The notes: generated from the letters alone by a model not told the origin. Counted from the first letter of the stretch, positions 1 through 64,000 are shown. The stretch: DNA of 64,000 nt from an uncultured Nitrososphaerota archaeon (GCA_963701075.1 OY969559.1:96001-160000); one strand, 5' to 3'. Program-made: numbers and translations.

Positions 1-182
1 CCATGCACCCCCATAGGTTTGATTTCTTCACCTGCTGTCTTGTAATCAGCTATGACTTTTGGATCTGATGCCGCCTCTGCAAGACGTCCAGGTCCCCAAA
101 CTAGATAATAACTCTCACTTAATGGATCTTTGAATTTTTCTTCCACTTTGTGGTTCTTTGGAAAGTTTGGATCTATTGGCAC
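1..182 (-). CDS. thaumarchaeal 4Fe-4S ferredoxin, N-terminal part (runs off window start)
   Basis: Manual translation from GTG at 182: MPIDPNFPKNHKVEEKF...VWGPGRLAEAASDPKVIADYKTAGEEIKPMGVHG, resembling the N-terminus of AOA ferredoxins; Cys motifs would lie outside the window. Confidence 0.65.
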   Translation of the reverse strand, partial: MPIDPNFPKNHKVEEKFKDPLSESYYLVWGPGRLAEAASDPKVIADYKTAGEEIKPMGVH

Positions 183-335
183 GATATTGCAAGAATATTT
201 CTACTTATTTAAAGTGTGTACAAGAATACGGGCAAAGCAATCTGCCAAGCGGTCAAGTCAGGTAATGAGTTTATCTTCCTATAATTTGCCAGTCATGCAA
301 GATAAATTCATATCTTTCAGAAATTGGTTGTAAGC

Positions 336-1007
336 ATGGGAATTTTCAAGTATGATGTATATCGCAGTCCTAATGTAGGCATTTATGCAAAATGTAATGA
401 CAGTTTTGTCTTTATTCCAAATGGTTTTGCTATAACAAAAGTTAAAAATTTGTGCGAGTTCCTCAAAACTGATTATGTCTTTACATCAGTAGCTAACACC
501 AGACTTCTTGGAGTTTTAATGGTGATGAACAACAACGGAATATTGTTACCACGAAATTCTCTTGAGGAAGAGGTGGTTCATCTAAAAAAATCAACTGGCC
601 TTAATGTAGACATACTTGATACAAAGTACACAGCTATAGGCAATCTGCTATGCGTAAATGACAAAGGCGGAATAATGTCACCTCTAATTCCATCTGAATA
701 TGTAAAAAAAGTCGAAGATGTTCTAGGAATAGAAGTGATAAGAAAAAAAGTTGCCGGATACTATCAAAGCGGTGCCATGGCAAAGGCCAATTCCCATGGC
801 GGAATCATACATCCTGAAACTGAAGAAGAAGACATCAGAACCATATCACAAGTTCTAGGGGTAGAGCTTGAACCTGCTACCATCAATGGTGGATCTCCTT
901 TTGTCTCCTCAGGAATACTGGCAAACAACAAATCCATGGTAGTAGGTTCACTTACAAACGGTCCTGAGCTAGTGATGCTTACAAAAGCATTCAAAGTTGA
1001 AGACTAG
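336..1007 (+). CDS. eif6: translation initiation factor aIF-6
   Basis: SPNVGIYAKCND, IGNLLCVNDKG, ATINGGSPFVSSGILANNK, GSLTNGPEL motifs; ATG at 336 preferred over TTG at 324. Confidence 0.92.
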   Translation: MGIFKYDVYRSPNVGIYAKCNDSFVFIPNGFAITKVKNLCEFLKTDYVFTSVANTRLLGVLMVMNNNGILLPRNSLEEEVVHLKKSTGLNVDILDTKYTAIGNLLCVNDKGGIMSPLIPSEYVKKVEDVLGIEVIRKKVAGYYQSGAMAKANSHGGIIHPETEEEDIRTISQVLGVELEPATINGGSPFVSSGILANNKSMVVGSLTNGPELVMLTKAFKVED

Positions 1008-2274
1008 ATCGCGGATCATTTAGAAGGGAATCGAGTTTAATCTGTTTCTCAGAGCCATCCTTCATATTACGAATTAAAACCGATTTTTCACTATACTCCT
1101 TTGGAGTTATTATTATCACGTACTTGGAATTTGATGCCATGTCCATTTGTTTCCTAAGTGACCTACCTGCCAAATCCACCTCAGACGGTATACCTTTGAG
1201 TCGGAGTGCAGATGCAATGCTAATGGCAATTTTCTTCATTTCATCATTTACAGATGCTACCCATACATGTTCTTCATTATTTGACAAATTTGTAATTCCT
1301 TGTTTCTCTAGGGAATGTACTATGCGCTCCACACCACCTGCAGCACCAGTTGCACCCATGTCGTCTCGCCCAAATGCTTTTGTTAATGTGTCATAACGAC
1401 CGCCACCAACAAGTGCTCCCAGGTCTGAGCTGCTGTCAAATACCTCAAAAACAATTCCAGAATAATAATCAAGGCCTCGCACAGTACCAAAGTTTACTCT
1501 GACATTTTCTACGCCTCTATTTTTTAGTGATTCAAACAGTTGCAGTATCTTGTCCCAGTTTTTGAGCTTGCCCGTATCAATCATTTTCTCAATTTCTCGT
1601 GGAGTTCCCTTCATTTGAGAAAATTCCAAAACCAGTTCCAAGTCTGGAACAGAATATCCCTTTTCTTGATATTCTTTGATTATTTCCTGTTTTCTCTTCT
1701 TTTGTATCTTATCTACAGCCCTTAGAATATCGCCGATTACATCAGACGAATCAGTCTTGAAAATGCTTTTTACATATGATTCAACTAGTTCTCGGTCACA
1801 GATATCAATTACAATATTTCCAAGTTTGAGGCTTGAGAAAAACTTTGAAGTAAAATCTATTATTTCCGCGTCAGACTCTGTATTTGGTTCTCCATATATT
1901 TCCACATCCCACTGATGAAAGAATCTGTATCGCCCTTTTTGTGGCTCGTCATATCTCCATACCCCCCCAAAAGTACAGAACTTTGCAGGAAGCCTCATTG
2001 ATTTTTGAGAGGTGGCATATCTAGTAAGACCAATAGTAAAGTCAAAGCGCAGCGCAACTTCTCTGTCTCCCTTGTCTATAAAATAGTAAATTTCATTTCT
2101 TATAGAAGGCCCACTCTTTGTTTCTATCACTGAGACAAGTTCTATGGGAGATGGCTCCATGAATTGAAATCTGAATAGATTTGATGTTTCTATGAATTTT
2201 TGTCGTACGTATTCTATTGTGGCAGATTCCTTGTGTTCTATATCTCTCATCCCACGTGGTAAGTCCAAATTCAA
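991..2274 (-). CDS. hisS: histidine--tRNA ligase
   Basis: PRGMRD, LRFDFT, WRYDEPQKGRYRFFHQ, VRGLDYYSG, GGGRYD motifs. Confidence 0.97.
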   Translation of the reverse strand: MNLDLPRGMRDIEHKESATIEYVRQKFIETSNLFRFQFMEPSPIELVSVIETKSGPSIRNEIYYFIDKGDREVALRFDFTIGLTRYATSQKSMRLPAKFCTFGGVWRYDEPQKGRYRFFHQWDVEIYGEPNTESDAEIIDFTSKFFSSLKLGNIVIDICDRELVESYVKSIFKTDSSDVIGDILRAVDKIQKKRKQEIIKEYQEKGYSVPDLELVLEFSQMKGTPREIEKMIDTGKLKNWDKILQLFESLKNRGVENVRVNFGTVRGLDYYSGIVFEVFDSSSDLGALVGGGRYDTLTKAFGRDDMGATGAAGGVERIVHSLEKQGITNLSNNEEHVWVASVNDEMKKIAISIASALRLKGIPSEVDLAGRSLRKQMDMASNSKYVIIITPKEYSEKSVLIRNMKDGSEKQIKLDSLLNDPRSSLQL

Positions 2275-2373
2275 GACTCACTTTTGTTCCAATGCATTTA
2301 GACTTTCTGATTTTACAAAATTGCAATTGTGATAAATTAATAACACAAGTGAAACTTACCAAAGGTCGGCCAT

Positions 2374-2790
2374 ATGACATATCGCTATTTAGAACACATG
2401 ACAGATGCATTCATTGAAGTAACTGGGCAAACCCTGGAAGAAGCCTTTGAAACAGCTGGAATTGCTGTAGTCGATACAATTTTTGATATTAAATCAGTTG
2501 AAAAAAAAATGGAAAAAAAAATTGAGATAAAGGCACGAGATCTGAACAACTTGCTATATAGCTGGCTTGAGGAGATAATCATACTTACAATAACGGATGG
2601 ATTTGTTGGAGCCAGCTTTAAAGTTTGCATAAGCAAATCACAAGAATATGTTCTAAATGCAACGATAAATGGGGAAGAGATTGATTTTCAAAAACACCAT
2701 TTTAAATTAGAAATCAAAGCCCCCACCTTTCATCTCATGGAAATAAAACTGGAAAAACCAGTTGTGATGAGATTTCTTCTTGATCTCTAG
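2374..2790 (+). CDS. archease
   Basis: YRYLEHMTDAFIEVTG..LEEAFE N-terminus, IKAPTFH, C-terminal LDL. Confidence 0.93.
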   Translation: MTYRYLEHMTDAFIEVTGQTLEEAFETAGIAVVDTIFDIKSVEKKMEKKIEIKARDLNNLLYSWLEEIIILTITDGFVGASFKVCISKSQEYVLNATINGEEIDFQKHHFKLEIKAPTFHLMEIKLEKPVVMRFLLDL

Positions 2791-2829
2791 TACAAATTAT
2801 TAAATACTGTTTGAATTCATTTTATCAAG

Positions 2830-3213
2830 TTGGTAGACGAGGAAATAGAAAAGATAATGAAAAAGAAGTTAGCTGAAATGACTTCTCACAAGGAGCAGGA
2901 AATTTTAGAACTAAATGATACAAGTTTTGACAATGGAATAGCTGGTAATGCTCCAGTAATAGTTGATTTTTGGGCCACATGGTGTGGACCCTGTCAGTTT
3001 ATGTTGCCCATATTTACTAGATTGGCAAAAAAATACAAGGGCATCAAGTTTGCTCGCGTAAATGTGGATGAAGCACAAGGAATTTCCCAAAGATACCAAG
3101 TGTATGCAATACCTACATTTTTGGTCTTCAAGGGAGGTAAACTTGTCGATAAGGCAGTAGGTGCAGTAGGGGAACCAGGCCTCCACATGCTTGCCCAGAA
3201 ATATTCTCAATAG
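2830..3213 (+). CDS. thioredoxin
   Basis: DFWATWCGPC active site. Confidence 0.93.
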   Translation: MVDEEIEKIMKKKLAEMTSHKEQEILELNDTSFDNGIAGNAPVIVDFWATWCGPCQFMLPIFTRLAKKYKGIKFARVNVDEAQGISQRYQVYAIPTFLVFKGGKLVDKAVGAVGEPGLHMLAQKYSQ

Positions 3214-4991
3214 CCGTAAACGGAATTTGATTTTCTCTGAAGCTCTATTATTTTCTGCAAGGTCTGAAGTTCCTCAGGATTTAACTTGTGAGAAAATTCC
3301 TTGAGTAAAAGCCTAGCTTCTCTAGATGGAGGCAGTGAATAAAAGACATCTTCTTCTGAAACCTGTCTTCCAACAGTGACATTTTGAATAGATATGGCTA
3401 CTTCTTGGCCCTTTTTGGCAGAATCTATGTTCTTTCCATTATCCTGAAGTTGGTGAACAAGACCAATTTTTTTTCCATCTGCGTTCATTATATTGATTTT
3501 TTGTTTGAGGGTACCAACATCCACCCTGACTCCAAAGACAGCTGGATTGCTTTTTCTAAATATGTATCCCTTTAGAAATGTCAGTTTGCAAATAGGAGTT
3601 AGTTCCTGAAATATAGCGTTTTCTTCATTGGCCGTGTCCTCTTGGACCCAGTTGACATAATTATCAATCAGACTGTATATGACTTGATCATGGAAAATTC
3701 TAATGTGGTTTGCCTCCGCTTCTTCTTGAGCATCCTGTAAAATTTTTACATTAAATGCAATCACTACTCCAAGATGCCTGTCATTTTCCTTTATTGCAAG
3801 AGCCTCGACAACATCACGCCTAGTTACTGGACCTATGTCAGCCATTGATACTGGAACGCTTTGTCGTTTTAACATGTCAGTGATGGCTTCAAGAGATCCA
3901 ATAGTGTCACATTTTAGAATCACGCCTTTTTTGTCAGTCTTTACAAAGACTGACTTCATTTCAGACTCGATTAATTTTTTAAATTCTTCAATCTTTGATT
4001 CGTCGGCAGAGGCATAAACTGGACTTCCAGGTAAGACTCCTTCCAAGTCTGGAGATGCAATCTTAATTCCAGCAGCGGCATAGACTTCGTTTACTGGTCG
4101 GAATTTGTCCCTTGGATCGCGCATTTCATCCAATGGTTTTGGTAAGAGTATTGCTTTGGGTTTTGTAATTACTACAGAATCTCTTTTGGCAAGAACTATG
4201 GAGTCACTCTTTTTAAGATTTCCATCAATCAAAATAATGTTGGCAGTTACTCCAAGGCCAGTCTCTTCTTTTACTTCAAGAACTATGCCTCTTGTGGGTT
4301 TCTCTGTCTGGTCGAGTTTCTTTTGTAGATATTGTTGGGTAAGACCTACAAGGACTGCTAGCAATTCTGGAATTCCTTCTCCTGACCTAGCGCTAACGGG
4401 AACGATTGAAACTTCTTTTGTAAAATCTTTGACTCTGTAAAATGCTTCAGAACTGAAGCCAAGTATCGATAGTGTTCCCACAACATTGTACAGAAGCTCA
4501 TCGAGCGAAGTTTGCACGAAAGGATCTTGTTCTTTTATGGATTGAGTGATAAACTTCGTTGTTGGGTTCTTTTTCCAGCCTGAAACCATATCCACCTTGT
4601 TGAGAGCAATTACAAATGGAACCTTTCTACTCTGCAAGATTTTCAGACTTTCATTGGTTTGTGGTTGAAAACCTCGATTTACGTCTACTACCAAAATAGC
4701 AATGTCTGCTGCAGAGCCTCCACGTGCCCTCAAGTTTGTGAAAATTTCATGCCCTGGCGTATCAATGACTAACAATCCAGGAATTTCTTGGCTATCGCCT
4801 GCCATTTTTGCGAACAGTGGTCCGCACACTTTCTTGATTACGTCAGTAGGAAGAAAACTAACTCCTATGTGTTGCGTGATACCGCCTGCTTCACGGGCTT
4901 GGACACCTGTACCTCTTATCTTGTCTAATAGTGAGGTCTTACCAGAGTCTACGTGACCTAGAACTGCCACTATCGGCTGTCGTATTTGCAA
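3207..4991 (-). CDS. infB: translation initiation factor aIF5B (IF-2)
   Basis: IRQPIVAVLGHVDSGKTSLLDKIR, EAGGITQHIG, DTPGHE, NKVD GTPase motifs. Confidence 0.97.
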   Translation of the reverse strand: MQIRQPIVAVLGHVDSGKTSLLDKIRGTGVQAREAGGITQHIGVSFLPTDVIKKVCGPLFAKMAGDSQEIPGLLVIDTPGHEIFTNLRARGGSAADIAILVVDVNRGFQPQTNESLKILQSRKVPFVIALNKVDMVSGWKKNPTTKFITQSIKEQDPFVQTSLDELLYNVVGTLSILGFSSEAFYRVKDFTKEVSIVPVSARSGEGIPELLAVLVGLTQQYLQKKLDQTEKPTRGIVLEVKEETGLGVTANIILIDGNLKKSDSIVLAKRDSVVITKPKAILLPKPLDEMRDPRDKFRPVNEVYAAAGIKIASPDLEGVLPGSPVYASADESKIEEFKKLIESEMKSVFVKTDKKGVILKCDTIGSLEAITDMLKRQSVPVSMADIGPVTRRDVVEALAIKENDRHLGVVIAFNVKILQDAQEEAEANHIRIFHDQVIYSLIDNYVNWVQEDTANEENAIFQELTPICKLTFLKGYIFRKSNPAVFGVRVDVGTLKQKINIMNADGKKIGLVHQLQDNGKNIDSAKKGQEVAISIQNVTVGRQVSEEDVFYSLPPSREARLLLKEFSHKLNPEELQTLQKIIELQRKSNSVYGY

Positions 4992-4997
4992 CCACTT

Positions 4998-5399
4998 TCA
5001 CTTGAATATTACAGCTACCTCTTTTTCAAAACTTTCCTTAGAATCGGAGGCATGAATTATGTTATCTGATATTCCAAGTCCAAAGTCACCCCTAATTGTT
5101 CCCGGAGCTGCCTCAAAGGATTTGGTAGAGCCTATCATGAGTCTTGTTGTAGCAATAGCATTATTTCCTTCAATCACTGCTGCAACAACTCTTCCTGATG
5201 TAATAAAAGAGACAAGTTCGCCAAAAAATGGCTTTGATTTATGATCCGAGTAAAATTCTTCTGCCATCTGTTTTGTAAAAGTAAACATCTTTAGTTTTAC
5301 AATGTTGAAGCCTTTCTTTTCAAATCTTGAAATAATTTTTCCTGCAATTTTTCTTTCTACACCGTCAGGTTTTACTATAAATAATGTCTGTTCAGTCAT
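4998..5399 (-). CDS. ndk: nucleoside diphosphate kinase
   Basis: [24 protein letters not shown]. Confidence 0.97.
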
Positions 5400-5400
5400 T

Positions 5401-5604
5401 TTATTTTTTGACCCTTATTCCGCCTTTGACGTATTTGTTTGTCCACTTGAGTCTTCTAGGATCACGCTTGAGAACAAGCATGTTCTTTTTGCATTTAGAA
5501 GAACAGAACCAAAATACTGTGCCGTCATTTTTTACAAGCATGGTACCAGATCCCTTTGCTACTGGCCTGTTACAAAAACTACATGGCTTAACTAGAACGC
5601 TCAA
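5401..5604 (-). CDS. rpl24e: 50S ribosomal protein L24e
   Basis: [23 protein letters not shown]; conserved rpl7ae-rps28e-rpl24e-ndk-infB order. Confidence 0.96.
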
Positions 5605-5611
5605 TTTCTAA

Positions 5612-5818
5612 TCACTTTATCTTCCTTGCTTCACGCTCGGTTTCACGTAACATGAGTATATCTGACATTCTAACAGAGCCCTTTACATTTCTTGTCAGAA
5701 CCCTACCTTTGTCTTTTCCATCCAATATCTTTACTCTAACTTGTATAACCTCTCCTGCAATGCCTGTTCGGCCAACAATTTGTATTACTTCGGCTGGAAT
5801 GGGTACTTCAGAACTCAT
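5612..5818 (-). CDS. rps28e: 30S ribosomal protein S28e
   Basis: [15 protein letters not shown]...[21 protein letters not shown]. Confidence 0.96.
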
Positions 5819-6201
5819 TTGCTAGCTTGACCACCTTTTATCTGCGCCAGCGATGCCACAATTTGGTCAACTATGTGTTGAGCATCTCCTGAATCTATTA
5901 TCGCAGCTGCTGCAGAGGTGACATCGATTCCTAATGCCTTGCCCAATTCTTGTCTGCTTGGCACAAAGCTATACGGTAAATTATGTTCCTCACAGAGTAT
6001 TGGCAGATGTGCTACTACCTCTGGTGGTTCAACATCCTCAGCTATAACTACGAGTTTACTTATTCCTCTCTCAATTGCCTTTGTGACTTCGTTTGTACCT
6101 TTCTTTACTTTACCGCTCTGATGAGCAACCCTCACTGCTTCGTAGATTGGGCTAACTAGGTCAGCGGGGACTTGGAACTTTACGTAATAAGCCTTAGTCA
6201 T
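5815..6201 (-). CDS. rpl7ae: 50S ribosomal protein L7Ae
   Basis: [33 protein letters not shown]; ATG at 6201 preceded by SD-like GGGTGA. Confidence 0.96.
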
Positions 6202-6233
6202 AGGTATCACCCATTGGGATCATTTCCATTCCT
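6202..6233 (-). promoter_or_regulatory. putative kink-turn in rpl7ae 5' leader overlapping the SD-like sequence
   Basis: Minus strand reads AAU-GA-U-CCC-AAU-GGG-U-GA: tandem G.A pairs, U.U, then three C-G pairs; canonical stem is weak. Confidence 0.5.
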
Positions 6234-6659
6234 TTGGGTGCTTTCAATTGGTTTTAAAAGTGTTCAGGTTACCAAATATTCCAATTAAATTTGGTTTTCA
6301 ATAATTTTAACCCAGTAAAAGGCAGTAATTCTGATCTTAGGACATTTCAAGTGTATACAAGTGCTAGTAAGAATATATCAGACGGTACCAGATAAAAATT
6401 AACTATATAAAAAATGAATTAGATTATTTGAACTGACATGTTATGAGTTAGATCTTGTTTTTCAAACATTGCAAGTCTACTTTGCATTTTTGAGAGCGAC
6501 TATTACTGATATGCATCATTAATTTGCAAGGTTCTAAGTAATGGTATAGTTACCAGCTTTTTTTATTCTTATAAATATCATAATCTCATTTGTCGAAGGC
6601 AAACAATCCAATAAACCAAGATTTCCGATCTAATCATGAATTTGCGTGTATCATATTTC

Positions 6660-7870
6660 TTGACTACATGCAGACTACTATGGATGTAATAAAATTGCAT
6701 GTGGAGACTTAATGCATATGCGCAATCACAAGTTCAGGTTATATCCAAACAATGTCATCAAGGCCAGACTAGATGCAACACTTGAAGCCTCACGCTGGTT
6801 ATACAACTACCTTTTGTCCAAAAACCTTCAGTCAAAGGAAGACATGCAGTTTGCTCTTACAGAGCTGAAAGAGAATGAATCGTGGCTGAAACTGTATCAT
6901 AGCAAGATGCTCCAGATGATACCACATAGGATAGATAGTGCAAGAAGATCACTAATAGAGAAGAAAAAGAGAGGATATGATACAGGTCAGCTGCAATATG
7001 CTACAAGGGATGAATGGAGCACATTTGTCTATAACCAATCTGGGTTTGAGATCAAACTACATGGTAAGGCGGATCTGCTCTGGCTGTCAAAGATAGGATG
7101 TATGGAGATAAGATTACACAGGCCAATAAATAGCAATATCAAACAGGTAACCATAACAAAGAAGGCTGAGAAATGGTATGCTATTATTGCAATAGAGACA
7201 CAGCCAATTTTGCCTAAACTCATCAATCTAAAGAAAAGTGTTGGTATTGATGTTGGCATCAAGAATTATGCATATGATTCAGATGGAAATGTAGTACCAA
7301 ATCCACATAACTTGCAGAAGATGTTAAAGCCGCTGGTGAGAGCGCAGAGAAAGCTATCACGAAGAGTCAGGGGTTCATGCAACTACAAGAAGGCAAAACG
7401 TTGGTATCAGATTCTGCATCAGCGAATTGCAAACAGGAGAAAGGATTTTCAGCATAAACTCTCTGCACACTATGCTAAAAAATATGATGTTGTTTTCATG
7501 GAGAGATTACAATTACGGAATATGATAAAAAACCATAATCTTGCCCAGAAAATATTAGATGCAGGATGGGGTTCATTCAAAGATATTGTAGATTACAAAT
7601 GCATGGTTGTAGATGTAGAACCAAGGAACACAACAATAGATTGTTCTAAATGTATAAACAAGGTACCAAAGACACTTGCCATAAGAATTCATGTGTGCGA
7701 TCAATGTGGTTTATCTATTGATCGCGACCATAACGCAAGCCTCAACATACTCAAGCGAGGACTGGCGCTGTGGAACCTACCGATGGAGCATCGGGAAGTC
7801 ACGCCTGTGGAGATCTCACAGAGATCAAGGAAGCAGGAAGAAGCCTATCTACAAGGGTAGAGTAGCTCAC
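6660..7870 (+). mobile_element. non-autonomous IS200/IS605-family element (solo tnpB, IS1341-like)
   Basis: Left imperfect hairpin ctacatgcag/ttgcatgtgg (6664-6704), tnpB ORF, right subterminal hairpin ending in GCTCAC at 7870; no tnpA; ends approximate. Confidence 0.6.
6712..7860 (+). CDS. tnpB: RNA-guided endonuclease TnpB
   Basis: N-terminal KFRLYP, RuvC-I GIDVG, RuvC-II VFMERL, zinc finger CSKC/CDQC, RuvC-III DRDHNASLNI. Confidence 0.95.
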   Translation: MHMRNHKFRLYPNNVIKARLDATLEASRWLYNYLLSKNLQSKEDMQFALTELKENESWLKLYHSKMLQMIPHRIDSARRSLIEKKKRGYDTGQLQYATRDEWSTFVYNQSGFEIKLHGKADLLWLSKIGCMEIRLHRPINSNIKQVTITKKAEKWYAIIAIETQPILPKLINLKKSVGIDVGIKNYAYDSDGNVVPNPHNLQKMLKPLVRAQRKLSRRVRGSCNYKKAKRWYQILHQRIANRRKDFQHKLSAHYAKKYDVVFMERLQLRNMIKNHNLAQKILDAGWGSFKDIVDYKCMVVDVEPRNTTIDCSKCINKVPKTLAIRIHVCDQCGLSIDRDHNASLNILKRGLALWNLPMEHREVTPVEISQRSRKQEEAYLQG

Positions 7871-7890
7871 AAGTGTTATCTGCCAGCTAT
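7770..7890 (+). ncRNA. putative TnpB omega/reRNA overlapping tnpB 3' end, guide from right flank
   Basis: Stem-loops (ccgatg/catcgg; gatctc/gagatc) in the tnpB 3' end up to TCAC; location expected from known TnpB biology; boundaries approximate. Confidence 0.5.
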
Positions 7891-9222
7891 CCGCTTTATT
7901 TTTGACATGTATTTATCAAAAATTTCAACCAAATTATCTTCGGTGTTAGATTCAGCATATATTCTTGCTATTGGTTCAGTCCCACTTAGCCTAACCATAA
8001 CCCAGCTTGATTTATCAAGAAAAATCTTGATGCCATCAGTAAGATCTTTTTTGTATGGTTCATTTTTTAGTCCTTGAAGTATTTTTTTAAAACTGTCTTT
8101 TGAACATTCTATCTTGCCCTTTGTTGTAAACGATTGTGGTAAGCTACTCATCTCCTCTGACAAGACCTTGTTAGTTTTTGACAATAGATCAAGTACCAGA
8201 GCCATAGTCATTGAACCATCCCTGACTTGATTGTGTTTTCCATACATGAATCCACCATTTTCCTCAAATCCTACTAGTGCCTTTTCCTTAACCATTTTAC
8301 GTGAGACCTCAACACTTCCTACTCTTGTCCTCAACACTTTGGATTTGGTTTGTTCTGCTATTTCCTCAATTGCAGAAGTGGAGTTGAGTGTTGTCACAAC
8401 CTTTGATTGCGGATATTTATTCAAAAGGAATCTGGAAATGAGAAGTGCCGACCTATCACCTGTGAGAATCTTGCCCTTGTCATCACAAAAGATGCTCCTA
8501 TCACCATCTCCGTCAAATGCTATACCAAAATCGGCTTTTGATTTTACTACGACTTGTGATAATTTGTTCAAGTTTTGTGGAGTTGGCTCTGAGCCTCGCC
8601 CCGAAAATGTGCCATCTATGATATCATTTATGGCAATTACTTCACATCCAAGCTCTTTACAAAGAAGAGGAGCTGCTACTGCCTGTGCACCATTTCCCAA
8701 GTCAAGTGCAACCTTGAATCTACTAGATCTTATTTTCTTGATATCTACCTGAGACTTGATTCCGTCAAGATATGTCCGAATAGATCTGGTTTCGTTTCCA
8801 ATTGAACCGAGTTTATTTAAAGTGCTCCATCTTTTTTTAAAATAAATATCCTCTACTTTGAGCTCATCTTCTCTTGAGATCTCAACACCATCTCTTGCAG
8901 TAGGTTTTAACCCGTTATACTCGGGTGGGTTGTGTGAAGCAGTTATCATTATCCCTCCATTATAGCCTAGTTTTTTTGTGGCAAACTGTAGACATGGAGT
9001 AGGTACCAGACCACATACCGAAGAATCAAGCCCTACCGCACTAAGAGATGAGCATACTACTTTGGACATTATTACACTTGACTCTCTGCCATCGTATCCA
9101 ACAAGTATTGGGCCTTTTCTGAAGAAAGTTCCAAGCGACGATACAATATCAGAAACAAAATCTAGGGTTAGACTCTCTCCGAAGACTCCTCTAATCCCAT
9201 TAGTGCCAAATAATCTTGCCAT
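7876..9222 (-). CDS. glmM: phosphoglucosamine/phosphomannomutase family protein
   Basis: LFGTNGIRG, ITASHNP, FDGDGDR, GFEENGG, RLSGTEP; start moved to ATG 9222 because the longer ORF overlaps tRNA-Leu. Confidence 0.88.
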   Translation of the reverse strand: MARLFGTNGIRGVFGESLTLDFVSDIVSSLGTFFRKGPILVGYDGRESSVIMSKVVCSSLSAVGLDSSVCGLVPTPCLQFATKKLGYNGGIMITASHNPPEYNGLKPTARDGVEISREDELKVEDIYFKKRWSTLNKLGSIGNETRSIRTYLDGIKSQVDIKKIRSSRFKVALDLGNGAQAVAAPLLCKELGCEVIAINDIIDGTFSGRGSEPTPQNLNKLSQVVVKSKADFGIAFDGDGDRSIFCDDKGKILTGDRSALLISRFLLNKYPQSKVVTTLNSTSAIEEIAEQTKSKVLRTRVGSVEVSRKMVKEKALVGFEENGGFMYGKHNQVRDGSMTMALVLDLLSKTNKVLSEEMSSLPQSFTTKGKIECSKDSFKKILQGLKNEPYKKDLTDGIKIFLDKSSWVMVRLSGTEPIARIYAESNTEDNLVEIFDKYMSKIKRIAGR

Positions 9223-9268
9223 GGATACCTCAACAATAGATAAATTTGTCTTAAAAGTCATGGTGCAT

Positions 9269-9353
9269 GCGGGAGTTGCCAAGCCTGGTCAAAGGCGCAG
9301 GGCTTAGGACCCTGTCTTTCAGGAGTTCGTGGGTTCAAATCCCACCTCCCGCA
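9269..9353 (+). tRNA. tRNA-Leu(TAG)
   Basis: GCGGGAG/CTCCCGC acceptor stem, anticodon arm caggg-CTTAGGA-ccctg, long variable arm, GTTCAAATC T-loop. Confidence 0.95.
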
Positions 9354-9356
9354 TTT

Positions 9357-9542
9357 TTAATGAATTATGCAAAGTTGCATTTCTTTATGACCGTGAAAAT
9401 GGGTGCTACAAAAGTCATTTGAGCACTCGTAACAATGCCAGTCACCAATAGTAGAACAAACCCTACAGGTCTTCACGGGATTGTTATGATCATAACTATT
9501 TACTCTACCACGGCTTTTGCTAGAATTTTTTGATCTGTCCAT
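9357..9542 (-). CDS. small Cys/His-rich zinc-finger protein (B-box/AN1-like spacing)
   Basis: CRVC-x7-CYEC-x4-CSTH..GH pattern. Confidence 0.6.
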   Translation of the reverse strand: MDRSKNSSKSRGRVNSYDHNNPVKTCRVCSTIGDWHCYECSNDFCSTHFHGHKEMQLCIIH

Positions 9543-9695
9543 TATTTTGCCTCAGAGTATAAAATTGAAAAATCTTCTTCCATTCAATCACTCATTACAG
9601 AATTGAGATATCTAGTTCTACTAGCATTTGATAATACGTTATATTTCAAAAGGGTATTTAAGCATTAATAAAGCGCGAAATACGTACCAATTAAA

Positions 9696-10553
9696 ATGGA
9701 GAAAATAGTTGTAGAGATCACAATAGTTGGAAGGGATCATGAGGGAGTAGTTGCTGGTTTTACTAATTTCATTTTCCAAAATGGCGGAAACATTGAGAAA
9801 ATAAATCAAAATGTGATTAAAAGCCTGTTTGGTATGTACTTGGAAGCATCTTTTACCAAAAAAATTGATACTGCAAAATTCAATCAGGAAGCAGAAAAGC
9901 TAGCAAAGAGCCTGAGAATGGAAGTCAACATCCACTATGAAGTCTCAAAGAGAAAAAGAGTTGCAGTGTTGGTAACAAAAGAGCCTCACTGTCTAGAAGC
10001 GATATTGGATGCCAGAGCAAAAAACCAGCTAAGAGGCGAGATTGCCGTAATTATCGGTACAGAAAACACGTTATCAAAGTTGGCCAAGAAAGCAAAGATT
10101 CCCTTTGTGCTTGTTAGCGAAAAAGAACAGAGCAGGGCAGAAGAGAAAATAATTTCGATTTCAAAAAAATATAATGTTGACTTGATAGTTCTTGCAAGAT
10201 ATATGAGAATACTTTCTCCAAACTTTGTATGGAGATATCCAAATAGGATAATCAACATACATCCTTCTTTATTACCTGCATTTCCTGGAGCCTTTGCATA
10301 CGTTCAAGCATATGAGCGGGGTGCAAAGATTGTAGGCTGTACTGCACATTACGTCACTGAAGACTTGGATCAGGGGCCAATAATATTCCAAGATGCGTTT
10401 GCAATTGATGAAGACGAGACTCTAGAATCTCTGAAAAGAAAGGGCCAGAGACTGGAAGCAAGAACACTTCTTGAGGCAGTAAAGATGCACCTAGATGGCA
10501 GACTTGAAGTATATTGGGGAAAGGTGCATGTCAAGCCAAGACGATCTAAATGA
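9696..10553 (+). CDS. purU: formyltetrahydrofolate deformylase
   Basis: N-terminal ACT domain, VLARYMRILS, IINIHPSLLPAFPGA, GCTAHYVTEDLDQGPII. Confidence 0.95.
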   Translation: MEKIVVEITIVGRDHEGVVAGFTNFIFQNGGNIEKINQNVIKSLFGMYLEASFTKKIDTAKFNQEAEKLAKSLRMEVNIHYEVSKRKRVAVLVTKEPHCLEAILDARAKNQLRGEIAVIIGTENTLSKLAKKAKIPFVLVSEKEQSRAEEKIISISKKYNVDLIVLARYMRILSPNFVWRYPNRIINIHPSLLPAFPGAFAYVQAYERGAKIVGCTAHYVTEDLDQGPIIFQDAFAIDEDETLESLKRKGQRLEARTLLEAVKMHLDGRLEVYWGKVHVKPRRSK

Positions 10554-11278
10554 TAGCAAGAGATCTCTCAAATTCGCATCTTATCAAGCAAATAAGAAAG
10601 AAGCCTGTTGCCATAATACCGGTAGGATCTACTGAGCAGCATGGGCCACACTTACCGGTATCAACTGATTCGGATATTGTATCTTTCATAGCAGAAAAGG
10701 TATCAGAAAAGACAGGCTTTCTTCTTCTGCCCACCATTGAATATGGAATCTCATTTGAGCATCATCCTTTCTTCAACCTGAGTATAAGATCAGGTACGCT
10801 GCAAAAGTATGTCATTGATATATGTGCATCACTTTGGAAAAATAAGATAAAGACAATAATAATACTCAATGGTCATCACAGCAACCAGAAAGCGCTAAAG
10901 GAGGTACCAACAAAAGTTGCCAGAATTCATGGCATCAGGCCAAAAATCTTGGTCTATTCCTATTGGCATTTTATGAAGAGAAGATTCGATCATGCAGGAT
11001 TTGTTGAGACCTCAATTATGCGTGCTATATCAAGGCAAGTAGACATGAGTAAGGCAGAAAAAGGACTGGTAGAAGACGGATTGTCAAAAAAGGAGCTATA
11101 TAGGCTAGGCAAGATAGCAAACAAGTCCTTTATTGCAGTAACAAGAAACGGCGTCTGGGGAGACCCCACCCAAGCTACTGCAAAAGAGGGAAGGAAGATT
11201 TTAGGCGAGATCATTGCATCCATCGTAAAAGAGAGTCAAACTTGCCTTACCGGAGAAAGCCGAAAATTACACCAATGA
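10550..11278 (+). CDS. creatininase family amidohydrolase
   Basis: PVGSTEQHGPHLP..TD, NGH, DHAG..ETS motifs. Confidence 0.92.
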   Translation: MIARDLSNSHLIKQIRKKPVAIIPVGSTEQHGPHLPVSTDSDIVSFIAEKVSEKTGFLLLPTIEYGISFEHHPFFNLSIRSGTLQKYVIDICASLWKNKIKTIIILNGHHSNQKALKEVPTKVARIHGIRPKILVYSYWHFMKRRFDHAGFVETSIMRAISRQVDMSKAEKGLVEDGLSKKELYRLGKIANKSFIAVTRNGVWGDPTQATAKEGRKILGEIIASIVKESQTCLTGESRKLHQ

Positions 11279-11323
11279 AATTTTAATATATACCCTCGAT
11301 AGAGTGGGTAATAAGTGAAATAA

Positions 11324-11554
11324 ATGTCAGTAGATATGGCAGTAAAAGTACTTGATGAAAGCCTCAACAAGGTTGTTCTTATCAAGCTCAAAGGGGGCAA
11401 AGTGATAAGAGGAAACCTGCACGGCTTTGATCAGCACATGAATCTGCTACTTGATTCTTCGGAAGAGATCCCTTCTGAAGGAGAGACAAAAAGTCTAGGA
11501 ACCATAGTAGTTAGAGGAGATAACGTGGTTATCATATCTCCTCCGCCAAAGTGA
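11324..11554 (+). CDS. Sm-like (LSm) RNA-binding protein
   Basis: [17 protein letters not shown]; adjacent to rpl37e as usual in archaea. Confidence 0.95.
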
Positions 11555-11561
11555 AAGTACA

Positions 11562-11729
11562 ATGACTAAAGGCACAACCTCCATGGGAGGGTACACCAAA
11601 AAGCATGTCCACGTAAGATGCAGAAGATGTGGAAAGAATTCTTTTCATGCAAGACATGACAAATGTGCAAGCTGTGGTTATCCAGAGGCAAAAATAAGAA
11701 AGTACAACTGGATCAAATGGTATACGTAA
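11562..11729 (+). CDS. rpl37e: 50S ribosomal protein L37e (missing from ORF track)
   Basis: Manual translation [55 protein letters not shown]. Confidence 0.96.
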
Positions 11730-11730
11730 A

Positions 11731-12705
11731 TTGGAAGAAATAGCTCTCGTTTTTAGTTCTCTGGCGGGCGCTTGTACTGCAGTTGCTTTAGATAAAATCC
11801 CAAAACGAAAATACAAACAAACCATTACAGTAAATTCTGTAGTAGAAGATCAATTGCATTCCTTGAAGATTGAAAAGGATATACTAACAAAAACAATTAC
11901 AAGGCTTCACCATGAAGAATCAAATATTTCAAGGGTTCAGCGAGACAAACTGCTCATTAGATATCAGCATCAACTTGGAACTACAATTGCTAAGATAGAA
12001 AAATTAGAGACTGCAAGCAAATACCCGGATCTTGGACCCATAGGCGACAGCTTGGTAACCTTGATGGACAACAAACTATCAAAAATGGACCAGAGGTTAC
12101 ATGAAATTTCTTCCAAGATCTCAGTAAATACTGTGCAGCCATCTGTACAGCCAACCGTACAACCTACTGTTCAAGTCAAACAACAAGAACAGCCAAAGCA
12201 AATCGTACAGGAAAAGCCACGAATTGAAAAGATTGAACCAAAAGTAGAGTACCAACAAGAAAGAGCCGAGATTCAAAAAGAAAATATCCTTCCACCAATG
12301 CCTCCGATTGAGATTCCTGCTCAGGCAAGACATAGATCAATTGAGCTTAGTACATTGACAGAAATTCCAAGCAAAATGCCAGAGTTTCCATCAGAGATAA
12401 CAAGACCGCCACAAGTTCACGTAGAACCTGAAAAAATTATTGTAGAGCCCATCAAGGAAACGCTTGAGATCCCGCAATCAATTGTTCCACTAGAGTCTAC
12501 TCCTCTTGTACCAAGAGAAGAGATTGTAACAATAGAGACACCAAAACCAGATGTAGTAACACAGGTCGAAAAGAAAGCACAGCTTCCAACTCCAATAAAG
12601 ATACCAGAAGAAGAAAAAATCGAAGACGATGACAAGGATTTAGATAAAATAAAAAGCGAAATAATGAAAGCCCTGTCAAAACTAGAACAAGTAGAGGTAG
12701 AATAA
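11731..12705 (+). CDS. hypothetical protein: hydrophobic N-terminus, coiled coil, Pro/Glu-rich linker
   Basis: 324-aa ORF tightly packed between rpl37e and rpiA. Confidence 0.8.
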   Translation: MEEIALVFSSLAGACTAVALDKIPKRKYKQTITVNSVVEDQLHSLKIEKDILTKTITRLHHEESNISRVQRDKLLIRYQHQLGTTIAKIEKLETASKYPDLGPIGDSLVTLMDNKLSKMDQRLHEISSKISVNTVQPSVQPTVQPTVQVKQQEQPKQIVQEKPRIEKIEPKVEYQQERAEIQKENILPPMPPIEIPAQARHRSIELSTLTEIPSKMPEFPSEITRPPQVHVEPEKIIVEPIKETLEIPQSIVPLESTPLVPREEIVTIETPKPDVVTQVEKKAQLPTPIKIPEEEKIEDDDKDLDKIKSEIMKALSKLEQVEVE

Positions 12706-13380
12706 TTGACAGTAGATGATGCCATAAAGGCATTGTCGCCCCAAGCGCTAAAAATGGTAAAAGACAACTATGTCATAGGTCTTGGCAGCGGCAGGGCTGC
12801 AACTGCCATTGTTAGGTCGTTATCATCATACTTGAAAAAAAATCATCTTTCTGTCAAAGCCATTCCAACATCGCTGCAAATCAAGATGGAGGCAGAGAGG
12901 GGAGGCATATCAATAATCGAGCCTGATCAGATTGATCATGTGGATTTAGTTTTTGACGGAGCTGATCAAATAGACACAAAAGGCAACATGATAAAGGGTG
13001 GAGGTGGAGCACTCCTTCGAGAAAAAATACTAATCAGTATGGCAAAAAAAGTGGTAATCATAGCTGATGAATCTAAATTTGTAAAACAACTAGACCGTAG
13101 TGTACCAGTAGAGGTACATCAGTTTGCAAGAAACACGGCAACAATTCAAATTAAAAAACACGGAGGTAAGCCACACATACGATTGTTAGAACGTGGATAT
13201 CCATATGTAACTGAAAATGGAAACATAATACTTGACTGTGAGTTTGGCACAATTTCCAATCCCAAAGGATTGGCGGCAAAAATAATAGCAATTCCAGGTG
13301 TCATAGAGGTTGGAATATTTTCAAAACCTGATATAATTTACAAGGCAAAAGAAAACGGCAAGTTTGAGATATTATGCTGA
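12706..13380 (+). CDS. rpiA: ribose-5-phosphate isomerase A
   Basis: IGLGSG, DGADQID...IKGGGGALLREK, TENGNIILD. Confidence 0.96.
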   Translation: MTVDDAIKALSPQALKMVKDNYVIGLGSGRAATAIVRSLSSYLKKNHLSVKAIPTSLQIKMEAERGGISIIEPDQIDHVDLVFDGADQIDTKGNMIKGGGGALLREKILISMAKKVVIIADESKFVKQLDRSVPVEVHQFARNTATIQIKKHGGKPHIRLLERGYPYVTENGNIILDCEFGTISNPKGLAAKIIAIPGVIEVGIFSKPDIIYKAKENGKFEILC

Positions 13381-14766
13381 CACAGGTCTTTGGATGAATT
13401 TTCCATATCCTTGCTTTCCTGTTACTTTGGAATCTTCGGCCACAACTGTTCCCCTGACTAGAGTTTTTACGGGCCAGCCCTTGAGATTCCATCCATCATA
13501 GACGGTATAATCAGAGTAGCCATTTAGGAGCTCAGGGCTGACTTTCTTTTCTGCTTTCATATCAACCAGTACAACATCAGCGTCAGAGTCCTTTTGGATT
13601 ATTCCTTTCTTGGGGTACATTCCAAATATTTTTGCAGTGTTCAGACTGGTAAGATTTGATAACTGTTGCAGGTTTATCCTGCCTTTATTGACGCCCTCAC
13701 TTAGCAATATGGGCATCATTGTACCTATTCCTGGAAATCCTGCCAAGGCATCCCAGACGGTATCCCCTCCAAGCTTGAGGCCGAGCCGGTTTGCCACATG
13801 ATCTGTGCCAATTGTATCAATGTTGCCACTCTGAACCTCTTGCCATATTCTTGCAGTATCGTTTTCTGATCTAATAGGTGGCATTACTTTTGCAAGATAT
13901 CCTTTCTGTGATTCGTATGATAGTGTTAGATAATGTGGACATGTCTCCACAAAAATTGTGGTGCCGTTTTTCTTTTCCCTTGAGATTGCATCCATTGCCG
14001 CCTGTGATCCAATGTGCACAAAGTAGAGCTTGCATCCTGCCTTTCTTGCCATATCAGATGCAGTAGTTATCGATTTGACTTCAGACTCTACCGGTCTACT
14101 TTCTGACCAAGCTCCAAGTCCATTTTTGTTTTTGTTCTTTGCCTCACGTATACCACAGGAGCACATCTGGTAATCTTCTGCATGGACAAGTACTGTGCAT
14201 CCAAGTTGCGATGCGTTATGAATAACCCGCTCGACAATTTTTGCATTAACCTCTACTTTTTGCTCTACAAGCAGATTCTGTCCTGGCTTCATGTCCATGT
14301 ATACATGACCAACCTCATCTCCCAGATTCATGTACAACTTGAATGATGTAATTCCTTTTTTTGCACAAAATTCCATCTCGTCAACCTGGCTTTCCTCAAG
14401 AATTGATGCATGGAGTGAATAATCGATATAGTGAGACTGCGCGCTTTCGATAAGATGCGAGTCAAGGTTTCTTTTGTATGACCCGCTTAAACGTAACATT
14501 CGCATCATGGTAGTTACTCCCCCGACTGCTGCAACTCGAGATTCAGTTACTGCGGCTTTCTCTATTGGCGAATAGACGCCATAATGTACATGCGGGTCAA
14601 TTATACCAGGCAGAGTAACTAGGCCCCTTCCATCAATTTTTGCGTCACATTGAGGAGTGTCATTTGTTAGGCCGACAATTTTTCCGTCATCTATTACAAT
14701 ATTTTTATCGACTATGCCGCTTGGCAGAACAACATGTGAATTCAGTATTATACTATCAAAAGTCAT
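13372..14766 (-). CDS. cyclic amidohydrolase (dihydroorotase/dihydropyrimidinase/allantoinase family)
   Basis: PGIIDPHVH, GGVTT, VHAED, ETCPHYL, GTDH; start at ATG 14766 because the longer ORF overlaps tRNA-Ala. Confidence 0.9.
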   Translation of the reverse strand: MTFDSIILNSHVVLPSGIVDKNIVIDDGKIVGLTNDTPQCDAKIDGRGLVTLPGIIDPHVHYGVYSPIEKAAVTESRVAAVGGVTTMMRMLRLSGSYKRNLDSHLIESAQSHYIDYSLHASILEESQVDEMEFCAKKGITSFKLYMNLGDEVGHVYMDMKPGQNLLVEQKVEVNAKIVERVIHNASQLGCTVLVHAEDYQMCSCGIREAKNKNKNGLGAWSESRPVESEVKSITTASDMARKAGCKLYFVHIGSQAAMDAISREKKNGTTIFVETCPHYLTLSYESQKGYLAKVMPPIRSENDTARIWQEVQSGNIDTIGTDHVANRLGLKLGGDTVWDALAGFPGIGTMMPILLSEGVNKGRINLQQLSNLTSLNTAKIFGMYPKKGIIQKDSDADVVLVDMKAEKKVSPELLNGYSDYTVYDGWNLKGWPVKTLVRGTVVAEDSKVTGKQGYGKFIQRPVSA

Positions 14767-14843
14767 CGAAAACTTTGCCAAAATCCCAGTATTATTCTTT
14801 GAGTAAAAATGAATAAAAGCAGATGCCATTCTTGATAACAAAA

Positions 14844-14916
14844 GGGCCGGTAGTCTAGTGGTAGTGATGCCTCGTTCGCAACGAGGATGTCGGGGGTTCA
14901 AATCCCCCTCGGTCCA
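14844..14916 (+). tRNA. tRNA-Ala(CGC)
   Basis: GGGCCGG/TCGGTCC acceptor stem with G3.U70, anticodon arm cctcg-TTCGCAA-cgagg, GTTCAAATC T-loop. Confidence 0.95.
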
Positions 14917-15034
14917 CTCCTACACATATCAAAATGATTTTACTGACCATCATGTGAAAAACGAAAAACAAGTAAAAGGCTAGAAAATCAAGGATGTTCT
15001 ACTTTCAAGTACTGCAACCATTAATTCATTTGAT

Positions 15035-15445
15035 CTAATGTGTACAAAATCTGCTTACTGTGTTCATGATTTTGCTCATATTGATTGGTTTTTCAAGAAT
15101 TGCTGTTGCATGACAATTGTCTAGTTTTTTCTCAGTGTTGGCAGAACCAGTTACCAAAAATACTACTGCCTTAGGATTACATTCCCTGATCTTTTCAAGT
15201 CCATAAAATCCATCATATTTAGGCATTAGTGCATCCATGAAAACAACATCTGGATGAAATTTCAGATATAATTCAACTGCGTCTTTTCCATTAACGCCAC
15301 TACCCATCACATTAATTCCATGGACTTGGAGTAATTCCACAAAGACATCTAGGAGGTCTTTATTGTCGTCTATAACTATTGCATTAATACCATTATGGAC
15401 ATTGTGGACTTGGGTTACCATAGTTTCATTCCCGGACAATTTCAT
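15035..15445 (-). CDS. stand-alone response regulator receiver domain
   Basis: IVIDD, PDVVFMDALMPKYDG, VTG, EKP. Confidence 0.92.
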   Translation of the reverse strand: MKLSGNETMVTQVHNVHNGINAIVIDDNKDLLDVFVELLQVHGINVMGSGVNGKDAVELYLKFHPDVVFMDALMPKYDGFYGLEKIRECNPKAVVFLVTGSANTEKKLDNCHATAILEKPINMSKIMNTVSRFCTH

Positions 15446-15628
15446 ATTAGATAGACTATGTTTTTTATAAACAAACTAGAAACAATACCGCATATTGCAG
15501 TATGTAACTGCAATACTTTGCAATCATTGGTGTTGATCAATTTTTATTATCACTATTTTGGTTTATTATCTATTAGCTGAGAAAATGGTTAAACGTAAAT
15601 ATTCGTTTTTACAAATACAGTTTAGCAA

Positions 15629-16309
15629 ATGATCCGCAAAGCAGTTTTAACTATACTACTTGTTGCCATATTTGCTACAGGACTATCAGCCACAAGTGCA
15701 ACATATGCAGATTCTCAGTATCAAATTAACGTACATGTAACAAACTCTCTGACTGGCTCTGCCGAGTCTGGTTCCACATGCACGTTTACCTTCAATCCAT
15801 CTGGAAATATAGTCACCAATACCACTGATTCAAGTGGTGCAACCCAAGCTGCAGATTCTACCACATATGATACTACAGTAGACGTTAGTTGTACCGGTAC
15901 TGATGGCAATGTAGGGACTGTAACAGATACACCGTTGAGTGTGCAACAGGGAAATACTATACAGATAATGTTGTCCAAGCTAATTGCTCCGTCCCAGGTC
16001 CAGAATATCCAGGCTAGTGCCGCATCGTTTGGAACAGGTCCTGTCACATTGACTTGGCAGGCACCCTCTTCTAATGGTGGCTCACCAGTGCGAGACTATT
16101 ACATCTACAGAGGAACGTCGCAAGGAACAGAGACATTCTTTGCTCTAGTGCCTGGCAATGTCTTGACATACCTAGATGACTCTACAAGCCCAGGCAGTTC
16201 CTACTATTATTATGTCACTGCTGCAAATGCAGCCGGATCATCTCAGCCCTCAGATGAGGTTTCAGTAGAGGTCAGCTGCTTTGGAGACGGCGGCGCCTTT
16301 TGTAATTGA
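15629..16309 (+). CDS. secreted fibronectin type III domain protein
   Basis: Signal peptide; LTWQAPSSNGGSPV..Y.IYRG...YYYYVTAANAAG Fn3 pattern. Confidence 0.88.
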   Translation: MIRKAVLTILLVAIFATGLSATSATYADSQYQINVHVTNSLTGSAESGSTCTFTFNPSGNIVTNTTDSSGATQAADSTTYDTTVDVSCTGTDGNVGTVTDTPLSVQQGNTIQIMLSKLIAPSQVQNIQASAASFGTGPVTLTWQAPSSNGGSPVRDYYIYRGTSQGTETFFALVPGNVLTYLDDSTSPGSSYYYYVTAANAAGSSQPSDEVSVEVSCFGDGGAFCN

Positions 16310-16388
16310 ATATCTGGTACAACTAGATAGAGACATACGAAATATTATCACACAAAAAACAATATACATCCATTGCAGTTAGTCAACA

Positions 16389-16760
16389 GTGATGAAAGTA
16401 TTCAATGCAAAAGTGGCTGCAGAAGATTATATGTCAAATCATACTCTGACTTTTTCCACACCAGAAATGACTCTAATGAGATTTGCATCTTGGCTTGGAG
16501 ATATGGTACCAGACCCCAAGAATCCTGGACAACAGGTGCCACGAATTATGGTTTTTGTTGAAGAGAAAGACTTTGCACCAGTTCCCATAATAGATGATGA
16601 CACGTTTGTCCCAACAGGAGCTGTGAAGACCATCAATAGTGATCTATACGGAAGTGTAAATACAGAGGCAGGTCCAAGTTCAAAATTCTGTTCTGAATGT
16701 GGCACAAAACTTTCGACAAATGCCAGATTTTGTATAGAATGTGGTGCAACCCAAGAATAG
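16389..16760 (+). CDS. zinc-ribbon domain protein
   Basis: C-terminal FCSECG.....ARFCIECG. Confidence 0.85.
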   Translation: MMKVFNAKVAAEDYMSNHTLTFSTPEMTLMRFASWLGDMVPDPKNPGQQVPRIMVFVEEKDFAPVPIIDDDTFVPTGAVKTINSDLYGSVNTEAGPSSKFCSECGTKLSTNARFCIECGATQE

Positions 16761-16773
16761 ATTTTCTGTTTTA

Positions 16774-17295
16774 TTAAATTTTATTTCCGCACTTGGTGCA
16801 AAACTTGGATGTTGCTTTCACTTGGGAGCCACAAGAACCGCATGTTGGTCCCACCGAAGACCCTTTTGGCAAAAGAGATGGATCGGGTGGAGGCAGGACT
16901 CCAGGCGTTGAAAAAGCCGCTGCTGCAGAGATGATAGACGGAGGTTGACCGGCACCTGGCAATGTGGCAGCTGTCACGCGAGATGCCTGCTGGCCTCCAA
17001 AGCTCATTCCGCTTGGCATGGTGCCACCACTTTGTCCACCCAAGGCCTGACCACCAGCAATTTTGTCAAGTGCCTTTTTTAGTTCAAAAATCACTTTGAT
17101 AGAGAGGAATTCGAGTGCCGAGTATGCAACAACATAGTCACCTAGTTTTTGGAAAAATTCCTTTTCAGATAATTTTCCTTGCTTATACAGACCGTTGGTA
17201 TCAAGAAATGATTCATAGTAACCTTGAGTATCGTTGAGTAGGTTTTGCAGTTTATCAAATAATAGAGTAAGAGTATCTACTTCGCCAAATGACAT
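16774..17295 (-). CDS. zinc-ribbon domain protein
   Basis: C-terminal CGSCG....SKFCTKCG; Gly/Pro linker. Confidence 0.85.
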   Translation of the reverse strand: MSFGEVDTLTLLFDKLQNLLNDTQGYYESFLDTNGLYKQGKLSEKEFFQKLGDYVVAYSALEFLSIKVIFELKKALDKIAGGQALGGQSGGTMPSGMSFGGQQASRVTAATLPGAGQPPSIISAAAAFSTPGVLPPPDPSLLPKGSSVGPTCGSCGSQVKATSKFCTKCGNKI

Positions 17296-17330
17296 GTTGA
17301 CTGTTGACTCTGACCGGTATTAATTATTTG

Positions 17331-17383
17331 GTTCTGTCAAATCTACGGTTGATAATATCATGCCGAGACTAACTTGACAGAAC
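17331..17383. mobile_element. 53-bp MITE-like element with GTTCTGTCAA terminal inverted repeats
   Basis: gttctgtcaa...ttgacagaac; both ends resemble the ends of the tnpB element at 48461-49743. Confidence 0.7.
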
Positions 17384-17413
17384 TGATTAAAAAGATGGGT
17401 AAGATTTTTGTCT

Positions 17414-17755
17414 CTAGGCTTTTTGAAGAGCTTTGTCTATCATGTTCTTATAAGACGACTTTGATGCGGCGCCCACCTGTTGTGCAATGATCTGACCTTT
17501 GTTGAAAAGAGCCAGTGTTGGAATGCTAAACACGTTATACTTTGATGCAAGTTCGTTGCTTTCGTCAACGTTTACCTTCACAAAGCTAACCTTGCCTGCA
17601 TATTCACCTGCGAGTTCCTCAACGACAGGACCTACCATTCTGCATGGACCACACCATTCAGCCCAAAAATCTACAAATACAGGAACCTGAGAATGCATTA
17701 CCTCGGTTTCCCAATTTTTTTCGTTAACAGGTTTTGCTTTATCCATACCTATCAA
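17414..17755 (-). CDS. trxA: thioredoxin
   Basis: VDFWAEWCGPCRMV, SIPTL. Confidence 0.95.
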   Translation of the reverse strand: MIGMDKAKPVNEKNWETEVMHSQVPVFVDFWAEWCGPCRMVGPVVEELAGEYAGKVSFVKVNVDESNELASKYNVFSIPTLALFNKGQIIAQQVGAASKSSYKNMIDKALQKA

Positions 17756-17787
17756 AAGATGATATCCCTAAATATATTGAACGCTTT

Positions 17788-19074
17788 TTACCAACGGCTT
17801 CTCAAGCCGTAATAGTTGTTCCTATCGCCATATCTTCGCCTTCCGTCGCCTCTTGCTTCATGTCTTCCCTCATATTTTCTTCCTCGGTTTTGGTGTTCAT
17901 ATCTGCCGCCGCCTCTTCTGTGGTTTACTTCTCGCTTTAATGGATCGGGGATATTTACCACAATTCCAAGCTCTTTGTTTAGATCTTTCATGGTTACCTT
18001 GGTTTGGCTCGATATTGCCTTAAAATCACCAATTGAAGAATATGATACTAGAGTGATTGCCCTTCCCTTTGCTCCAGCCCTTGCAGTTCTTCCTATCCTG
18101 TGGAAATAAACCAGATCATGGCTTGGCACATCATAGTTTACGACCAACGCTACCTCTGGAACATCAATTCCTCTTGCTGCCACATCAGTTGCAACAAGAA
18201 TGTCAGCCTTTCCTTTTCTAAACATGTACATGGCTTTATCTCTCCTAAACTGCGACATGTCACCCTGAATTGACACTACATTGAATCTCTCTTTTTCAAG
18301 ATCGTGTGCAACTCTTCTTGTTCGCTCCTTTGTAGAACAAAAGACAATAGTTTGACCGGTGGTATTTTCTTTGATAAACTTTAAGAGAAACTCCATTTTC
18401 TCCCTGTCCCTTATTACTAGGAAGGCCTGTTCTATCCCCTCGCCGCTGAGGTCATCTGCATCAATAAAGATTTTCTGTGGACTACGCATGTATTTTTCTG
18501 CCAACATGAGTATTTCTGGAGGCATTGTTGCAGAGAATAATGCCGTCAGGTGGTCTTTTGGAACAAGGTCCAAGATGAATCTTATATCATCAATGAATCC
18601 CATGTCAAGCATTGTATCAGCCTCGTCGAGCACTACATACTTGACGTTTTTTAGCTTGACTGAACCGCGTTTTATGTGATCTATGAGTCTGCCAGGCGTT
18701 GCAACGACAATTTCAACTCCCCTATCGAGTTCATTGAATTGTACATTGATGCTTTGACCGCCATAGATTGTTACGTATCTAACATGTGAATTCTTTGAAA
18801 ATCTTTGAATTTCTCCTGTTATCTGTACTGCAAGTTCTCTTGTTGGTGCAAGTATCAATGCCTGTATTCCACCTTTTGGAACAATGTTTTGGATGATTGG
18901 TAGTGAGAATGCTGCAGTCTTTCCTGTACCAGTATGTGCTTGCCCTATAACATCTTGGCCCGATAATAGTACAGGTATAGAAGCCGCCTGAATTGGAAAT
19001 GCTTCATGAAATTGTATCTCACTTAGCGCTGTCAGTATCGGATTCTTTATCCCTAATTCTTCAAATTTTGTCAA
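17788..19074 (-). CDS. DEAD-box RNA helicase
   Basis: Q motif, AHTGTGKT, PTRELA, TPGR, DEAD, SAT, ARGID, HRIGRTAR; Arg/Gly-rich tail. Confidence 0.96.
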   Translation of the reverse strand: MTKFEELGIKNPILTALSEIQFHEAFPIQAASIPVLLSGQDVIGQAHTGTGKTAAFSLPIIQNIVPKGGIQALILAPTRELAVQITGEIQRFSKNSHVRYVTIYGGQSINVQFNELDRGVEIVVATPGRLIDHIKRGSVKLKNVKYVVLDEADTMLDMGFIDDIRFILDLVPKDHLTALFSATMPPEILMLAEKYMRSPQKIFIDADDLSGEGIEQAFLVIRDREKMEFLLKFIKENTTGQTIVFCSTKERTRRVAHDLEKERFNVVSIQGDMSQFRRDKAMYMFRKGKADILVATDVAARGIDVPEVALVVNYDVPSHDLVYFHRIGRTARAGAKGRAITLVSYSSIGDFKAISSQTKVTMKDLNKELGIVVNIPDPLKREVNHRRGGGRYEHQNRGRKYEGRHEARGDGRRRYGDRNNYYGLRSRW

Positions 19075-19301
19075 CTTTAATCATCATCTTTTTTTTATTG
19101 AAATGACAGAGAAGATTGTTATTAATTTCCGTCATTATTTTTGTTTAACTTTCCAGTCTGGCTCTATTAACTCTTTCCAAATTATTGAAAAAAAACGCAT
19201 TATTTTTTAAAATTGTATAATCTGTTACGTCTGTACGTATTAGAGATTTGACCAATCGATATCATATACATACTTAAATGACTTTTTGATAGACTAAAGT
19301 C

Positions 19302-20024
19302 ATGAGCAGTGAATTGCGCTTGAAAAAACTCAGAGGGTCTGGAGGGTATATCATGGCAAATGTCAACGATGACCAACAAAGAAAAGGGAGCCTTGGCGGT
19401 CCGGATCTGTTCTTGGCACCTGTAGGCCGTCTGGATTCTGAAAAGATTACAAAATATTATTGCAACACTTGCGAGAAAGAATACGAAGGCGGACCCAAGA
19501 TTGATTTTGAAACACCAAATGAGGTGGTGGCAGAAAACCTAGTTCTTTTGGAAAAAGGGCAATACATATGCACTACTTGCGGATCAGTTCTTGCAGAATA
19601 TAGAAACTTTAGCAAGCCAGACGAAAAAGCAGAAGTGGGTGCTGCAAAACCAGAGTTGGCTTCTCAAGACACATACTTACCTCCAACGAGTTCTGCTCCA
19701 CAACAATCATTTCAAACAACTACTGACTCGGTAGTAAAGCCGTTTAATTCAATTGTAGGACTTGTGGTATATGATTCAGAGGCAAGAAGATTCGGTGTCG
19801 TAAAAGAGATCGGCATCCAGCTAGGACAATCTGGAATAGTTCTTGTTGTGACAAAAAACGATAACACAAATGTCACTATAAAGTGGGAGGAGATCAGAAA
19901 GATAGGGGAAGTGGTTCTTCTTGGCGGACAGATAGCAGACAATGATTCCAAGTGTACCAAGTGTGGAAATACCAATATTCCTGGCTCAAAATTCTGTGAA
20001 AGTTGCGGTAATAAACTAAAGTAG
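19302..20024 (+). CDS. zinc-finger / PRC-barrel-like / zinc-ribbon protein
   Basis: CNTC, CTTC, PRC-like IVGLVVYDSEARRFGVVKEI..IKWEEIRKIGEVVLL, C-terminal CTKC/FCESCG. Confidence 0.78.
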   Translation: MSSELRLKKLRGSGGYIMANVNDDQQRKGSLGGPDLFLAPVGRLDSEKITKYYCNTCEKEYEGGPKIDFETPNEVVAENLVLLEKGQYICTTCGSVLAEYRNFSKPDEKAEVGAAKPELASQDTYLPPTSSAPQQSFQTTTDSVVKPFNSIVGLVVYDSEARRFGVVKEIGIQLGQSGIVLVVTKNDNTNVTIKWEEIRKIGEVVLLGGQIADNDSKCTKCGNTNIPGSKFCESCGNKLK

Positions 20025-20076
20025 AAATACAATGTAAAGCAAGATTTATCTTACGAGTTTAAAGGACGAAATATAA

Positions 20077-20712
20077 TTGAAGAAAAATTCCGCCACATCA
20101 GGTTTTGTAAAAGATATCATAATTGTGGTTATAGGAATTGCAATAATATGGATAGGATTGAGGGTTGCATTGGGTACTGAAAATCCGTTTTATGTAGTAT
20201 CTAGTGGAAGCATGATTCCAAAGCTGAACATATTTGACGTCATTGTTATTAATGGAAATATTCCCTTTGACCACATCAAGATAGGAGACATTATTGTTTT
20301 CCACGCGCCATCTGAGGACTTGGTCATAGTTCACCGGGTTGCCGAGGTACTCAATCAGAATCCGCTCACAATTAGAACAAAAGGTGATGCCAACCCAGGT
20401 TCCATACCAGGAGTTGACTTTCCAATAACACAGGGGAATTATATTGGAAAGGTAGTGTATGTAGTTCCACAGATAGGCTATGTTACCAGAATTCTCACTC
20501 CACCCATCAATTACATCATAATAGCAGTAATAGTTGGAATAATGATTGTAAAGCAATTTGGAAAATCTAAAATAGATACTACAAGTGTTCTTTCAAGCAA
20601 GGACCTTCCAAGCTCTGACAATTCAAGTGCAGCAGCTGAAACGAGGAACTTGGCTGATAAGGAATATTCCACGCCTGACAAAGACCAAGAACCAGAAGAA
20701 AAGAAAGAGTAA
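20077..20712 (+). CDS. signal peptidase I (Sec11 type)
   Basis: VVSSGSMIP, GDIIVF, IVHRV, TKGDAN. Confidence 0.93.
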   Translation: MKKNSATSGFVKDIIIVVIGIAIIWIGLRVALGTENPFYVVSSGSMIPKLNIFDVIVINGNIPFDHIKIGDIIVFHAPSEDLVIVHRVAEVLNQNPLTIRTKGDANPGSIPGVDFPITQGNYIGKVVYVVPQIGYVTRILTPPINYIIIAVIVGIMIVKQFGKSKIDTTSVLSSKDLPSSDNSSAAAETRNLADKEYSTPDKDQEPEEKKE

Positions 20713-20718
20713 ATTTTT

Positions 20719-22230
20719 CTATTGTTTTGTCGTGCTTACCTTAAACACTCTTTCGAAATAATCAGACAGTTCGGGCGTAGATTCTTCATCCTCTTTTACA
20801 TTTGCCAGGCTCTTGGCAAGTTGTTTTTTGTACTCTAGTTGCATCTGTCTTGCTATATTGATTCTCTGAGCTTGTGGCGAGCCTGCTCCGTGCATAGATT
20901 CTGTAAGATATCCTACTGCATTTCTTCCAAGAGTCATGTTCTCTATCAACCTCAAGATTCGCATTCTGTTTTCAACGTCAACACCTTTTCGACCCTTTAG
21001 GTATTTTTTCAGCATGGGACCCGTCTCTGGATTTCTAAAGTCTTTTTCAGATGGGAGTGTAACCATGAGTCCTCCGGCAATGTCTTGTGCGAGTCTTCCT
21101 ATCTCATATGGGAATCTTGTAACATTGTGCTTGCATACGTTTGCCAGCATATCGTCGTTTATCCAGTTACCAGACTTGGTACGATAAGATTGATATGAAG
21201 ACGCTACACCTGCTGCGTATATCGTCTCATTTAGATGAGTCATCTCTACTAGCTTGTCTCTAATATGAGATACATGTGGCACTCCATTATAATCAGCAAT
21301 TGCTGCAGATGCTCCAATCAGTACGTCTCCAAGGCCTGTCTTGCAGACATAGCTTCTTCTATGGTAACAAGTGAATCTCTCTACCAGCATTGACGCAAAT
21401 TCATACTCTCCGTTCATAAAGACATATTCCCATGGAACAAAAACATTATCAAAAATTATCATTGCCTCTTGGCCTGAAAACTTGGAGTTGCCTGAATCAA
21501 GGTCACCTTCTTCCATGCTTCGCGTGTCACACGACTGTCTGCCGTAAATGTATGTTATACCTGGCGCATCTGCTGGCACTGCACCCACTACTGCATAGTC
21601 GCGGTCGTTTTCATGCAGTCTCATTGTGGGCATGAATATTATCCAGTGTGAGTTAATGCAACCGGTTTGATGTGCCTTGGCACCTTTTACAATAATTCCT
21701 TTGTCATTTTTTTCAACGATATGCAAAAAGACATCTGGGTCTTCTTGTTCATATGGCGCCTTGCTCCTGTCTCCCTTGGGATCTGTCATGGCACCTCCGA
21801 TTACAAAATTTTCTTTTTGAGCCATCTTGATAAACTCTACCAGTCTTTTGTGATAGTCTGTCTTGTGTTTTTCATCAATTTCAAAAGTAACAGAATATAA
21901 TGAATTTATTGCATCCATTCCTACACATCTCTGAAAACATGTACCTGTAAGTTGGCCCAACTTTCTCTGCATCTTGTTTTGGTTTACCAGATCATCTGCA
22001 CTCTCTGCTATATGCAAAAACCTGTTTACTTGCTGACCGCTAAGCGATGATTTTGCACTTGCAAGCTCGCCTTCTTGTACTGCCAGATCAAAAGTTTCCG
22101 CCACAGCGTTAATTGATGGACGAATCATGGGGTGGTCGACAGGTTCTGGTACAAGCTCACCAAAAAGATAGACCTTCATCTTTCTTCCCCTGAGGCTTTG
22201 TATGTACTCGGCACCTGTCTTAATTGGCAT
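20719..22230 (-). CDS. abfD: 4-hydroxybutyryl-CoA dehydratase (HP/HB carbon fixation cycle)
   Basis: GTCFQRCVGMDA, GGAMTDPKGDRS, GAKAHQTG, YHRRSYVCK, ESMHGAGSPQAQR. Confidence 0.95.
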   Translation of the reverse strand: MPIKTGAEYIQSLRGRKMKVYLFGELVPEPVDHPMIRPSINAVAETFDLAVQEGELASAKSSLSGQQVNRFLHIAESADDLVNQNKMQRKLGQLTGTCFQRCVGMDAINSLYSVTFEIDEKHKTDYHKRLVEFIKMAQKENFVIGGAMTDPKGDRSKAPYEQEDPDVFLHIVEKNDKGIIVKGAKAHQTGCINSHWIIFMPTMRLHENDRDYAVVGAVPADAPGITYIYGRQSCDTRSMEEGDLDSGNSKFSGQEAMIIFDNVFVPWEYVFMNGEYEFASMLVERFTCYHRRSYVCKTGLGDVLIGASAAIADYNGVPHVSHIRDKLVEMTHLNETIYAAGVASSYQSYRTKSGNWINDDMLANVCKHNVTRFPYEIGRLAQDIAGGLMVTLPSEKDFRNPETGPMLKKYLKGRKGVDVENRMRILRLIENMTLGRNAVGYLTESMHGAGSPQAQRINIARQMQLEYKKQLAKSLANVKEDEESTPELSDYFERVFKVSTTKQ

Positions 22231-22283
22231 ATCTGCTATTTCCTCTCAAAGTAATATAAGCATTATAACCAGGATGTGAGGCT

Positions 22284-24390
22284 TTAAGAGAGGCCAATTC
22301 TTACATCAACCACTTTGCAGCCCTTGCCCTTTTCAAATACAAGCACTGGGTTCAAGTCAAGTCTCTTTTATCTCCTCAAAATCAGTCACAAGCTGAGAAA
22401 TTTTCTGAATACACTCTGATAATTTTTGCACGTCAGATGGCTTTTCTCCTCTTACGCCCTGCAACAATTTGTTTGTCTTGATAGACGATACCATTTCATC
22501 TGCCTCAAAATTAGTGATTGGTGTTATTCTAAAAGTAACATCTTTGAGAACTTCGACATATATTCCTCCCATTCCAAACATGACGACTGACCCAAATCCT
22601 GGCTCTTGTTTTGAGCCAACAATTGTTTCCTTTCCTCCCTTTACCATTTCTTGTACCAAGACTCCTTTGATTATTGCCTTTTTATCGTATTTCTTTGCGT
22701 TCTTGATTATTTCCTTAAATGCTGTCTTTACTTCTTGTGGAGTTTTCATACCTACCTTTACTCCACCTGCATCAGACTTGTGAATAATTTGTGGTGATGC
22801 GATCTTCATGACAACAGGATATCCAATTTTCTTTGCTGCAAAGAGTGCCTCTTTTTCTTTGGTGACCAAAATGCTTTTTGGAAGCGGTACGCCATAGGCT
22901 TTCAGGACCTCTTGTCCTTCCTCTTCTAGCAGGTTCTTTCTTCCGTCTGATCTTACCTTGACAAAAATTTGTTCTACTTTTTTCTTGTTTACCTTGAATT
23001 GCTGCACCTTGCCCTCAGGGGCCTGGGACCACTGCATAAATCTCAGCATGGCCTTCAGTGCCCTGATTGCACTTTCTGCATATTTGTAATGAGGAATACC
23101 ACCTTCGGCAAGTATCTCCTTGTTCTGTATTCCCTCGTCAAGCCCCATCAGACTTGCCAAGATGGTTTTGTTGTGTTTTTTTGAGACGTTTACTATGACT
23201 TCTGCTAGCTTGTTGTAGTCTAACGTTGCTGAAGGTGTACACATTGCAATTACAGAGCCGACATTTTTGTGAGCAAGAACTAGATTTAGGACATGATCAA
23301 ACCTGTTGTAATCTGCATCGCCTACAATGTCAACTGGATTTCTTGATGTGCCCCACGGCGGAATAACTGCGTTAATTTGAGGTCTAATGTCTTCTATGTT
23401 TGCCATCTTTATGCCAAGCTTTGAGCATGCATCCGTTGAAATAATTGCAGGCCCTCCTGCGTTTGACACAATCACTAGATCCCCTTTGGTTGGAAGCGGT
23501 TGCTTTGAAAATGCTGTGGCATAGTCAAACAACTCCTCCATGGTATCAACCCTAATTGCGCCTGCCTGTGTGAGTAAAGCGTCATAGATCTCGTCAGAGC
23601 CCATGAGTGCACCAGTATGAGACATGGCAGCCTTTGCGCCCTCTGGGCTTCGTCCTGACTTTAAAACAAGAACCGGTTTTTTAGCTTGGCCTAGTCTTGT
23701 GATTTGTTTGCATACTTTGAGAAACTCTCTTCCATTTGCCATGTCTTCAAGATACATGACAATGACCTTGGTTTGATCATGTTCTGCTAACATTTTGAGC
23801 ATGTCAACCTCGTTTAGGTCTACTTTGTTTCCCATGCTGATTACAGCTGAAAATCCTATTCCTTGTGCACTGGCATCTTCGACCAGTGCAGCACAGATAG
23901 CACCACTTTGTGAAACTAGTGCAATTCCGCCAGACTTGGGAGTTACCTTTAGAAAAGTAGAATTCATCATTGTCTGCGGAGCAAGGTTCATGACTCCAAG
24001 ACAGTTTGGTCCTATTATCCTAATGTTGTATTGTCGTGAGATCTCTGCCAACTTTTGTTCAAGCTTTGCCCCCTCTTCGTCTACTTCTTTGAATCCTGCG
24101 GTGATTACAATTGCGCCCTTGATTCCCTTTTTTCCACAATGTTCAAGAACAGTAGGCACAACATCATTTTTTGTTACCACTACTGCAAGGTCTATCTCCT
24201 CTGGTACATCTAGAACGCTGTAGTAGGCTTTTTTACCAAAGACCGTTTCTCGAGTGCGACTTATTGGAAAGATCTTGCCGGTATATCCCTTGAGGATGTT
24301 TGATGTGATCGCTCTGCCAACACTGCCTTCTTGGTCTGATGCGCCAATTATGGCAATTGATTTGGGAGAGAGAAAGAAAGAATCAGTCAT
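22284..24390 (-). CDS. 4-hydroxybutyrate--CoA ligase (ADP-forming), copy 1; apparent +1 frameshift at ~22362
   Basis: CoA-binding, SHTGAL phospho-His and ATP-grasp HKSDAGGV; adjacent to abfD; missing tail LDLNPVLVFEKGKGCKVVDVRIGLS* lies in the neighbouring frame ending at 22284. Confidence 0.88.
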
Positions 24391-24463
24391 TTTAACGAGA
24401 TGGTTTCAAATTGTTATGTATAATAAGTTTATCCAAGATCCTTCCAATTATTGGGCAGTCGGT

Positions 24464-24817
24464 TCAGCTTCCAAGCATTTTTCCTGCCATGTTTTTCTCT
24501 CGTGGAATCCATGTTATCTTTAGATTCTTGCATTTTGCAACAAGTCCCCAAGCCTCCATTGCAAGGAGTCGTAGCTGGCTGTTGTTTATTGCAAACTCGT
24601 GGTTTAGCTGAGATACGGTATTTTTGGAATCACTGTATATGACAATCTCGTCTTGCAAGTTGTGATGTTTTTTTAGTGCAGCAATTATTGCCATGTATTC
24701 GGCTTGATTATTTGTTATACCCGGCTCCTTTTTGTAAAATGATTCTCCAGTCTCTTGGACAAAGAACCCAAAGCCTGAATCTGGTCCGCCAGAACCGTCG
24801 ACAAATATGCTAAGCAT
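24464..24817 (-). CDS. ribonuclease HI family protein
   Basis: IFVDGS, TNNQAEY.A, IYSDS, WIPREKN. Confidence 0.9.
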   Translation of the reverse strand: MLSIFVDGSGGPDSGFGFFVQETGESFYKKEPGITNNQAEYMAIIAALKKHHNLQDEIVIYSDSKNTVSQLNHEFAINNSQLRLLAMEAWGLVAKCKNLKITWIPREKNMAGKMLGS

Positions 24818-25259
24818 TCTTGTACAACCTCATTAGTTTGACGCTCAGATTTATTGTTACCATATAGATGCAAGTTGAGATGGACTGTGACACAAGAGAT
24901 GCAAGATATGCTTCATAGGAATCTGTCAGCAAGTAATATTGCAGCGACCACCTTGCAATTGTATAGACGACTTCACCTATTCCAAGCGATGAGATTATTT
25001 TTATTAGATCTCTTCTCAGGTTTGTCCTGTCAACCTCACCTGATTCTAGCATGTACTTTTTTTTGTTGTCGAAATAAAACAGGGCACCAAAAGTTGTGAA
25101 ATATACGATATAATCAACAACAAGAGTTATTGTTGTGTTAACATAGCTTTGTTGGTTTGACATGGACTGGGCTACAATGGCAGAAATTACAATTGATGCA
25201 GAGAATCCAAGTAGAATGTTTTTGTTAAGCCTCAGATATTCTTTGTATTGCTGTTTCAC
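24810..25259 (-). CDS. membrane protein (GtrA-like topology)
   Basis: About four hydrophobic segments. Confidence 0.7.
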   Translation of the reverse strand: MKQQYKEYLRLNKNILLGFSASIVISAIVAQSMSNQQSYVNTTITLVVDYIVYFTTFGALFYFDNKKKYMLESGEVDRTNLRRDLIKIISSLGIGEVVYTIARWSLQYYLLTDSYEAYLASLVSQSISTCIYMVTINLSVKLMRLYKNA

Positions 25260-25294
25260 GGGTTGACTTTGTTCTAGTTACAAATAAACTGAAT

Positions 25295-25579
25295 CTATTG
25301 CAGTGTTATTTTCAAAAGTATTAGGATTCCTGCTAGCTCTGCCGTATGCACTGCCAAAAGATATGGCAGAAGAGCCACTGCATAAAGTTCCATCATTGAG
25401 AAATATGCATAAACCGTGATTACATTGTGCAAGAAGAGCAGGCCTGAGAAAAATATCATGCCCAGCGGAAGCTGTGCCTTTGTTTTCGAATACATCTTGC
25501 CAAAGACTCCCATTAGTATTCCCAATACTACCATGTTGGCGCTTGAGACAATTGTGCTTGCAGTCATTATGGGTTCCAT
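25295..25579 (-). CDS. small three-helix membrane protein
   Basis: Hydrophobic 94-aa ORF downstream of the ArsR-type regulator. Confidence 0.75.
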   Translation of the reverse strand: MEPIMTASTIVSSANMVVLGILMGVFGKMYSKTKAQLPLGMIFFSGLLFLHNVITVYAYFSMMELYAVALLPYLLAVHTAELAGILILLKITLQ

Positions 25580-25606
25580 GTGTAAAAAACTTCAGCCTCG
25601 CAGAGC

Positions 25607-25909
25607 TTATTTACTTTTTTCCAATTTGGCTACAATTTCATCAAATGCCATCAAGTTGACCTCCAAAAATGTAGATATGAAATAAGTCGCGCCGTATTTT
25701 TCTCCTACACGCGTTATGAGGTTGTTTTTTTCAAGCACACCGATATGGTGCTGTATTGCCTTGTAGTCTAAATCCAGCTCTTTTGCCAGTTGGTTTGCAT
25801 TAAGAGGCCTTTCACGTATAACAGAGATGATTCTCATCCGGTTCGGCCCGCCTTTTGAGCCCATGAACACAAACCAGAGAAGGCGCTTTGCATAAGGATC
25901 TGCAGGCAT
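25607..25909 (-). CDS. ArsR-family winged-HTH regulator
   Basis: GSKGGPNRMRII...NANQLAKELDLDYKAIQHHI.VLEKNNLI. Confidence 0.9.
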   Translation of the reverse strand: MPADPYAKRLLWFVFMGSKGGPNRMRIISVIRERPLNANQLAKELDLDYKAIQHHIGVLEKNNLITRVGEKYGATYFISTFLEVNLMAFDEIVAKLEKSK

Positions 25910-26096
25910 TGATGCCTTCCTGTACCCCTACTAATTAAAACATCTTTGGGGTTTTTTTAACAATTGTAAAGTTCAGGCTTCAAGTAATGGTAAATTTGTA
26001 TCAGAAAGATAGGGCGCCTTTGTTTGGAACAATGTCATACAACATTCTTACATTTGAAGAAACCTTTTTTGTAGAATTTTGCCCATACTCAGATAA

Positions 26097-28199
26097 CTAT
26101 GAAAGACCAATCCTAACATCTACTACCTTGCATCCCTTTCCTTCCTCAAAAACTACGGCAGGATTCAAGTCAAGTTCCTTTATTTGAGGAAAATCTGTTG
26201 CTAATTGTGATATTCTCTGTATGCATTCTGCCAGTTTTTTGATATCTGATGGTCTCTCACCACGTACCCCATGGAGAAGTTGACTTGTTCTAATTGAGGA
26301 TACCATGCCAGAAGCTTCCACGTCTGTGACTGGTGCAACCCTAAAAACAACATCTTTTAGGAATTGGACATAAATTCCACCCATTCCAAACATCACTACT
26401 GGACCAAATCCAGGCTCTTGCTTGGAACCAATTATTGTCTCCTTGCCACCAGCAACCATTTCCTGCACAAGAATGCCTCTTATCTCGGCGTTTGGGTTGT
26501 ATTGCTTGGCATTTTTTGCTATCTGCACAAAGGCATCTCTCGCTTCTGTCTCGGTTTTGACATTTACTATTACTCCACCTGCATCGGATTTGTGCAATAT
26601 TTGAGGCGATGATATCTTCATCACTACTGGAAACCCAATATCTTTTGCGATTGTAACGGCCTCATATTCGGTTTTGGCAACTTTGCTTATGGGAATTGGA
26701 ATACCATAAGCTTTCAAAACATTCATCCCTTCTTCTTGAAACAGCGTTGATCTTCCCTCGTCTCTTGCCCTTCTTAGCAACTCCTCAACCTCATCTTTGT
26801 TTACTTCAAATTTTGCGATACTTCCTTCTGGAGATTTTACCCATTCTGCAAATTGCAGCATGGCCTTGAGCGATTTTATTGCTTCCCCACAGTAATTGTA
26901 GTACGGTATGTTTCCCTCTGCCAGAATCTCTTTATTTCTATGTCCTTCGTCTTCTCCTATCAGACTTGCAAGCATCGTCTTGCCGTATTTTTTTGACATT
27001 GCAACAATTACCTCGGCAAGCTTGTTGTAATCAAGTATTGCAGAGGGTGTACACATTGTTACCACAGATCCCACATTTGGATGAGCAAGAACAATGTCGA
27101 GGACATTTTTGAAGCGTTCATGGTCTGCATCGCCTACTATATCTACGGGATTTCTGGAACTGCCCCAAGGCGGTATCACGGCATCTATATTTGGCCGAAT
27201 ATCAGAAATATCAGCCATCTTTATGCCAAATTTCTCGCATGCGTCAGTTGAGATTATGGCAAGACCTCCTGCATTAGATACAATTACCATATCTCCTTTG
27301 ATAGGTATTGGTTGTTTTGCAAAAGCTGTAGCGTAATCAAATAATTCCTCCATGTCATCAACTCGTATTGCACCTGCCTGTCTTAGGGCTGCATCGTAGA
27401 CCTCGTCTGAGCCCATGAGTGCACCTGTGTGCGACATTGCAGCCTTTGCGCCACGTGCACTGCGACCAGATTTTAAGACCAGAACTGGTTTTTTGATATC
27501 ATTGCGTTTTGTTATCTGCTTGCAAATGTCAATGAACTTGTTACCGTCATGCATGTCCTCAAGATACATCACTATAACTTTGGTCTGGGGATGCAAAGAT
27601 AGTATTTCAAGTATCTCAACCTCGGTTTGGTCAACCTTGTTTCCCATACTTATTACCGCAGAAAAGCCCACATCTTCCATACTTGCATTTTCAACCAAGG
27701 CAGCACATATCGCGCCGCTCTGAGATACCAGTGCAATATTTCCTGGCTTGGGAATGCTTTTGAGAAATGTCGCGTTCATCATCACCTTTGGATCCAAATT
27801 CATTACCCCAATACAGTTTGGTCCTATCACTTTGATGCTATGTCTCTGGGCGATGGTTCTTACTTCGTCTTCAAGTTTTGCTCCCTCCTTGCCGGTTTCT
27901 TTGAAGCCTGCTGTGATTATGATTACGCCCTTCACTTTTTTTATTCCGCATTCCTCCATTATTTTTGGAACAGTTGTATTCCTTGTTACAATGACAGCCA
28001 AGTCAATTTCCTGAGGTACTTCTACTACGTTTTTGTATGATTTTATACCAAAGACGGAATCCTTGGTGGGGTTTACTGGAAAAACTAATCCTTTAAAGTC
28101 TTTTACAATATTTGAGGTTATCGCGTGACCAACACTTCCTTCCTTGTCTGTAGCACCTATTACTGCAATAGATCTTGGGGAGAGAATGGAATAACTCAA
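26097..28199 (-). CDS. ADP-forming acyl-CoA ligase, paralog of 4-hydroxybutyrate--CoA ligase (copy 2)
   Basis: Colinear with 22284-24390 (ALVSQSGAICAALVE, GAKAAMSHTGALMGSDE, identical KGCKVVDVRIGLS end). Confidence 0.9.
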   Translation of the reverse strand: MSYSILSPRSIAVIGATDKEGSVGHAITSNIVKDFKGLVFPVNPTKDSVFGIKSYKNVVEVPQEIDLAVIVTRNTTVPKIMEECGIKKVKGVIIITAGFKETGKEGAKLEDEVRTIAQRHSIKVIGPNCIGVMNLDPKVMMNATFLKSIPKPGNIALVSQSGAICAALVENASMEDVGFSAVISMGNKVDQTEVEILEILSLHPQTKVIVMYLEDMHDGNKFIDICKQITKRNDIKKPVLVLKSGRSARGAKAAMSHTGALMGSDEVYDAALRQAGAIRVDDMEELFDYATAFAKQPIPIKGDMVIVSNAGGLAIISTDACEKFGIKMADISDIRPNIDAVIPPWGSSRNPVDIVGDADHERFKNVLDIVLAHPNVGSVVTMCTPSAILDYNKLAEVIVAMSKKYGKTMLASLIGEDEGHRNKEILAEGNIPYYNYCGEAIKSLKAMLQFAEWVKSPEGSIAKFEVNKDEVEELLRRARDEGRSTLFQEEGMNVLKAYGIPIPISKVAKTEYEAVTIAKDIGFPVVMKISSPQILHKSDAGGVIVNVKTETEARDAFVQIAKNAKQYNPNAEIRGILVQEMVAGGKETIIGSKQEPGFGPVVMFGMGGIYVQFLKDVVFRVAPVTDVEASGMVSSIRTSQLLHGVRGERPSDIKKLAECIQRISQLATDFPQIKELDLNPAVVFEEGKGCKVVDVRIGLS

Positions 28200-28564
28200 A
28201 GTCTTAGAATCGTTCCCTGTATTTCTTAATTAGGTCAGCAATCTTTCTTCCCATTGACAAAGGACTGTTTTTGTTCAACCTGAGAATGGAATCACACAAT
28301 GGTTCAAGGGACATATAGGACGACATCAGATCACGCTTATGCTGAAGTATTAACTTCTTTTAACAATTCTGGTAATTCTCAATGTTAATAATGAAGATTG
28401 GAAATGATCGCATCAAAAATAATTCTTTACTCTTCAGCTGTTTGATTAAATCCAGTCCCAAAGATAGTGTCATACCACCAGAAGATTGACTTTTCAACAA
28501 TAATGACGAGTCCTGTATGAGGCCTAAAGAATAACTGATAAATTGGATCATATCATAACTGAGC

Positions 28565-29446
28565 TTGATGCTAGACTATGATTACCCTTTGTACAGGCCA
28601 CCATCGGAGGGCAAGTCACTTATTTTTCAGGTAACATTGGGATGCTCATTTAACAAATGTTCGTACTGTGACATGTATAGAACAAAAGAATACCAAGAAA
28701 GGCCGTGGGATGAGATAAAGATGGAAATTGATCTTGCTTCAAAACACATGCCTGGAACAACAAGAATATTTCTTGCAGATGGAGATGCGTTGAACCTGTC
28801 AACAGAGAGAATGTTACAGATTTTAGATTACATACAAGGCAAGTTTCCAAATCTTGAGAGAATTTCGTGCTATGCCATGCCAAAAAATATTTTGGAAAAA
28901 TCTACAGAGGACCTGAAAAAACTTTACGACGCCGGGCTTACCATGTTCTATATCGGCATAGAGACAGGTTCTGATATCATACTGAAAAAAATTACAAAGG
29001 GTGCAACTAGCCAGACAATCATCAAGGCATGCCAAAAGGCAAAGGACTCTGGCTATACTATATCATGCATGGTGATTCTAGGCCTTGGCGGAAAAAAGTA
29101 CTCAAAGCAACACATTGAGGATACTGCAAAGATTCTCAGCGTGACCTCCCCTCATTATGTGGGAGCCCTAACTTTGCACCTAGACAAAGGAATACGCGAA
29201 GAGTTCCTCACCAAGTTCAAGGAACCTTTTCTGGTAATTGATGATTCTGATGCGCTAGATGAGATAGAGTCTCTTGTGAGCAAGATGGAACCCAAGACTC
29301 CGGTAATTTTCCGAGCCAACCATGGCTCCAATGCATATCCAATAGGTGGTACATTTCCACAAGAGAAGCAACAGATGCTGGAAAAAATTACATATCTTAG
29401 AAAACATCCGGAATTGTGCAGACCAGTAGGTTTTAGGGCATTCTAG
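28565..29446 (+). CDS. radical SAM protein
   Basis: YRPPSE...QVTLGCSFNKCSYCDMY (CxxxCxxC), FLADGDAL. Confidence 0.92.
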   Translation: MMLDYDYPLYRPPSEGKSLIFQVTLGCSFNKCSYCDMYRTKEYQERPWDEIKMEIDLASKHMPGTTRIFLADGDALNLSTERMLQILDYIQGKFPNLERISCYAMPKNILEKSTEDLKKLYDAGLTMFYIGIETGSDIILKKITKGATSQTIIKACQKAKDSGYTISCMVILGLGGKKYSKQHIEDTAKILSVTSPHYVGALTLHLDKGIREEFLTKFKEPFLVIDDSDALDEIESLVSKMEPKTPVIFRANHGSNAYPIGGTFPQEKQQMLEKITYLRKHPELCRPVGFRAF

Positions 29447-29579
29447 AATTATTGTCTAGCGACCAGCACAATTGTGAATGCAGTTTGCCAGAAATGCCAA
29501 CGCATAAGCTAGCAAGTCCATCATAGTGCCAATTCATCGAGCATGTATGAAAAACTGCGCATATTTTTGTGTAATGATA

Positions 29580-30212
29580 TCAGCTTGTTGAATTTGTTAC
29601 TGTGAAATGATTTATCGAGAGATGGCCCCACTCGTCATCTCCCACTAGGGTGTATACTCCGGGCATGAGTGTTTGGAATTTCTGGCCGTTATAGTATCCA
29701 TCAAATGCCACATGGTACTGCATTGGTACTTGATAGTTTGTTGAATTGTAGGTTTCAATTACTGCTTGGTTGCTTGAGGGCTGGAATACATAGTCTACAA
29801 TACCAATTGTTTTACACATGTAGACACCGCTCTTATAAAACGCTAGACGTTTACCTTCAGTCATGTTCTCTACTGAATAGTTTCCCTCAAACAAGGCCAT
29901 GCCAAAGGGCAGATGAAATAGGCAAGGCAGTATGCTCCATTGTTTTACAGGCCAGTTATGTTGTGGACGCAGGGTCAGTACGTTTGGTGATGTGTTGTCA
30001 AGTACAATATCCATTGCAATCCCCTGCCCTGCCTTTATTTGAGTGGAATTCACAGATACATCAAGCGAGAGCATGGACGGCGGCGTATTTTCAGAGATTG
30101 GCTGATATGGTTGACTGGGGTTGAATATATGAGAGAACGATACAATTGCTCCAAATGTTACAATTACTCCAATGCTTATTGCCATAATGATGTAAAGAGT
30201 TAGTGACTTCAT
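29580..30212 (-). CDS. exported/membrane-anchored hypothetical protein
   Basis: N-terminal hydrophobic helix followed by beta-rich domain. Confidence 0.75.
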   Translation of the reverse strand: MKSLTLYIIMAISIGVIVTFGAIVSFSHIFNPSQPYQPISENTPPSMLSLDVSVNSTQIKAGQGIAMDIVLDNTSPNVLTLRPQHNWPVKQWSILPCLFHLPFGMALFEGNYSVENMTEGKRLAFYKSGVYMCKTIGIVDYVFQPSSNQAVIETYNSTNYQVPMQYHVAFDGYYNGQKFQTLMPGVYTLVGDDEWGHLSINHFTVTNSTS

Positions 30213-30697
30213 ATTCTTCCACCCAGTTTTACGCTGCCCAGTCCTCGATTAGATACTATTCCATAAAAAATAAGAAGCGTTGCTATACTTGCTGCAAGTA
30301 CAATCCCAGATGCTGGAAACTCTGGCACAGGAGTTGTTTTTTCTGTACTTTGAGTGATAACAAACCCGTCAATTCTTGCACTAGCTGTTATGTTCAGGTT
30401 ACCTGGAGCGGCAGTAAGCGGCACCTTGAACTGAAGATTAAAGTTTCCATTCTGATCTGCCTGTACAGTTCTAATCAAAAGCAGATTTCCCTTTGCATCC
30501 TTTACTTGGATGGCAACAAGTTGGCCTGGAGTTACGTCATTGACAAAACCCGTGAGGTTCACTGTATCCCCTGGACCATACATGCTCTTGGATGTGTTAA
30601 TAGTAATTGATTCATTGCCCAGCTGTGCATAAGAGCTTGGCATAGCAAGCGCTACCAGAGACAAGGCAACTATTGCAAGTAGTGATGAGATTTTCAA
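30209..30697 (-). CDS. secreted Ig-like protein with PEF-CTERM-type anchor
   Basis: Signal peptide, Y.PGDTV.L.G, C-terminal VPEFP followed by a TM helix and basic tail. Confidence 0.8.
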   Translation of the reverse strand: MKISSLLAIVALSLVALAMPSSYAQLGNESITINTSKSMYGPGDTVNLTGFVNDVTPGQLVAIQVKDAKGNLLLIRTVQADQNGNFNLQFKVPLTAAPGNLNITASARIDGFVITQSTEKTTPVPEFPASGIVLAASIATLLIFYGIVSNRGLGSVKLGGRI

Positions 30698-30707
30698 TTT
30701 GCCATAC

Positions 30708-33700
30708 CTACAAGAGTCCTACAAAATATGATAATTCATGTGATTCGGATGTGCCTCCTTTATTTGGCCAGGCAGTTAGTACGTTAGCGTATATGCTGGC
30801 AAGGCCTGTAGAGGCCTGGGTGGGCACGTAATATGGAATTACTACCTCTGAAGTACCTGGGTTTATCGTGTATTGTGCTGAGCCTGTCCCCAATGTATCA
30901 AGGTTTGAATCAAAGAGGTCTATAGTTACAAGAGTTGGAATAGTATAGCTTGATGAAATATTTACCCGGACATAGCCGTTCTGGCCTCGGGTAAATGTTG
31001 ATACTGGGTTTCCATTTTGGTCAGTTGGTTGGACTGATGTTATCTGGATACCACTTGAATTGGTAGAGTTGTTCTCCAAGTTTGCAATGCATGGGTTTGT
31101 CCCATCAACAACTGTCAGATCTCCATTGCTGTCAAAACATGACTGTACATTGCTGTTTGCAAGACCATACTCGACGTTGAGATTGTCGTTTATTTGTACG
31201 ACTTGTTCTCGGTTTACTGCTGCATAGCTGTCAAATGTTTGCATTGCTTGGTCCAAACTTCCGCCGTTAGCAAGTACGTTTTGCATGGCAGCATTTGCAG
31301 CAGCTACTCTTTGTTGCATGAAATTAAACTCTCCCTCAAAGACTCCCTGTGTAGCGTTATTTGGTATCGTAGAGAGGAAGGAAGAATAAGCCGCACTAGG
31401 AGTGGTAGAAGCAGTAGATTGTTGAAGTGCTGTCAGGTCTTGCTTGAGCTGGCTTGCAGCAACTACTCTTTGTTGTTGTACCAGTTCATTGTTAACTGTT
31501 GCAGCTGTTTCATTTCCAAGTATATTTGCCACTTGTTGCTTTGAGGCCTGAATCTCTTGCAAGATCTTTTGTGCCATAGGATCATTTTGTAGAGACGGAC
31601 CAACAAGAGTTGTAAACTGGGTGACGTTTCCAGAATTAGTTAGATTAGATACAGCGCCAGTAGAGTTGAGTGCAGCAAGATTGAGGTTTACTAGTGCAAT
31701 TGATTGGGCACCAGCGTTTCCAGCAGTACCATTTTGATATGCAAGTGCCAAAAGTTGTGCTTGGGTAGGACTCATAAACGTCATGGTATCGTTTTGTATG
31801 GCAACACCCAACATAACCTGTGCTTGAGCATTAGTCATCTTGGCTGATGCAGCAGATACCAGAGTTGTTCCAGTCAGGTTTTGTGGATGTACTGTACAAG
31901 TTTGTGGAGAAGTTGGCTGATATGATACTGGAATGGTAGCAGGATTCTCTAGACTAGCCGAGAGACATGATTCTGTAGTAAGAGGTGTTCCTCCATTGCT
32001 TGGCCAGTCAGAATATGCATCAGTGAATACATCTGCCGTTCCCACTTGTGCATTAGAAGGTATGAAAAATGAGAACGTCATATTAGAGTCTCCTGGAGTT
32101 ACAGTGGACTTGATGGATGCCGTGCCGATACTACTCTGGTTGGTGTCAAAGAGATTCAGAGTAAAAAGTACAGGCATTGTTTCGCCAGAAGAGACTGAGA
32201 CCTGTACAAAGTTATTCTGGTTTTCCTTTAGCATTGATACTGGATTGCCCTGTTGGTCAGTTAGCTGTACTGAATCTATTGATATTCCATGTGTTTTGAT
32301 TACATTAAATGTTGTAGAGTTGGTATAGTTTTGTCCATCAACTAGTGCTGTTGCAATGTCTCGATAAACTCCTGTCTGAAAGTTGGATGGAATCTTGAAT
32401 TGTATCTCGCCTGTACCGTTCTCGTCTGTAGTTATTGTTCTTGATACAATGTCATTTCCTGTAGGATCTGAAACTACAATTGCAATATTTTGAAGGCTTA
32501 GGCCAGGCAATGCTACCTGTAGTGTTACAACATCACCATAGGCATAGTACTCTTGGTCGTTAGTTAGCAAGAGCGCTGGAGGCAAGATTGGGGCACCAGT
32601 ATAGACTGTTGGAGAAGATACTATACTTGAGTTACTTGTAGTACTTGAATTTGTTATGCCTGAGATCGCAATACTTGGTGACTCTTCTGATTCATTGCTA
32701 GCCGAGGTTTCTGTGCTAGTTGTTGTGGGAGCAACTATTGTTATCGAGTCAGAACCCAAATCACCGCCACCAGATGACTCTTCTATCGGTGCAGGAGTGG
32801 ATGATTCTGAGATTACCTGTGAAGTGGATTGGTTACCAGCGACTGAAGTTACATTAGTAGAGTTTGATGAAGTAAGAGATGTGCTATTGTTTGTTTGAGT
32901 TGTGCTTGTAGTTCCTGCACTAGATGAGGTTTGATTGCTTGGAGTTGATTGTGTTGTGCTTGTTGTGGAAGACTGGGTTGAATTTGAATTACTGGTAGAA
33001 TTAGTATTAGATAACGTTTTAGAGGAAGTAGAGTTTGTGCCAGATACCACAGTATTTGAGGTTCCAGTACTGTTGCTCGATGTTTGATGTGATGTACTGT
33101 TAGAAGTTGATTGGGTGGTTGGTGTACTGCTAGTTGATTGAGTAGTTGGTGTGTTTGATGTACTGTTAGAAGTTGATTGGGTGGTTGGTGTACTGCTAGT
33201 TGATTGAGTAGTTGGTGTGTTTGATGTACTGTTAGAAGTTGATTGGGTGGTTGGTGTACTGCTAGTTGATTGAGTAGTTGGTGTGTTTGATGTACTGTTA
33301 GAAGTTGATTGGGTGGTTGGTGTACTGCTAGTTGATTGAGTAGTTGGTGTGTTTGATGTACTGTTAGAAGTTGATTGGGTGGTTGGTGTACTGCTAGTTG
33401 ATTGAGTAGTTGGTGTGTTTGATGTACTGTTAGAAGTTGATTGGGTGGTTGGTGTACTGCTAGTTGATTGAGTAGTTGGTGTGTTTGATGTACTGTTAGA
33501 AGTTGATTGGGTGGTTGGTGTACTGCTAGTTGATTGAGTAGTTGGTGTGTTTGATGTACTGTTAGAAGTTGATTGGGTGGTTGGTGTACTGCTAGTTGAT
33601 TGAGTAGTTGGTGTGTTTGATGTACTGCTAGAAGTTGATTGGGTGGTTGGTGTACTGCTAGTTGATTGAGTAGTTGGTGTGTTTGATGTACTGTTAGAAG

Positions 33701-34545
33701 TTGGTGTAGTGGATGTACTGCTAGAAGTTGGTGTAGTGGATGTACTGCTAGAAGTTGGTGTAGTGGATGTACTGCTAGAAGTTGGTGTAGTGGATGTACT
33801 GCTAGAAGTTGGTGTAGTGGATGTACTGCTAGAAGTTGGTGTAGTGGATGTACTGCTAGAAGTTGGTGTAGTGGATGTACTGCTAGAAGTTGGTGTAGTG
33901 GATGTACTGCTAGAAGTTGGTGTAGTGGATGTACTGCTAGAAGTTGGTGTAGTGGATGTACTGCTAGAAGTTGATTGGGTGGTTGGTGTACTGCTAGTTG
34001 ATTGAGTAGTTGGTGTGTTTGATGTACTGTTAGAAGTTGATTGGGTGGTTGGTGTACTGCTAGTTGATTGAGTAGTTGGTGTGTTTGATGTACTGTTAGA
34101 AGTTGATTGGGTGGTTGGTGTACTGCTAGTTGATTGAGTAGTTGGTGTGTTTGATGTACTGTTAGAAGTTGATTGGGTGGTTGGTGTACTGCTAGTTGAT
34201 TGAGTAGTTGGTGTGTTTGATGTACTGTTAGAAGTTGATTGGGTGGTTGGTGTACTGCTAGTTGATTGAGTAGTTGGTGTGTTTGATGTACTGTTAGAAG
34301 TTGATTGGGTGGTTGGTGTACTGCTAGTTGATTGAGTAGTTGGTGTGTTTGATGTACTGTTAGAAGTTGGTGTAGTGGATGTACTGCTAGAAGTTGATTG
34401 GGTAGATGATGCGTTGTTAGAATAGTCAATAAATGTCAAAGTAGAAAATGCATGTTGCGGCATGAAAAAAACAGCAGAAATAGAAATCAGCTACAAATAC
34501 CATTAGCACAAATTTTCCTGCAGAGTGTGATCTTTTATGATTCAA
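30708..34545 (-). CDS. large secreted Ser/Thr-rich (mucin-like) protein with Ig-like domains; apparent +1 frameshift at ~34488 in the signal peptide
   Basis: 1251-aa ORF lacks a signal peptide; removing one base gives MNHKRSHSAGKFVLMVFVAISISAVFFMPQHAFS from TTG 34545. Confidence 0.8.
33091..34403. repeat. coding tandem repeat: 9x66 bp + 10x27 bp + 6x66 bp + 1x27 bp + partial unit
   Basis: 66-bp unit encodes SNSTSNTPTTQSTSSTPTTQST; 27-bp unit gatgtactgctagaagttggtgtagtg encodes SSSTSTTPT; copies nearly identical. Confidence 0.95.
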
Positions 34546-34739
34546 AGTTGTCGAGTGTTCTCTACCAAGAATAAACCAATTAAAATGTCTAACGCTCAAA
34601 CGCCCTATGTACTCTTGTAGAGTAATGCCCATAATCTCCAAACTCCATGATGTTCTATCTCTAAATAATTTATAATGGATTGCGACACCTTGTTAAGGAA
34701 CAATGTTATCGATTGTATAAAGATTGGGTATCAATGATA

Positions 34740-34813
34740 TGGGTCCACAGGGATTTGAACCCTGGATCTTCGCCGTGTAAGGGCGACGTCATAACCAACT
34801 GGACTATGAACCC
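34740..34813 (-). tRNA. tRNA-Val(TAC)
   Basis: Minus strand GGGTTCA/TGGACCC acceptor stem, tcgcc-CTTACAC-ggcga anticodon arm, GTTCAAATC T-loop. Confidence 0.95.
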
Positions 34814-34899
34814 AAGCAAGCTCCAATTTAAAATGCATTTAAACTTTGAGAATTACATGAAGGAAAAATGGAAATTGTTCATTGGGTAAAATCTACAAT

Positions 34900-35916
34900 A
34901 TGACAGACTTGGTTTTCTTTACAAGCCCCATAGGATTGGGACACGCTACAAGAGATGTTGCGATTTTGCAGTACTTGGACAATATTCCAAAAAAATTCAT
35001 AAGCGGTGCAGGCGCATACAAGTTACTTTCTGGATACGGATTTGATGCAGACAATCTTTACAGACCTCCACCATTTAGAATTGAAAACGGCAAGCTTCAC
35101 AGCCCCCTTAGGTGGCTTTTTGATTACGTCGCATACTACAAAGAGTGCAAGAAAATCTCGATAAAAGTAATAGAAGATGAGATGCCTCGTCTGGTAGTAA
35201 GCGACGAGGATTTTGCATCACTTGCGATAGCACAGAAACAAAAGATCAAGACAGTCCTTGTCACTGATATTTTGGAGTCAAAATTTACAAAAGGGATTGG
35301 TTCCATCATAGAAAAAAAGATGAACAAAGCCATGAAAAGCATCATAGAAAAATGTGATCTTGTTATCATACCAGAGAATGGTCAAGACAACAATAACATG
35401 GTAAGAGTTGGACCAATAGTTAGGGATACTGCCGAGTCTCGTGAACAGCTGCGAAAAAAATATTCTTTTGACAGGAAAACAATCGTTGTAAGTATAGGTG
35501 GAACCAACCTTGGAGAATTTTTAATTGAAAGGACTGTAGAGGCGTTCAAAAAGATCAACCTTGATGCAGAACTTGTAATAGTATCTGGACCTGCTCTCCA
35601 GATGAAGCAATTGCCATATAGAAATTTGGGGTTTGTCAACAATCTGCATGAAATAATATTTGCATCAGACTTGGTAATATCTCTGGCAGGAAAATCCACC
35701 ATAGACGAATCAAAACATTACGGCACACCTGGAATATTTATCCCGATAAAGGGGCATTTTGAACAGGAAGAAAATGCAAGAGAGGTTGGATATTCTTATG
35801 AAGATATTTTCAGATTGGAAACTTTGATTCTAGAAAAGATAGATGGGAGAAGAAGCCCCCAGTATTTTCAGGGCAGTAAAAAAGCTGCAGAATTGATAAG
35901 AAAATTTTTGTACTAG
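34900..35916 (+). CDS. GT-B glycosyltransferase (MurG/GT28-like)
   Basis: PIGLGHATRD, SIGGT, DLVISLAGKSTI.E, HFEQEENA. Confidence 0.85.
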   Translation: MTDLVFFTSPIGLGHATRDVAILQYLDNIPKKFISGAGAYKLLSGYGFDADNLYRPPPFRIENGKLHSPLRWLFDYVAYYKECKKISIKVIEDEMPRLVVSDEDFASLAIAQKQKIKTVLVTDILESKFTKGIGSIIEKKMNKAMKSIIEKCDLVIIPENGQDNNNMVRVGPIVRDTAESREQLRKKYSFDRKTIVVSIGGTNLGEFLIERTVEAFKKINLDAELVIVSGPALQMKQLPYRNLGFVNNLHEIIFASDLVISLAGKSTIDESKHYGTPGIFIPIKGHFEQEENAREVGYSYEDIFRLETLILEKIDGRRSPQYFQGSKKAAELIRKFLY

Positions 35917-36196
35917 TTATTTTTTTAAAAGTTGATGCAGCCTGTTATTTCCTTGCAAAGCTCTTCATTGTGAACTAGCCCCATTTCATGCAGATAGAGT
36001 ATGATTTGTGTTCTTGTCTTCGAAGAGTTCTCCTTGTTCAAGTCTCATAACAAACACCCAAGTTATGGAAACAATTGTCCAGTTTTTCCTTTTAAGGCAT
36101 GTGCACAAATGATTCTTGATTTGTCACTAGATGATATCATGCGTTAGTGCCATTCACTCAAACTTTATAGAAGGTACAGACAGATGTAATCAAGTT

Positions 36197-37612
36197 TTGC
36201 AGAATCTCATCGTAGCAAAGTTTGGAGGAAGTGCAGTAGGAATTGACGGTATACTAATACCTACAATAATTAAAAGAATTAATGAATTAAAAAAAGATTC
36301 CAAAGTGATTGCAGTTTTTTCGGCTCCCCTTACAACATATGACGGCAAACAAAGATCATTGACAGACATTGCGCTTGAGCTTGGCAGAAGGGCAGAAAAT
36401 GGTCAAAGTGTAGATGTCGAAGGGCTGCGCAAGCCATATCTTAAGATCCTCTCCCTTATAGACAAGAAACTTCAAGAAGAATGCAAAAAGACAATTGAGT
36501 CGTTCTTGGAGAGAGCGCTGAGCTCCCTCAGAGAGGCACTACAAAAAAAGGAATTTGCAAATGAGATCCGGGCAAGAGTTCTTGCATATTCTGGTGAGAT
36601 ACTAATGTCTAATGTCATGAGCTATGTTCTAAAAAGTGCCGGCATAAAATCAGATGTTGTAAGTTTTGACATGTGGCCCATTGTAACTGATGAAAATATC
36701 GAGTCTGCCAATTTTCTTGCTACGCAGTCATCTGAGAATTTAGATGGAATTGAATCTCTGCTTGAGAAAAACGATGTAATATCAATGGGAGGATTCATTG
36801 GAAAGACCACTAAGGGGCTTGAGACTACCTACGAGCGGGGTGGCTCTGACAGGACTGCTGCCGATCTTGGAATTTTGTTTAGCAAAAAGTACAATACCAA
36901 GATTGATTTTGAAAAAGACAGCGCCGTATTATCTGCAGACCCCCGTGTTGTAAAGGAAGAACTGGAATACATAACCCATCTCTCATACAACGAGGCACGA
37001 ATTGCAGGCATGTTTGGGATGAAGATTCTAGACCCCATTGCAATAAAGGAGATAGTCGAAAATGGAGTAGACATGCCAATCATAATAACTGACATGGGCA
37101 ATCCTGGCAAAATTACAATAATAGAAAGAAATCCAGGTGACGAAAATGGTCATCCGCTAAAAATAGTCACAGGAAAGAAAAACTGTGCCATCCTTAGAAT
37201 GGAAAGCAAGTCATCCCAAGATCTTTTTGATTCACTTGAAAAAGACAAAAGATACAGCGAATTTGTGGTACTATCCCCATTTACAAAAGATGACATAGAG
37301 TTTACAAGAATTCTCTTCCTAGATGGGGACTATGTAAAACGCAATGAAAGATATGTTTTGGCCTTTGATCCGTTGGCCTCAATCACCTACAACAGGGGAG
37401 TCATCACATTGATTGGCGATGAGATGTGGCGCGTGCAACAAATTGCGTCAAAGGCAAGCTCAAGAATTGGTGAAGCTGGTCTTAACATTCTCAACATGGA
37501 CGCACAAGAAGAGACATCACGTATAATCATAGTTACAGAAGACAGTGGTGACAACATAGAGCGGGCAATTTGCGCCGTTCACGCGGAAAGATCGAAAATA
37601 AAATTTGTGTGA
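36197..37612 (+). CDS. aspartate kinase
   Basis: VAKFGGSAV, AYSGE, ERGGSD.TA, SADPRVV, LSY.EA; C-terminal ACT-like domain; TTG 36197 preferred as start. Confidence 0.9.
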   Translation: MQNLIVAKFGGSAVGIDGILIPTIIKRINELKKDSKVIAVFSAPLTTYDGKQRSLTDIALELGRRAENGQSVDVEGLRKPYLKILSLIDKKLQEECKKTIESFLERALSSLREALQKKEFANEIRARVLAYSGEILMSNVMSYVLKSAGIKSDVVSFDMWPIVTDENIESANFLATQSSENLDGIESLLEKNDVISMGGFIGKTTKGLETTYERGGSDRTAADLGILFSKKYNTKIDFEKDSAVLSADPRVVKEELEYITHLSYNEARIAGMFGMKILDPIAIKEIVENGVDMPIIITDMGNPGKITIIERNPGDENGHPLKIVTGKKNCAILRMESKSSQDLFDSLEKDKRYSEFVVLSPFTKDDIEFTRILFLDGDYVKRNERYVLAFDPLASITYNRGVITLIGDEMWRVQQIASKASSRIGEAGLNILNMDAQEETSRIIIVTEDSGDNIERAICAVHAERSKIKFV

Positions 37613-37641
37613 TGGTACTGGAATTGATAATCAGAAAATTT

Positions 37642-37716
37642 CTACTTTTTTCTTTTTCTACGTGCAGCCCTTTGGTCTGCCTTTCGCATATGCTTGCCTT
37701 TTTTTCGTGCTACCAT
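37642..37716 (-). CDS. 24-aa very basic peptide (eL41-like composition), not in ORF track
   Basis: MVARKKGKHMRKADQRAARRKRKK*; TATA-like GATATATC about 25 nt upstream of ATG. Confidence 0.55.
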   Translation of the reverse strand: MVARKKGKHMRKADQRAARRKRKK

Positions 37717-37782
37717 ATGATGCCTGTAATGTATGGTACCGATATATCTTGTGTCATTTTGAATAAAATCAAAAATTCAGAA

Positions 37783-37889
37783 AACATTCGACCTCTACAA
37801 GGCCTTTACCTGTAGAAGTCAAAGTGGGTTTGTTCTTGGGCCTTTTATCTAGAATCAGCCCGGCGTTACCCAAAACACGCGCTAATGTT
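37783..37889. ncRNA. candidate structured RNA
   Basis: GC-richer intergenic block closed by aacatt/aatgtt, containing hairpin gacttctaca/tgtagaggtc and two GGCCTTT copies. Confidence 0.35.
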
Positions 37890-37927
37890 AGTACGTAGAA
37901 GAAATATTTAGAGTTGATCTATATAGA

Positions 37928-38152
37928 TCAAGTATAGGCATTGCCTATAGCCATCAATACAAGAGCCGCCCCGATGAATGCATACCACTTGAAGTTCCTC
38001 TTGTTCAGGAACATGTTCTTTGGGGCCATATCTTCGTCTCGTACGGTAGAAAGACGCGCCTTTCTCATCTCAAATCCGTTTCCAGCAAGGCCTATGATTA
38101 GCAAGGCGGCAGCGGCAAATGAGATGATATAGCTCACACGGTAAGAGATCAT
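37928..38152 (-). CDS. small two-helix membrane protein
   Basis: Two hydrophobic segments around a GNGFEMRK loop. Confidence 0.7.
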   Translation of the reverse strand: MISYRVSYIISFAAAALLIIGLAGNGFEMRKARLSTVRDEDMAPKNMFLNKRNFKWYAFIGAALVLMAIGNAYT

Positions 38153-38244
38153 AGTACTACATTTAAACAAAGCCAAGCATCTTTGCAGACCTCACTTGTG
38201 AAATCTCGATGAATTCTTAAATTACCAAAACTTTACCCAATCAT

Positions 38245-39159
38245 ATGAAAGAGCAGGGCAAGATATGGATGAACGGCAAACTTGTTCCGTTCAGAAACGC
38301 AAAGGTCCACGTTCTTACCCATGCACTACATTATTCCACTGCAGTCTTTGAGGGAATTAGGTGTTACAAGACAACAAAGGGTCCTGCAATTTTCAGGTTA
38401 CAAGAACATGTTGACAGGCTCTTCAAGTCTGCAAAGATCTATTCCATGAAAGTTCCCTACTCAAAAAAAGTGATCTCAGATGGCATAATCAAGACTGTAC
38501 TGGCAAGCGGATTAAAAGAGTGCTACATCAGACCCATTGCATACTATAGCTATGGAGTTCTTGGCCTTACACCAACGCCCAACAAGATAGATGTGGCAAT
38601 AGCATGCTGGGAGTGGAATACTGGCGAGTCAAGTGCTGGAAAAACTCACGGTGCAAGATGTAAAGTTTCAAGCTGGCTTAGAATTGATTCTAGGTCACAG
38701 CCAATGCAGGCAAAGGCAGCATCAAACTATGCAAATGCTGCGCTTGCAAGAGTAGAGGCCCTAAAAGACGGATATGATGAGGCAATAATGCTAAATTATC
38801 AGGGTAAGGTTTCAGAAGGAAGTGCTGAAAATATTTTCACAGTAAACAAGGGCGAGATAGCTACCCCGCCATTAAATGCCGGAATATTGGATGGAATAAC
38901 AAGAGACAGCGTAATCAAGATAGCAAGATCCGAGGGAATCAATATCATTGAAAGAGAGATTTCCAGGGACGAGCTATATACGGCAGATGAAGTTTTCATG
39001 ACAGGCACTGCTGCAGAAGTCAAATCTGTTACAGAGATTGACAATGTTGCTGTAGGAGACGGCAAAGTAGGCGAGATTACGTGCAAGCTGCAGGATGCAT
39101 TCCATGAGGCATCAAGAGGTAAGGACGAGCGGTTCATAGACTGGCTCACTCCAATCTGA
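38245..39159 (+). CDS. ilvE: branched-chain amino acid aminotransferase
   Basis: HALHYSTAVFEGIR, YIRP, AKAASNY, EGSAENIF, LDGITR, GTAAEV. Confidence 0.96.
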   Translation: MKEQGKIWMNGKLVPFRNAKVHVLTHALHYSTAVFEGIRCYKTTKGPAIFRLQEHVDRLFKSAKIYSMKVPYSKKVISDGIIKTVLASGLKECYIRPIAYYSYGVLGLTPTPNKIDVAIACWEWNTGESSAGKTHGARCKVSSWLRIDSRSQPMQAKAASNYANAALARVEALKDGYDEAIMLNYQGKVSEGSAENIFTVNKGEIATPPLNAGILDGITRDSVIKIARSEGINIIEREISRDELYTADEVFMTGTAAEVKSVTEIDNVAVGDGKVGEITCKLQDAFHEASRGKDERFIDWLTPI

Positions 39160-39202
39160 TACCGTGAAAGGTTCAATTACACCTGTACAAGATTATTATT
39201 TT

Positions 39203-39376
39203 ATGGTTCTCTCAATGGTAGACCAACACAAGCCCAAATGCTATATTTGTAGCAATGTGTTTGAAAATTTAGAAGAGCTTCGAGTGCACCAAGAGGTTGA
39301 CCACAAGGAATTTGTAGAGTTTCACAAGGACGTAAATGACCATTCTCCTGCGCCAGGAGATGTCACAGTATTTTAG
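39203..39376 (+). CDS. small C2H2-type zinc-finger protein
   Basis: CYIC-x12-HQEVDH. Confidence 0.75.
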   Translation: MVLSMVDQHKPKCYICSNVFENLEELRVHQEVDHKEFVEFHKDVNDHSPAPGDVTVF

Positions 39377-39385
39377 GAAAATTGT

Positions 39386-39538
39386 ATGGACCCTGATAAT
39401 TCTGTACACATTTGTTGGTTTTGCAAAAAAGGCCGCCATGACGAATGCATGGAAAAGATTCCGACAGACGCCAAATCAGAAGGGCCACATGACTGTACCT
39501 TTGATACAAAGCTCATAGATTGCCAGTGTTCACACTAG
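39386..39538 (+). CDS. 50-aa Cys/His-rich protein (not in ORF track)
   Basis: MDPDNSVHICWFCKKGRHDECMEKIPTDAKSEGPHDCTFDTKLIDCQCSH*, starts 9 nt after the preceding stop. Confidence 0.65.
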   Translation: MDPDNSVHICWFCKKGRHDECMEKIPTDAKSEGPHDCTFDTKLIDCQCSH

Positions 39539-39608
39539 ATTGTACCAAGAAATTAGTGCTTGATTTTATTTCCTGACAAAAGTTTTTGGCAAGGCACAAA
39601 AAAATATC

Positions 39609-40181
39609 CTAGACGTTTTTGGGTTTTCTTTTTTGCATTATCACTATGCCTGCCCCAGCGCCTGCTGCAGCAATAGCTATACCAACATAGATGAGTGTGT
39701 TGTCGTTAGTTGGGATTGGGTTTTGTACAGGCACAAAAACCTTGAACTCGCCAATAGCAATTGGGCTGTTTGGCCCATAAATCGAGGAAGGATAATTTGC
39801 ACGCAAAAATACTGGAAAGAGCCCGTCATTTGGGAATGCGTAACTTACAGAGAAGTTTCCATTTGGTACATTTATACTGCTGAAATTATAGTAGCCGCTT
39901 CCACCGGTAAAATTTACAACATTACCAACTGTAACTGAGGCAATAAAATTTTGCAGGGGCTTGCCAGTGGTTGCGTTTATAACATTGAATGTTAGGTTCG
40001 TGTAGTCATTAATGACTGGACTTGACGGGTAATAACTGAACTGCATTATTATTCCGTTTTGTTGTATCTGCTGAACTGGACTGCTTCCAAGCTGTGCATT
40101 TGCAGGCAAGACATGTAAAGTGGTTATCAATATAACAAGCAAAATTGGAACCGCATACAAGCAAAAAAATGGTTTCATCAA
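39609..40181 (-). CDS. secreted Ig-like protein with C-terminal TM anchor
   Basis: Signal peptide, beta-rich core, TM helix followed by KRKPK. Confidence 0.8.
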   Translation of the reverse strand: MMKPFFCLYAVPILLVILITTLHVLPANAQLGSSPVQQIQQNGIIMQFSYYPSSPVINDYTNLTFNVINATTGKPLQNFIASVTVGNVVNFTGGSGYYNFSSINVPNGNFSVSYAFPNDGLFPVFLRANYPSSIYGPNSPIAIGEFKVFVPVQNPIPTNDNTLIYVGIAIAAAGAGAGIVIMQKRKPKNV

Positions 40182-40334
40182 ACTGGTTTGGTAACTCTGG
40201 TACGTAAACCTTTAGGCTATACTTCCATATTGTCCAATAGAATGCTTTAACCCATTACAAATTTTTTATTTTTACAAAAAATAATTCCATTGGCAATATA
40301 GTTTTTATAAGAGCAAACTGCCCACACGTCTATC

Positions 40335-40874
40335 TTGAAGATTCTAGTCTTGGTGTTAGTAGTAATGATGACAGCTGTCATACTACAATACCAAATCAAA
40401 GCGTTCGGTGAAATATCTACTCTTACACCACCTGCAGATACAATTATGGTAAATGGAACAAGTTTCACAATTCCATATACCATTACAGGAGGAACTGTTA
40501 CTTTGATTCAAGCTGATACGGATGCAAAAACGATAGATGTGAATGTACAATCATCAAAGGGCGGCAACTTGACAATAACCTTGCCAACAACACTCATAGA
40601 CGCATATCAAAATGCGTCTCTTGAGCCAACATATATCCAGAATGTAAAAGATATATCTCATTTTGTGGTCATGGACAAAAATCACGGAGTTCATTATACA
40701 GAAGTTGATACCTCTGAAAATAGAACCCTGACCATTCCATTTCGCCTTGGAAATAGTACAGTTGAAATTAAAGGTACACAGATGATTCCAGAATTTGGAT
40801 CCTTGACATCTGTCATACTAGTAATCTCAGTCATTTCCGTAATTATAGCATCCAAGAATCACTTTAGATCATGA
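40335..40874 (+). CDS. PEFG-CTERM sorting domain protein
   Basis: IPYTITGG, LTITLP..LID, IKGTQMIPEFG followed by a TM helix. Confidence 0.9.
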   Translation: MKILVLVLVVMMTAVILQYQIKAFGEISTLTPPADTIMVNGTSFTIPYTITGGTVTLIQADTDAKTIDVNVQSSKGGNLTITLPTTLIDAYQNASLEPTYIQNVKDISHFVVMDKNHGVHYTEVDTSENRTLTIPFRLGNSTVEIKGTQMIPEFGSLTSVILVISVISVIIASKNHFRS

Positions 40875-41308
40875 ATAAAAGAATCCTAATTGCTGTAGGT
40901 GTGGCAATTGTGGCTATAACACTGACAATCACATATCTTGAACAAGGAGAATCCAAGGTTACTACCGTCAGCAATTCCACATCTAATGTGATACAATCAA
41001 CCAACCAATCTCCAGCTACGACCATTGCCTTTGTCACAGACAAATCATCTTACAGCATGGGAGACGCAATTGTAATCTCAGGTGATGTCAAATCACCAGT
41101 CGCTGGAACTCCAGTAACAATATTGATTCTTGATCCAAATAATTTACTTTTACAAGCTGAGCGAATTTCTGTTTCTCCAGATGGTAGCTTTCAAACTACA
41201 ATCACGACTACCCCTGCTATTTGGAAACTTGGTGGAACATATGCCGTATCAATACAATATGGTTCGTCCAATGTCAAGGCCCAAAAAACATTCTACTTTG
41301 CAGGTTGA
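40871..41308 (+). CDS. membrane-anchored Ig-like protein
   Basis: N-terminal TM; TDKSSY..GD.IVISG. Confidence 0.8.
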   Translation: MNKRILIAVGVAIVAITLTITYLEQGESKVTTVSNSTSNVIQSTNQSPATTIAFVTDKSSYSMGDAIVISGDVKSPVAGTPVTILILDPNNLLLQAERISVSPDGSFQTTITTTPAIWKLGGTYAVSIQYGSSNVKAQKTFYFAG

Positions 41309-41407
41309 GTGTTTGAGTCCTGTAAAACTTAGACTCTCGCAGGTCTGAACCCCAAAAATTCGATATTTGTGCAATATGCATTTTGAGATATACTTTCAGT
41401 TCTTCTC

Positions 41408-42172
41408 TTATTGTAACCTAGGATCATGACAGGTAGGAAGGTAAGAAAGATACGACTTTAGGGTTCCATTACAGTCTTGTTTGATAGTGTTTATTGCATG
41501 AATACAAGTGGTAGAATTAGAAATTGTAGTATTGACACATTCGTTTAGAATGTTTTCTGTTTCGTTGTTAAGGTTATTGAATACTGTTACATTAATTGCT
41601 GTCGAACTGGGGGCAGTGGATTGCTGTGATGGAGTTGTAGTTTGTCCCATGTTTACCATTTGTGGTATTCTTGGATCATCACAGGCTGTCATGTTTGGAT
41701 AAGTAAAACATGACTTTTTAATCTGTAACATCAACGACTGGCACTCTGAAATAGTATTTACATCACTTGCGTGAGAACACTGATCGAGTCCCTGTAATAT
41801 ATCAGCATTCATTTTTGATTCTGTGGATGAACCCTGTGTTTGTGTGCTAGCAATTATACCATCCACTGTAGATAAAAACTGATCAATTCTTGGATCGTTG
41901 CAAGCAGATACAGAAGAGAAAGTGGAGTTACCACATTCGTTTTTAACAAAAGTCATTGTTTCTTTACAATTTTTCAGATCCCCTATTGAAGAGGCATTAT
42001 CACATATAGCAATGGTATTAAGAATTTTTTCATTTATTTGTGATGTTGATTGTTCGGTTTGATTGGTGGTCTGTTGCACTTCATGAAGCTGAGATGGCAG
42101 AACAATTAGAATAATCACAATACCAAAAATAAGACTTGTAATACTAATAATGAATTTACCTACCGCTTTCAT
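41408..42172 (-). CDS. membrane-anchored protein with three 4-Cys helical repeats ending C.DPR
   Basis: Repeats end in CNDPRI, CDDPRI, CHDPRL. Confidence 0.8.
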   Translation of the reverse strand: MKAVGKFIISITSLIFGIVIILIVLPSQLHEVQQTTNQTEQSTSQINEKILNTIAICDNASSIGDLKNCKETMTFVKNECGNSTFSSVSACNDPRIDQFLSTVDGIIASTQTQGSSTESKMNADILQGLDQCSHASDVNTISECQSLMLQIKKSCFTYPNMTACDDPRIPQMVNMGQTTTPSQQSTAPSSTAINVTVFNNLNNETENILNECVNTTISNSTTCIHAINTIKQDCNGTLKSYLSYLPTCHDPRLQ

Positions 42173-42366
42173 ATAGTTTCTTATAATCTCTGTTGAGTAT
42201 TTATGATTCTCTAACGAAGTTGTAATGAATCCTAAATGCTTCTACGGTTTTTGTTCAAACTCTTACAGGTCTACGCTATACACGTATTACACGTCTTGCT
42301 TTCTGCCTTCGAAATTTTCAAATATTGTCTTTTCTCTGGACAAAGTTGCAAAAGTCTTGACCTGAT

Positions 42367-43467
42367 TTAACAAAGAACAAACGTCGAGCCTTCTAGTAGT
42401 TGTGTGTCTATGTTAGATTGAAATTCTTTTATCATGATACCGTTTGCAGTTGCCGTCATCAGTCCTATTGAAGGATTGTATTGGTTTGTTAGCAATGCAC
42501 TTCCACCAAGACCAGAAAATTCTGTTTTTGGGTACATTGCAATAGACCCTCCTGTATCAGAGGCAAGGCTTGAAAGAAATGCGGTTTCCTGGCTGCCAAA
42601 ACTACACATGGGTTGAGGAACAAACAATATCTCTGATGCTCCGGGCCACAACCCTATCTTGGTTACATTATTCTGCGGAGATACTGCAAAGATATTTCCT
42701 GTACCTGGGTCAGGTACTAGGATATCTCCCCCATAGGTACCAAAGCTTGACGGTGCCACTACCGCACTACCAATTCTATCATGACCACTTTCTCTTATTG
42801 GAATTTCAGCTACTTGCGACGATTTACCATTGGAATTTATTTTCCATACCTGATCTCCTCCTGTAACAATCATATCATATCCAAAGGAACCTGTCCTGTC
42901 AAATGTAATGTATACGTCTGGACCAAGCGGCGGCAGGTTGGTTTCAAACAAGCTTGTCTTGCCGTCAAAACCTATCTTCCAGATGTCAACTTGGCCCCAC
43001 GTACCCTGTGCCAGATAGATATATCCTGTTGGAAATCCGCCAAGACCAGACGAGATGGCAAGATGATCCGTCTGCTGACATCCAAACGGTGCAGGCAAAG
43101 AAGCAATTATTGTCTGCGTGCCGGAATTATCAATTGATAAAATTTCGCTTTGAAAATCATACGAGCTGCAATCATATGCAGTAAATCCTGGACATACTGA
43201 TGCACCTGTCATATCAAAACCGTACTCGTAATCTCCTTGAAGTGCACATGTTCTATGAATGACAAACACATGATTACTATCTGCTGCCACATCGATTGGC
43301 TGATAGACGGAAATTAATGAGATTGCGTTCAAGCCTGATGGCTCGGCTGATACTGATTGACTAAAAAACAAGAAAAACATCATAGACGTTACTGCATATG
43401 CTAGAAAATTTTTTCTGAAAGAAGAGTTGAGTTTATTTGTCAATCTAGTGATAATAACGTGTTTCAT
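42367..43467 (-). CDS. secreted probable beta-propeller protein
   Basis: Signal peptide; repeated blades (GGFPTGYIYLA, GSFGYDMIVT, GTYGGDILV). Confidence 0.7.
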   Translation of the reverse strand: MKHVIITRLTNKLNSSFRKNFLAYAVTSMMFFLFFSQSVSAEPSGLNAISLISVYQPIDVAADSNHVFVIHRTCALQGDYEYGFDMTGASVCPGFTAYDCSSYDFQSEILSIDNSGTQTIIASLPAPFGCQQTDHLAISSGLGGFPTGYIYLAQGTWGQVDIWKIGFDGKTSLFETNLPPLGPDVYITFDRTGSFGYDMIVTGGDQVWKINSNGKSSQVAEIPIRESGHDRIGSAVVAPSSFGTYGGDILVPDPGTGNIFAVSPQNNVTKIGLWPGASEILFVPQPMCSFGSQETAFLSSLASDTGGSIAMYPKTEFSGLGGSALLTNQYNPSIGLMTATANGIMIKEFQSNIDTQLLEGSTFVLC

Positions 43468-43520
43468 TAGTAAAAGGGTTTCAGTAGTAAGTTCTTTTAT
43501 AAGTTAGAAAAAAGAATTGT

Positions 43521-44120
43521 ATGGCAATGCCCAAGATAGTGTTCCTTGCAGCTTTATGCATTACCACTACAGGATTATTTGCATTGTCTGAAAATTTTCT
43601 GATATCAAATATGGTACTTCCTGATGCATATGGGGTAGGATCTCACTCAAGGGGTTTTGCCTCACTTATAGGAGTTGATATTGGGCACTGCACCGATTCT
43701 CTTCCATGCAATGTTCATGTATGTGCAGATCACGTGTGCAGTACTGAGGAATGGGAGAAGATGAACCAGCAGATCACCAATCTCCAGTCAAAAAAAATAG
43801 GAAACCTAACCTCGTCTGCAGCGGGAATAATGAATACTGTTGACACCTTTAACATTGGCAGCAACACCTTCACGTCCTTTGTGCAAGTATCATACATTGG
43901 AAACCTTACGGCAAATTACATCGATATATCTCAACTAAACAATGACACCACAATACACAATGCATGGATATCAAGCAACTGGAATGCAGATATAACACAG
44001 ACAGGCGTTGCATTTCATTCTACCAACTCACATATTTCTAATGGCAAGACAATTGATATTACAATGGTGACACAGGGCAAGCCAATTTTCAGGCTTGACG
44101 ACATATCCTTACAAAACTAG
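43521..44120 (+). CDS. secreted hypothetical protein with N-terminal Cys cluster
   Basis: Signal peptide; C....PC..HVCADHVC. Confidence 0.7.
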   Translation: MAMPKIVFLAALCITTTGLFALSENFLISNMVLPDAYGVGSHSRGFASLIGVDIGHCTDSLPCNVHVCADHVCSTEEWEKMNQQITNLQSKKIGNLTSSAAGIMNTVDTFNIGSNTFTSFVQVSYIGNLTANYIDISQLNNDTTIHNAWISSNWNADITQTGVAFHSTNSHISNGKTIDITMVTQGKPIFRLDDISLQN

Positions 44121-44158
44121 ATTCTGTATAATTTACTCTCAAATAATTTTAGAAAATT

Positions 44159-44938
44159 TTATGTTACGACTATCTGAAATGATTGTTCAGGTGACAGAGG
44201 AACTGCATCACGGATTGCATTCCAGACAAATACTTGGATTGTATATGTATCTGCCTTGTCTGGCTGCCATGATTGTGAGGCATTAACTGATTGCATGGCA
44301 GTTAAAATTCCTGTAATCCATGAGAGTGATACCACAATGTCGTCTTTGTCCTTTACCTGTACAAGATAGACAAATGGTTGTGTATCCTGTGTGTTTTGAA
44401 GTTTTGTTGTTATCTGAACCTGTTGTCCGGTCTTTACTGAAGAGATAAGATTGCCATCCGAGTCAGTAATTTGTGGACTGGATGTTTGTATAGACATGAT
44501 GTTAGTTGTAGGCAAGATTAATGCCTTGGCTGTAAAGATCAGTTGCTGCGTTGAAAGATATGGGGGCGGCAGTGTTCTATCAATGTATTCTGCTGTAACC
44601 GTATCTCCCACTGAAACATGAAGTCTATTTCCAGAAGATGAATAATTGGTTGAAAAATAGACATTTCCTGTAAATACGCCTGAGTTTGGCGCAGTTTCTA
44701 CCATTTGAAGTCTTATGCCGCTTTGGTCCGAATCAGACCAGACGCTTGTCTCAAAAGTAGATATCGTCATAGGGTTGAGGCTCAGGTCCCTGTCCACAAT
44801 CTCCACCACACCAGTAGAGTTTGGAGGATAGGTTGATTGCTGCCAATTTATTATCTGATTTTGAGCAGTTACTGTGGAAAATGCTGTCGGCATCAGAATC
44901 AGAAAGAGCAAGCCACTTAGCGATATGATTTTCTGCAA
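44159..44938 (-). CDS. mini S-layer-like protein (paralog of SlaA C-terminal domains)
   Basis: VWSDSD, SSGNRLHVS.GDTVT.EY, TLPPPY, VKTGQQ.QI, QPF.YLVQ, VSLSWITG shared with the last ~240 aa of SlaA. Confidence 0.88.
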   Translation of the reverse strand: MQKIISLSGLLFLILMPTAFSTVTAQNQIINWQQSTYPPNSTGVVEIVDRDLSLNPMTISTFETSVWSDSDQSGIRLQMVETAPNSGVFTGNVYFSTNYSSSGNRLHVSVGDTVTAEYIDRTLPPPYLSTQQLIFTAKALILPTTNIMSIQTSSPQITDSDGNLISSVKTGQQVQITTKLQNTQDTQPFVYLVQVKDKDDIVVSLSWITGILTAMQSVNASQSWQPDKADTYTIQVFVWNAIRDAVPLSPEQSFQIVVT

Positions 44939-44994
44939 GCGCTAATGAGTATGTGTAATTGTTTTAATTGGTTTCTTTTTGCCCATGACCAAGC

Positions 44995-45056
44995 TTAGGA
45001 ATTTTAAAATCAGCGGGTCTAGTGGGATTCGCAACCATAGTTCATTTCAGGTTCCG
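44995..45056. repeat. att-like direct repeat A (tRNA-Lys 3' end plus element arm)
   Basis: agcgggtctagtgggatt (45012-45029) is identical to 47585-47602; followed by catagttcatttcaggttccg. Confidence 0.85.
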
Positions 45057-45143
45057 CCCAGACATTGCCTGCAAGAGCCTTTGTACGAGTGCGCATAATG
45101 ATTCCAAGAATACCAATAATAAGAAGTTAGTAGTAGTTAATAC

Positions 45144-45296
45144 ATGCAGTCCTCTACAAAAAAGTCAAAAGAGATGCCAGAACTATCTCCTGAGACTGAA
45201 GAGAAGGTCAAAATGATCGAATCTGGCAAAGTTACTGGTAAGAAGTATACGCCAGATGAATACATAAAACATATTGAGAAAGTCTTAGAAGATTAA
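45144..45296 (+). CDS. putative antitoxin, 50 aa (not in ORF track)
   Basis: MQSSTKKSKEMPELSPETEEKVKMIESGKVTGKKYTPDEYIKHIEKVLED*; ends 3 nt before the RelE-like gene. Confidence 0.65.
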   Translation: MQSSTKKSKEMPELSPETEEKVKMIESGKVTGKKYTPDEYIKHIEKVLED

Positions 45297-45299
45297 TCC

Positions 45300-45587
45300 T
45301 TGTGGTTTGTTCAACCTGTTGATGATACAATAGATAAGAAACTAAAGAAGTTCAAAAGTAATCAACAACTAGTCAAGAATTACAAAATGTTTATTGTAGA
45401 ATTAAAGACTGCTGACGACCCAAGATTGTTGGGAGAACTTAAGCATGGTAGACTTCAAAATTGTTTTGGCAAACACCTTACCAAATCTCATAGTTTGATA
45501 TATTATGTGGATGTCCAAAAAAGAACCGTCTTTCTAATTGACTTAGATGACCACAAGAATCTTTATGGTAGAGATAACAGAAGTTAG
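45300..45587 (+). CDS. RelE/ParE/YafQ-superfamily toxin
   Basis: 95-aa basic protein; K.LKK...DP.LLG..KHG.L...HSLIY.V......FLIDLDDHKNLY pattern. Confidence 0.7.
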   Translation: MWFVQPVDDTIDKKLKKFKSNQQLVKNYKMFIVELKTADDPRLLGELKHGRLQNCFGKHLTKSHSLIYYVDVQKRTVFLIDLDDHKNLYGRDNRS

Positions 45588-45605
45588 TCTCAGTTACGGC
45601 TGGAA

Positions 45606-45669
45606 TTAAGAATTTTAGAGGCAGCAGGTCTAGTTGGATTTGCTACCACATAGTTCATTTCAGGTTCCG
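45606..45669. repeat. att-like direct repeat B (degenerate copy of repeat A)
   Basis: ttaagaattttagaggcagcaggtctagttggatttgctaccacatagttcatttcaggttccg aligns to 44995-45056. Confidence 0.85.
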
Positions 45670-45752
45670 TTTGGTGTCTCATTACTTCAAAAACCTAGAA
45701 GTGCGTGGAGGTTTATAGCATGAACAAGGAATTGTTAACGCATGCACTAGAA

Positions 45753-47465
45753 CTAATTTTTTTCTAGTCTTAATGCAGTGATAAATGATGAACCGTCAGC
45801 TAGAGAAAAATTAATTGTTTTAACTTGCATCTTGTATACGAGTGCAGTGTTTTCAATCGTATAGACTACGGAACAAACTGGATCTTTTTTGGTTTGTTCA
45901 ATTGAAAGTAGAGAACAATCAGGCGGTGTTGGATAGGCATAGATTAGGAAAAGATAGTCATTATCTCTCAAATCTAAAGAGCCTATTTTTTGCATAGGAT
46001 CGTGGAATTTTCCTAATTCTTCCATCTGCGGTAATGTCCATTGTAATGTAATTGGAATAACATTGCCGTTAGTATAGAAAGGAATAACCTTAGCGGTAAA
46101 AAAATCAACGGAGACGATTTTTAAATGATTTTGGTTTGCATAATCATAAATTTTTTCATATACCTTCGAGGTATCAGCAGTAGAAGAATGATCTAGAGTG
46201 TTAAATCCGCTAGCCAGAAGCGGTAGCTGTGTCAACCCAACTATTACAATAGATGAAATAAGTAAATAATTAATTTTTCTCGAAGACAATAGCAATCTTG
46301 CTTTCCCCATATTGTTAGAAATGATATCAAAGCCTTTACCAATAGATAGAAACATGAATGGTAAAATTACGCTCATTTGAATTGGTAAAAATTCAGATAC
46401 TGTAAATGAACTCGATATGAAAATTCCGCTGATTATTAAAAAAATAGATGCAATTCTTCTTGATTCTTTTTTTCTTTTTACCACATACCATATGGAAACA
46501 ATTGTGGTCAATAAGAAAATGGCTGGGAAAACATAACTTGTAACATTCCATGAATGGTTAGAGTTTGCAAATAAAAATGCAACTTGTGGATGAGCTAGAA
46601 AATCATATACATCGTGAATGCGCATACTCATATTAGATATAAAATCAGTGTTAGACGCATGGAGATATGCTGAATTATCTCCCGAAACTGTTTTTGTTAG
46701 AAATGGAATTAGTGAATGAACTGAGCTAATGAAATACCCTACCAGCACATGACTGAACCCAAGGACAAGAGCTGTGCTTGACACAGCAATAATCTTATAT
46801 TTACTTTGGCTGGAGGCTGTAAATCTGTTCTTGAATTTGTTTATCCATAATGGTATAGTAAACATAAACCCAATGATTATCCAGACAAACCAGAGATATT
46901 CGTAAACACCAATTCCGATAAGTAATAATGCAACAAACAGATAGCGATGTTTAAGTGTCCTGAGATATCGTATACCAAATATTAAAACAAGCAACGCTAT
47001 GCAAAGATCTGACCAATCATACAATGCTGACTGCCTAGAATAAAAAACAAATGACGGTAGAATAGAAAGTAGAGATGCAGAGATCATACCTACTTTCTTA
47101 CAAAATATTTCTTTACCTGTAAAATACGTTAAAAATAATACTGAAATGGCCATAACCATTTCGTATATTCTTATTGCAGTAACGCTTATACCAAAAAAAT
47201 ACAAAAAAGGAGTTGAAAGATAGCTTGCTATGCCATTTCCGTTATACTGTTGCCATGCTAAAGGATATGGTCCTATATGTGCTCCCCACTGACGTGAATA
47301 ATGATACAGATCTGAATTGTCAGAAGAAATTAATGATAAAGACATTATAGATGGCGAAGTTTCGTCTGCCCAAAGTGGCGGCAAACCAAAATCATAGAAA
47401 TGGAATCCAGATGTCACAAGTGCAATGGATAAAAGAAAGTACAATTCAGAGTTTTTGAGAAACAT
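45753..47465 (-). CDS. ArnT/PMT-family (GT-C) membrane glycosyltransferase
   Basis: LPPLWADE loop after the first TM, FGISVTAIR, PSFVFYSR, many TM helices; visibly AT-rich. Confidence 0.82.
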   Translation of the reverse strand: MFLKNSELYFLLSIALVTSGFHFYDFGLPPLWADETSPSIMSLSLISSDNSDLYHYSRQWGAHIGPYPLAWQQYNGNGIASYLSTPFLYFFGISVTAIRIYEMVMAISVLFLTYFTGKEIFCKKVGMISASLLSILPSFVFYSRQSALYDWSDLCIALLVLIFGIRYLRTLKHRYLFVALLLIGIGVYEYLWFVWIIIGFMFTIPLWINKFKNRFTASSQSKYKIIAVSSTALVLGFSHVLVGYFISSVHSLIPFLTKTVSGDNSAYLHASNTDFISNMSMRIHDVYDFLAHPQVAFLFANSNHSWNVTSYVFPAIFLLTTIVSIWYVVKRKKESRRIASIFLIISGIFISSSFTVSEFLPIQMSVILPFMFLSIGKGFDIISNNMGKARLLLSSRKINYLLISSIVIVGLTQLPLLASGFNTLDHSSTADTSKVYEKIYDYANQNHLKIVSVDFFTAKVIPFYTNGNVIPITLQWTLPQMEELGKFHDPMQKIGSLDLRDNDYLFLIYAYPTPPDCSLLSIEQTKKDPVCSVVYTIENTALVYKMQVKTINFSLADGSSFITALRLEKN

Positions 47466-47586
47466 ATCCTTAACTTATAAAAGATGCTTCTAAATAAACA
47501 CGCATTCCCAAGTGAGAATGGGTTTGTCAAAATTTAAAATCTTGATTACAATTTTTCATTTCATATTGAAATCTAATTCATAAAAG

Positions 47587-47676
47587 CGGGTCTAGTGGGA
47601 TTTGAACCCACGACATAGGGATGTCTCCGAAAAGATCATAAGAGTCCCTCGCTCTACCTGGCTGAGCCATAGACCC
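47587..47676 (-). tRNA. tRNA-Lys(CTT) with 16-nt intron (47623-47638)
   Basis: Minus strand GGGTCTA/TAGACCC acceptor stem, aggga-CTCTTA[tgatcttttcggagac]A-tccct anticodon arm with canonical 37/38 intron, GTTCAAATC T-loop. Confidence 0.92.
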
Positions 47677-47730
47677 GCAAAATAGCAAACGCTAAATTCG
47701 TTATTTAAACTTGCCAAAAATAAGATGAAT

Positions 47731-48328
47731 TTAGTTTTTGACTGTCTCGATTTGAGAATATTTTTCCAGTATTTTTGTCAATACTGTAGAAACTGGAACA
47801 TTGTTCATCTTCTCTTTTTCTTCCAAGAGTTTTCGGTATGCATCAAGTGTGATGTATACTGGAATTGAACCATTGCCTTCCAATAGTCCACGAACTCTGT
47901 ACAGCGCAGTCTCCATTCCCTTCTCGGCAACTTTTGCAAACTTGACCTTGTTGAGAATTCCACCCAGAGGACCAAATGGCATTTCATAGTTTACTGTCAT
48001 GGTAACGCGGGTTGATTTCTCACCCAGTTCCTTGAACTCTACTGAAATATTCCATGCTTTGAATGGTCCTTTGATCATTTTCAGCTGCAATCTTTTGTTC
48101 TGGTATAAACTCAGTTGTTTCACAGTCCCACTCTAGTCTCTTGCCATCAAAGTCACCTATCACTCTAAAGGTTGTACCTACACCCATTCCTGCCTTTACA
48201 TCCATAGGAACTACGGTCATTCCTACTCGCTCTTCGAACTGGTCAGAAATGTGCTCTGGTCTTGCAAAGTATGTAAAAACATTCAAGGTCTTCTCTTTGA
48301 TGTCAATTGATTTACTGACAGATGTCAT
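47731..48328 (-). CDS. SRPBCC (START-like) family protein; apparent +1 frameshift at ~48082
   Basis: MTSVSKSIDI..VF.YFARPE...TEFIPEQKIAA joins KMIKGPFKAWN...YEMPFGPLGGIL after removing one base. Confidence 0.82.
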
Positions 48329-48460
48329 ATACAGTGGGCAATCTTTTTCAACTTGATTTAAAGCTTTTGCTAATTTCCAGCGATCGTAAGACTTGGAGGG
48401 AATAGTTGAAGCATTCTCAGCTGTTCTGATTTGCGTCTTATGGTGTTGATCTAACAATAG

Positions 48461-49743
48461 GTTCTGTCAAGTTTATTGCTCATGAACTATCAAATAGATC
48501 GCAGTTATTGCAAAATAACCTCCTGATTTATTATATCGTATCAGCAGAATCTCCACACACTTGTTAGCTACCAAATCCATCAAACAATCATACCAACAAA
48601 ACAATGATCTTGACAGCATGATGGAAACATTTCGACAGATGGTAAACTATTGTATAAGATTGGGTCTTGAAAGCAATATTTCCACTCTAAAGAAATTCTC
48701 ATCACTTCATTACAAAGATCTAGAAAAATACAACATTCAATCAAAATACAAGCTTACTGCCATGTCTCAAGCTTGTGGAAGACTTGCGCAAATGAAAAAA
48801 GACATTAAGAAAGGCAAAACTCCAAAGTACCCATACGTACAGAAATCGTTCCTAGTCTCATGTTATGGCTTCAAGATAAACGGTCAATTACTTTCAATCC
48901 CAGTAGGAGATAGAAGACACATCCACATTATACTGAACTATCATACACAAGCAATTCTCTCAGACAAATCACTCAAGGTCAAATCATTTGTAATCACACC
49001 AGATTCAATCAGCCTTTGTGTACAAAAGGAAGTTGAAGAGATTGAATGCAATAGCACCATTGGAATAGACAGGAATCTACGAAATGTCACAGTAGGAAAC
49101 CATGATAAAGTAACAATGTATGACATGTCAGATATACCAGAAATCACACATCGTGCAAAAAAGATTATCTCATCATTCAAAAGAAATGACCATAGAATAA
49201 GACAAAAAATCTACTCCAAGATTAGTAATAGAAGAGCAAGAAGAGTAAAACAATTCCTCAACAGAATCTCAAAAGACATTGTACAAAAAGCAAGAGAATC
49301 CAAATCCATAATAGTATTTGAAGATTTGAAAGGTATTCGTAAACTCTACAAAAAAGGAAATGGTCAAGGGAAAAAATATCGTGGAATTATGAATTCATGG
49401 TCATTCTACGAGTTACAGAGACAGATACAATACAAAGCAGACTGGAAAGGAATTCCAGTACGATTTGTATCACCAGTACGCACCAGCATACTGTGTCCAA
49501 TATGCGGGGATAGAACCCAAGAGGATAGAGCACAACATCGTCAAGTTTGGTGCAGCAGTTGTAAAAAATTAATGGATCGTGACATTGTCGCAGCCATGAA
49601 TATCTCTTACAAGGGGTTGCAAAAGTTCTGCAATCCTAGTGGGCTTTCAGAAAAAGCAATGAGGGGGAACTTGGATAACGCAATGCCAGTAATCCTCCGA
49701 GTCGATGGAAGCAAGTTATCTCAACAACCAGAGATGACAGAAC
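48461..49743 (+). mobile_element. TIR-bounded element carrying only tnpB
   Basis: gttctgtca(agtt) at 48461 and tgacagaac at 49735-49743; no transposase inside. Confidence 0.65.
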
Positions 49744-49766
49744 TTATTAAAGAAAAAGACCAGTAA
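48561..49766 (+). CDS. tnpB: RNA-guided endonuclease TnpB (different subfamily from 6712-7860)
   Basis: RuvC-I GIDRN, RuvC-II IVFEDL, WSFYELQRQIQYKA, CPICG/CSSC zinc finger, RuvC-III DRDIVAAMNI. Confidence 0.93.
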   Translation: MLATKSIKQSYQQNNDLDSMMETFRQMVNYCIRLGLESNISTLKKFSSLHYKDLEKYNIQSKYKLTAMSQACGRLAQMKKDIKKGKTPKYPYVQKSFLVSCYGFKINGQLLSIPVGDRRHIHIILNYHTQAILSDKSLKVKSFVITPDSISLCVQKEVEEIECNSTIGIDRNLRNVTVGNHDKVTMYDMSDIPEITHRAKKIISSFKRNDHRIRQKIYSKISNRRARRVKQFLNRISKDIVQKARESKSIIVFEDLKGIRKLYKKGNGQGKKYRGIMNSWSFYELQRQIQYKADWKGIPVRFVSPVRTSILCPICGDRTQEDRAQHRQVWCSSCKKLMDRDIVAAMNISYKGLQKFCNPSGLSEKAMRGNLDNAMPVILRVDGSKLSQQPEMTELIKEKDQ

Positions 49767-49772
49767 AAAGAG

Positions 49773-50336
49773 ATGGTTAACTTTCGATTTCTAGTTGCCA
49801 TGTTTGCTTTAGTGTTAGTTCTTTCTCCCATGATACAATATGCAAGTGCCCATGAGGATCTAAACTCTGGCGACGAGTCGATAGGAAATTATGAAGTGCA
49901 GGTAGCAACAGACCCTGAGATCCCATCTGCCAACCAGCCTTTCAAATTAAGTTTTAGAGTTCTAAATTACCAATCAGCCTCTAATCTGTTCAATTCATTT
50001 GACACTAGGCTAAGCGAGGTTGATCACTTTAGGATGGGAATTAGAATTTATTACAACAACGAGCTAGTATCAACAATTCCAGTACAAGACTTCAAGGGCG
50101 GGGAGTGGTCTACTAATTACGTGTTTCATGAATCTGGGAACCATGTCATGTTCGTTGATCTCTATGATGTTGGACCTGGCGGACAGCCCCTGACCTTTAT
50201 TTACAATATCAGTGTGCTTGACGTATTTGGCCCACTATTTGTGTATATCATCTCAGCAGGAGGCATGTCATGCTTTGTCTTACTTGGATGGGTAGTAGTT
50301 ACAAATAAAAGAAAAAAAGTAAAATCTAAGCACTAG
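49773..50336 (+). CDS. secreted, membrane-anchored Ig-like protein
   Basis: Signal peptide ending ASA|H (N-terminal His in mature protein), C-terminal TM helix and basic tail. Confidence 0.78.
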   Translation: MVNFRFLVAMFALVLVLSPMIQYASAHEDLNSGDESIGNYEVQVATDPEIPSANQPFKLSFRVLNYQSASNLFNSFDTRLSEVDHFRMGIRIYYNNELVSTIPVQDFKGGEWSTNYVFHESGNHVMFVDLYDVGPGGQPLTFIYNISVLDVFGPLFVYIISAGGMSCFVLLGWVVVTNKRKKVKSKH

Positions 50337-50772
50337 CCTTTATTGTGGCACCGCAAGGAAGTTTGAAGGCATAGATTGCAGTGAGCAGGGTCATTGCAAA
50401 AAGCAAGATGCCAATACCATTATGAATTGCAACTATTGTTGCCTTGAGTTGTGTGTTGATGACAATTGCACCAAGCACTATCTGCGATGCTGCAAAAACT
50501 GCTGCAAGCGTTCCAGTGATTCTAAGGTTCTTGTGAGAGCCTGCAACTTTCCAGCTTGCAACGGCAGTAACTATTATCATAACACCAGTCATTGCAGCAA
50601 TTAATCTATGAGTCCATTCTGTCAAGTATGCTGCAGAAGGTAAGAATCCGCTAGGGCATAGCGGCCATTGTGGACACGCAAGTCCCTGTCCACTTGACTC
50701 TAGATATCCACCAATGAACATTAGAGAATAAAGAATTACCAGCGAAGCAAGTGCGAGATATTTGAAGTACAT
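50326..50772 (-). CDS. short heme A synthase (COX15/CtaA family)
   Basis: GLACPQWPLC, EWTHRL, SQIVLGA, conserved His in last helix; in cox operon. Confidence 0.9.
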   Translation of the reverse strand: MYFKYLALASLVILYSLMFIGGYLESSGQGLACPQWPLCPSGFLPSAAYLTEWTHRLIAAMTGVMIIVTAVASWKVAGSHKNLRITGTLAAVFAASQIVLGAIVINTQLKATIVAIHNGIGILLFAMTLLTAIYAFKLPCGATIKASA

Positions 50773-51789
50773 TTATTTTTCTACGATAAAGTGTCCGTCC
50801 ATTCCAAGTGCTGCATGTCCTGGGACAGTACAGATGTAATGGTATAATCCTGGAGTGCCTGCAACAAATGTTACAGTACCGGTATCTCCTGGTTTCATTG
50901 GACTATCTGGAGTTTTGTACGCTGCATTCCAGACAACTCCGCTTGGATTGTTTGGATCTGTCACTATGCCAAATGCGTGAAACACCTTGCTTGGATTGCT
51001 CACGTTAATTGTAACTGTGTCACCAGAGTGTACTGTAATGTCTGGGTTTGTTCCTGTGCCTCCCGTTCCATTAAAGCCATATTTTGAAAAGTCAGAACTG
51101 ACCTCAAAAGCAAGTGAGAACGACTCTGTATTTCCATTTGCTGCTGCAGTGCCACCAGTTCCTGCAGGGATGCTACTGGCTCCGCTTCCTCCTCCCACAA
51201 TTATCTCTCCTTGCATGCCAAGTTCTCTGTGGCCTGGGACTGCGCAGATATAGTAGTAAGTTCCGGCAGATGCCGGAATAAATGTAACAGTGCCACTTTG
51301 TCCAGGCTTCATTGGGCTGTCAGCAGTTCCAATTGTAGTGCCGTCAATTGCAGGTCCTGGACCACTTGTTGATGCGGTAATTGCAAATGCATGAAATGAT
51401 TTACCACCGTTTGTTACAGAAAATACAATTTTATCTCCAATGCTTGCGTTAACAGTCGGATTAGCCCCTGGAGAACCTGTTGGCGCATCAAAGCCATACT
51501 TTGAGAAGTCAGGCGACTCTACAAATTTTAGTGAGACGTCAATCTCTTTTCCTGTAAATGTTCCTTGGGTAGATGATGGGCCGCTGCCGGAAGTTTGATT
51601 TGCAGCTTGTGCTTCCATTTGCTGTTCTTGAAGTTTACCTGCATTTGGCAAGTAAGAGTTCCAATAATCATAATGTGTGAAAAAGAGGGCGCCGCCTATT
51701 ACTTGGACACCGATAATAATTGCAAGCATCTTTCCAAGTCTTTTAGAGGAGGTCCTATTGATTGGAGTTTCGTGTTCGTTATGGCTCAT
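50773..51789 (-). CDS. membrane-anchored two-domain blue (type 1) copper protein
   Basis: Two ligand sets: HAF..CAVPGHRELGM and HAF..CTVPGHAALGM. Confidence 0.9.
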   Translation of the reverse strand: MSHNEHETPINRTSSKRLGKMLAIIIGVQVIGGALFFTHYDYWNSYLPNAGKLQEQQMEAQAANQTSGSGPSSTQGTFTGKEIDVSLKFVESPDFSKYGFDAPTGSPGANPTVNASIGDKIVFSVTNGGKSFHAFAITASTSGPGPAIDGTTIGTADSPMKPGQSGTVTFIPASAGTYYYICAVPGHRELGMQGEIIVGGGSGASSIPAGTGGTAAANGNTESFSLAFEVSSDFSKYGFNGTGGTGTNPDITVHSGDTVTINVSNPSKVFHAFGIVTDPNNPSGVVWNAAYKTPDSPMKPGDTGTVTFVAGTPGLYHYICTVPGHAALGMDGHFIVEK

Positions 51790-51790
51790 A

Positions 51791-53338
51791 TCAGTATCCT
51801 GAGTGGCCGCCGTGTGGATTCTTTGCTTCTACAGGATAGTAATACTTGCCACCAAGTCCCCATGGATCGTCCATATTGGCTGGCTTGCCTTTTGCGGCAT
51901 AGTATATCAATGAGGCTAAGAATACTGCAAAGCTTGCTCCAATTATCCACGCTCCAATTGTTGCAATCTGGTTTAGCTGTGTCCATGACGTAAATTCTGG
52001 CGGATAGTCATAGACTCTTCTTGGCATTCCTTCAAGACCAAGCAAGTGTTGTGTGAAGAACGTCTGAACAGTTCCCCAGAACATTGCGACAAAGTGAACG
52101 CTTGCCCATTTTTCGCTGTACATTCTTCCTGTGATATATGGGAACATGTAGTATATCATGGCTACAAATCCAAATCCAATTGTTCCTACAAGGAACAAGT
52201 GCATGTGGCCTACTACCCAATAAGTTCCGTGCGAGATAAAGTCTAACGGCATTGCAGAGTTTAGCACACCGCCAGCACCTGCAGAGAAAAATAACGCAAT
52301 TCCACCAACTGCAAACTTCATTGGAGCTGCAAATCTAATTCTGCCTCCCCACATTGTTGCAAGGAAGTTAAAGACATGCATTCCTGATGCAGGAACTGCA
52401 GCTAGAGTACCAATCATAAAGACTACCTTTGTTGTAAAGTCCATTCCAGTAGAGTACATGTGATGTCCCCAAGAGGCAAAGCCTATGATACCAAGCATGA
52501 CAAATGCAAAGACACCGGAGGCCTGACTGTATAGCGGCTTTCTTGAGAACCGTGGTATAATCTCATACATCATTCCAATTGATGGTAACAGGAATATGTA
52601 CACCTCAGGATGGAACGTGAACCAGAACAAATGCAAGTATGCAATTGGATCTCCGCCTGCAAATGGATTAAAGAACGCGGAAATTCCAAGTCTGTCGGTT
52701 AGCATCATGATAAGTGCCGCGGCATATGTTGGCATTGCAACAATTGTCATCAAGGAAACTGTAAACATTGACCATGCAAATAATGGAACTCTTCTCAATG
52801 GAAGGTCTGGGTGTTTGCATTTGAGAATTGTTACAACAAAGTTAATTGATGATAAAATTGAGGATATGCCAAGAATTTTCATACCAAATATGAACATGTC
52901 TGCAGCAGGCCCAGGTGCTCTGATTATAGAGTATGGAGCATATGAGACCCAACTCGTATCTGCAAATCCAAGCCAGAGTAGTGCACCACCAACTGGATTC
53001 ATCCAGAATGCGATTGCGTTAAGTTTTGGATACGCCATGTCTTTGTATCTAACCATGATTGGAACTAGATAGTTACCAATACCGTTTGCAACCGGCAGAG
53101 CAAACAGGAAGAGCATTGTCAGACCGTGAACTGTAAATATTCTGTTAAATGTTGCCGAGTCTGAGATTAGGACTCCTTCTCCTGGGAAGAACAAGTGTGT
53201 CCTGATTATCATGGCCAAAACTCCACCCATAAACAAGAATGTGAGACCGGTTATGGTATAGAGATAACCCACATCAGTGTGGTGTGTTGAAAACATTATC
53301 TGCCAGACTGGTCGTGGCTTTTGAAGTTCTAGTACCAT
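51791..53338 (-). CDS. coxA: heme-copper oxidase subunit I
   Basis: TVHG, WFTFHPEVY, WGHHMY, VVGHMH, GMPRR. Confidence 0.96.
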   Translation of the reverse strand: MVLELQKPRPVWQIMFSTHHTDVGYLYTITGLTFLFMGGVLAMIIRTHLFFPGEGVLISDSATFNRIFTVHGLTMLFLFALPVANGIGNYLVPIMVRYKDMAYPKLNAIAFWMNPVGGALLWLGFADTSWVSYAPYSIIRAPGPAADMFIFGMKILGISSILSSINFVVTILKCKHPDLPLRRVPLFAWSMFTVSLMTIVAMPTYAAALIMMLTDRLGISAFFNPFAGGDPIAYLHLFWFTFHPEVYIFLLPSIGMMYEIIPRFSRKPLYSQASGVFAFVMLGIIGFASWGHHMYSTGMDFTTKVVFMIGTLAAVPASGMHVFNFLATMWGGRIRFAAPMKFAVGGIALFFSAGAGGVLNSAMPLDFISHGTYWVVGHMHLFLVGTIGFGFVAMIYYMFPYITGRMYSEKWASVHFVAMFWGTVQTFFTQHLLGLEGMPRRVYDYPPEFTSWTQLNQIATIGAWIIGASFAVFLASLIYYAAKGKPANMDDPWGLGGKYYYPVEAKNPHGGHSGY

Positions 53339-53396
53339 GTCATTACCTCTATCTTTTCAAATGTTTCTAATGTACATAAAATGTTTTTGGTTATTT

Positions 53397-53825
53397 TCAA
53401 GTGGCGTTATCATCCTCCACTACAAGCGATCCTCTCATGTTATAGTGCAAAAGACCACAATATTCTCTGCATTGTATAGGATATGTCCCTACCGTATCCG
53501 GTGCAAACCATGCATGATTTACATGACCTGGAACTGCATCTTCGAAGACTACCCAGTCTGGAATGTTAAATGAGTGCATTACATCTCTTGAATAGATCTC
53601 AAAGACATATGCATGGCCCTTCTTGACATGCAGAGTGCTAATCTCCTTTGTTCCATCTGCATGCTCAAAGCTCCAGTACCACTGCTGACCGGTTACTTTG
53701 ATAACTTCGGCATCGGCTGGAACGTCTTCAACTGCTTTTTGAACTATCCAAGAATCTACACCGACATAACATAAAACTGCAATAACGATAGCAACAAAGA
53801 CCCACTCGGCGGTATCGTGACCCAT
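53397..53825 (-). CDS. coxB: heme-copper oxidase subunit II (CuA domain)
   Basis: GQQWYW, DVMHSF, CREYCGLLHYNM. Confidence 0.95.
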   Translation of the reverse strand: MGHDTAEWVFVAIVIAVLCYVGVDSWIVQKAVEDVPADAEVIKVTGQQWYWSFEHADGTKEISTLHVKKGHAYVFEIYSRDVMHSFNIPDWVVFEDAVPGHVNHAWFAPDTVGTYPIQCREYCGLLHYNMRGSLVVEDDNAT

Positions 53826-54137
53826 CTAATGACCGCCCTCGTCTTCATAGCTGCCAGCGGTTGGATCTTCAAGGTGTTCCCATTTGGTAGGAGTTTTGTT
53901 CTTTGGATTTGATTCTCTAAATCTCCAGCAAAGCCAGATTATTGTACCTGACACAATTGCGCCAACTGTAAATGCGGCAGTAGTCATTCTGAAGAACTCG
54001 TTCCACACCACTGCCCTTAGGTTGATGTATTGTTTTGGGGATGTTTGTTGTGCAAGCTGGGCATGTGCAAAGTAGATCTGGGGAACTAGGGCCAAAGCAA
54101 TTATCGTTATAATTGAAATAGCAATGAGGGTTTTCAT
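53826..54137 (-). CDS. small membrane subunit of cox operon (probable split N-terminal part of subunit II)
   Basis: Signal-like segment, TM helix and WRFRE; first gene of the operon. Confidence 0.75.
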   Translation of the reverse strand: MKTLIAISIITIIALALVPQIYFAHAQLAQQTSPKQYINLRAVVWNEFFRMTTAAFTVGAIVSGTIIWLCWRFRESNPKNKTPTKWEHLEDPTAGSYEDEGGH

Positions 54138-54576
54138 TTGCTGTTTTCACGTTCACTTCGCTTTCTATTTAAGCGTTTTGAAGATTGTCAGCGATCCATC
54201 AAGTTTTTTGAATATATTATAATGATCATATCTTTTTAAGAAAGTCATTCTTGCTCACACCATGAAAGTAACAAGTGTGCATGAGGACCCATACAAAAAA
54301 GGCGATCTAGACCGATCTTTAATTATTTAATGTACTATACATCAAAGAAAATTGCATCATAAAATTCTGGAATCATAATACGAAGTAATAGTATTCATTG
54401 ATGTAAAACGTCTTTCTCGATGTTTTACAGATACAAAAGATGGTAGAAATCCAGTTTAAGGCATTATCAGTTTTGTAAGACAAGCGAAGATTTCTCACAT
54501 AACTTCTCTGCAAAATAGATTTGAATCAAGTAACAGAATTCTTGTATTCCATAACTTTCGTTAGGAGTTTTCAGAT

Positions 54577-54600
54577 AAAAAGGAAAAGGGGGGAAAGTTA
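54577..54600 (-). terminator. pyrimidine-rich terminator of slaA
   Basis: Minus strand ctttccccccttttcctttt shortly after the stop codon. Confidence 0.45.
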
Positions 54601-54621
54601 GTTGTTTTTTGTATCTCTAGT

Positions 54622-57600
54622 CTACTGTACTGTGATAGTTGTACTCAATGGTGGCGACAGTGCGTTTGGATTGTCGATGCTCTGCCATACAAAGATTTGA
54701 GCAGTGTATGTGCCAGCTGTTGACGGAGTCCATGACTGGGCCGGGTTGAGTGACTGACCTGCAGACAGCGTACCTGTGATCCATGAGAGTGAGACAGTCA
54801 CACCGTTTGCATCCTGTATTTGTACAAGATATGCAAATGGCTGGTCTACGGTTTGTCCGTTAGCCAAATCAGCAGTCACTTGGATCTGCTGGCCTGTCTT
54901 GACGGTACCGTTGATTGCGTTGCCAAACGAGTCAACTATTCTTGGGTTGGTGGCCGGCGCTCTTTCGAGTGGAGGCACAACTGTACCAATGAATGTTGTC
55001 GCGGTCATGCGCAAGTCATCAGCCGTGGTGTATGGCGGAGGCAATGTTAGATCATCGTATTCGCCTGTTACTGTATCGCCTTGTGAGACGTGCAACCTGT
55101 TACCAGATGACTGGAAGTTGGTTGTAAAGTACACAGTACCTTGGAAGATACCGGTATCCTGGCCAGTCTCTGTCATGGTGAGTTTGATACCACCTGAATC
55201 AGAGTCAGACCACACGTTGGTGTCGAACTTGTCGATCGCCTTTGGATTGAGGTTCATGTCTGGGTCTACTATTTGCAATACTCCTTGACCGTTAACTGGG
55301 TAGCTTGCCTGTAACCATGAGACTTCACCGATGTTCCATCTGATCAATGCAGAGCCAGTAACTGTTTGATCTCTTGTGAATTCAAACGATACTGATACAC
55401 CGTCAGAGTCTTCTGCTGGGAGGAATCCGTTTGTTGGACCACAAGGCGTAGAGGCGGTACATGAGGAACCTGCGGTTCCACCTGTGCCGATTAGGCCTGT
55501 TGGTTCTGTTCCTTGTCCATCAACACCGCCGGTACCCTTGAGGGTTGGATCGCCGGTGAGGATGACATATCCAGTGAAGATACCTGTGTCGACTCCGGTT
55601 TCTGAGAGCTTGTAGTAGATCTGGTTGCCTCTAGTTGAGACGATAACCTGATCTTCGTCAGTCAGACCGATTGTGTCGATTAGGTTTGGATCAAAGTTGT
55701 GATCTGGTGCGACTACGGTAATGTAAACCATATCAGTCCAGGTGTATACCTTCTGGTCGAGTTCAACTGTTGCGCCAAAGTTAGACGTGTAGATTGTCAG
55801 CTCAATATCTTGGCTGTTTGAACCTACTGTCTTGGCACCTGCTGGACCCCAGTCAGTATATTCTAGGTTGATCTGTTCTCCTAATTCAAGCTGTGTAGTT
55901 CCCAGTTCTTCTGGAATCTTTATCACTGCTTGGAAGATACCTGTATCCTTACCAGTCTCTACAAATGTTGAGGGCTTGGCATCAAAGGACTCAAAGATAG
56001 ATTGGCTTGACGCTAGGTCAGCCAATGGACCCATGGTACCCTTGTATGCGTGTGAGTCCCACTCGATTAGATCAAGTGGTACTGTCTCAGCAGTTTGTGA
56101 GTCTAGGTTCAAGTCTGGTTCTACCAAGGTTAAGATCATGTCTGAACCAATGATATAGACGGACTTGTCGGATTGTAGTACACCGTTTCGTAAGTCAAAT
56201 GTTGCAGAGTCTGTGACAGTTCCAGGTTGACCTGATGCAGTTGCTGTATCATAGTATGTTACAGTTAGTACATCTCCCTGTCTTACACAGTAGCCGTTGT
56301 TGCCAGTTGCTAGTGTTGTATTCTCAAATCTTGAGCCAATGCTAGAACTAAAGCCAGCAGTACCGGTACTGATAGACGAGTCATAGTTGTCAACTACAGG
56401 ACAGTCGGTGCCTTGTGGACCGTCGGTTAGTTCTATTGGCAGGTTAGTCTGGAAGATTCCAGCGCCTGGTGAGATCTCAGCCATAGGGCCAAGATCTGGA
56501 ACTAATGCCCACAATGGTGAATTCAATGTGGGTAGCTGTGTATTGACCAAGTTCAGGATATGACCAGTAGTTTTTGCTGGACCACCTGCTGTTGCCAAGA
56601 GCACAGACTCACCTTGTCTTGTAATTTGGAACGCGACTGGACCGTTAGCTGAGCCAAAGACACCAGTATTGATGAAGTTGGTGCCTGAGCCAGATATGGT
56701 ATAGTCTGGGTCATTTACTCTTGCGTGCACAAGGACAATACCTGCTGGTAATGTCACTGCGTCCGTAACAGCAGAAGCTCCAGTTCCAAATGTTCTGACA
56801 AGTCCTGTTCCTGATAGATCTCTATGTAATGGGAATACACCGTTGAGGCTGCTAACAGTTGAGAGCAATGCATGGTTAGCATTAGATACATCATCAAAGT
56901 TTGCAGTTCCCAGTGTTGATGCTGTGTCTACTGTACCAAATGGTACTGGGTAGACAGATTTGTCCAACTTTACTGAGCCGGTGTTACCTCGGATACCAGC
57001 GTTGTCAGATACTTCAACCATTGTTCCAGATTGATCACGGAAGTCAACATAGTTGACCTTGACGTTCAATCCGTTGGTTGCAGTAGAGACGCCTGAAAGA
57101 CAGACGTGGTCTGGAATCTCAAATGTGCCTGTAAAGATGCCTGAACCTGCAGCAGTCTCAACTAGTGAGAATCCTGAGGCTGACAAGCTTGTTGCAAATC
57201 CACTAGGTGTTCCTGTGTTGTTGTCATCAGTTTGTGTGCTGGCAACAGCGCCGAAGCATTGGCTAGTATTTGGATTGGTTGGGACGTTTGAGTTAGACCA
57301 TCTCTGATCTGACTGACCCCATTGTACATCTAAGAGCCTGCCAATGGCTGAGCCATCAGAATATGTACCAAGACCTGATGCACCGATTGTATCGGTTGCT
57401 GGGTCTTGTGTACAATTGAAGCCTTTCTGGCCCGTGGCACATTGTGACGGGTTCGCGGCGACAGTCAAGCCAGCTTGTGGCGTAACTGCCGTATAGATTA
57501 CAACTAGGTCGTTGTTGGTATTCAAGTCTGGGTCGTTAACTGTAATTGTCACAGTGTCTCCTATCTTGTATGTCGTCTGGTCAAATGATACGGTTCCAGA

Positions 57601-60409
57601 GTGAGTTGGGATATCTTGCTGTGCAGATATCTGCGAGTTTACACCGTCAGCACCTAAATCTAGATAGGTTACTTGTGGTGCATTTGCGTCAGCCTGGATC
57701 ATATCTTGGATTGCTGCAAACAGAACATCGTGATTAATTGTCCTCAATTGGGTGTAGGTACTTGGGTTGAGAAGATTCAACTGGTTGAGCATCAGGAACT
57801 GTGTAGTTCCAGTAAAGACACCAGTGTTTGCACTGCTCTCTTGAAGCTCCCATCTGTAGATGGCGTTGTTTATTCTCTGGTTGTTATTTGTACCGTCTCC
57901 TACTATACCGATTGACATAAAGTCAGTAACCAGTGGCAAGTTCTTTGTAACAAAGCCATTGCCTGATGCACCAGCTACTGGCAGAACTGTTCCGCCAGTA
58001 GTAAATGAGTACATAAAGCCAAGGTCTGCTTTATTTGGAATGCCAAAGATTCTTTTTGCTATAACTGCTCCGTTGTCAACTACGCCAGGAGTGTATTGCA
58101 CATGATCAGTTGCAGTATTTGCATCTGGTTCATCTGCAGCAGTTCCTAGCTCGAGTGCCGTTCAAATTGACAAAGTCTTCCATATTGGTGTCATTTGCCA
58201 ATGAGATAAACACTGTATTTGCACATGTTGGTGCTGGACAGTTTCCGGCTATCTGTTCAACGGAGCCGTTGGTTGGGCTGATGAACGATGCTTTTCCAGT
58301 AGGTGAAGTGTCCACAGGAGCTGTGTTGTACGCCAAGAAGATTTGCACTGCTGTGGGGTCAACACCTGTCGCTCCGTTGAGGCTTGTTAGAGACCTCAAG
58401 TCAAAGTTGAGGAAGTTGAAACCATGGAATCTTGTTGTTGCAGTCGTTGTACCCGTTGCTGGGTTGTTGATTGTGTTCAACAAGGTCTGCATGGTTGCAC
58501 CCGTATCAAGAACGAGACCACCAGTGTTTTGTATTGTTGGGGTATTTGTTGATACTTGGAATGCTGGGACTACTCTGTTACTGAATTGTTCATCTACACC
58601 ATTGTCTGGATCGGTTGAAGAAGATGTGATGGAACTAGAACCGTTGAAGCCAAGTATGATTGTACCGTTAGCAAATTTACCTATTCCAAGGTTAATTTTA
58701 GATACAAAGATACCTGGATCAATGGCACCTGTTAGACAGGTGGGACAACCGCTGTTCAATGAGAATGGAGTTCCAATCTTCATTGTAGAGATTCTTCCTA
58801 CGTTACCATCATAATCATTGAGGTATTGATCAACTTTTGAGTTCGTGTTTGCGTTGTTATCCGTTAGTGTGACTGGAATTCTTGTACCTGATGACCAAGT
58901 GCCGTTTGCTGCAGTCATTGTAATTGTGCCAAATGAATAGCCGCCTACGATGCTTCCTCCAAGTTCATTATAGTTGAAGGTTGCAGACTGGCCTCTAATT
59001 GACTGTCCAAGTCCAGATTGCTCTGATGGAGTTAATGTTACAATGTCTGCTGTATGACTACCGTCCCAGTTGCCAAAGACACCTGTACTCACACCACCTT
59101 GTTCAAGGAATGTGATAGGCTCTGAACCAGCGTTGAAGCTAAGTCCAGTGTCTTGTACTGTGGTTGGATCACCACGTCCGCCACTTGCAATCACTTGTAG
59201 TCCGTTTTTCTGGAAGTCTACAACTCGGACGGCTTGTGCTTTCGGATTGAAAGTAAATGCGCCGTTGTGATTGAAGTTCATGGAGGTTAGGTTTCCAATC
59301 AGGTTCTGCATGGCTGGTGAACTTGCTGGTGCCTGAGGCATCAACGTGTTTCCTGCGCCACCAGATGCTGCTGAACCTAGTATACCGTCAGCCGCGACTC
59401 CACCGTTCTTGTTAAATGCTTCATAGAACAGTGTATTGTTCGTAGGGTTTGCACCCCATGTCCACGAGTCTGGGTCTGTCGGGTCTACGTTAAGCTGTGG
59501 GTCGTTCATAGTCAAGAACACTTGTGCGTTATCTGGATAGGATGTCCTATCTGGAGTTACGCTGATCAAGTTACTAGGAATTCTATCAAAAGTCAGGTTG
59601 ACGACTTGGTCGCCACCTGCAGCTGAATAGTCAACTGTTACTGGACTTGGAATAGCTGAGAAATCATATAGCTGGATTACTGGCCATATTTGTTCATATG
59701 CGCCGCTTGCGGCAAAGCCGTTACCGGCATTTGAACCAGTACCTGAACCGACAGTGCTCAGAGTCTTGTTCTCTCTGATCACATTTTCGGTGGTATTTTG
59801 ACTTACTGGGTTACCATTGATATCACCAGTTATTACAGCCGGAATAGTACACACATTGCTGAGTGCACCAATCGATGTTATCGAAAATGGTGATATTGGG
59901 TTTGTTGCAGCGCTTCCAGAAGTGGCATTACTGATTGCGTTTCTTGCAATAGTAAATCCTTTGGTGTTTGAATAATCAAGACCAGATCTCACTCCACCTA
60001 CGCTAGATGTTGGACCACAGAAGAAACCAAAGTTAAGACCTTTGCCAGCTACTGGAGCAGTCTTGCCTGCAATTTCAGCTTGATTTCTATCAGCAAAGTA
60101 TCCATACCAGTTACCGTCTGTACCCTGTGCCATTCTCAGTCTCTTACCGTTGACGTTCACGAGTGGTTCACCGTATGCTTGATTCAATTGTGATATGTTT
60201 GGATCAGATACGATTACTTGAACCACATCTGGACCGGCAAAGTAATTGTTGAACTGAGAGTTTTCAGCAGAGACAAACAAGTTAGGATGTGATGCTACCT
60301 GAGCGTGTGCTGCTGGCATTGCGTTTGGCAATGCAAATGCAGCGCTGCTCATAAGTAGTATAGTTAATAGTGATAGACTAGTTATTTTTCTTATTAGATT
60401 GTTGTACAT
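54622..60409 (-). CDS. slaA: S-layer protein SlaA (~1928 aa), split by apparent +1 frameshift at ~58152
   Basis: Signal peptide, NLFVSAENSQFNNYFAGP, repeated Ig modules (ETG.DTGIF.G); the two ORFs join as NGT(E/Q)LGTAADEPDANTATDHVQYTPG. Confidence 0.9.
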
Positions 60410-60437
60410 AGTTATTGTAATTTTTGCACGATTTTAG

Positions 60438-60450
60438 ATATATAAGTATA
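60438..60450 (-). promoter_or_regulatory. TATA box of slaA
   Basis: TTATATAT on the minus strand about 29 nt upstream of ATG 60409. Confidence 0.55.
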
Positions 60451-60584
60451 ATGGATGATTTGTTCACTTTTTGTGCAAAGATCATTTTATTTTGAATCTG
60501 GGAGCAACAATTATGAATAATCCACAAAGCTGCATCATAGATTTTACAATTTTGGTCATTTTTGTCAGATCGATGTAAGATTCC

Positions 60585-61460
60585 TTACTGCCGCTCACGC
60601 ATTAGTGTTGCCATTGAAAATAATATCACTGCCGTGACACATAAAATGGTCCCAACCAGAAATAAAATTATTGCAGCCATAAGCGAGCCCAAAAAGATTA
60701 CCTGCTTGTTAAGATATGCATTAAGGAACTGGTAGCCAATGATGGAACCTGCAATTACAAGAGCTATACCTGGAAGCCCGTAAAATGGAATTGGGTGTTT
60801 TACTGAAATAAATTTCAATGTATTCATCAGTACTGCGATACCATGCGGGACCGGGTTTTGCGTTGACGTGTCACCGTTATAGGATACAGTGATTGGAACT
60901 TCGGCCAAGCTTAATCCCTTGTTTGATATCTTTAGCAAAATTTCAGTTGATACTGACATGCCTGTTTCCGTTGGATGAATTGACTCTATTGCCTGCTTTG
61001 AGTATGCACGAAACCCGGACTGGGCATCACTTACCTTAAAGTCAGCTCCAAAGTTTGCAGCTGATGTTATAATTTTAATTCCCTGCCTTCGGTATCCTGG
61101 CGTACTGGAACTTTTGTCCAAGAATCTAGAACCGAGTACAACATCTACATTGTTTTCTTTTAACGTATCAAGCAAGAGTGGAATCTGATCAGGATTGTGT
61201 TGTCCGTCGCCGTCAATTGTTACCATGATATCGGCATTTTCCTGTCTTGCCCTGTCAAATAGTGTGATGATTGCTGCGCCATAGCCTTCATTTTTTTTGT
61301 GCGATATTACTGTCGCGCCGCTCTGCTTTGCAATTTTTGCCGTACTGTCAGTAGAGCCATCATCGCACACAATTACCTTATCTGCATGTTTTAGCGAGAG
61401 CCTTACCATATCTCCAATTACCTTTTCTTCGTTGTATGCCGGAATGCAGACAAGATTCAT
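60585..61460 (-). CDS. GT2 glycosyltransferase (DPM synthase-like) with C-terminal TM helices
   Basis: IPAYNEE, DDGSTD, DGDGQH, DAQSGFRA; ATG overlaps the epimerase stop (ATGA). Confidence 0.92.
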   Translation of the reverse strand: MNLVCIPAYNEEKVIGDMVRLSLKHADKVIVCDDGSTDSTAKIAKQSGATVISHKKNEGYGAAIITLFDRARQENADIMVTIDGDGQHNPDQIPLLLDTLKENNVDVVLGSRFLDKSSSTPGYRRQGIKIITSAANFGADFKVSDAQSGFRAYSKQAIESIHPTETGMSVSTEILLKISNKGLSLAEVPITVSYNGDTSTQNPVPHGIAVLMNTLKFISVKHPIPFYGLPGIALVIAGSIIGYQFLNAYLNKQVIFLGSLMAAIILFLVGTILCVTAVILFSMATLMRERQ

Positions 61461-62348
61461 ATCTTGAAAAGATTCTGCACCCACTCTTCTAATTTAGTTT
61501 CCGGTTCCCAACCAAGTAATCTTTTAGCTAAAGAGATATCAGCCTGACTTGCCCTCACGTTTCCCTCCGGTTCCTTTTGAAATATTGGCTCTAGGTTCTT
61601 TTTTGAGTATTTTATGAAAAGATTAGCTGAGATCAAGAATTGAGGTGGTAGTACCAGAACCGATATTGATGAAAGCAGAGCCTGTATCTTTTTCCATCGC
61701 AGATATCGTTGCACGTACTACATCTCCAACGAAGACAAAGTCTCGCAGCTGTTGACCGTCGCCATCTATTACCGGCGGCTTGTTTGCAATTATGTTTTGG
61801 TAAAATCTAGATATTACACCAGATGATGATATTGCCGGATTGTTTCCATATACGTTATAGTAACGCAGTCCCACTAGATCGCATTTGTATTTTTTTGCCA
61901 AGAGCTCGGCTTTGAGCTTTGTGACACCGTATGGGTTTACAGGTTTTAGTTCTGCAGATTCTAGAGTCGGTATTGTACTTGTGTTTCCATATACGCCTGC
62001 GCTGCTTGCAAACACTACCTTTGTGCCAGTCTTCTGCGCTATCTCAAATATGTTCTTGGTTCCATTCACGTTGACATCAAAGTACTCCTTTTCTTTTTGG
62101 TATGATTGTATAACAGATGTCAGTGCGGCATGGTGAAATATTCCGTCCTTTCCTGCAAGTATGTCAAGTTCTGAATCGTTGCGGATGTCAATATTGTGAA
62201 ATTTTATCTTGTCTTCAATACCAGACAAGTTAGAGCGGTTTCCCGTAGATAGATTGTCAATTACATCTACCTTGTGCCCTTGCTGCAATAATAGCTTGGT
62301 AAGGTTACTGCCTATGAACCCTGCACCGCCAGTTACGACATAATCCAA
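61457..62348 (-). CDS. NAD-dependent sugar epimerase/dehydratase; apparent +1 frameshift at ~61629
   Basis: TGGAGFIGS, YGVTK, RDFVFVGDV; tail ANLFIKYSKK..SQADISLAKRLLGWEPETKLEEW in the adjacent frame. Confidence 0.9.
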
Positions 62349-62419
62349 TAGGACTAGTCAAAGAATGGCCCTAAATTAACTGCATACCCCTCAACGTCAA
62401 AGAATGCACAAATCTAGAG

Positions 62420-62475
62420 CAAGTTAATTTGCATTCAAAAATTCCAATACTTTATTGGAATCCCATGGCCCGCAC
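62420..62475. repeat. 56-bp direct repeat duplicating the 3' end of the lhgO-like gene
   Basis: caagttaatttgcattcaaaaattccaatactttattgGaatcccatggcccgcac; one mismatch to 63152-63207. Confidence 0.93.
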
Positions 62476-62530
62476 AATGTGTTTGTTATCTAGAGTGCGA
62501 CATACCTGAATCTGTAGGGACAATACACTA

Positions 62531-62755
62531 CTATTGAACTAGTTCTATTTCTTTTACAGAATGACGCAAAACTTCTTCTATATCTTTAGATTTTTTCTTG
62601 GGAAGCATTATTTCTAGACCAAAGGCCTGTCCGTTTTCTGCAACATCTAGATAGGTGCCCTTGCCTAATGGTATGGTTTTAATAATTCGTTGTTTACCTT
62701 TTGCAAATTTCACGTATATTGCATTTGCTAATGGATCATATTGTGCTAAAACCAT
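62531..62755 (-). CDS. DUF2283-family protein (putative antitoxin)
   Basis: YDPLANAIYVKF....T......YLD...G..FGLEI. Confidence 0.82.
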   Translation of the reverse strand: MVLAQYDPLANAIYVKFAKGKQRIIKTIPLGKGTYLDVAENGQAFGLEIMLPKKKSKDIEEVLRHSVKEIELVQ

Positions 62756-63029
62756 GTCTTTTCAATGCTCCTCTTGTTGTCCACATTACTGAAATAATCC
62801 AAACTGCTGTATTAAACTTGCTATGTACTATCAATAGATATGCTTGATTTTTGGTGTATGGGTGTATAGTTAAACCGTAGCTTTTGTAGTTATCTTCTCT
62901 TGGATCGTAAATTGTTTCTATAGGACTGTTAATTATAACTTCAATTTTTTTTTCAGATATATCACGTTGTTGACACCGTAATCTTGCATGTCTTGTTAGA
63001 CGTATAGAATATTTTTTTGTAGATGTCAA
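62736..63029 (-). CDS. DUF4258-family protein (putative RNase toxin)
   Basis: LTRHARLRCQQRDIS...I...I.SP, WIISVM; overlaps the DUF2283 gene. Confidence 0.8.
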   Translation of the reverse strand: MTSTKKYSIRLTRHARLRCQQRDISEKKIEVIINSPIETIYDPREDNYKSYGLTIHPYTKNQAYLLIVHSKFNTAVWIISVMWTTRGALKRHGFSTI

Positions 63030-63151
63030 TTTGTTTCTAGTGCGAGTAGTTTCAAGATAAGTTTTTCATTGTGCTGTTTCAACTCGATCATTTTACATCA
63101 AGTTTGAAAGTAAATCATTAGATAACATGTCAAATCAATGATATTATAGAA

Positions 63152-63207
63152 CAAGTTAATTTGCATTCAAAAATTCCAATACTTTATTGTAATCCCATGG
63201 CCCGCAC
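63152..63207. repeat. second copy of the 56-bp repeat (3' end and stop of lhgO-like gene)
   Basis: Encodes CGPWDYNKVLEFLNAN* on the minus strand. Confidence 0.93.
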
Positions 63208-64000
63208 CTTGCGTTCTGTATGTTTACGATTCCCTTTTGCCGCAGCTGTTCAATGATATACACTGCAAACGGCAGTGCACCTGTAGCGCCAGGTGAGTTG
63301 TAGTTTAGAATGTGAATTGACTTTGTTCCCTCTTTTATTACCGCATCTGGGACAAACTTGCCTGCACTGTCAATCACTGATGCCCTCACCCCCGCAGTAC
63401 CTCTCACATGAAACTTGGATGGATCCACCTTGGGGAGAAACTCCCTTACTCTGTTAATCATGACTGTCTTGGATGCAGAAGAGAGAAACTCGCTTGTCGC
63501 AAGTGAGAGAAACTTGGAATCAAAAAGCATCTTTGCCGCGCCAGACGACAACATCTCTATAATCTTTGACGGAAACTCTTTGATGTTTTCTGTGAAACCA
63601 TACCCGTATGGGCTGAAGACCGGCACTGCATTTGGCCCAACCTCGCAGCGCCCATCATGGCGCACAATCCAGTGCGGGTCCAAGAATGGATACTCGGGGT
63701 GTTTTGGTACAGAATATACTGAGACCTTTGTCAGGTTGTTGTATATTTTGTCAGCCTGCCAGTACTCTCCACGAAAGTGAACGTCTGTGAGATCATGGGC
63801 CACATCCATCGCATGGGCAATATCAATTGACATACCCCCTGCCGCGTTTATGACATAGTCTGTCTGTATGACACCAGAACTTGTTTTTATCTCAAGGGAT
63901 TCTTTTTTATTTTCTATCTTTTCTGCTCTTGTGTCAAGCAAAAAACTGGCACCACTTTGTTTTGCGTCCTCCATCAATGATTCAGTAAACTTGCCATAGT
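63156..64000 (-). CDS. FAD-dependent oxidoreductase, L-2-hydroxyglutarate oxidase (LhgO) family; 5' end outside window
   Basis: VINAAG, FRGEY, YSVP..EYPFL..H, VGPNAV, AGVRA, NSPGATG. Confidence 0.85.
   Translation of the reverse strand, partial: YGKFTESLMEDAKQSGASFLLDTRAEKIENKKESLEIKTSSGVIQTDYVINAAGGMSIDIAHAMDVAHDLTDVHFRGEYWQADKIYNNLTKVSVYSVPKHPEYPFLDPHWIVRHDGRCEVGPNAVPVFSPYGYGFTENIKEFPSKIIEMLSSGAAKMLFDSKFLSLATSEFLSSASKTVMINRVREFLPKVDPSKFHVRGTAGVRASVIDSAGKFVPDAVIKEGTKSIHILNYNSPGATGALPFAVYIIEQLRQKGIVNIQNARCGPWDYNKVLEFLNAN

Follow-up and report, generated by a model that had tools for sequence, protein, structure and literature searches.

A family of tnpB-only insertion elements with IS6-like ends and 8-bp target duplications in AOA

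Introduction

TnpB is the ancestor of Cas12 and has been understood through the IS200/IS605 and IS607 elements, which leave scarless empty sites that are re-cut by TnpB. According to the available text of the relevant sources, neither group has terminal repeats or target duplications (PMC13565253), and the same has been stated of IS607 separately (PMC6188088). The elements of ammonia-oxidising archaea (AOA) described in this study are like the IS1341-type members of IS200/IS605 in that tnpB is the sole gene, a guide-RNA scaffold overlaps its 3' end and an A/T-rich motif lies 5' of the target; furthermore, as in the AOA family, core deletions leave end-only remnants of about 50 bp in the accessible excerpts of one report (PMC3119063). 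Unlike IS200/IS605 elements, as characterised in the accessible part of their description, the AOA family has terminal inverted repeats and 8-bp duplications (PMC13565253).

IS6/IS26 elements are defined, in the available sections of the corresponding source, by the terminal repeat consensus GGTTCTGTTGCAAA with conserved G1, G2 and G7, together with an 8-bp duplication, and in archaeal members the repeats measure at least 18 bp (PMC6807381). As far as that text goes, the AOA family is similar, with terminal repeats that start GGTTCTGT and carry G1, G2 and G7, and with an 8-bp duplication. It differs from IS6/IS26 in having no DDE gene inside the element, a cargo composed of tnpB and a structured RNA, and a T-R motif on one side only.

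Another likeness is found in the non-autonomous Fanzor1 transposons of eukaryotes and their viruses (e.g., an ascovirus element), which, in the accessible portions of their description, are also nuclease-only and have clear terminal repeats and short duplications; their transposase family is unknown as well, and the repeat is part of the RNA scaffold (PMC10711439). The AOA family is distinguished from Fanzor1 by its archaeal TnpB, its IS6-like ends and a duplication that is variable and apparently forms the start of the guide, not the scaffold or the TAM. Moreover, TnpB proteins associated with DDE transposases and symmetrical ends are known for IS630 (PMC10691335) and have also been cited for ISL2 and IS1031 (PMC13565253), in both cases from the text available to us. 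Compared by description only, these DDE-associated TnpB branches (IS630, ISL2, IS1031; Altae-Tran et al., 2023, as accessible) share with the AOA elements symmetrical ends that are not those of IS605 or IS607; however, a DDE gene lies beside their tnpB, whereas the AOA elements have none, and carry another end type and an 8-bp duplication.

The available text of thaumarchaeal and archaeal insertion-sequence surveys does not mention this architecture (PMC6563490, PMC13343696). Likewise, our literature searches, whose scope lay outside the supplements of the main TnpB survey, found no description of a tnpB-only element with IS6-like ends and an 8-bp duplication.

Results

The window analysed in this study is the whole 64,000-nt stretch of DNA from an uncultured Nitrososphaerota archaeon (GCA_963701075.1 OY969559.1:96001-160000), in which the second of two tnpB genes had been predicted to lie between terminal inverted repeats. 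In agreement with this original prediction, GTTCTGTCA was found at 48461-48469 (+) and its reverse complement TGACAGAAC at 49735-49743, both flanking an intact tnpB whose ORF reads through the right repeat; extended outward, positions 48456-48469 and 49735-49748 match at 13/14 nt. The left terminal inverted repeat, GGTTCTGTCAAGTTTATTGCTCAT (48460..48483, +), shares its first 8 nt with the family and, as given in the available source text, with the IS6/IS26 consensus, and opens a non-coding left end of 101 nt located 5' of tnpB (48460..48560, +), a spacing within the range of homologous loci. The right terminal repeat, TGACAGAACT (49735..49744, +), is degenerate, being complementary to the left end at 13/24 nt and finishing in T instead of the C of the family.

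Directly 5' of the left end lies ATA (48457..48459, +), which is TAM-like by comparison with the family motif T-(A/G) and with an empty site, and which abuts the element because the window copy has no duplication. In fact, the flanking 8-mers of this copy, TAACAATA and TATTAAAG, match at 4/8 positions, bearing out the earlier statement that no long target-site duplication is visible. The degenerate right repeat and the lack of a duplication suggest that the window copy may no longer transpose; it is probably poor at transposing and could still be homing-competent, with nuclease and RNA intact. Within the window, the 9-mer GTTCTGTCA occurs four times against 0.82 expected, and 2/100 shuffles reach four. 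Inside the window alone, the case against chance for the repeat is only moderate; the decisive evidence comes from outside it, namely the homologous ends, the 8-bp duplications and the orthologous empty site.

The tnpB gene (48561..49766, +) encodes 401 aa from a TTG start that shares an alignment column with the M of the homologues. Its identity is indicated by alignment, by a match to Pfam PF07282 (Cas12f1-like_TNB; E=3e-19), accompanied by one to PF01385 under that model's cut-off (E=0.0049), and by PDB sequence matches of residues 166-357 to TnpB and Cas12f chains. The RuvC-like triad D170/E254/D341 is invariant across 26 aligned sequences, as are (26/26) the zinc-finger cysteines C312, C315, C331 and C334 (CxxC...CxxC), located between RuvC-II and RuvC-III in the TNB domain. 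These residues also align with the catalytic positions of the other, canonical TnpB of the window, and the claim that the second tnpB keeps its three acidic residues and zinc finger was upheld. In the same alignment, conservation of the TnpB protein extends to DGSKL and 3-5 further residues. The final 11 codons (49731-49763; EMTELIKEKDQ) and the TAA stop (49764-49766), which ends 23 nt beyond 49743 and outside the right repeat, are an unconserved read-through across this repeat into the flank.

There are 1770 homologues of this protein, whose source names are TnpB of Nitrosotalea and other AOA, and in the databases the family goes under the name IS200/IS605 TnpB. Judged from the source names and from the identity of its flanks to other loci, the window belongs to Nitrosotalea or a close relative. 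Longer or fused TnpB proteins were not found, which is weak evidence, and the best TnpB matches in phage and plasmid collections were below 31% identity and gave no context. The first tnpB of the window (6712-7860) is of the canonical type (HTH_OrfB_IS605 + OrfB_IS605 + TNB), has no flanking inverted repeat and encodes a protein 25% identical to the second over the RuvC region.

In one scan of species-representative genomes, 196/202 candidate stretches encoded relatives, and 78 loci (1.06 Mb) were kept. A tblastn search of these loci and the window yielded 90 tnpB-like copies, of which 78 are full length and 69 include both ends. Among these 69 full-length AOA relatives, left ends begin GGTTCTGT..., 58-257 nt ahead of the start codon, and right ends finish ...ACAGAACC, 19-101 nt past the DGSKL codons, a conservation that is partly by construction since repeat positions 1-8 served to locate the ends. 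Over the first 24 nt, the two ends are complementary at 15 or more positions in 46/69 copies and at all 24 in six, and element size ranges from 1241 to 1482 bp (median 1290). Homologous tnpB loci, other genera included, have the same ends at equal relative positions; the repeats are true element ends, being common to these loci and consistent with the empty site. Throughout the 1.06 Mb, inverted-repeat pairs enclose only tnpB, decayed tnpB or short non-coding derivatives, apart from chance pairs over host genes, which agrees with tnpB as the only cargo. These comparisons show that window positions 48460-49744 represent one copy of a widespread AOA family of ~1.29-kb insertion elements with tnpB as sole gene. 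Among the loci kept, a decayed tnpB lies between family repeats at L074:12654-13308, and L069:454-690 is a 237-bp non-coding element with family repeats (20/24 nt) and no duplication, possibly a miniature derivative.

Regarding target duplication, a feature that goes beyond the original prediction, flanking 8-mers match at 8/8 positions in 26 of the 69 copies, at 7/8 in four, at 6/8 in one and at 4/8 or fewer in 38, the window copy included. When the right-hand duplicate was sought up to 200 nt away in copies without a duplication, the only gain was four copies recovered by boundary shifts of 1-3 nt, giving 34/69 in total. In shifted controls, 8/8 matches occurred in 0/1280 comparisons and 7/8 matches in 2/1280. 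At least 10 copies with perfect duplications are located on one complete Nitrosopumilus chromosome, with tnpB as their only gene. The 35/69 copies without a duplication, among them that of the window, count against the explanation favoured below.

The intergenic region occupied in the window could be compared across genomes. In L038, an orthologous empty site, the window flanks align with only ~17 nt between them. At the same region, L016 carries a family member 61% identical to that of the window, with TTAAAGAA on both sides of the element and once in the empty site, and L058 carries a 50%-identical member in opposite orientation. Once 48460-49744 is removed, the window reads ACAATA joined to TATTAAAGAA, which equals the uninterrupted L058 flank ACAATATATTGAAGAA and nearly equals the empty-site sequence ACATTATATTAAAGAA of L038. 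This indicates that the boundaries 48460/49744 are right and that the window copy is unduplicated; the original prediction had named an empty site as the place where the boundaries might shift, and L038 agrees with them. Of the three refuting conditions set out with that prediction, two were examined, and neither went against it. Short end-like relics were also observed at this region, namely the left-end-like GTTCTGATTTGCG in the left flank of the window (48423-48435) and the right-end-like CAAGTCAACAGTACC in the left flank of L016.

A T-R motif beside the duplication was a further finding that had not been foreseen. At each of the 30 distinct sites whose duplication reaches 7/8 or 8/8, T occupies position -2 and A or G position -1 before the left duplicate (chance 0.148 per site), and position -3 is T in 20/30 and A in 7/30, so that the motif is usually TT(A/G). 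The four boundary-shifted copies also fit T-(A/G), which brings the count to 34/34 duplication-bearing copies. The mirror motif Y-A past the right duplicate is present at just 4/30 sites; since the motif is one-sided, the orientation of the element is fixed relative to a TTR-like motif. In copies with a duplication below 7/8, T-R is found at -10/-9 in 19/39, suggesting that left junctions are intact and right flanks altered. The TTR-like motif resembles the TTTR/NTTR PAMs of Cas12f, and TTR, just outside the duplication, would be the predicted TAM.

An omega-RNA-like structured region was recognised at 49643..49738 (+), with nested helices at 49643-49712 and a terminal hairpin at 49715-49722/49731-49738. 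The consensus built from 29 diverse right ends has five helices and 23 pairs. In this consensus, 93.2% of cells are paired, compared with 27-44% when partners are slid, and compensatory changes occur at 12 pairs, compared with 3-7 when slid; 0/500 shuffles reach the observed values. In the last helix, the S-K-L codons pair with the inner right repeat, leaving ACAGAACC as an unpaired 3' terminus. The window sequence by itself folds likewise (-40.3 kcal/mol, z -2.47), and Rfam returned no family matches at the locus. The covarying structure overlaps the 3' end of tnpB and stops at the right repeat, so that the flank is the expected guide, consistent with the earlier suggestion of an omega-RNA ending at the repeat and taking the flank as guide. 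Given where the RNA structure and the TAM-like motif lie, the predicted guide segment would be TATTAAAGAAAAAGAC (49745..49760, +), which is also the TATA-like promoter region of the gene at 49773-50336.

A second trace of the family in the window, likewise additional to the original prediction, is a 55-bp internal-deletion remnant of a sister element (17330..17384, -), identified by comparison with L017. In this remnant, 14 nt from the start of a left end run directly into the final 40 nt of a right end, and the deletion joins two CAAGTTA repeats (7-nt microhomology). L017 carries a full element (TnpB 62% identical) exactly at the site of the remnant, with flanks 92.6-96.6% identical. In Haloquadratum, a tnpB element has likewise lost its core, leaving 52 bp of ends only, according to the accessible text of PMC3119063.

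The promoter region of the gene at 49773-50336 is an insertion hot spot, with three different family members in three genomes and an empty site in a fourth, as compared among window 48380-49800, L016:2280-3800, L058 and L038:13960-14130. In this promoter region, a TATA-like TTATTAAAG is located 21-29 nt before the ATG. Two pairs of related loci showed an abrupt change of identity. Compared with the window, L053:3690-5245 (same locus, another genome) has 40 differences in 47680-48418, in a flank 95% identical, and is identical to it across 48419-49140, a stretch that takes in the element's first 681 nt. Between L003 and L005, which share an insertion, identity drops from 95.7% in the left flank to 87.5% in the element and 86.3% in the right flank. 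In both pairs, identity changes near the left end, as could result from homing-linked conversion or, alternatively, from chimeric metagenome contigs.

Regarding the wider neighbourhood, L038 and L053 resemble the window only from tRNA-Lys (47586-47676) onward and lack the segment 45150-47582, which contains a PMT_2-type glycosyltransferase (45753-47465) and is a variable region beside a tRNA. Downstream genes (50326-53825) encode cytochrome oxidase subunits I and II, a multicopper/plastocyanin-like protein and a CtaA-like protein, an ordinary AOA respiratory context.

The first 8 nt of the family repeat are identical to the IS6/IS26 consensus as reported in the source text at hand, and family ends average 8.4-9.1/14 matches to it, against 3.6 for random 14-mers, positions 1-8 being partly selected for. 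Terminal repeats of at least 14 bp that begin GG and have G at position 7 mark the IS6/IS26 family. With a duplication size of 8 bp, the ends are IS6-like, as had been suggested. Inverted repeats and a fixed 8-bp duplication indicate DDE-type chemistry. An IS6-type DDE transposase with an H-HTH domain is not encoded in the element, whose only ORF is tnpB, and the 1.06 Mb around the 90 copies yielded neither a transposase gene with these ends nor any IS6-family transposase. Accordingly, listing the contents between these ends, a check put forward with the original prediction, returned tnpB and its derivatives in the 1.06 Mb and no DDE transposase.

By ORF clustering, TnpB is the sole multi-copy family (89/852 ORFs). 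Two complete Nitrosopumilus chromosomes, of which ~13% each was inspected, contributed 14 loci with 142 ORFs other than tnpB; these were compared with protein models, ~96 with NCBIfam and 46 with Pfam, and include no IS6 transposase. Five of them matched transposase models (three ISH3, one IS5 fragment and one IS630), and the repeats of the ISH3 elements are unrelated to the family ends. No IS6 transposase was detected in the one haloarchaeal plasmid region that was checked. The ISH3-family elements of Nitrosopumilus are located at L065:16006-17384, L065:3088-4397 and L067:16999-18363 and have ~20-bp repeats (CAGTAGTTCCCAGATGTAGATTT and relatives); the IS630 transposase is at L065:6170-6835 and the IS5-family fragment at L061:5984-6517.

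Discussion

We favour, with a probability of roughly 60%, an account in which the AOA family comprises elements made of tnpB and an RNA scaffold, moved by a DDE-type enzyme from elsewhere and subject to RNA-guided homing. Transposition would be performed by an IS6/IS26-like DDE-type enzyme supplied from elsewhere, and the RNA guide would be the right flank, beginning with the duplicated 8 bp, with TTR as the TAM. An unoccupied or vacated site, reading TAM plus guide match, would be cut by TnpB, and an occupied site, where the match is preceded by ...GAACC, would be spared. Repair from the occupied copy would restore or spread the element (homing), and copies that landed beside a TAM would be those retained and seen. 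Since IS26-type transposition is replicative, a partner enzyme of the same kind would not excise the element, and only homing into empty alleles, not restoration, would be expected.

Of the earlier proposal of a non-autonomous transposon with terminal inverted repeats, moved in trans, the architecture, the cargo and the ends were supported, and the transposase with these ends was not found in the 1.06 Mb. The architecture, the boundaries and the guide prediction are supported by the comparisons among genomes; mobilisation in trans is inferred.

A one-sided motif tied to element orientation would be unexpected from a symmetric DDE transposase, which counts against the favoured account; under it, the 34/34 bias would have to stem from post-insertion selection. 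It is the way in which a one-sided predicted TAM accompanies every duplication-bearing insertion that gives the family its interest. Both the bias and the outcome of the transposase search would be explained if the element were autonomous, that is, if TnpB itself, or TnpB bound to the TAM, selected or executed insertion with an 8-bp duplication and no separate transposase took part. The 34 copies with a duplication share a single orientation at exactly 8 bp from T-(A/G) and have no mirror motif, no partner transposase appeared in the 1.06 Mb around 90 copies, and one Nitrosopumilus chromosome holds at least 10 perfect-duplication copies with tnpB alone. Furthermore, the accessible text on Haloquadratum describes strain-specific tnpB-only insertions though the tnpA genes of one strain are all pseudogenes (PMC3119063).

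However, the search covered ~13% of each complete genome, the guide of a parent copy cannot fit a new site, and the likeness of the ends to the IS6/IS26 repeat speaks for a DDE enzyme. In addition, we know of no TnpB that performs strand transfer, and characterised TnpB and Cas12 proteins cut the TAM-distal end of the target, not its first 0-8 bp. On balance, we consider an autonomous element unlikely, and a DDE-type enzyme acting from elsewhere is retained as the preferred reading.

For the window copy in particular, it could be argued that this is a fixed, immobile and possibly domesticated TnpB, kept at a promoter for a host function, with repeats that are mere relics. The right repeat has decayed to 13/24 nt, there is no duplication, the ORF reads into the flank, and the copy sits on the TATA-like region of the gene at 49773-50336 with ORF and RNA still intact. 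Nevertheless, its catalytic residues are intact, unlike those of nuclease-dead repressors, and only 55 bp remain of the sister copy 31 kb away. Moreover, the site is empty in L038 and holds other members in both orientations in L016 and L058, which denotes a hot spot and not a conserved host gene. Domestication is thus distinctly unlikely, and we continue to regard the window copy as a member of a mobile family.

The names given by the databases would place these proteins in an ordinary IS200/IS605 (IS1341-type) tnpB-only element, moved by a Y1 TnpA in trans, whose repeats would reflect RNA or DNA hairpin constraints, and the inner right repeat does pair within the RNA. The unduplicated window copy, with ATA abutting its left end, would also be accommodated, and insertion beside a short A/T-rich motif resembles TnpA target choice as outlined in the available text (PMC13565253). 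On the other hand, true 8-bp duplications were found in 34/69 copies and verified against the empty site, and the repeats are terminal, not subterminal, and complementary at up to 24/24 nt, both being features that IS200/IS605 and IS607 do not have in the accessible descriptions (PMC13565253, PMC6188088). No tnpA lies inside the window element. Consequently, this origin seems very improbable, and annotation pipelines, which file these elements under IS200/IS605, probably misclassify them.

Lastly, the inverted repeat might be put down to chance, or to a promoter/operator motif of divergent host genes whose halves were separated by the insertion of tnpB. In favour of this, a second inverted pair (17331/17375) is intergenic and all four copies of the 9-mer in the window are followed by A/T-rich, TATA-like sequence. 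However, the family ends recur at equivalent positions in tnpB loci of other genera, the 17330-17384 pair is what is left of the full L017 element, and the empty site L038 is devoid of the motif, so that this explanation is hardly credible and was ruled out.

Conclusion

In brief, an abundant AOA lineage places TnpB, normally tied to quite different transposons, in a classical inverted-repeat element with 8-bp duplications. This makes it testable how RNA-guided homing combines with DDE-type transposition in prokaryotes, a combination that so far has been documented mainly for eukaryotic Fanzors, and also which enzyme moves tnpB-only elements, a long-standing puzzle. From a practical point of view, the family would offer compact archaeal nucleases with a predicted TTR TAM. 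If the autonomous alternative were true, these elements would represent a transposon whose sole protein is an RNA-guided nuclease.
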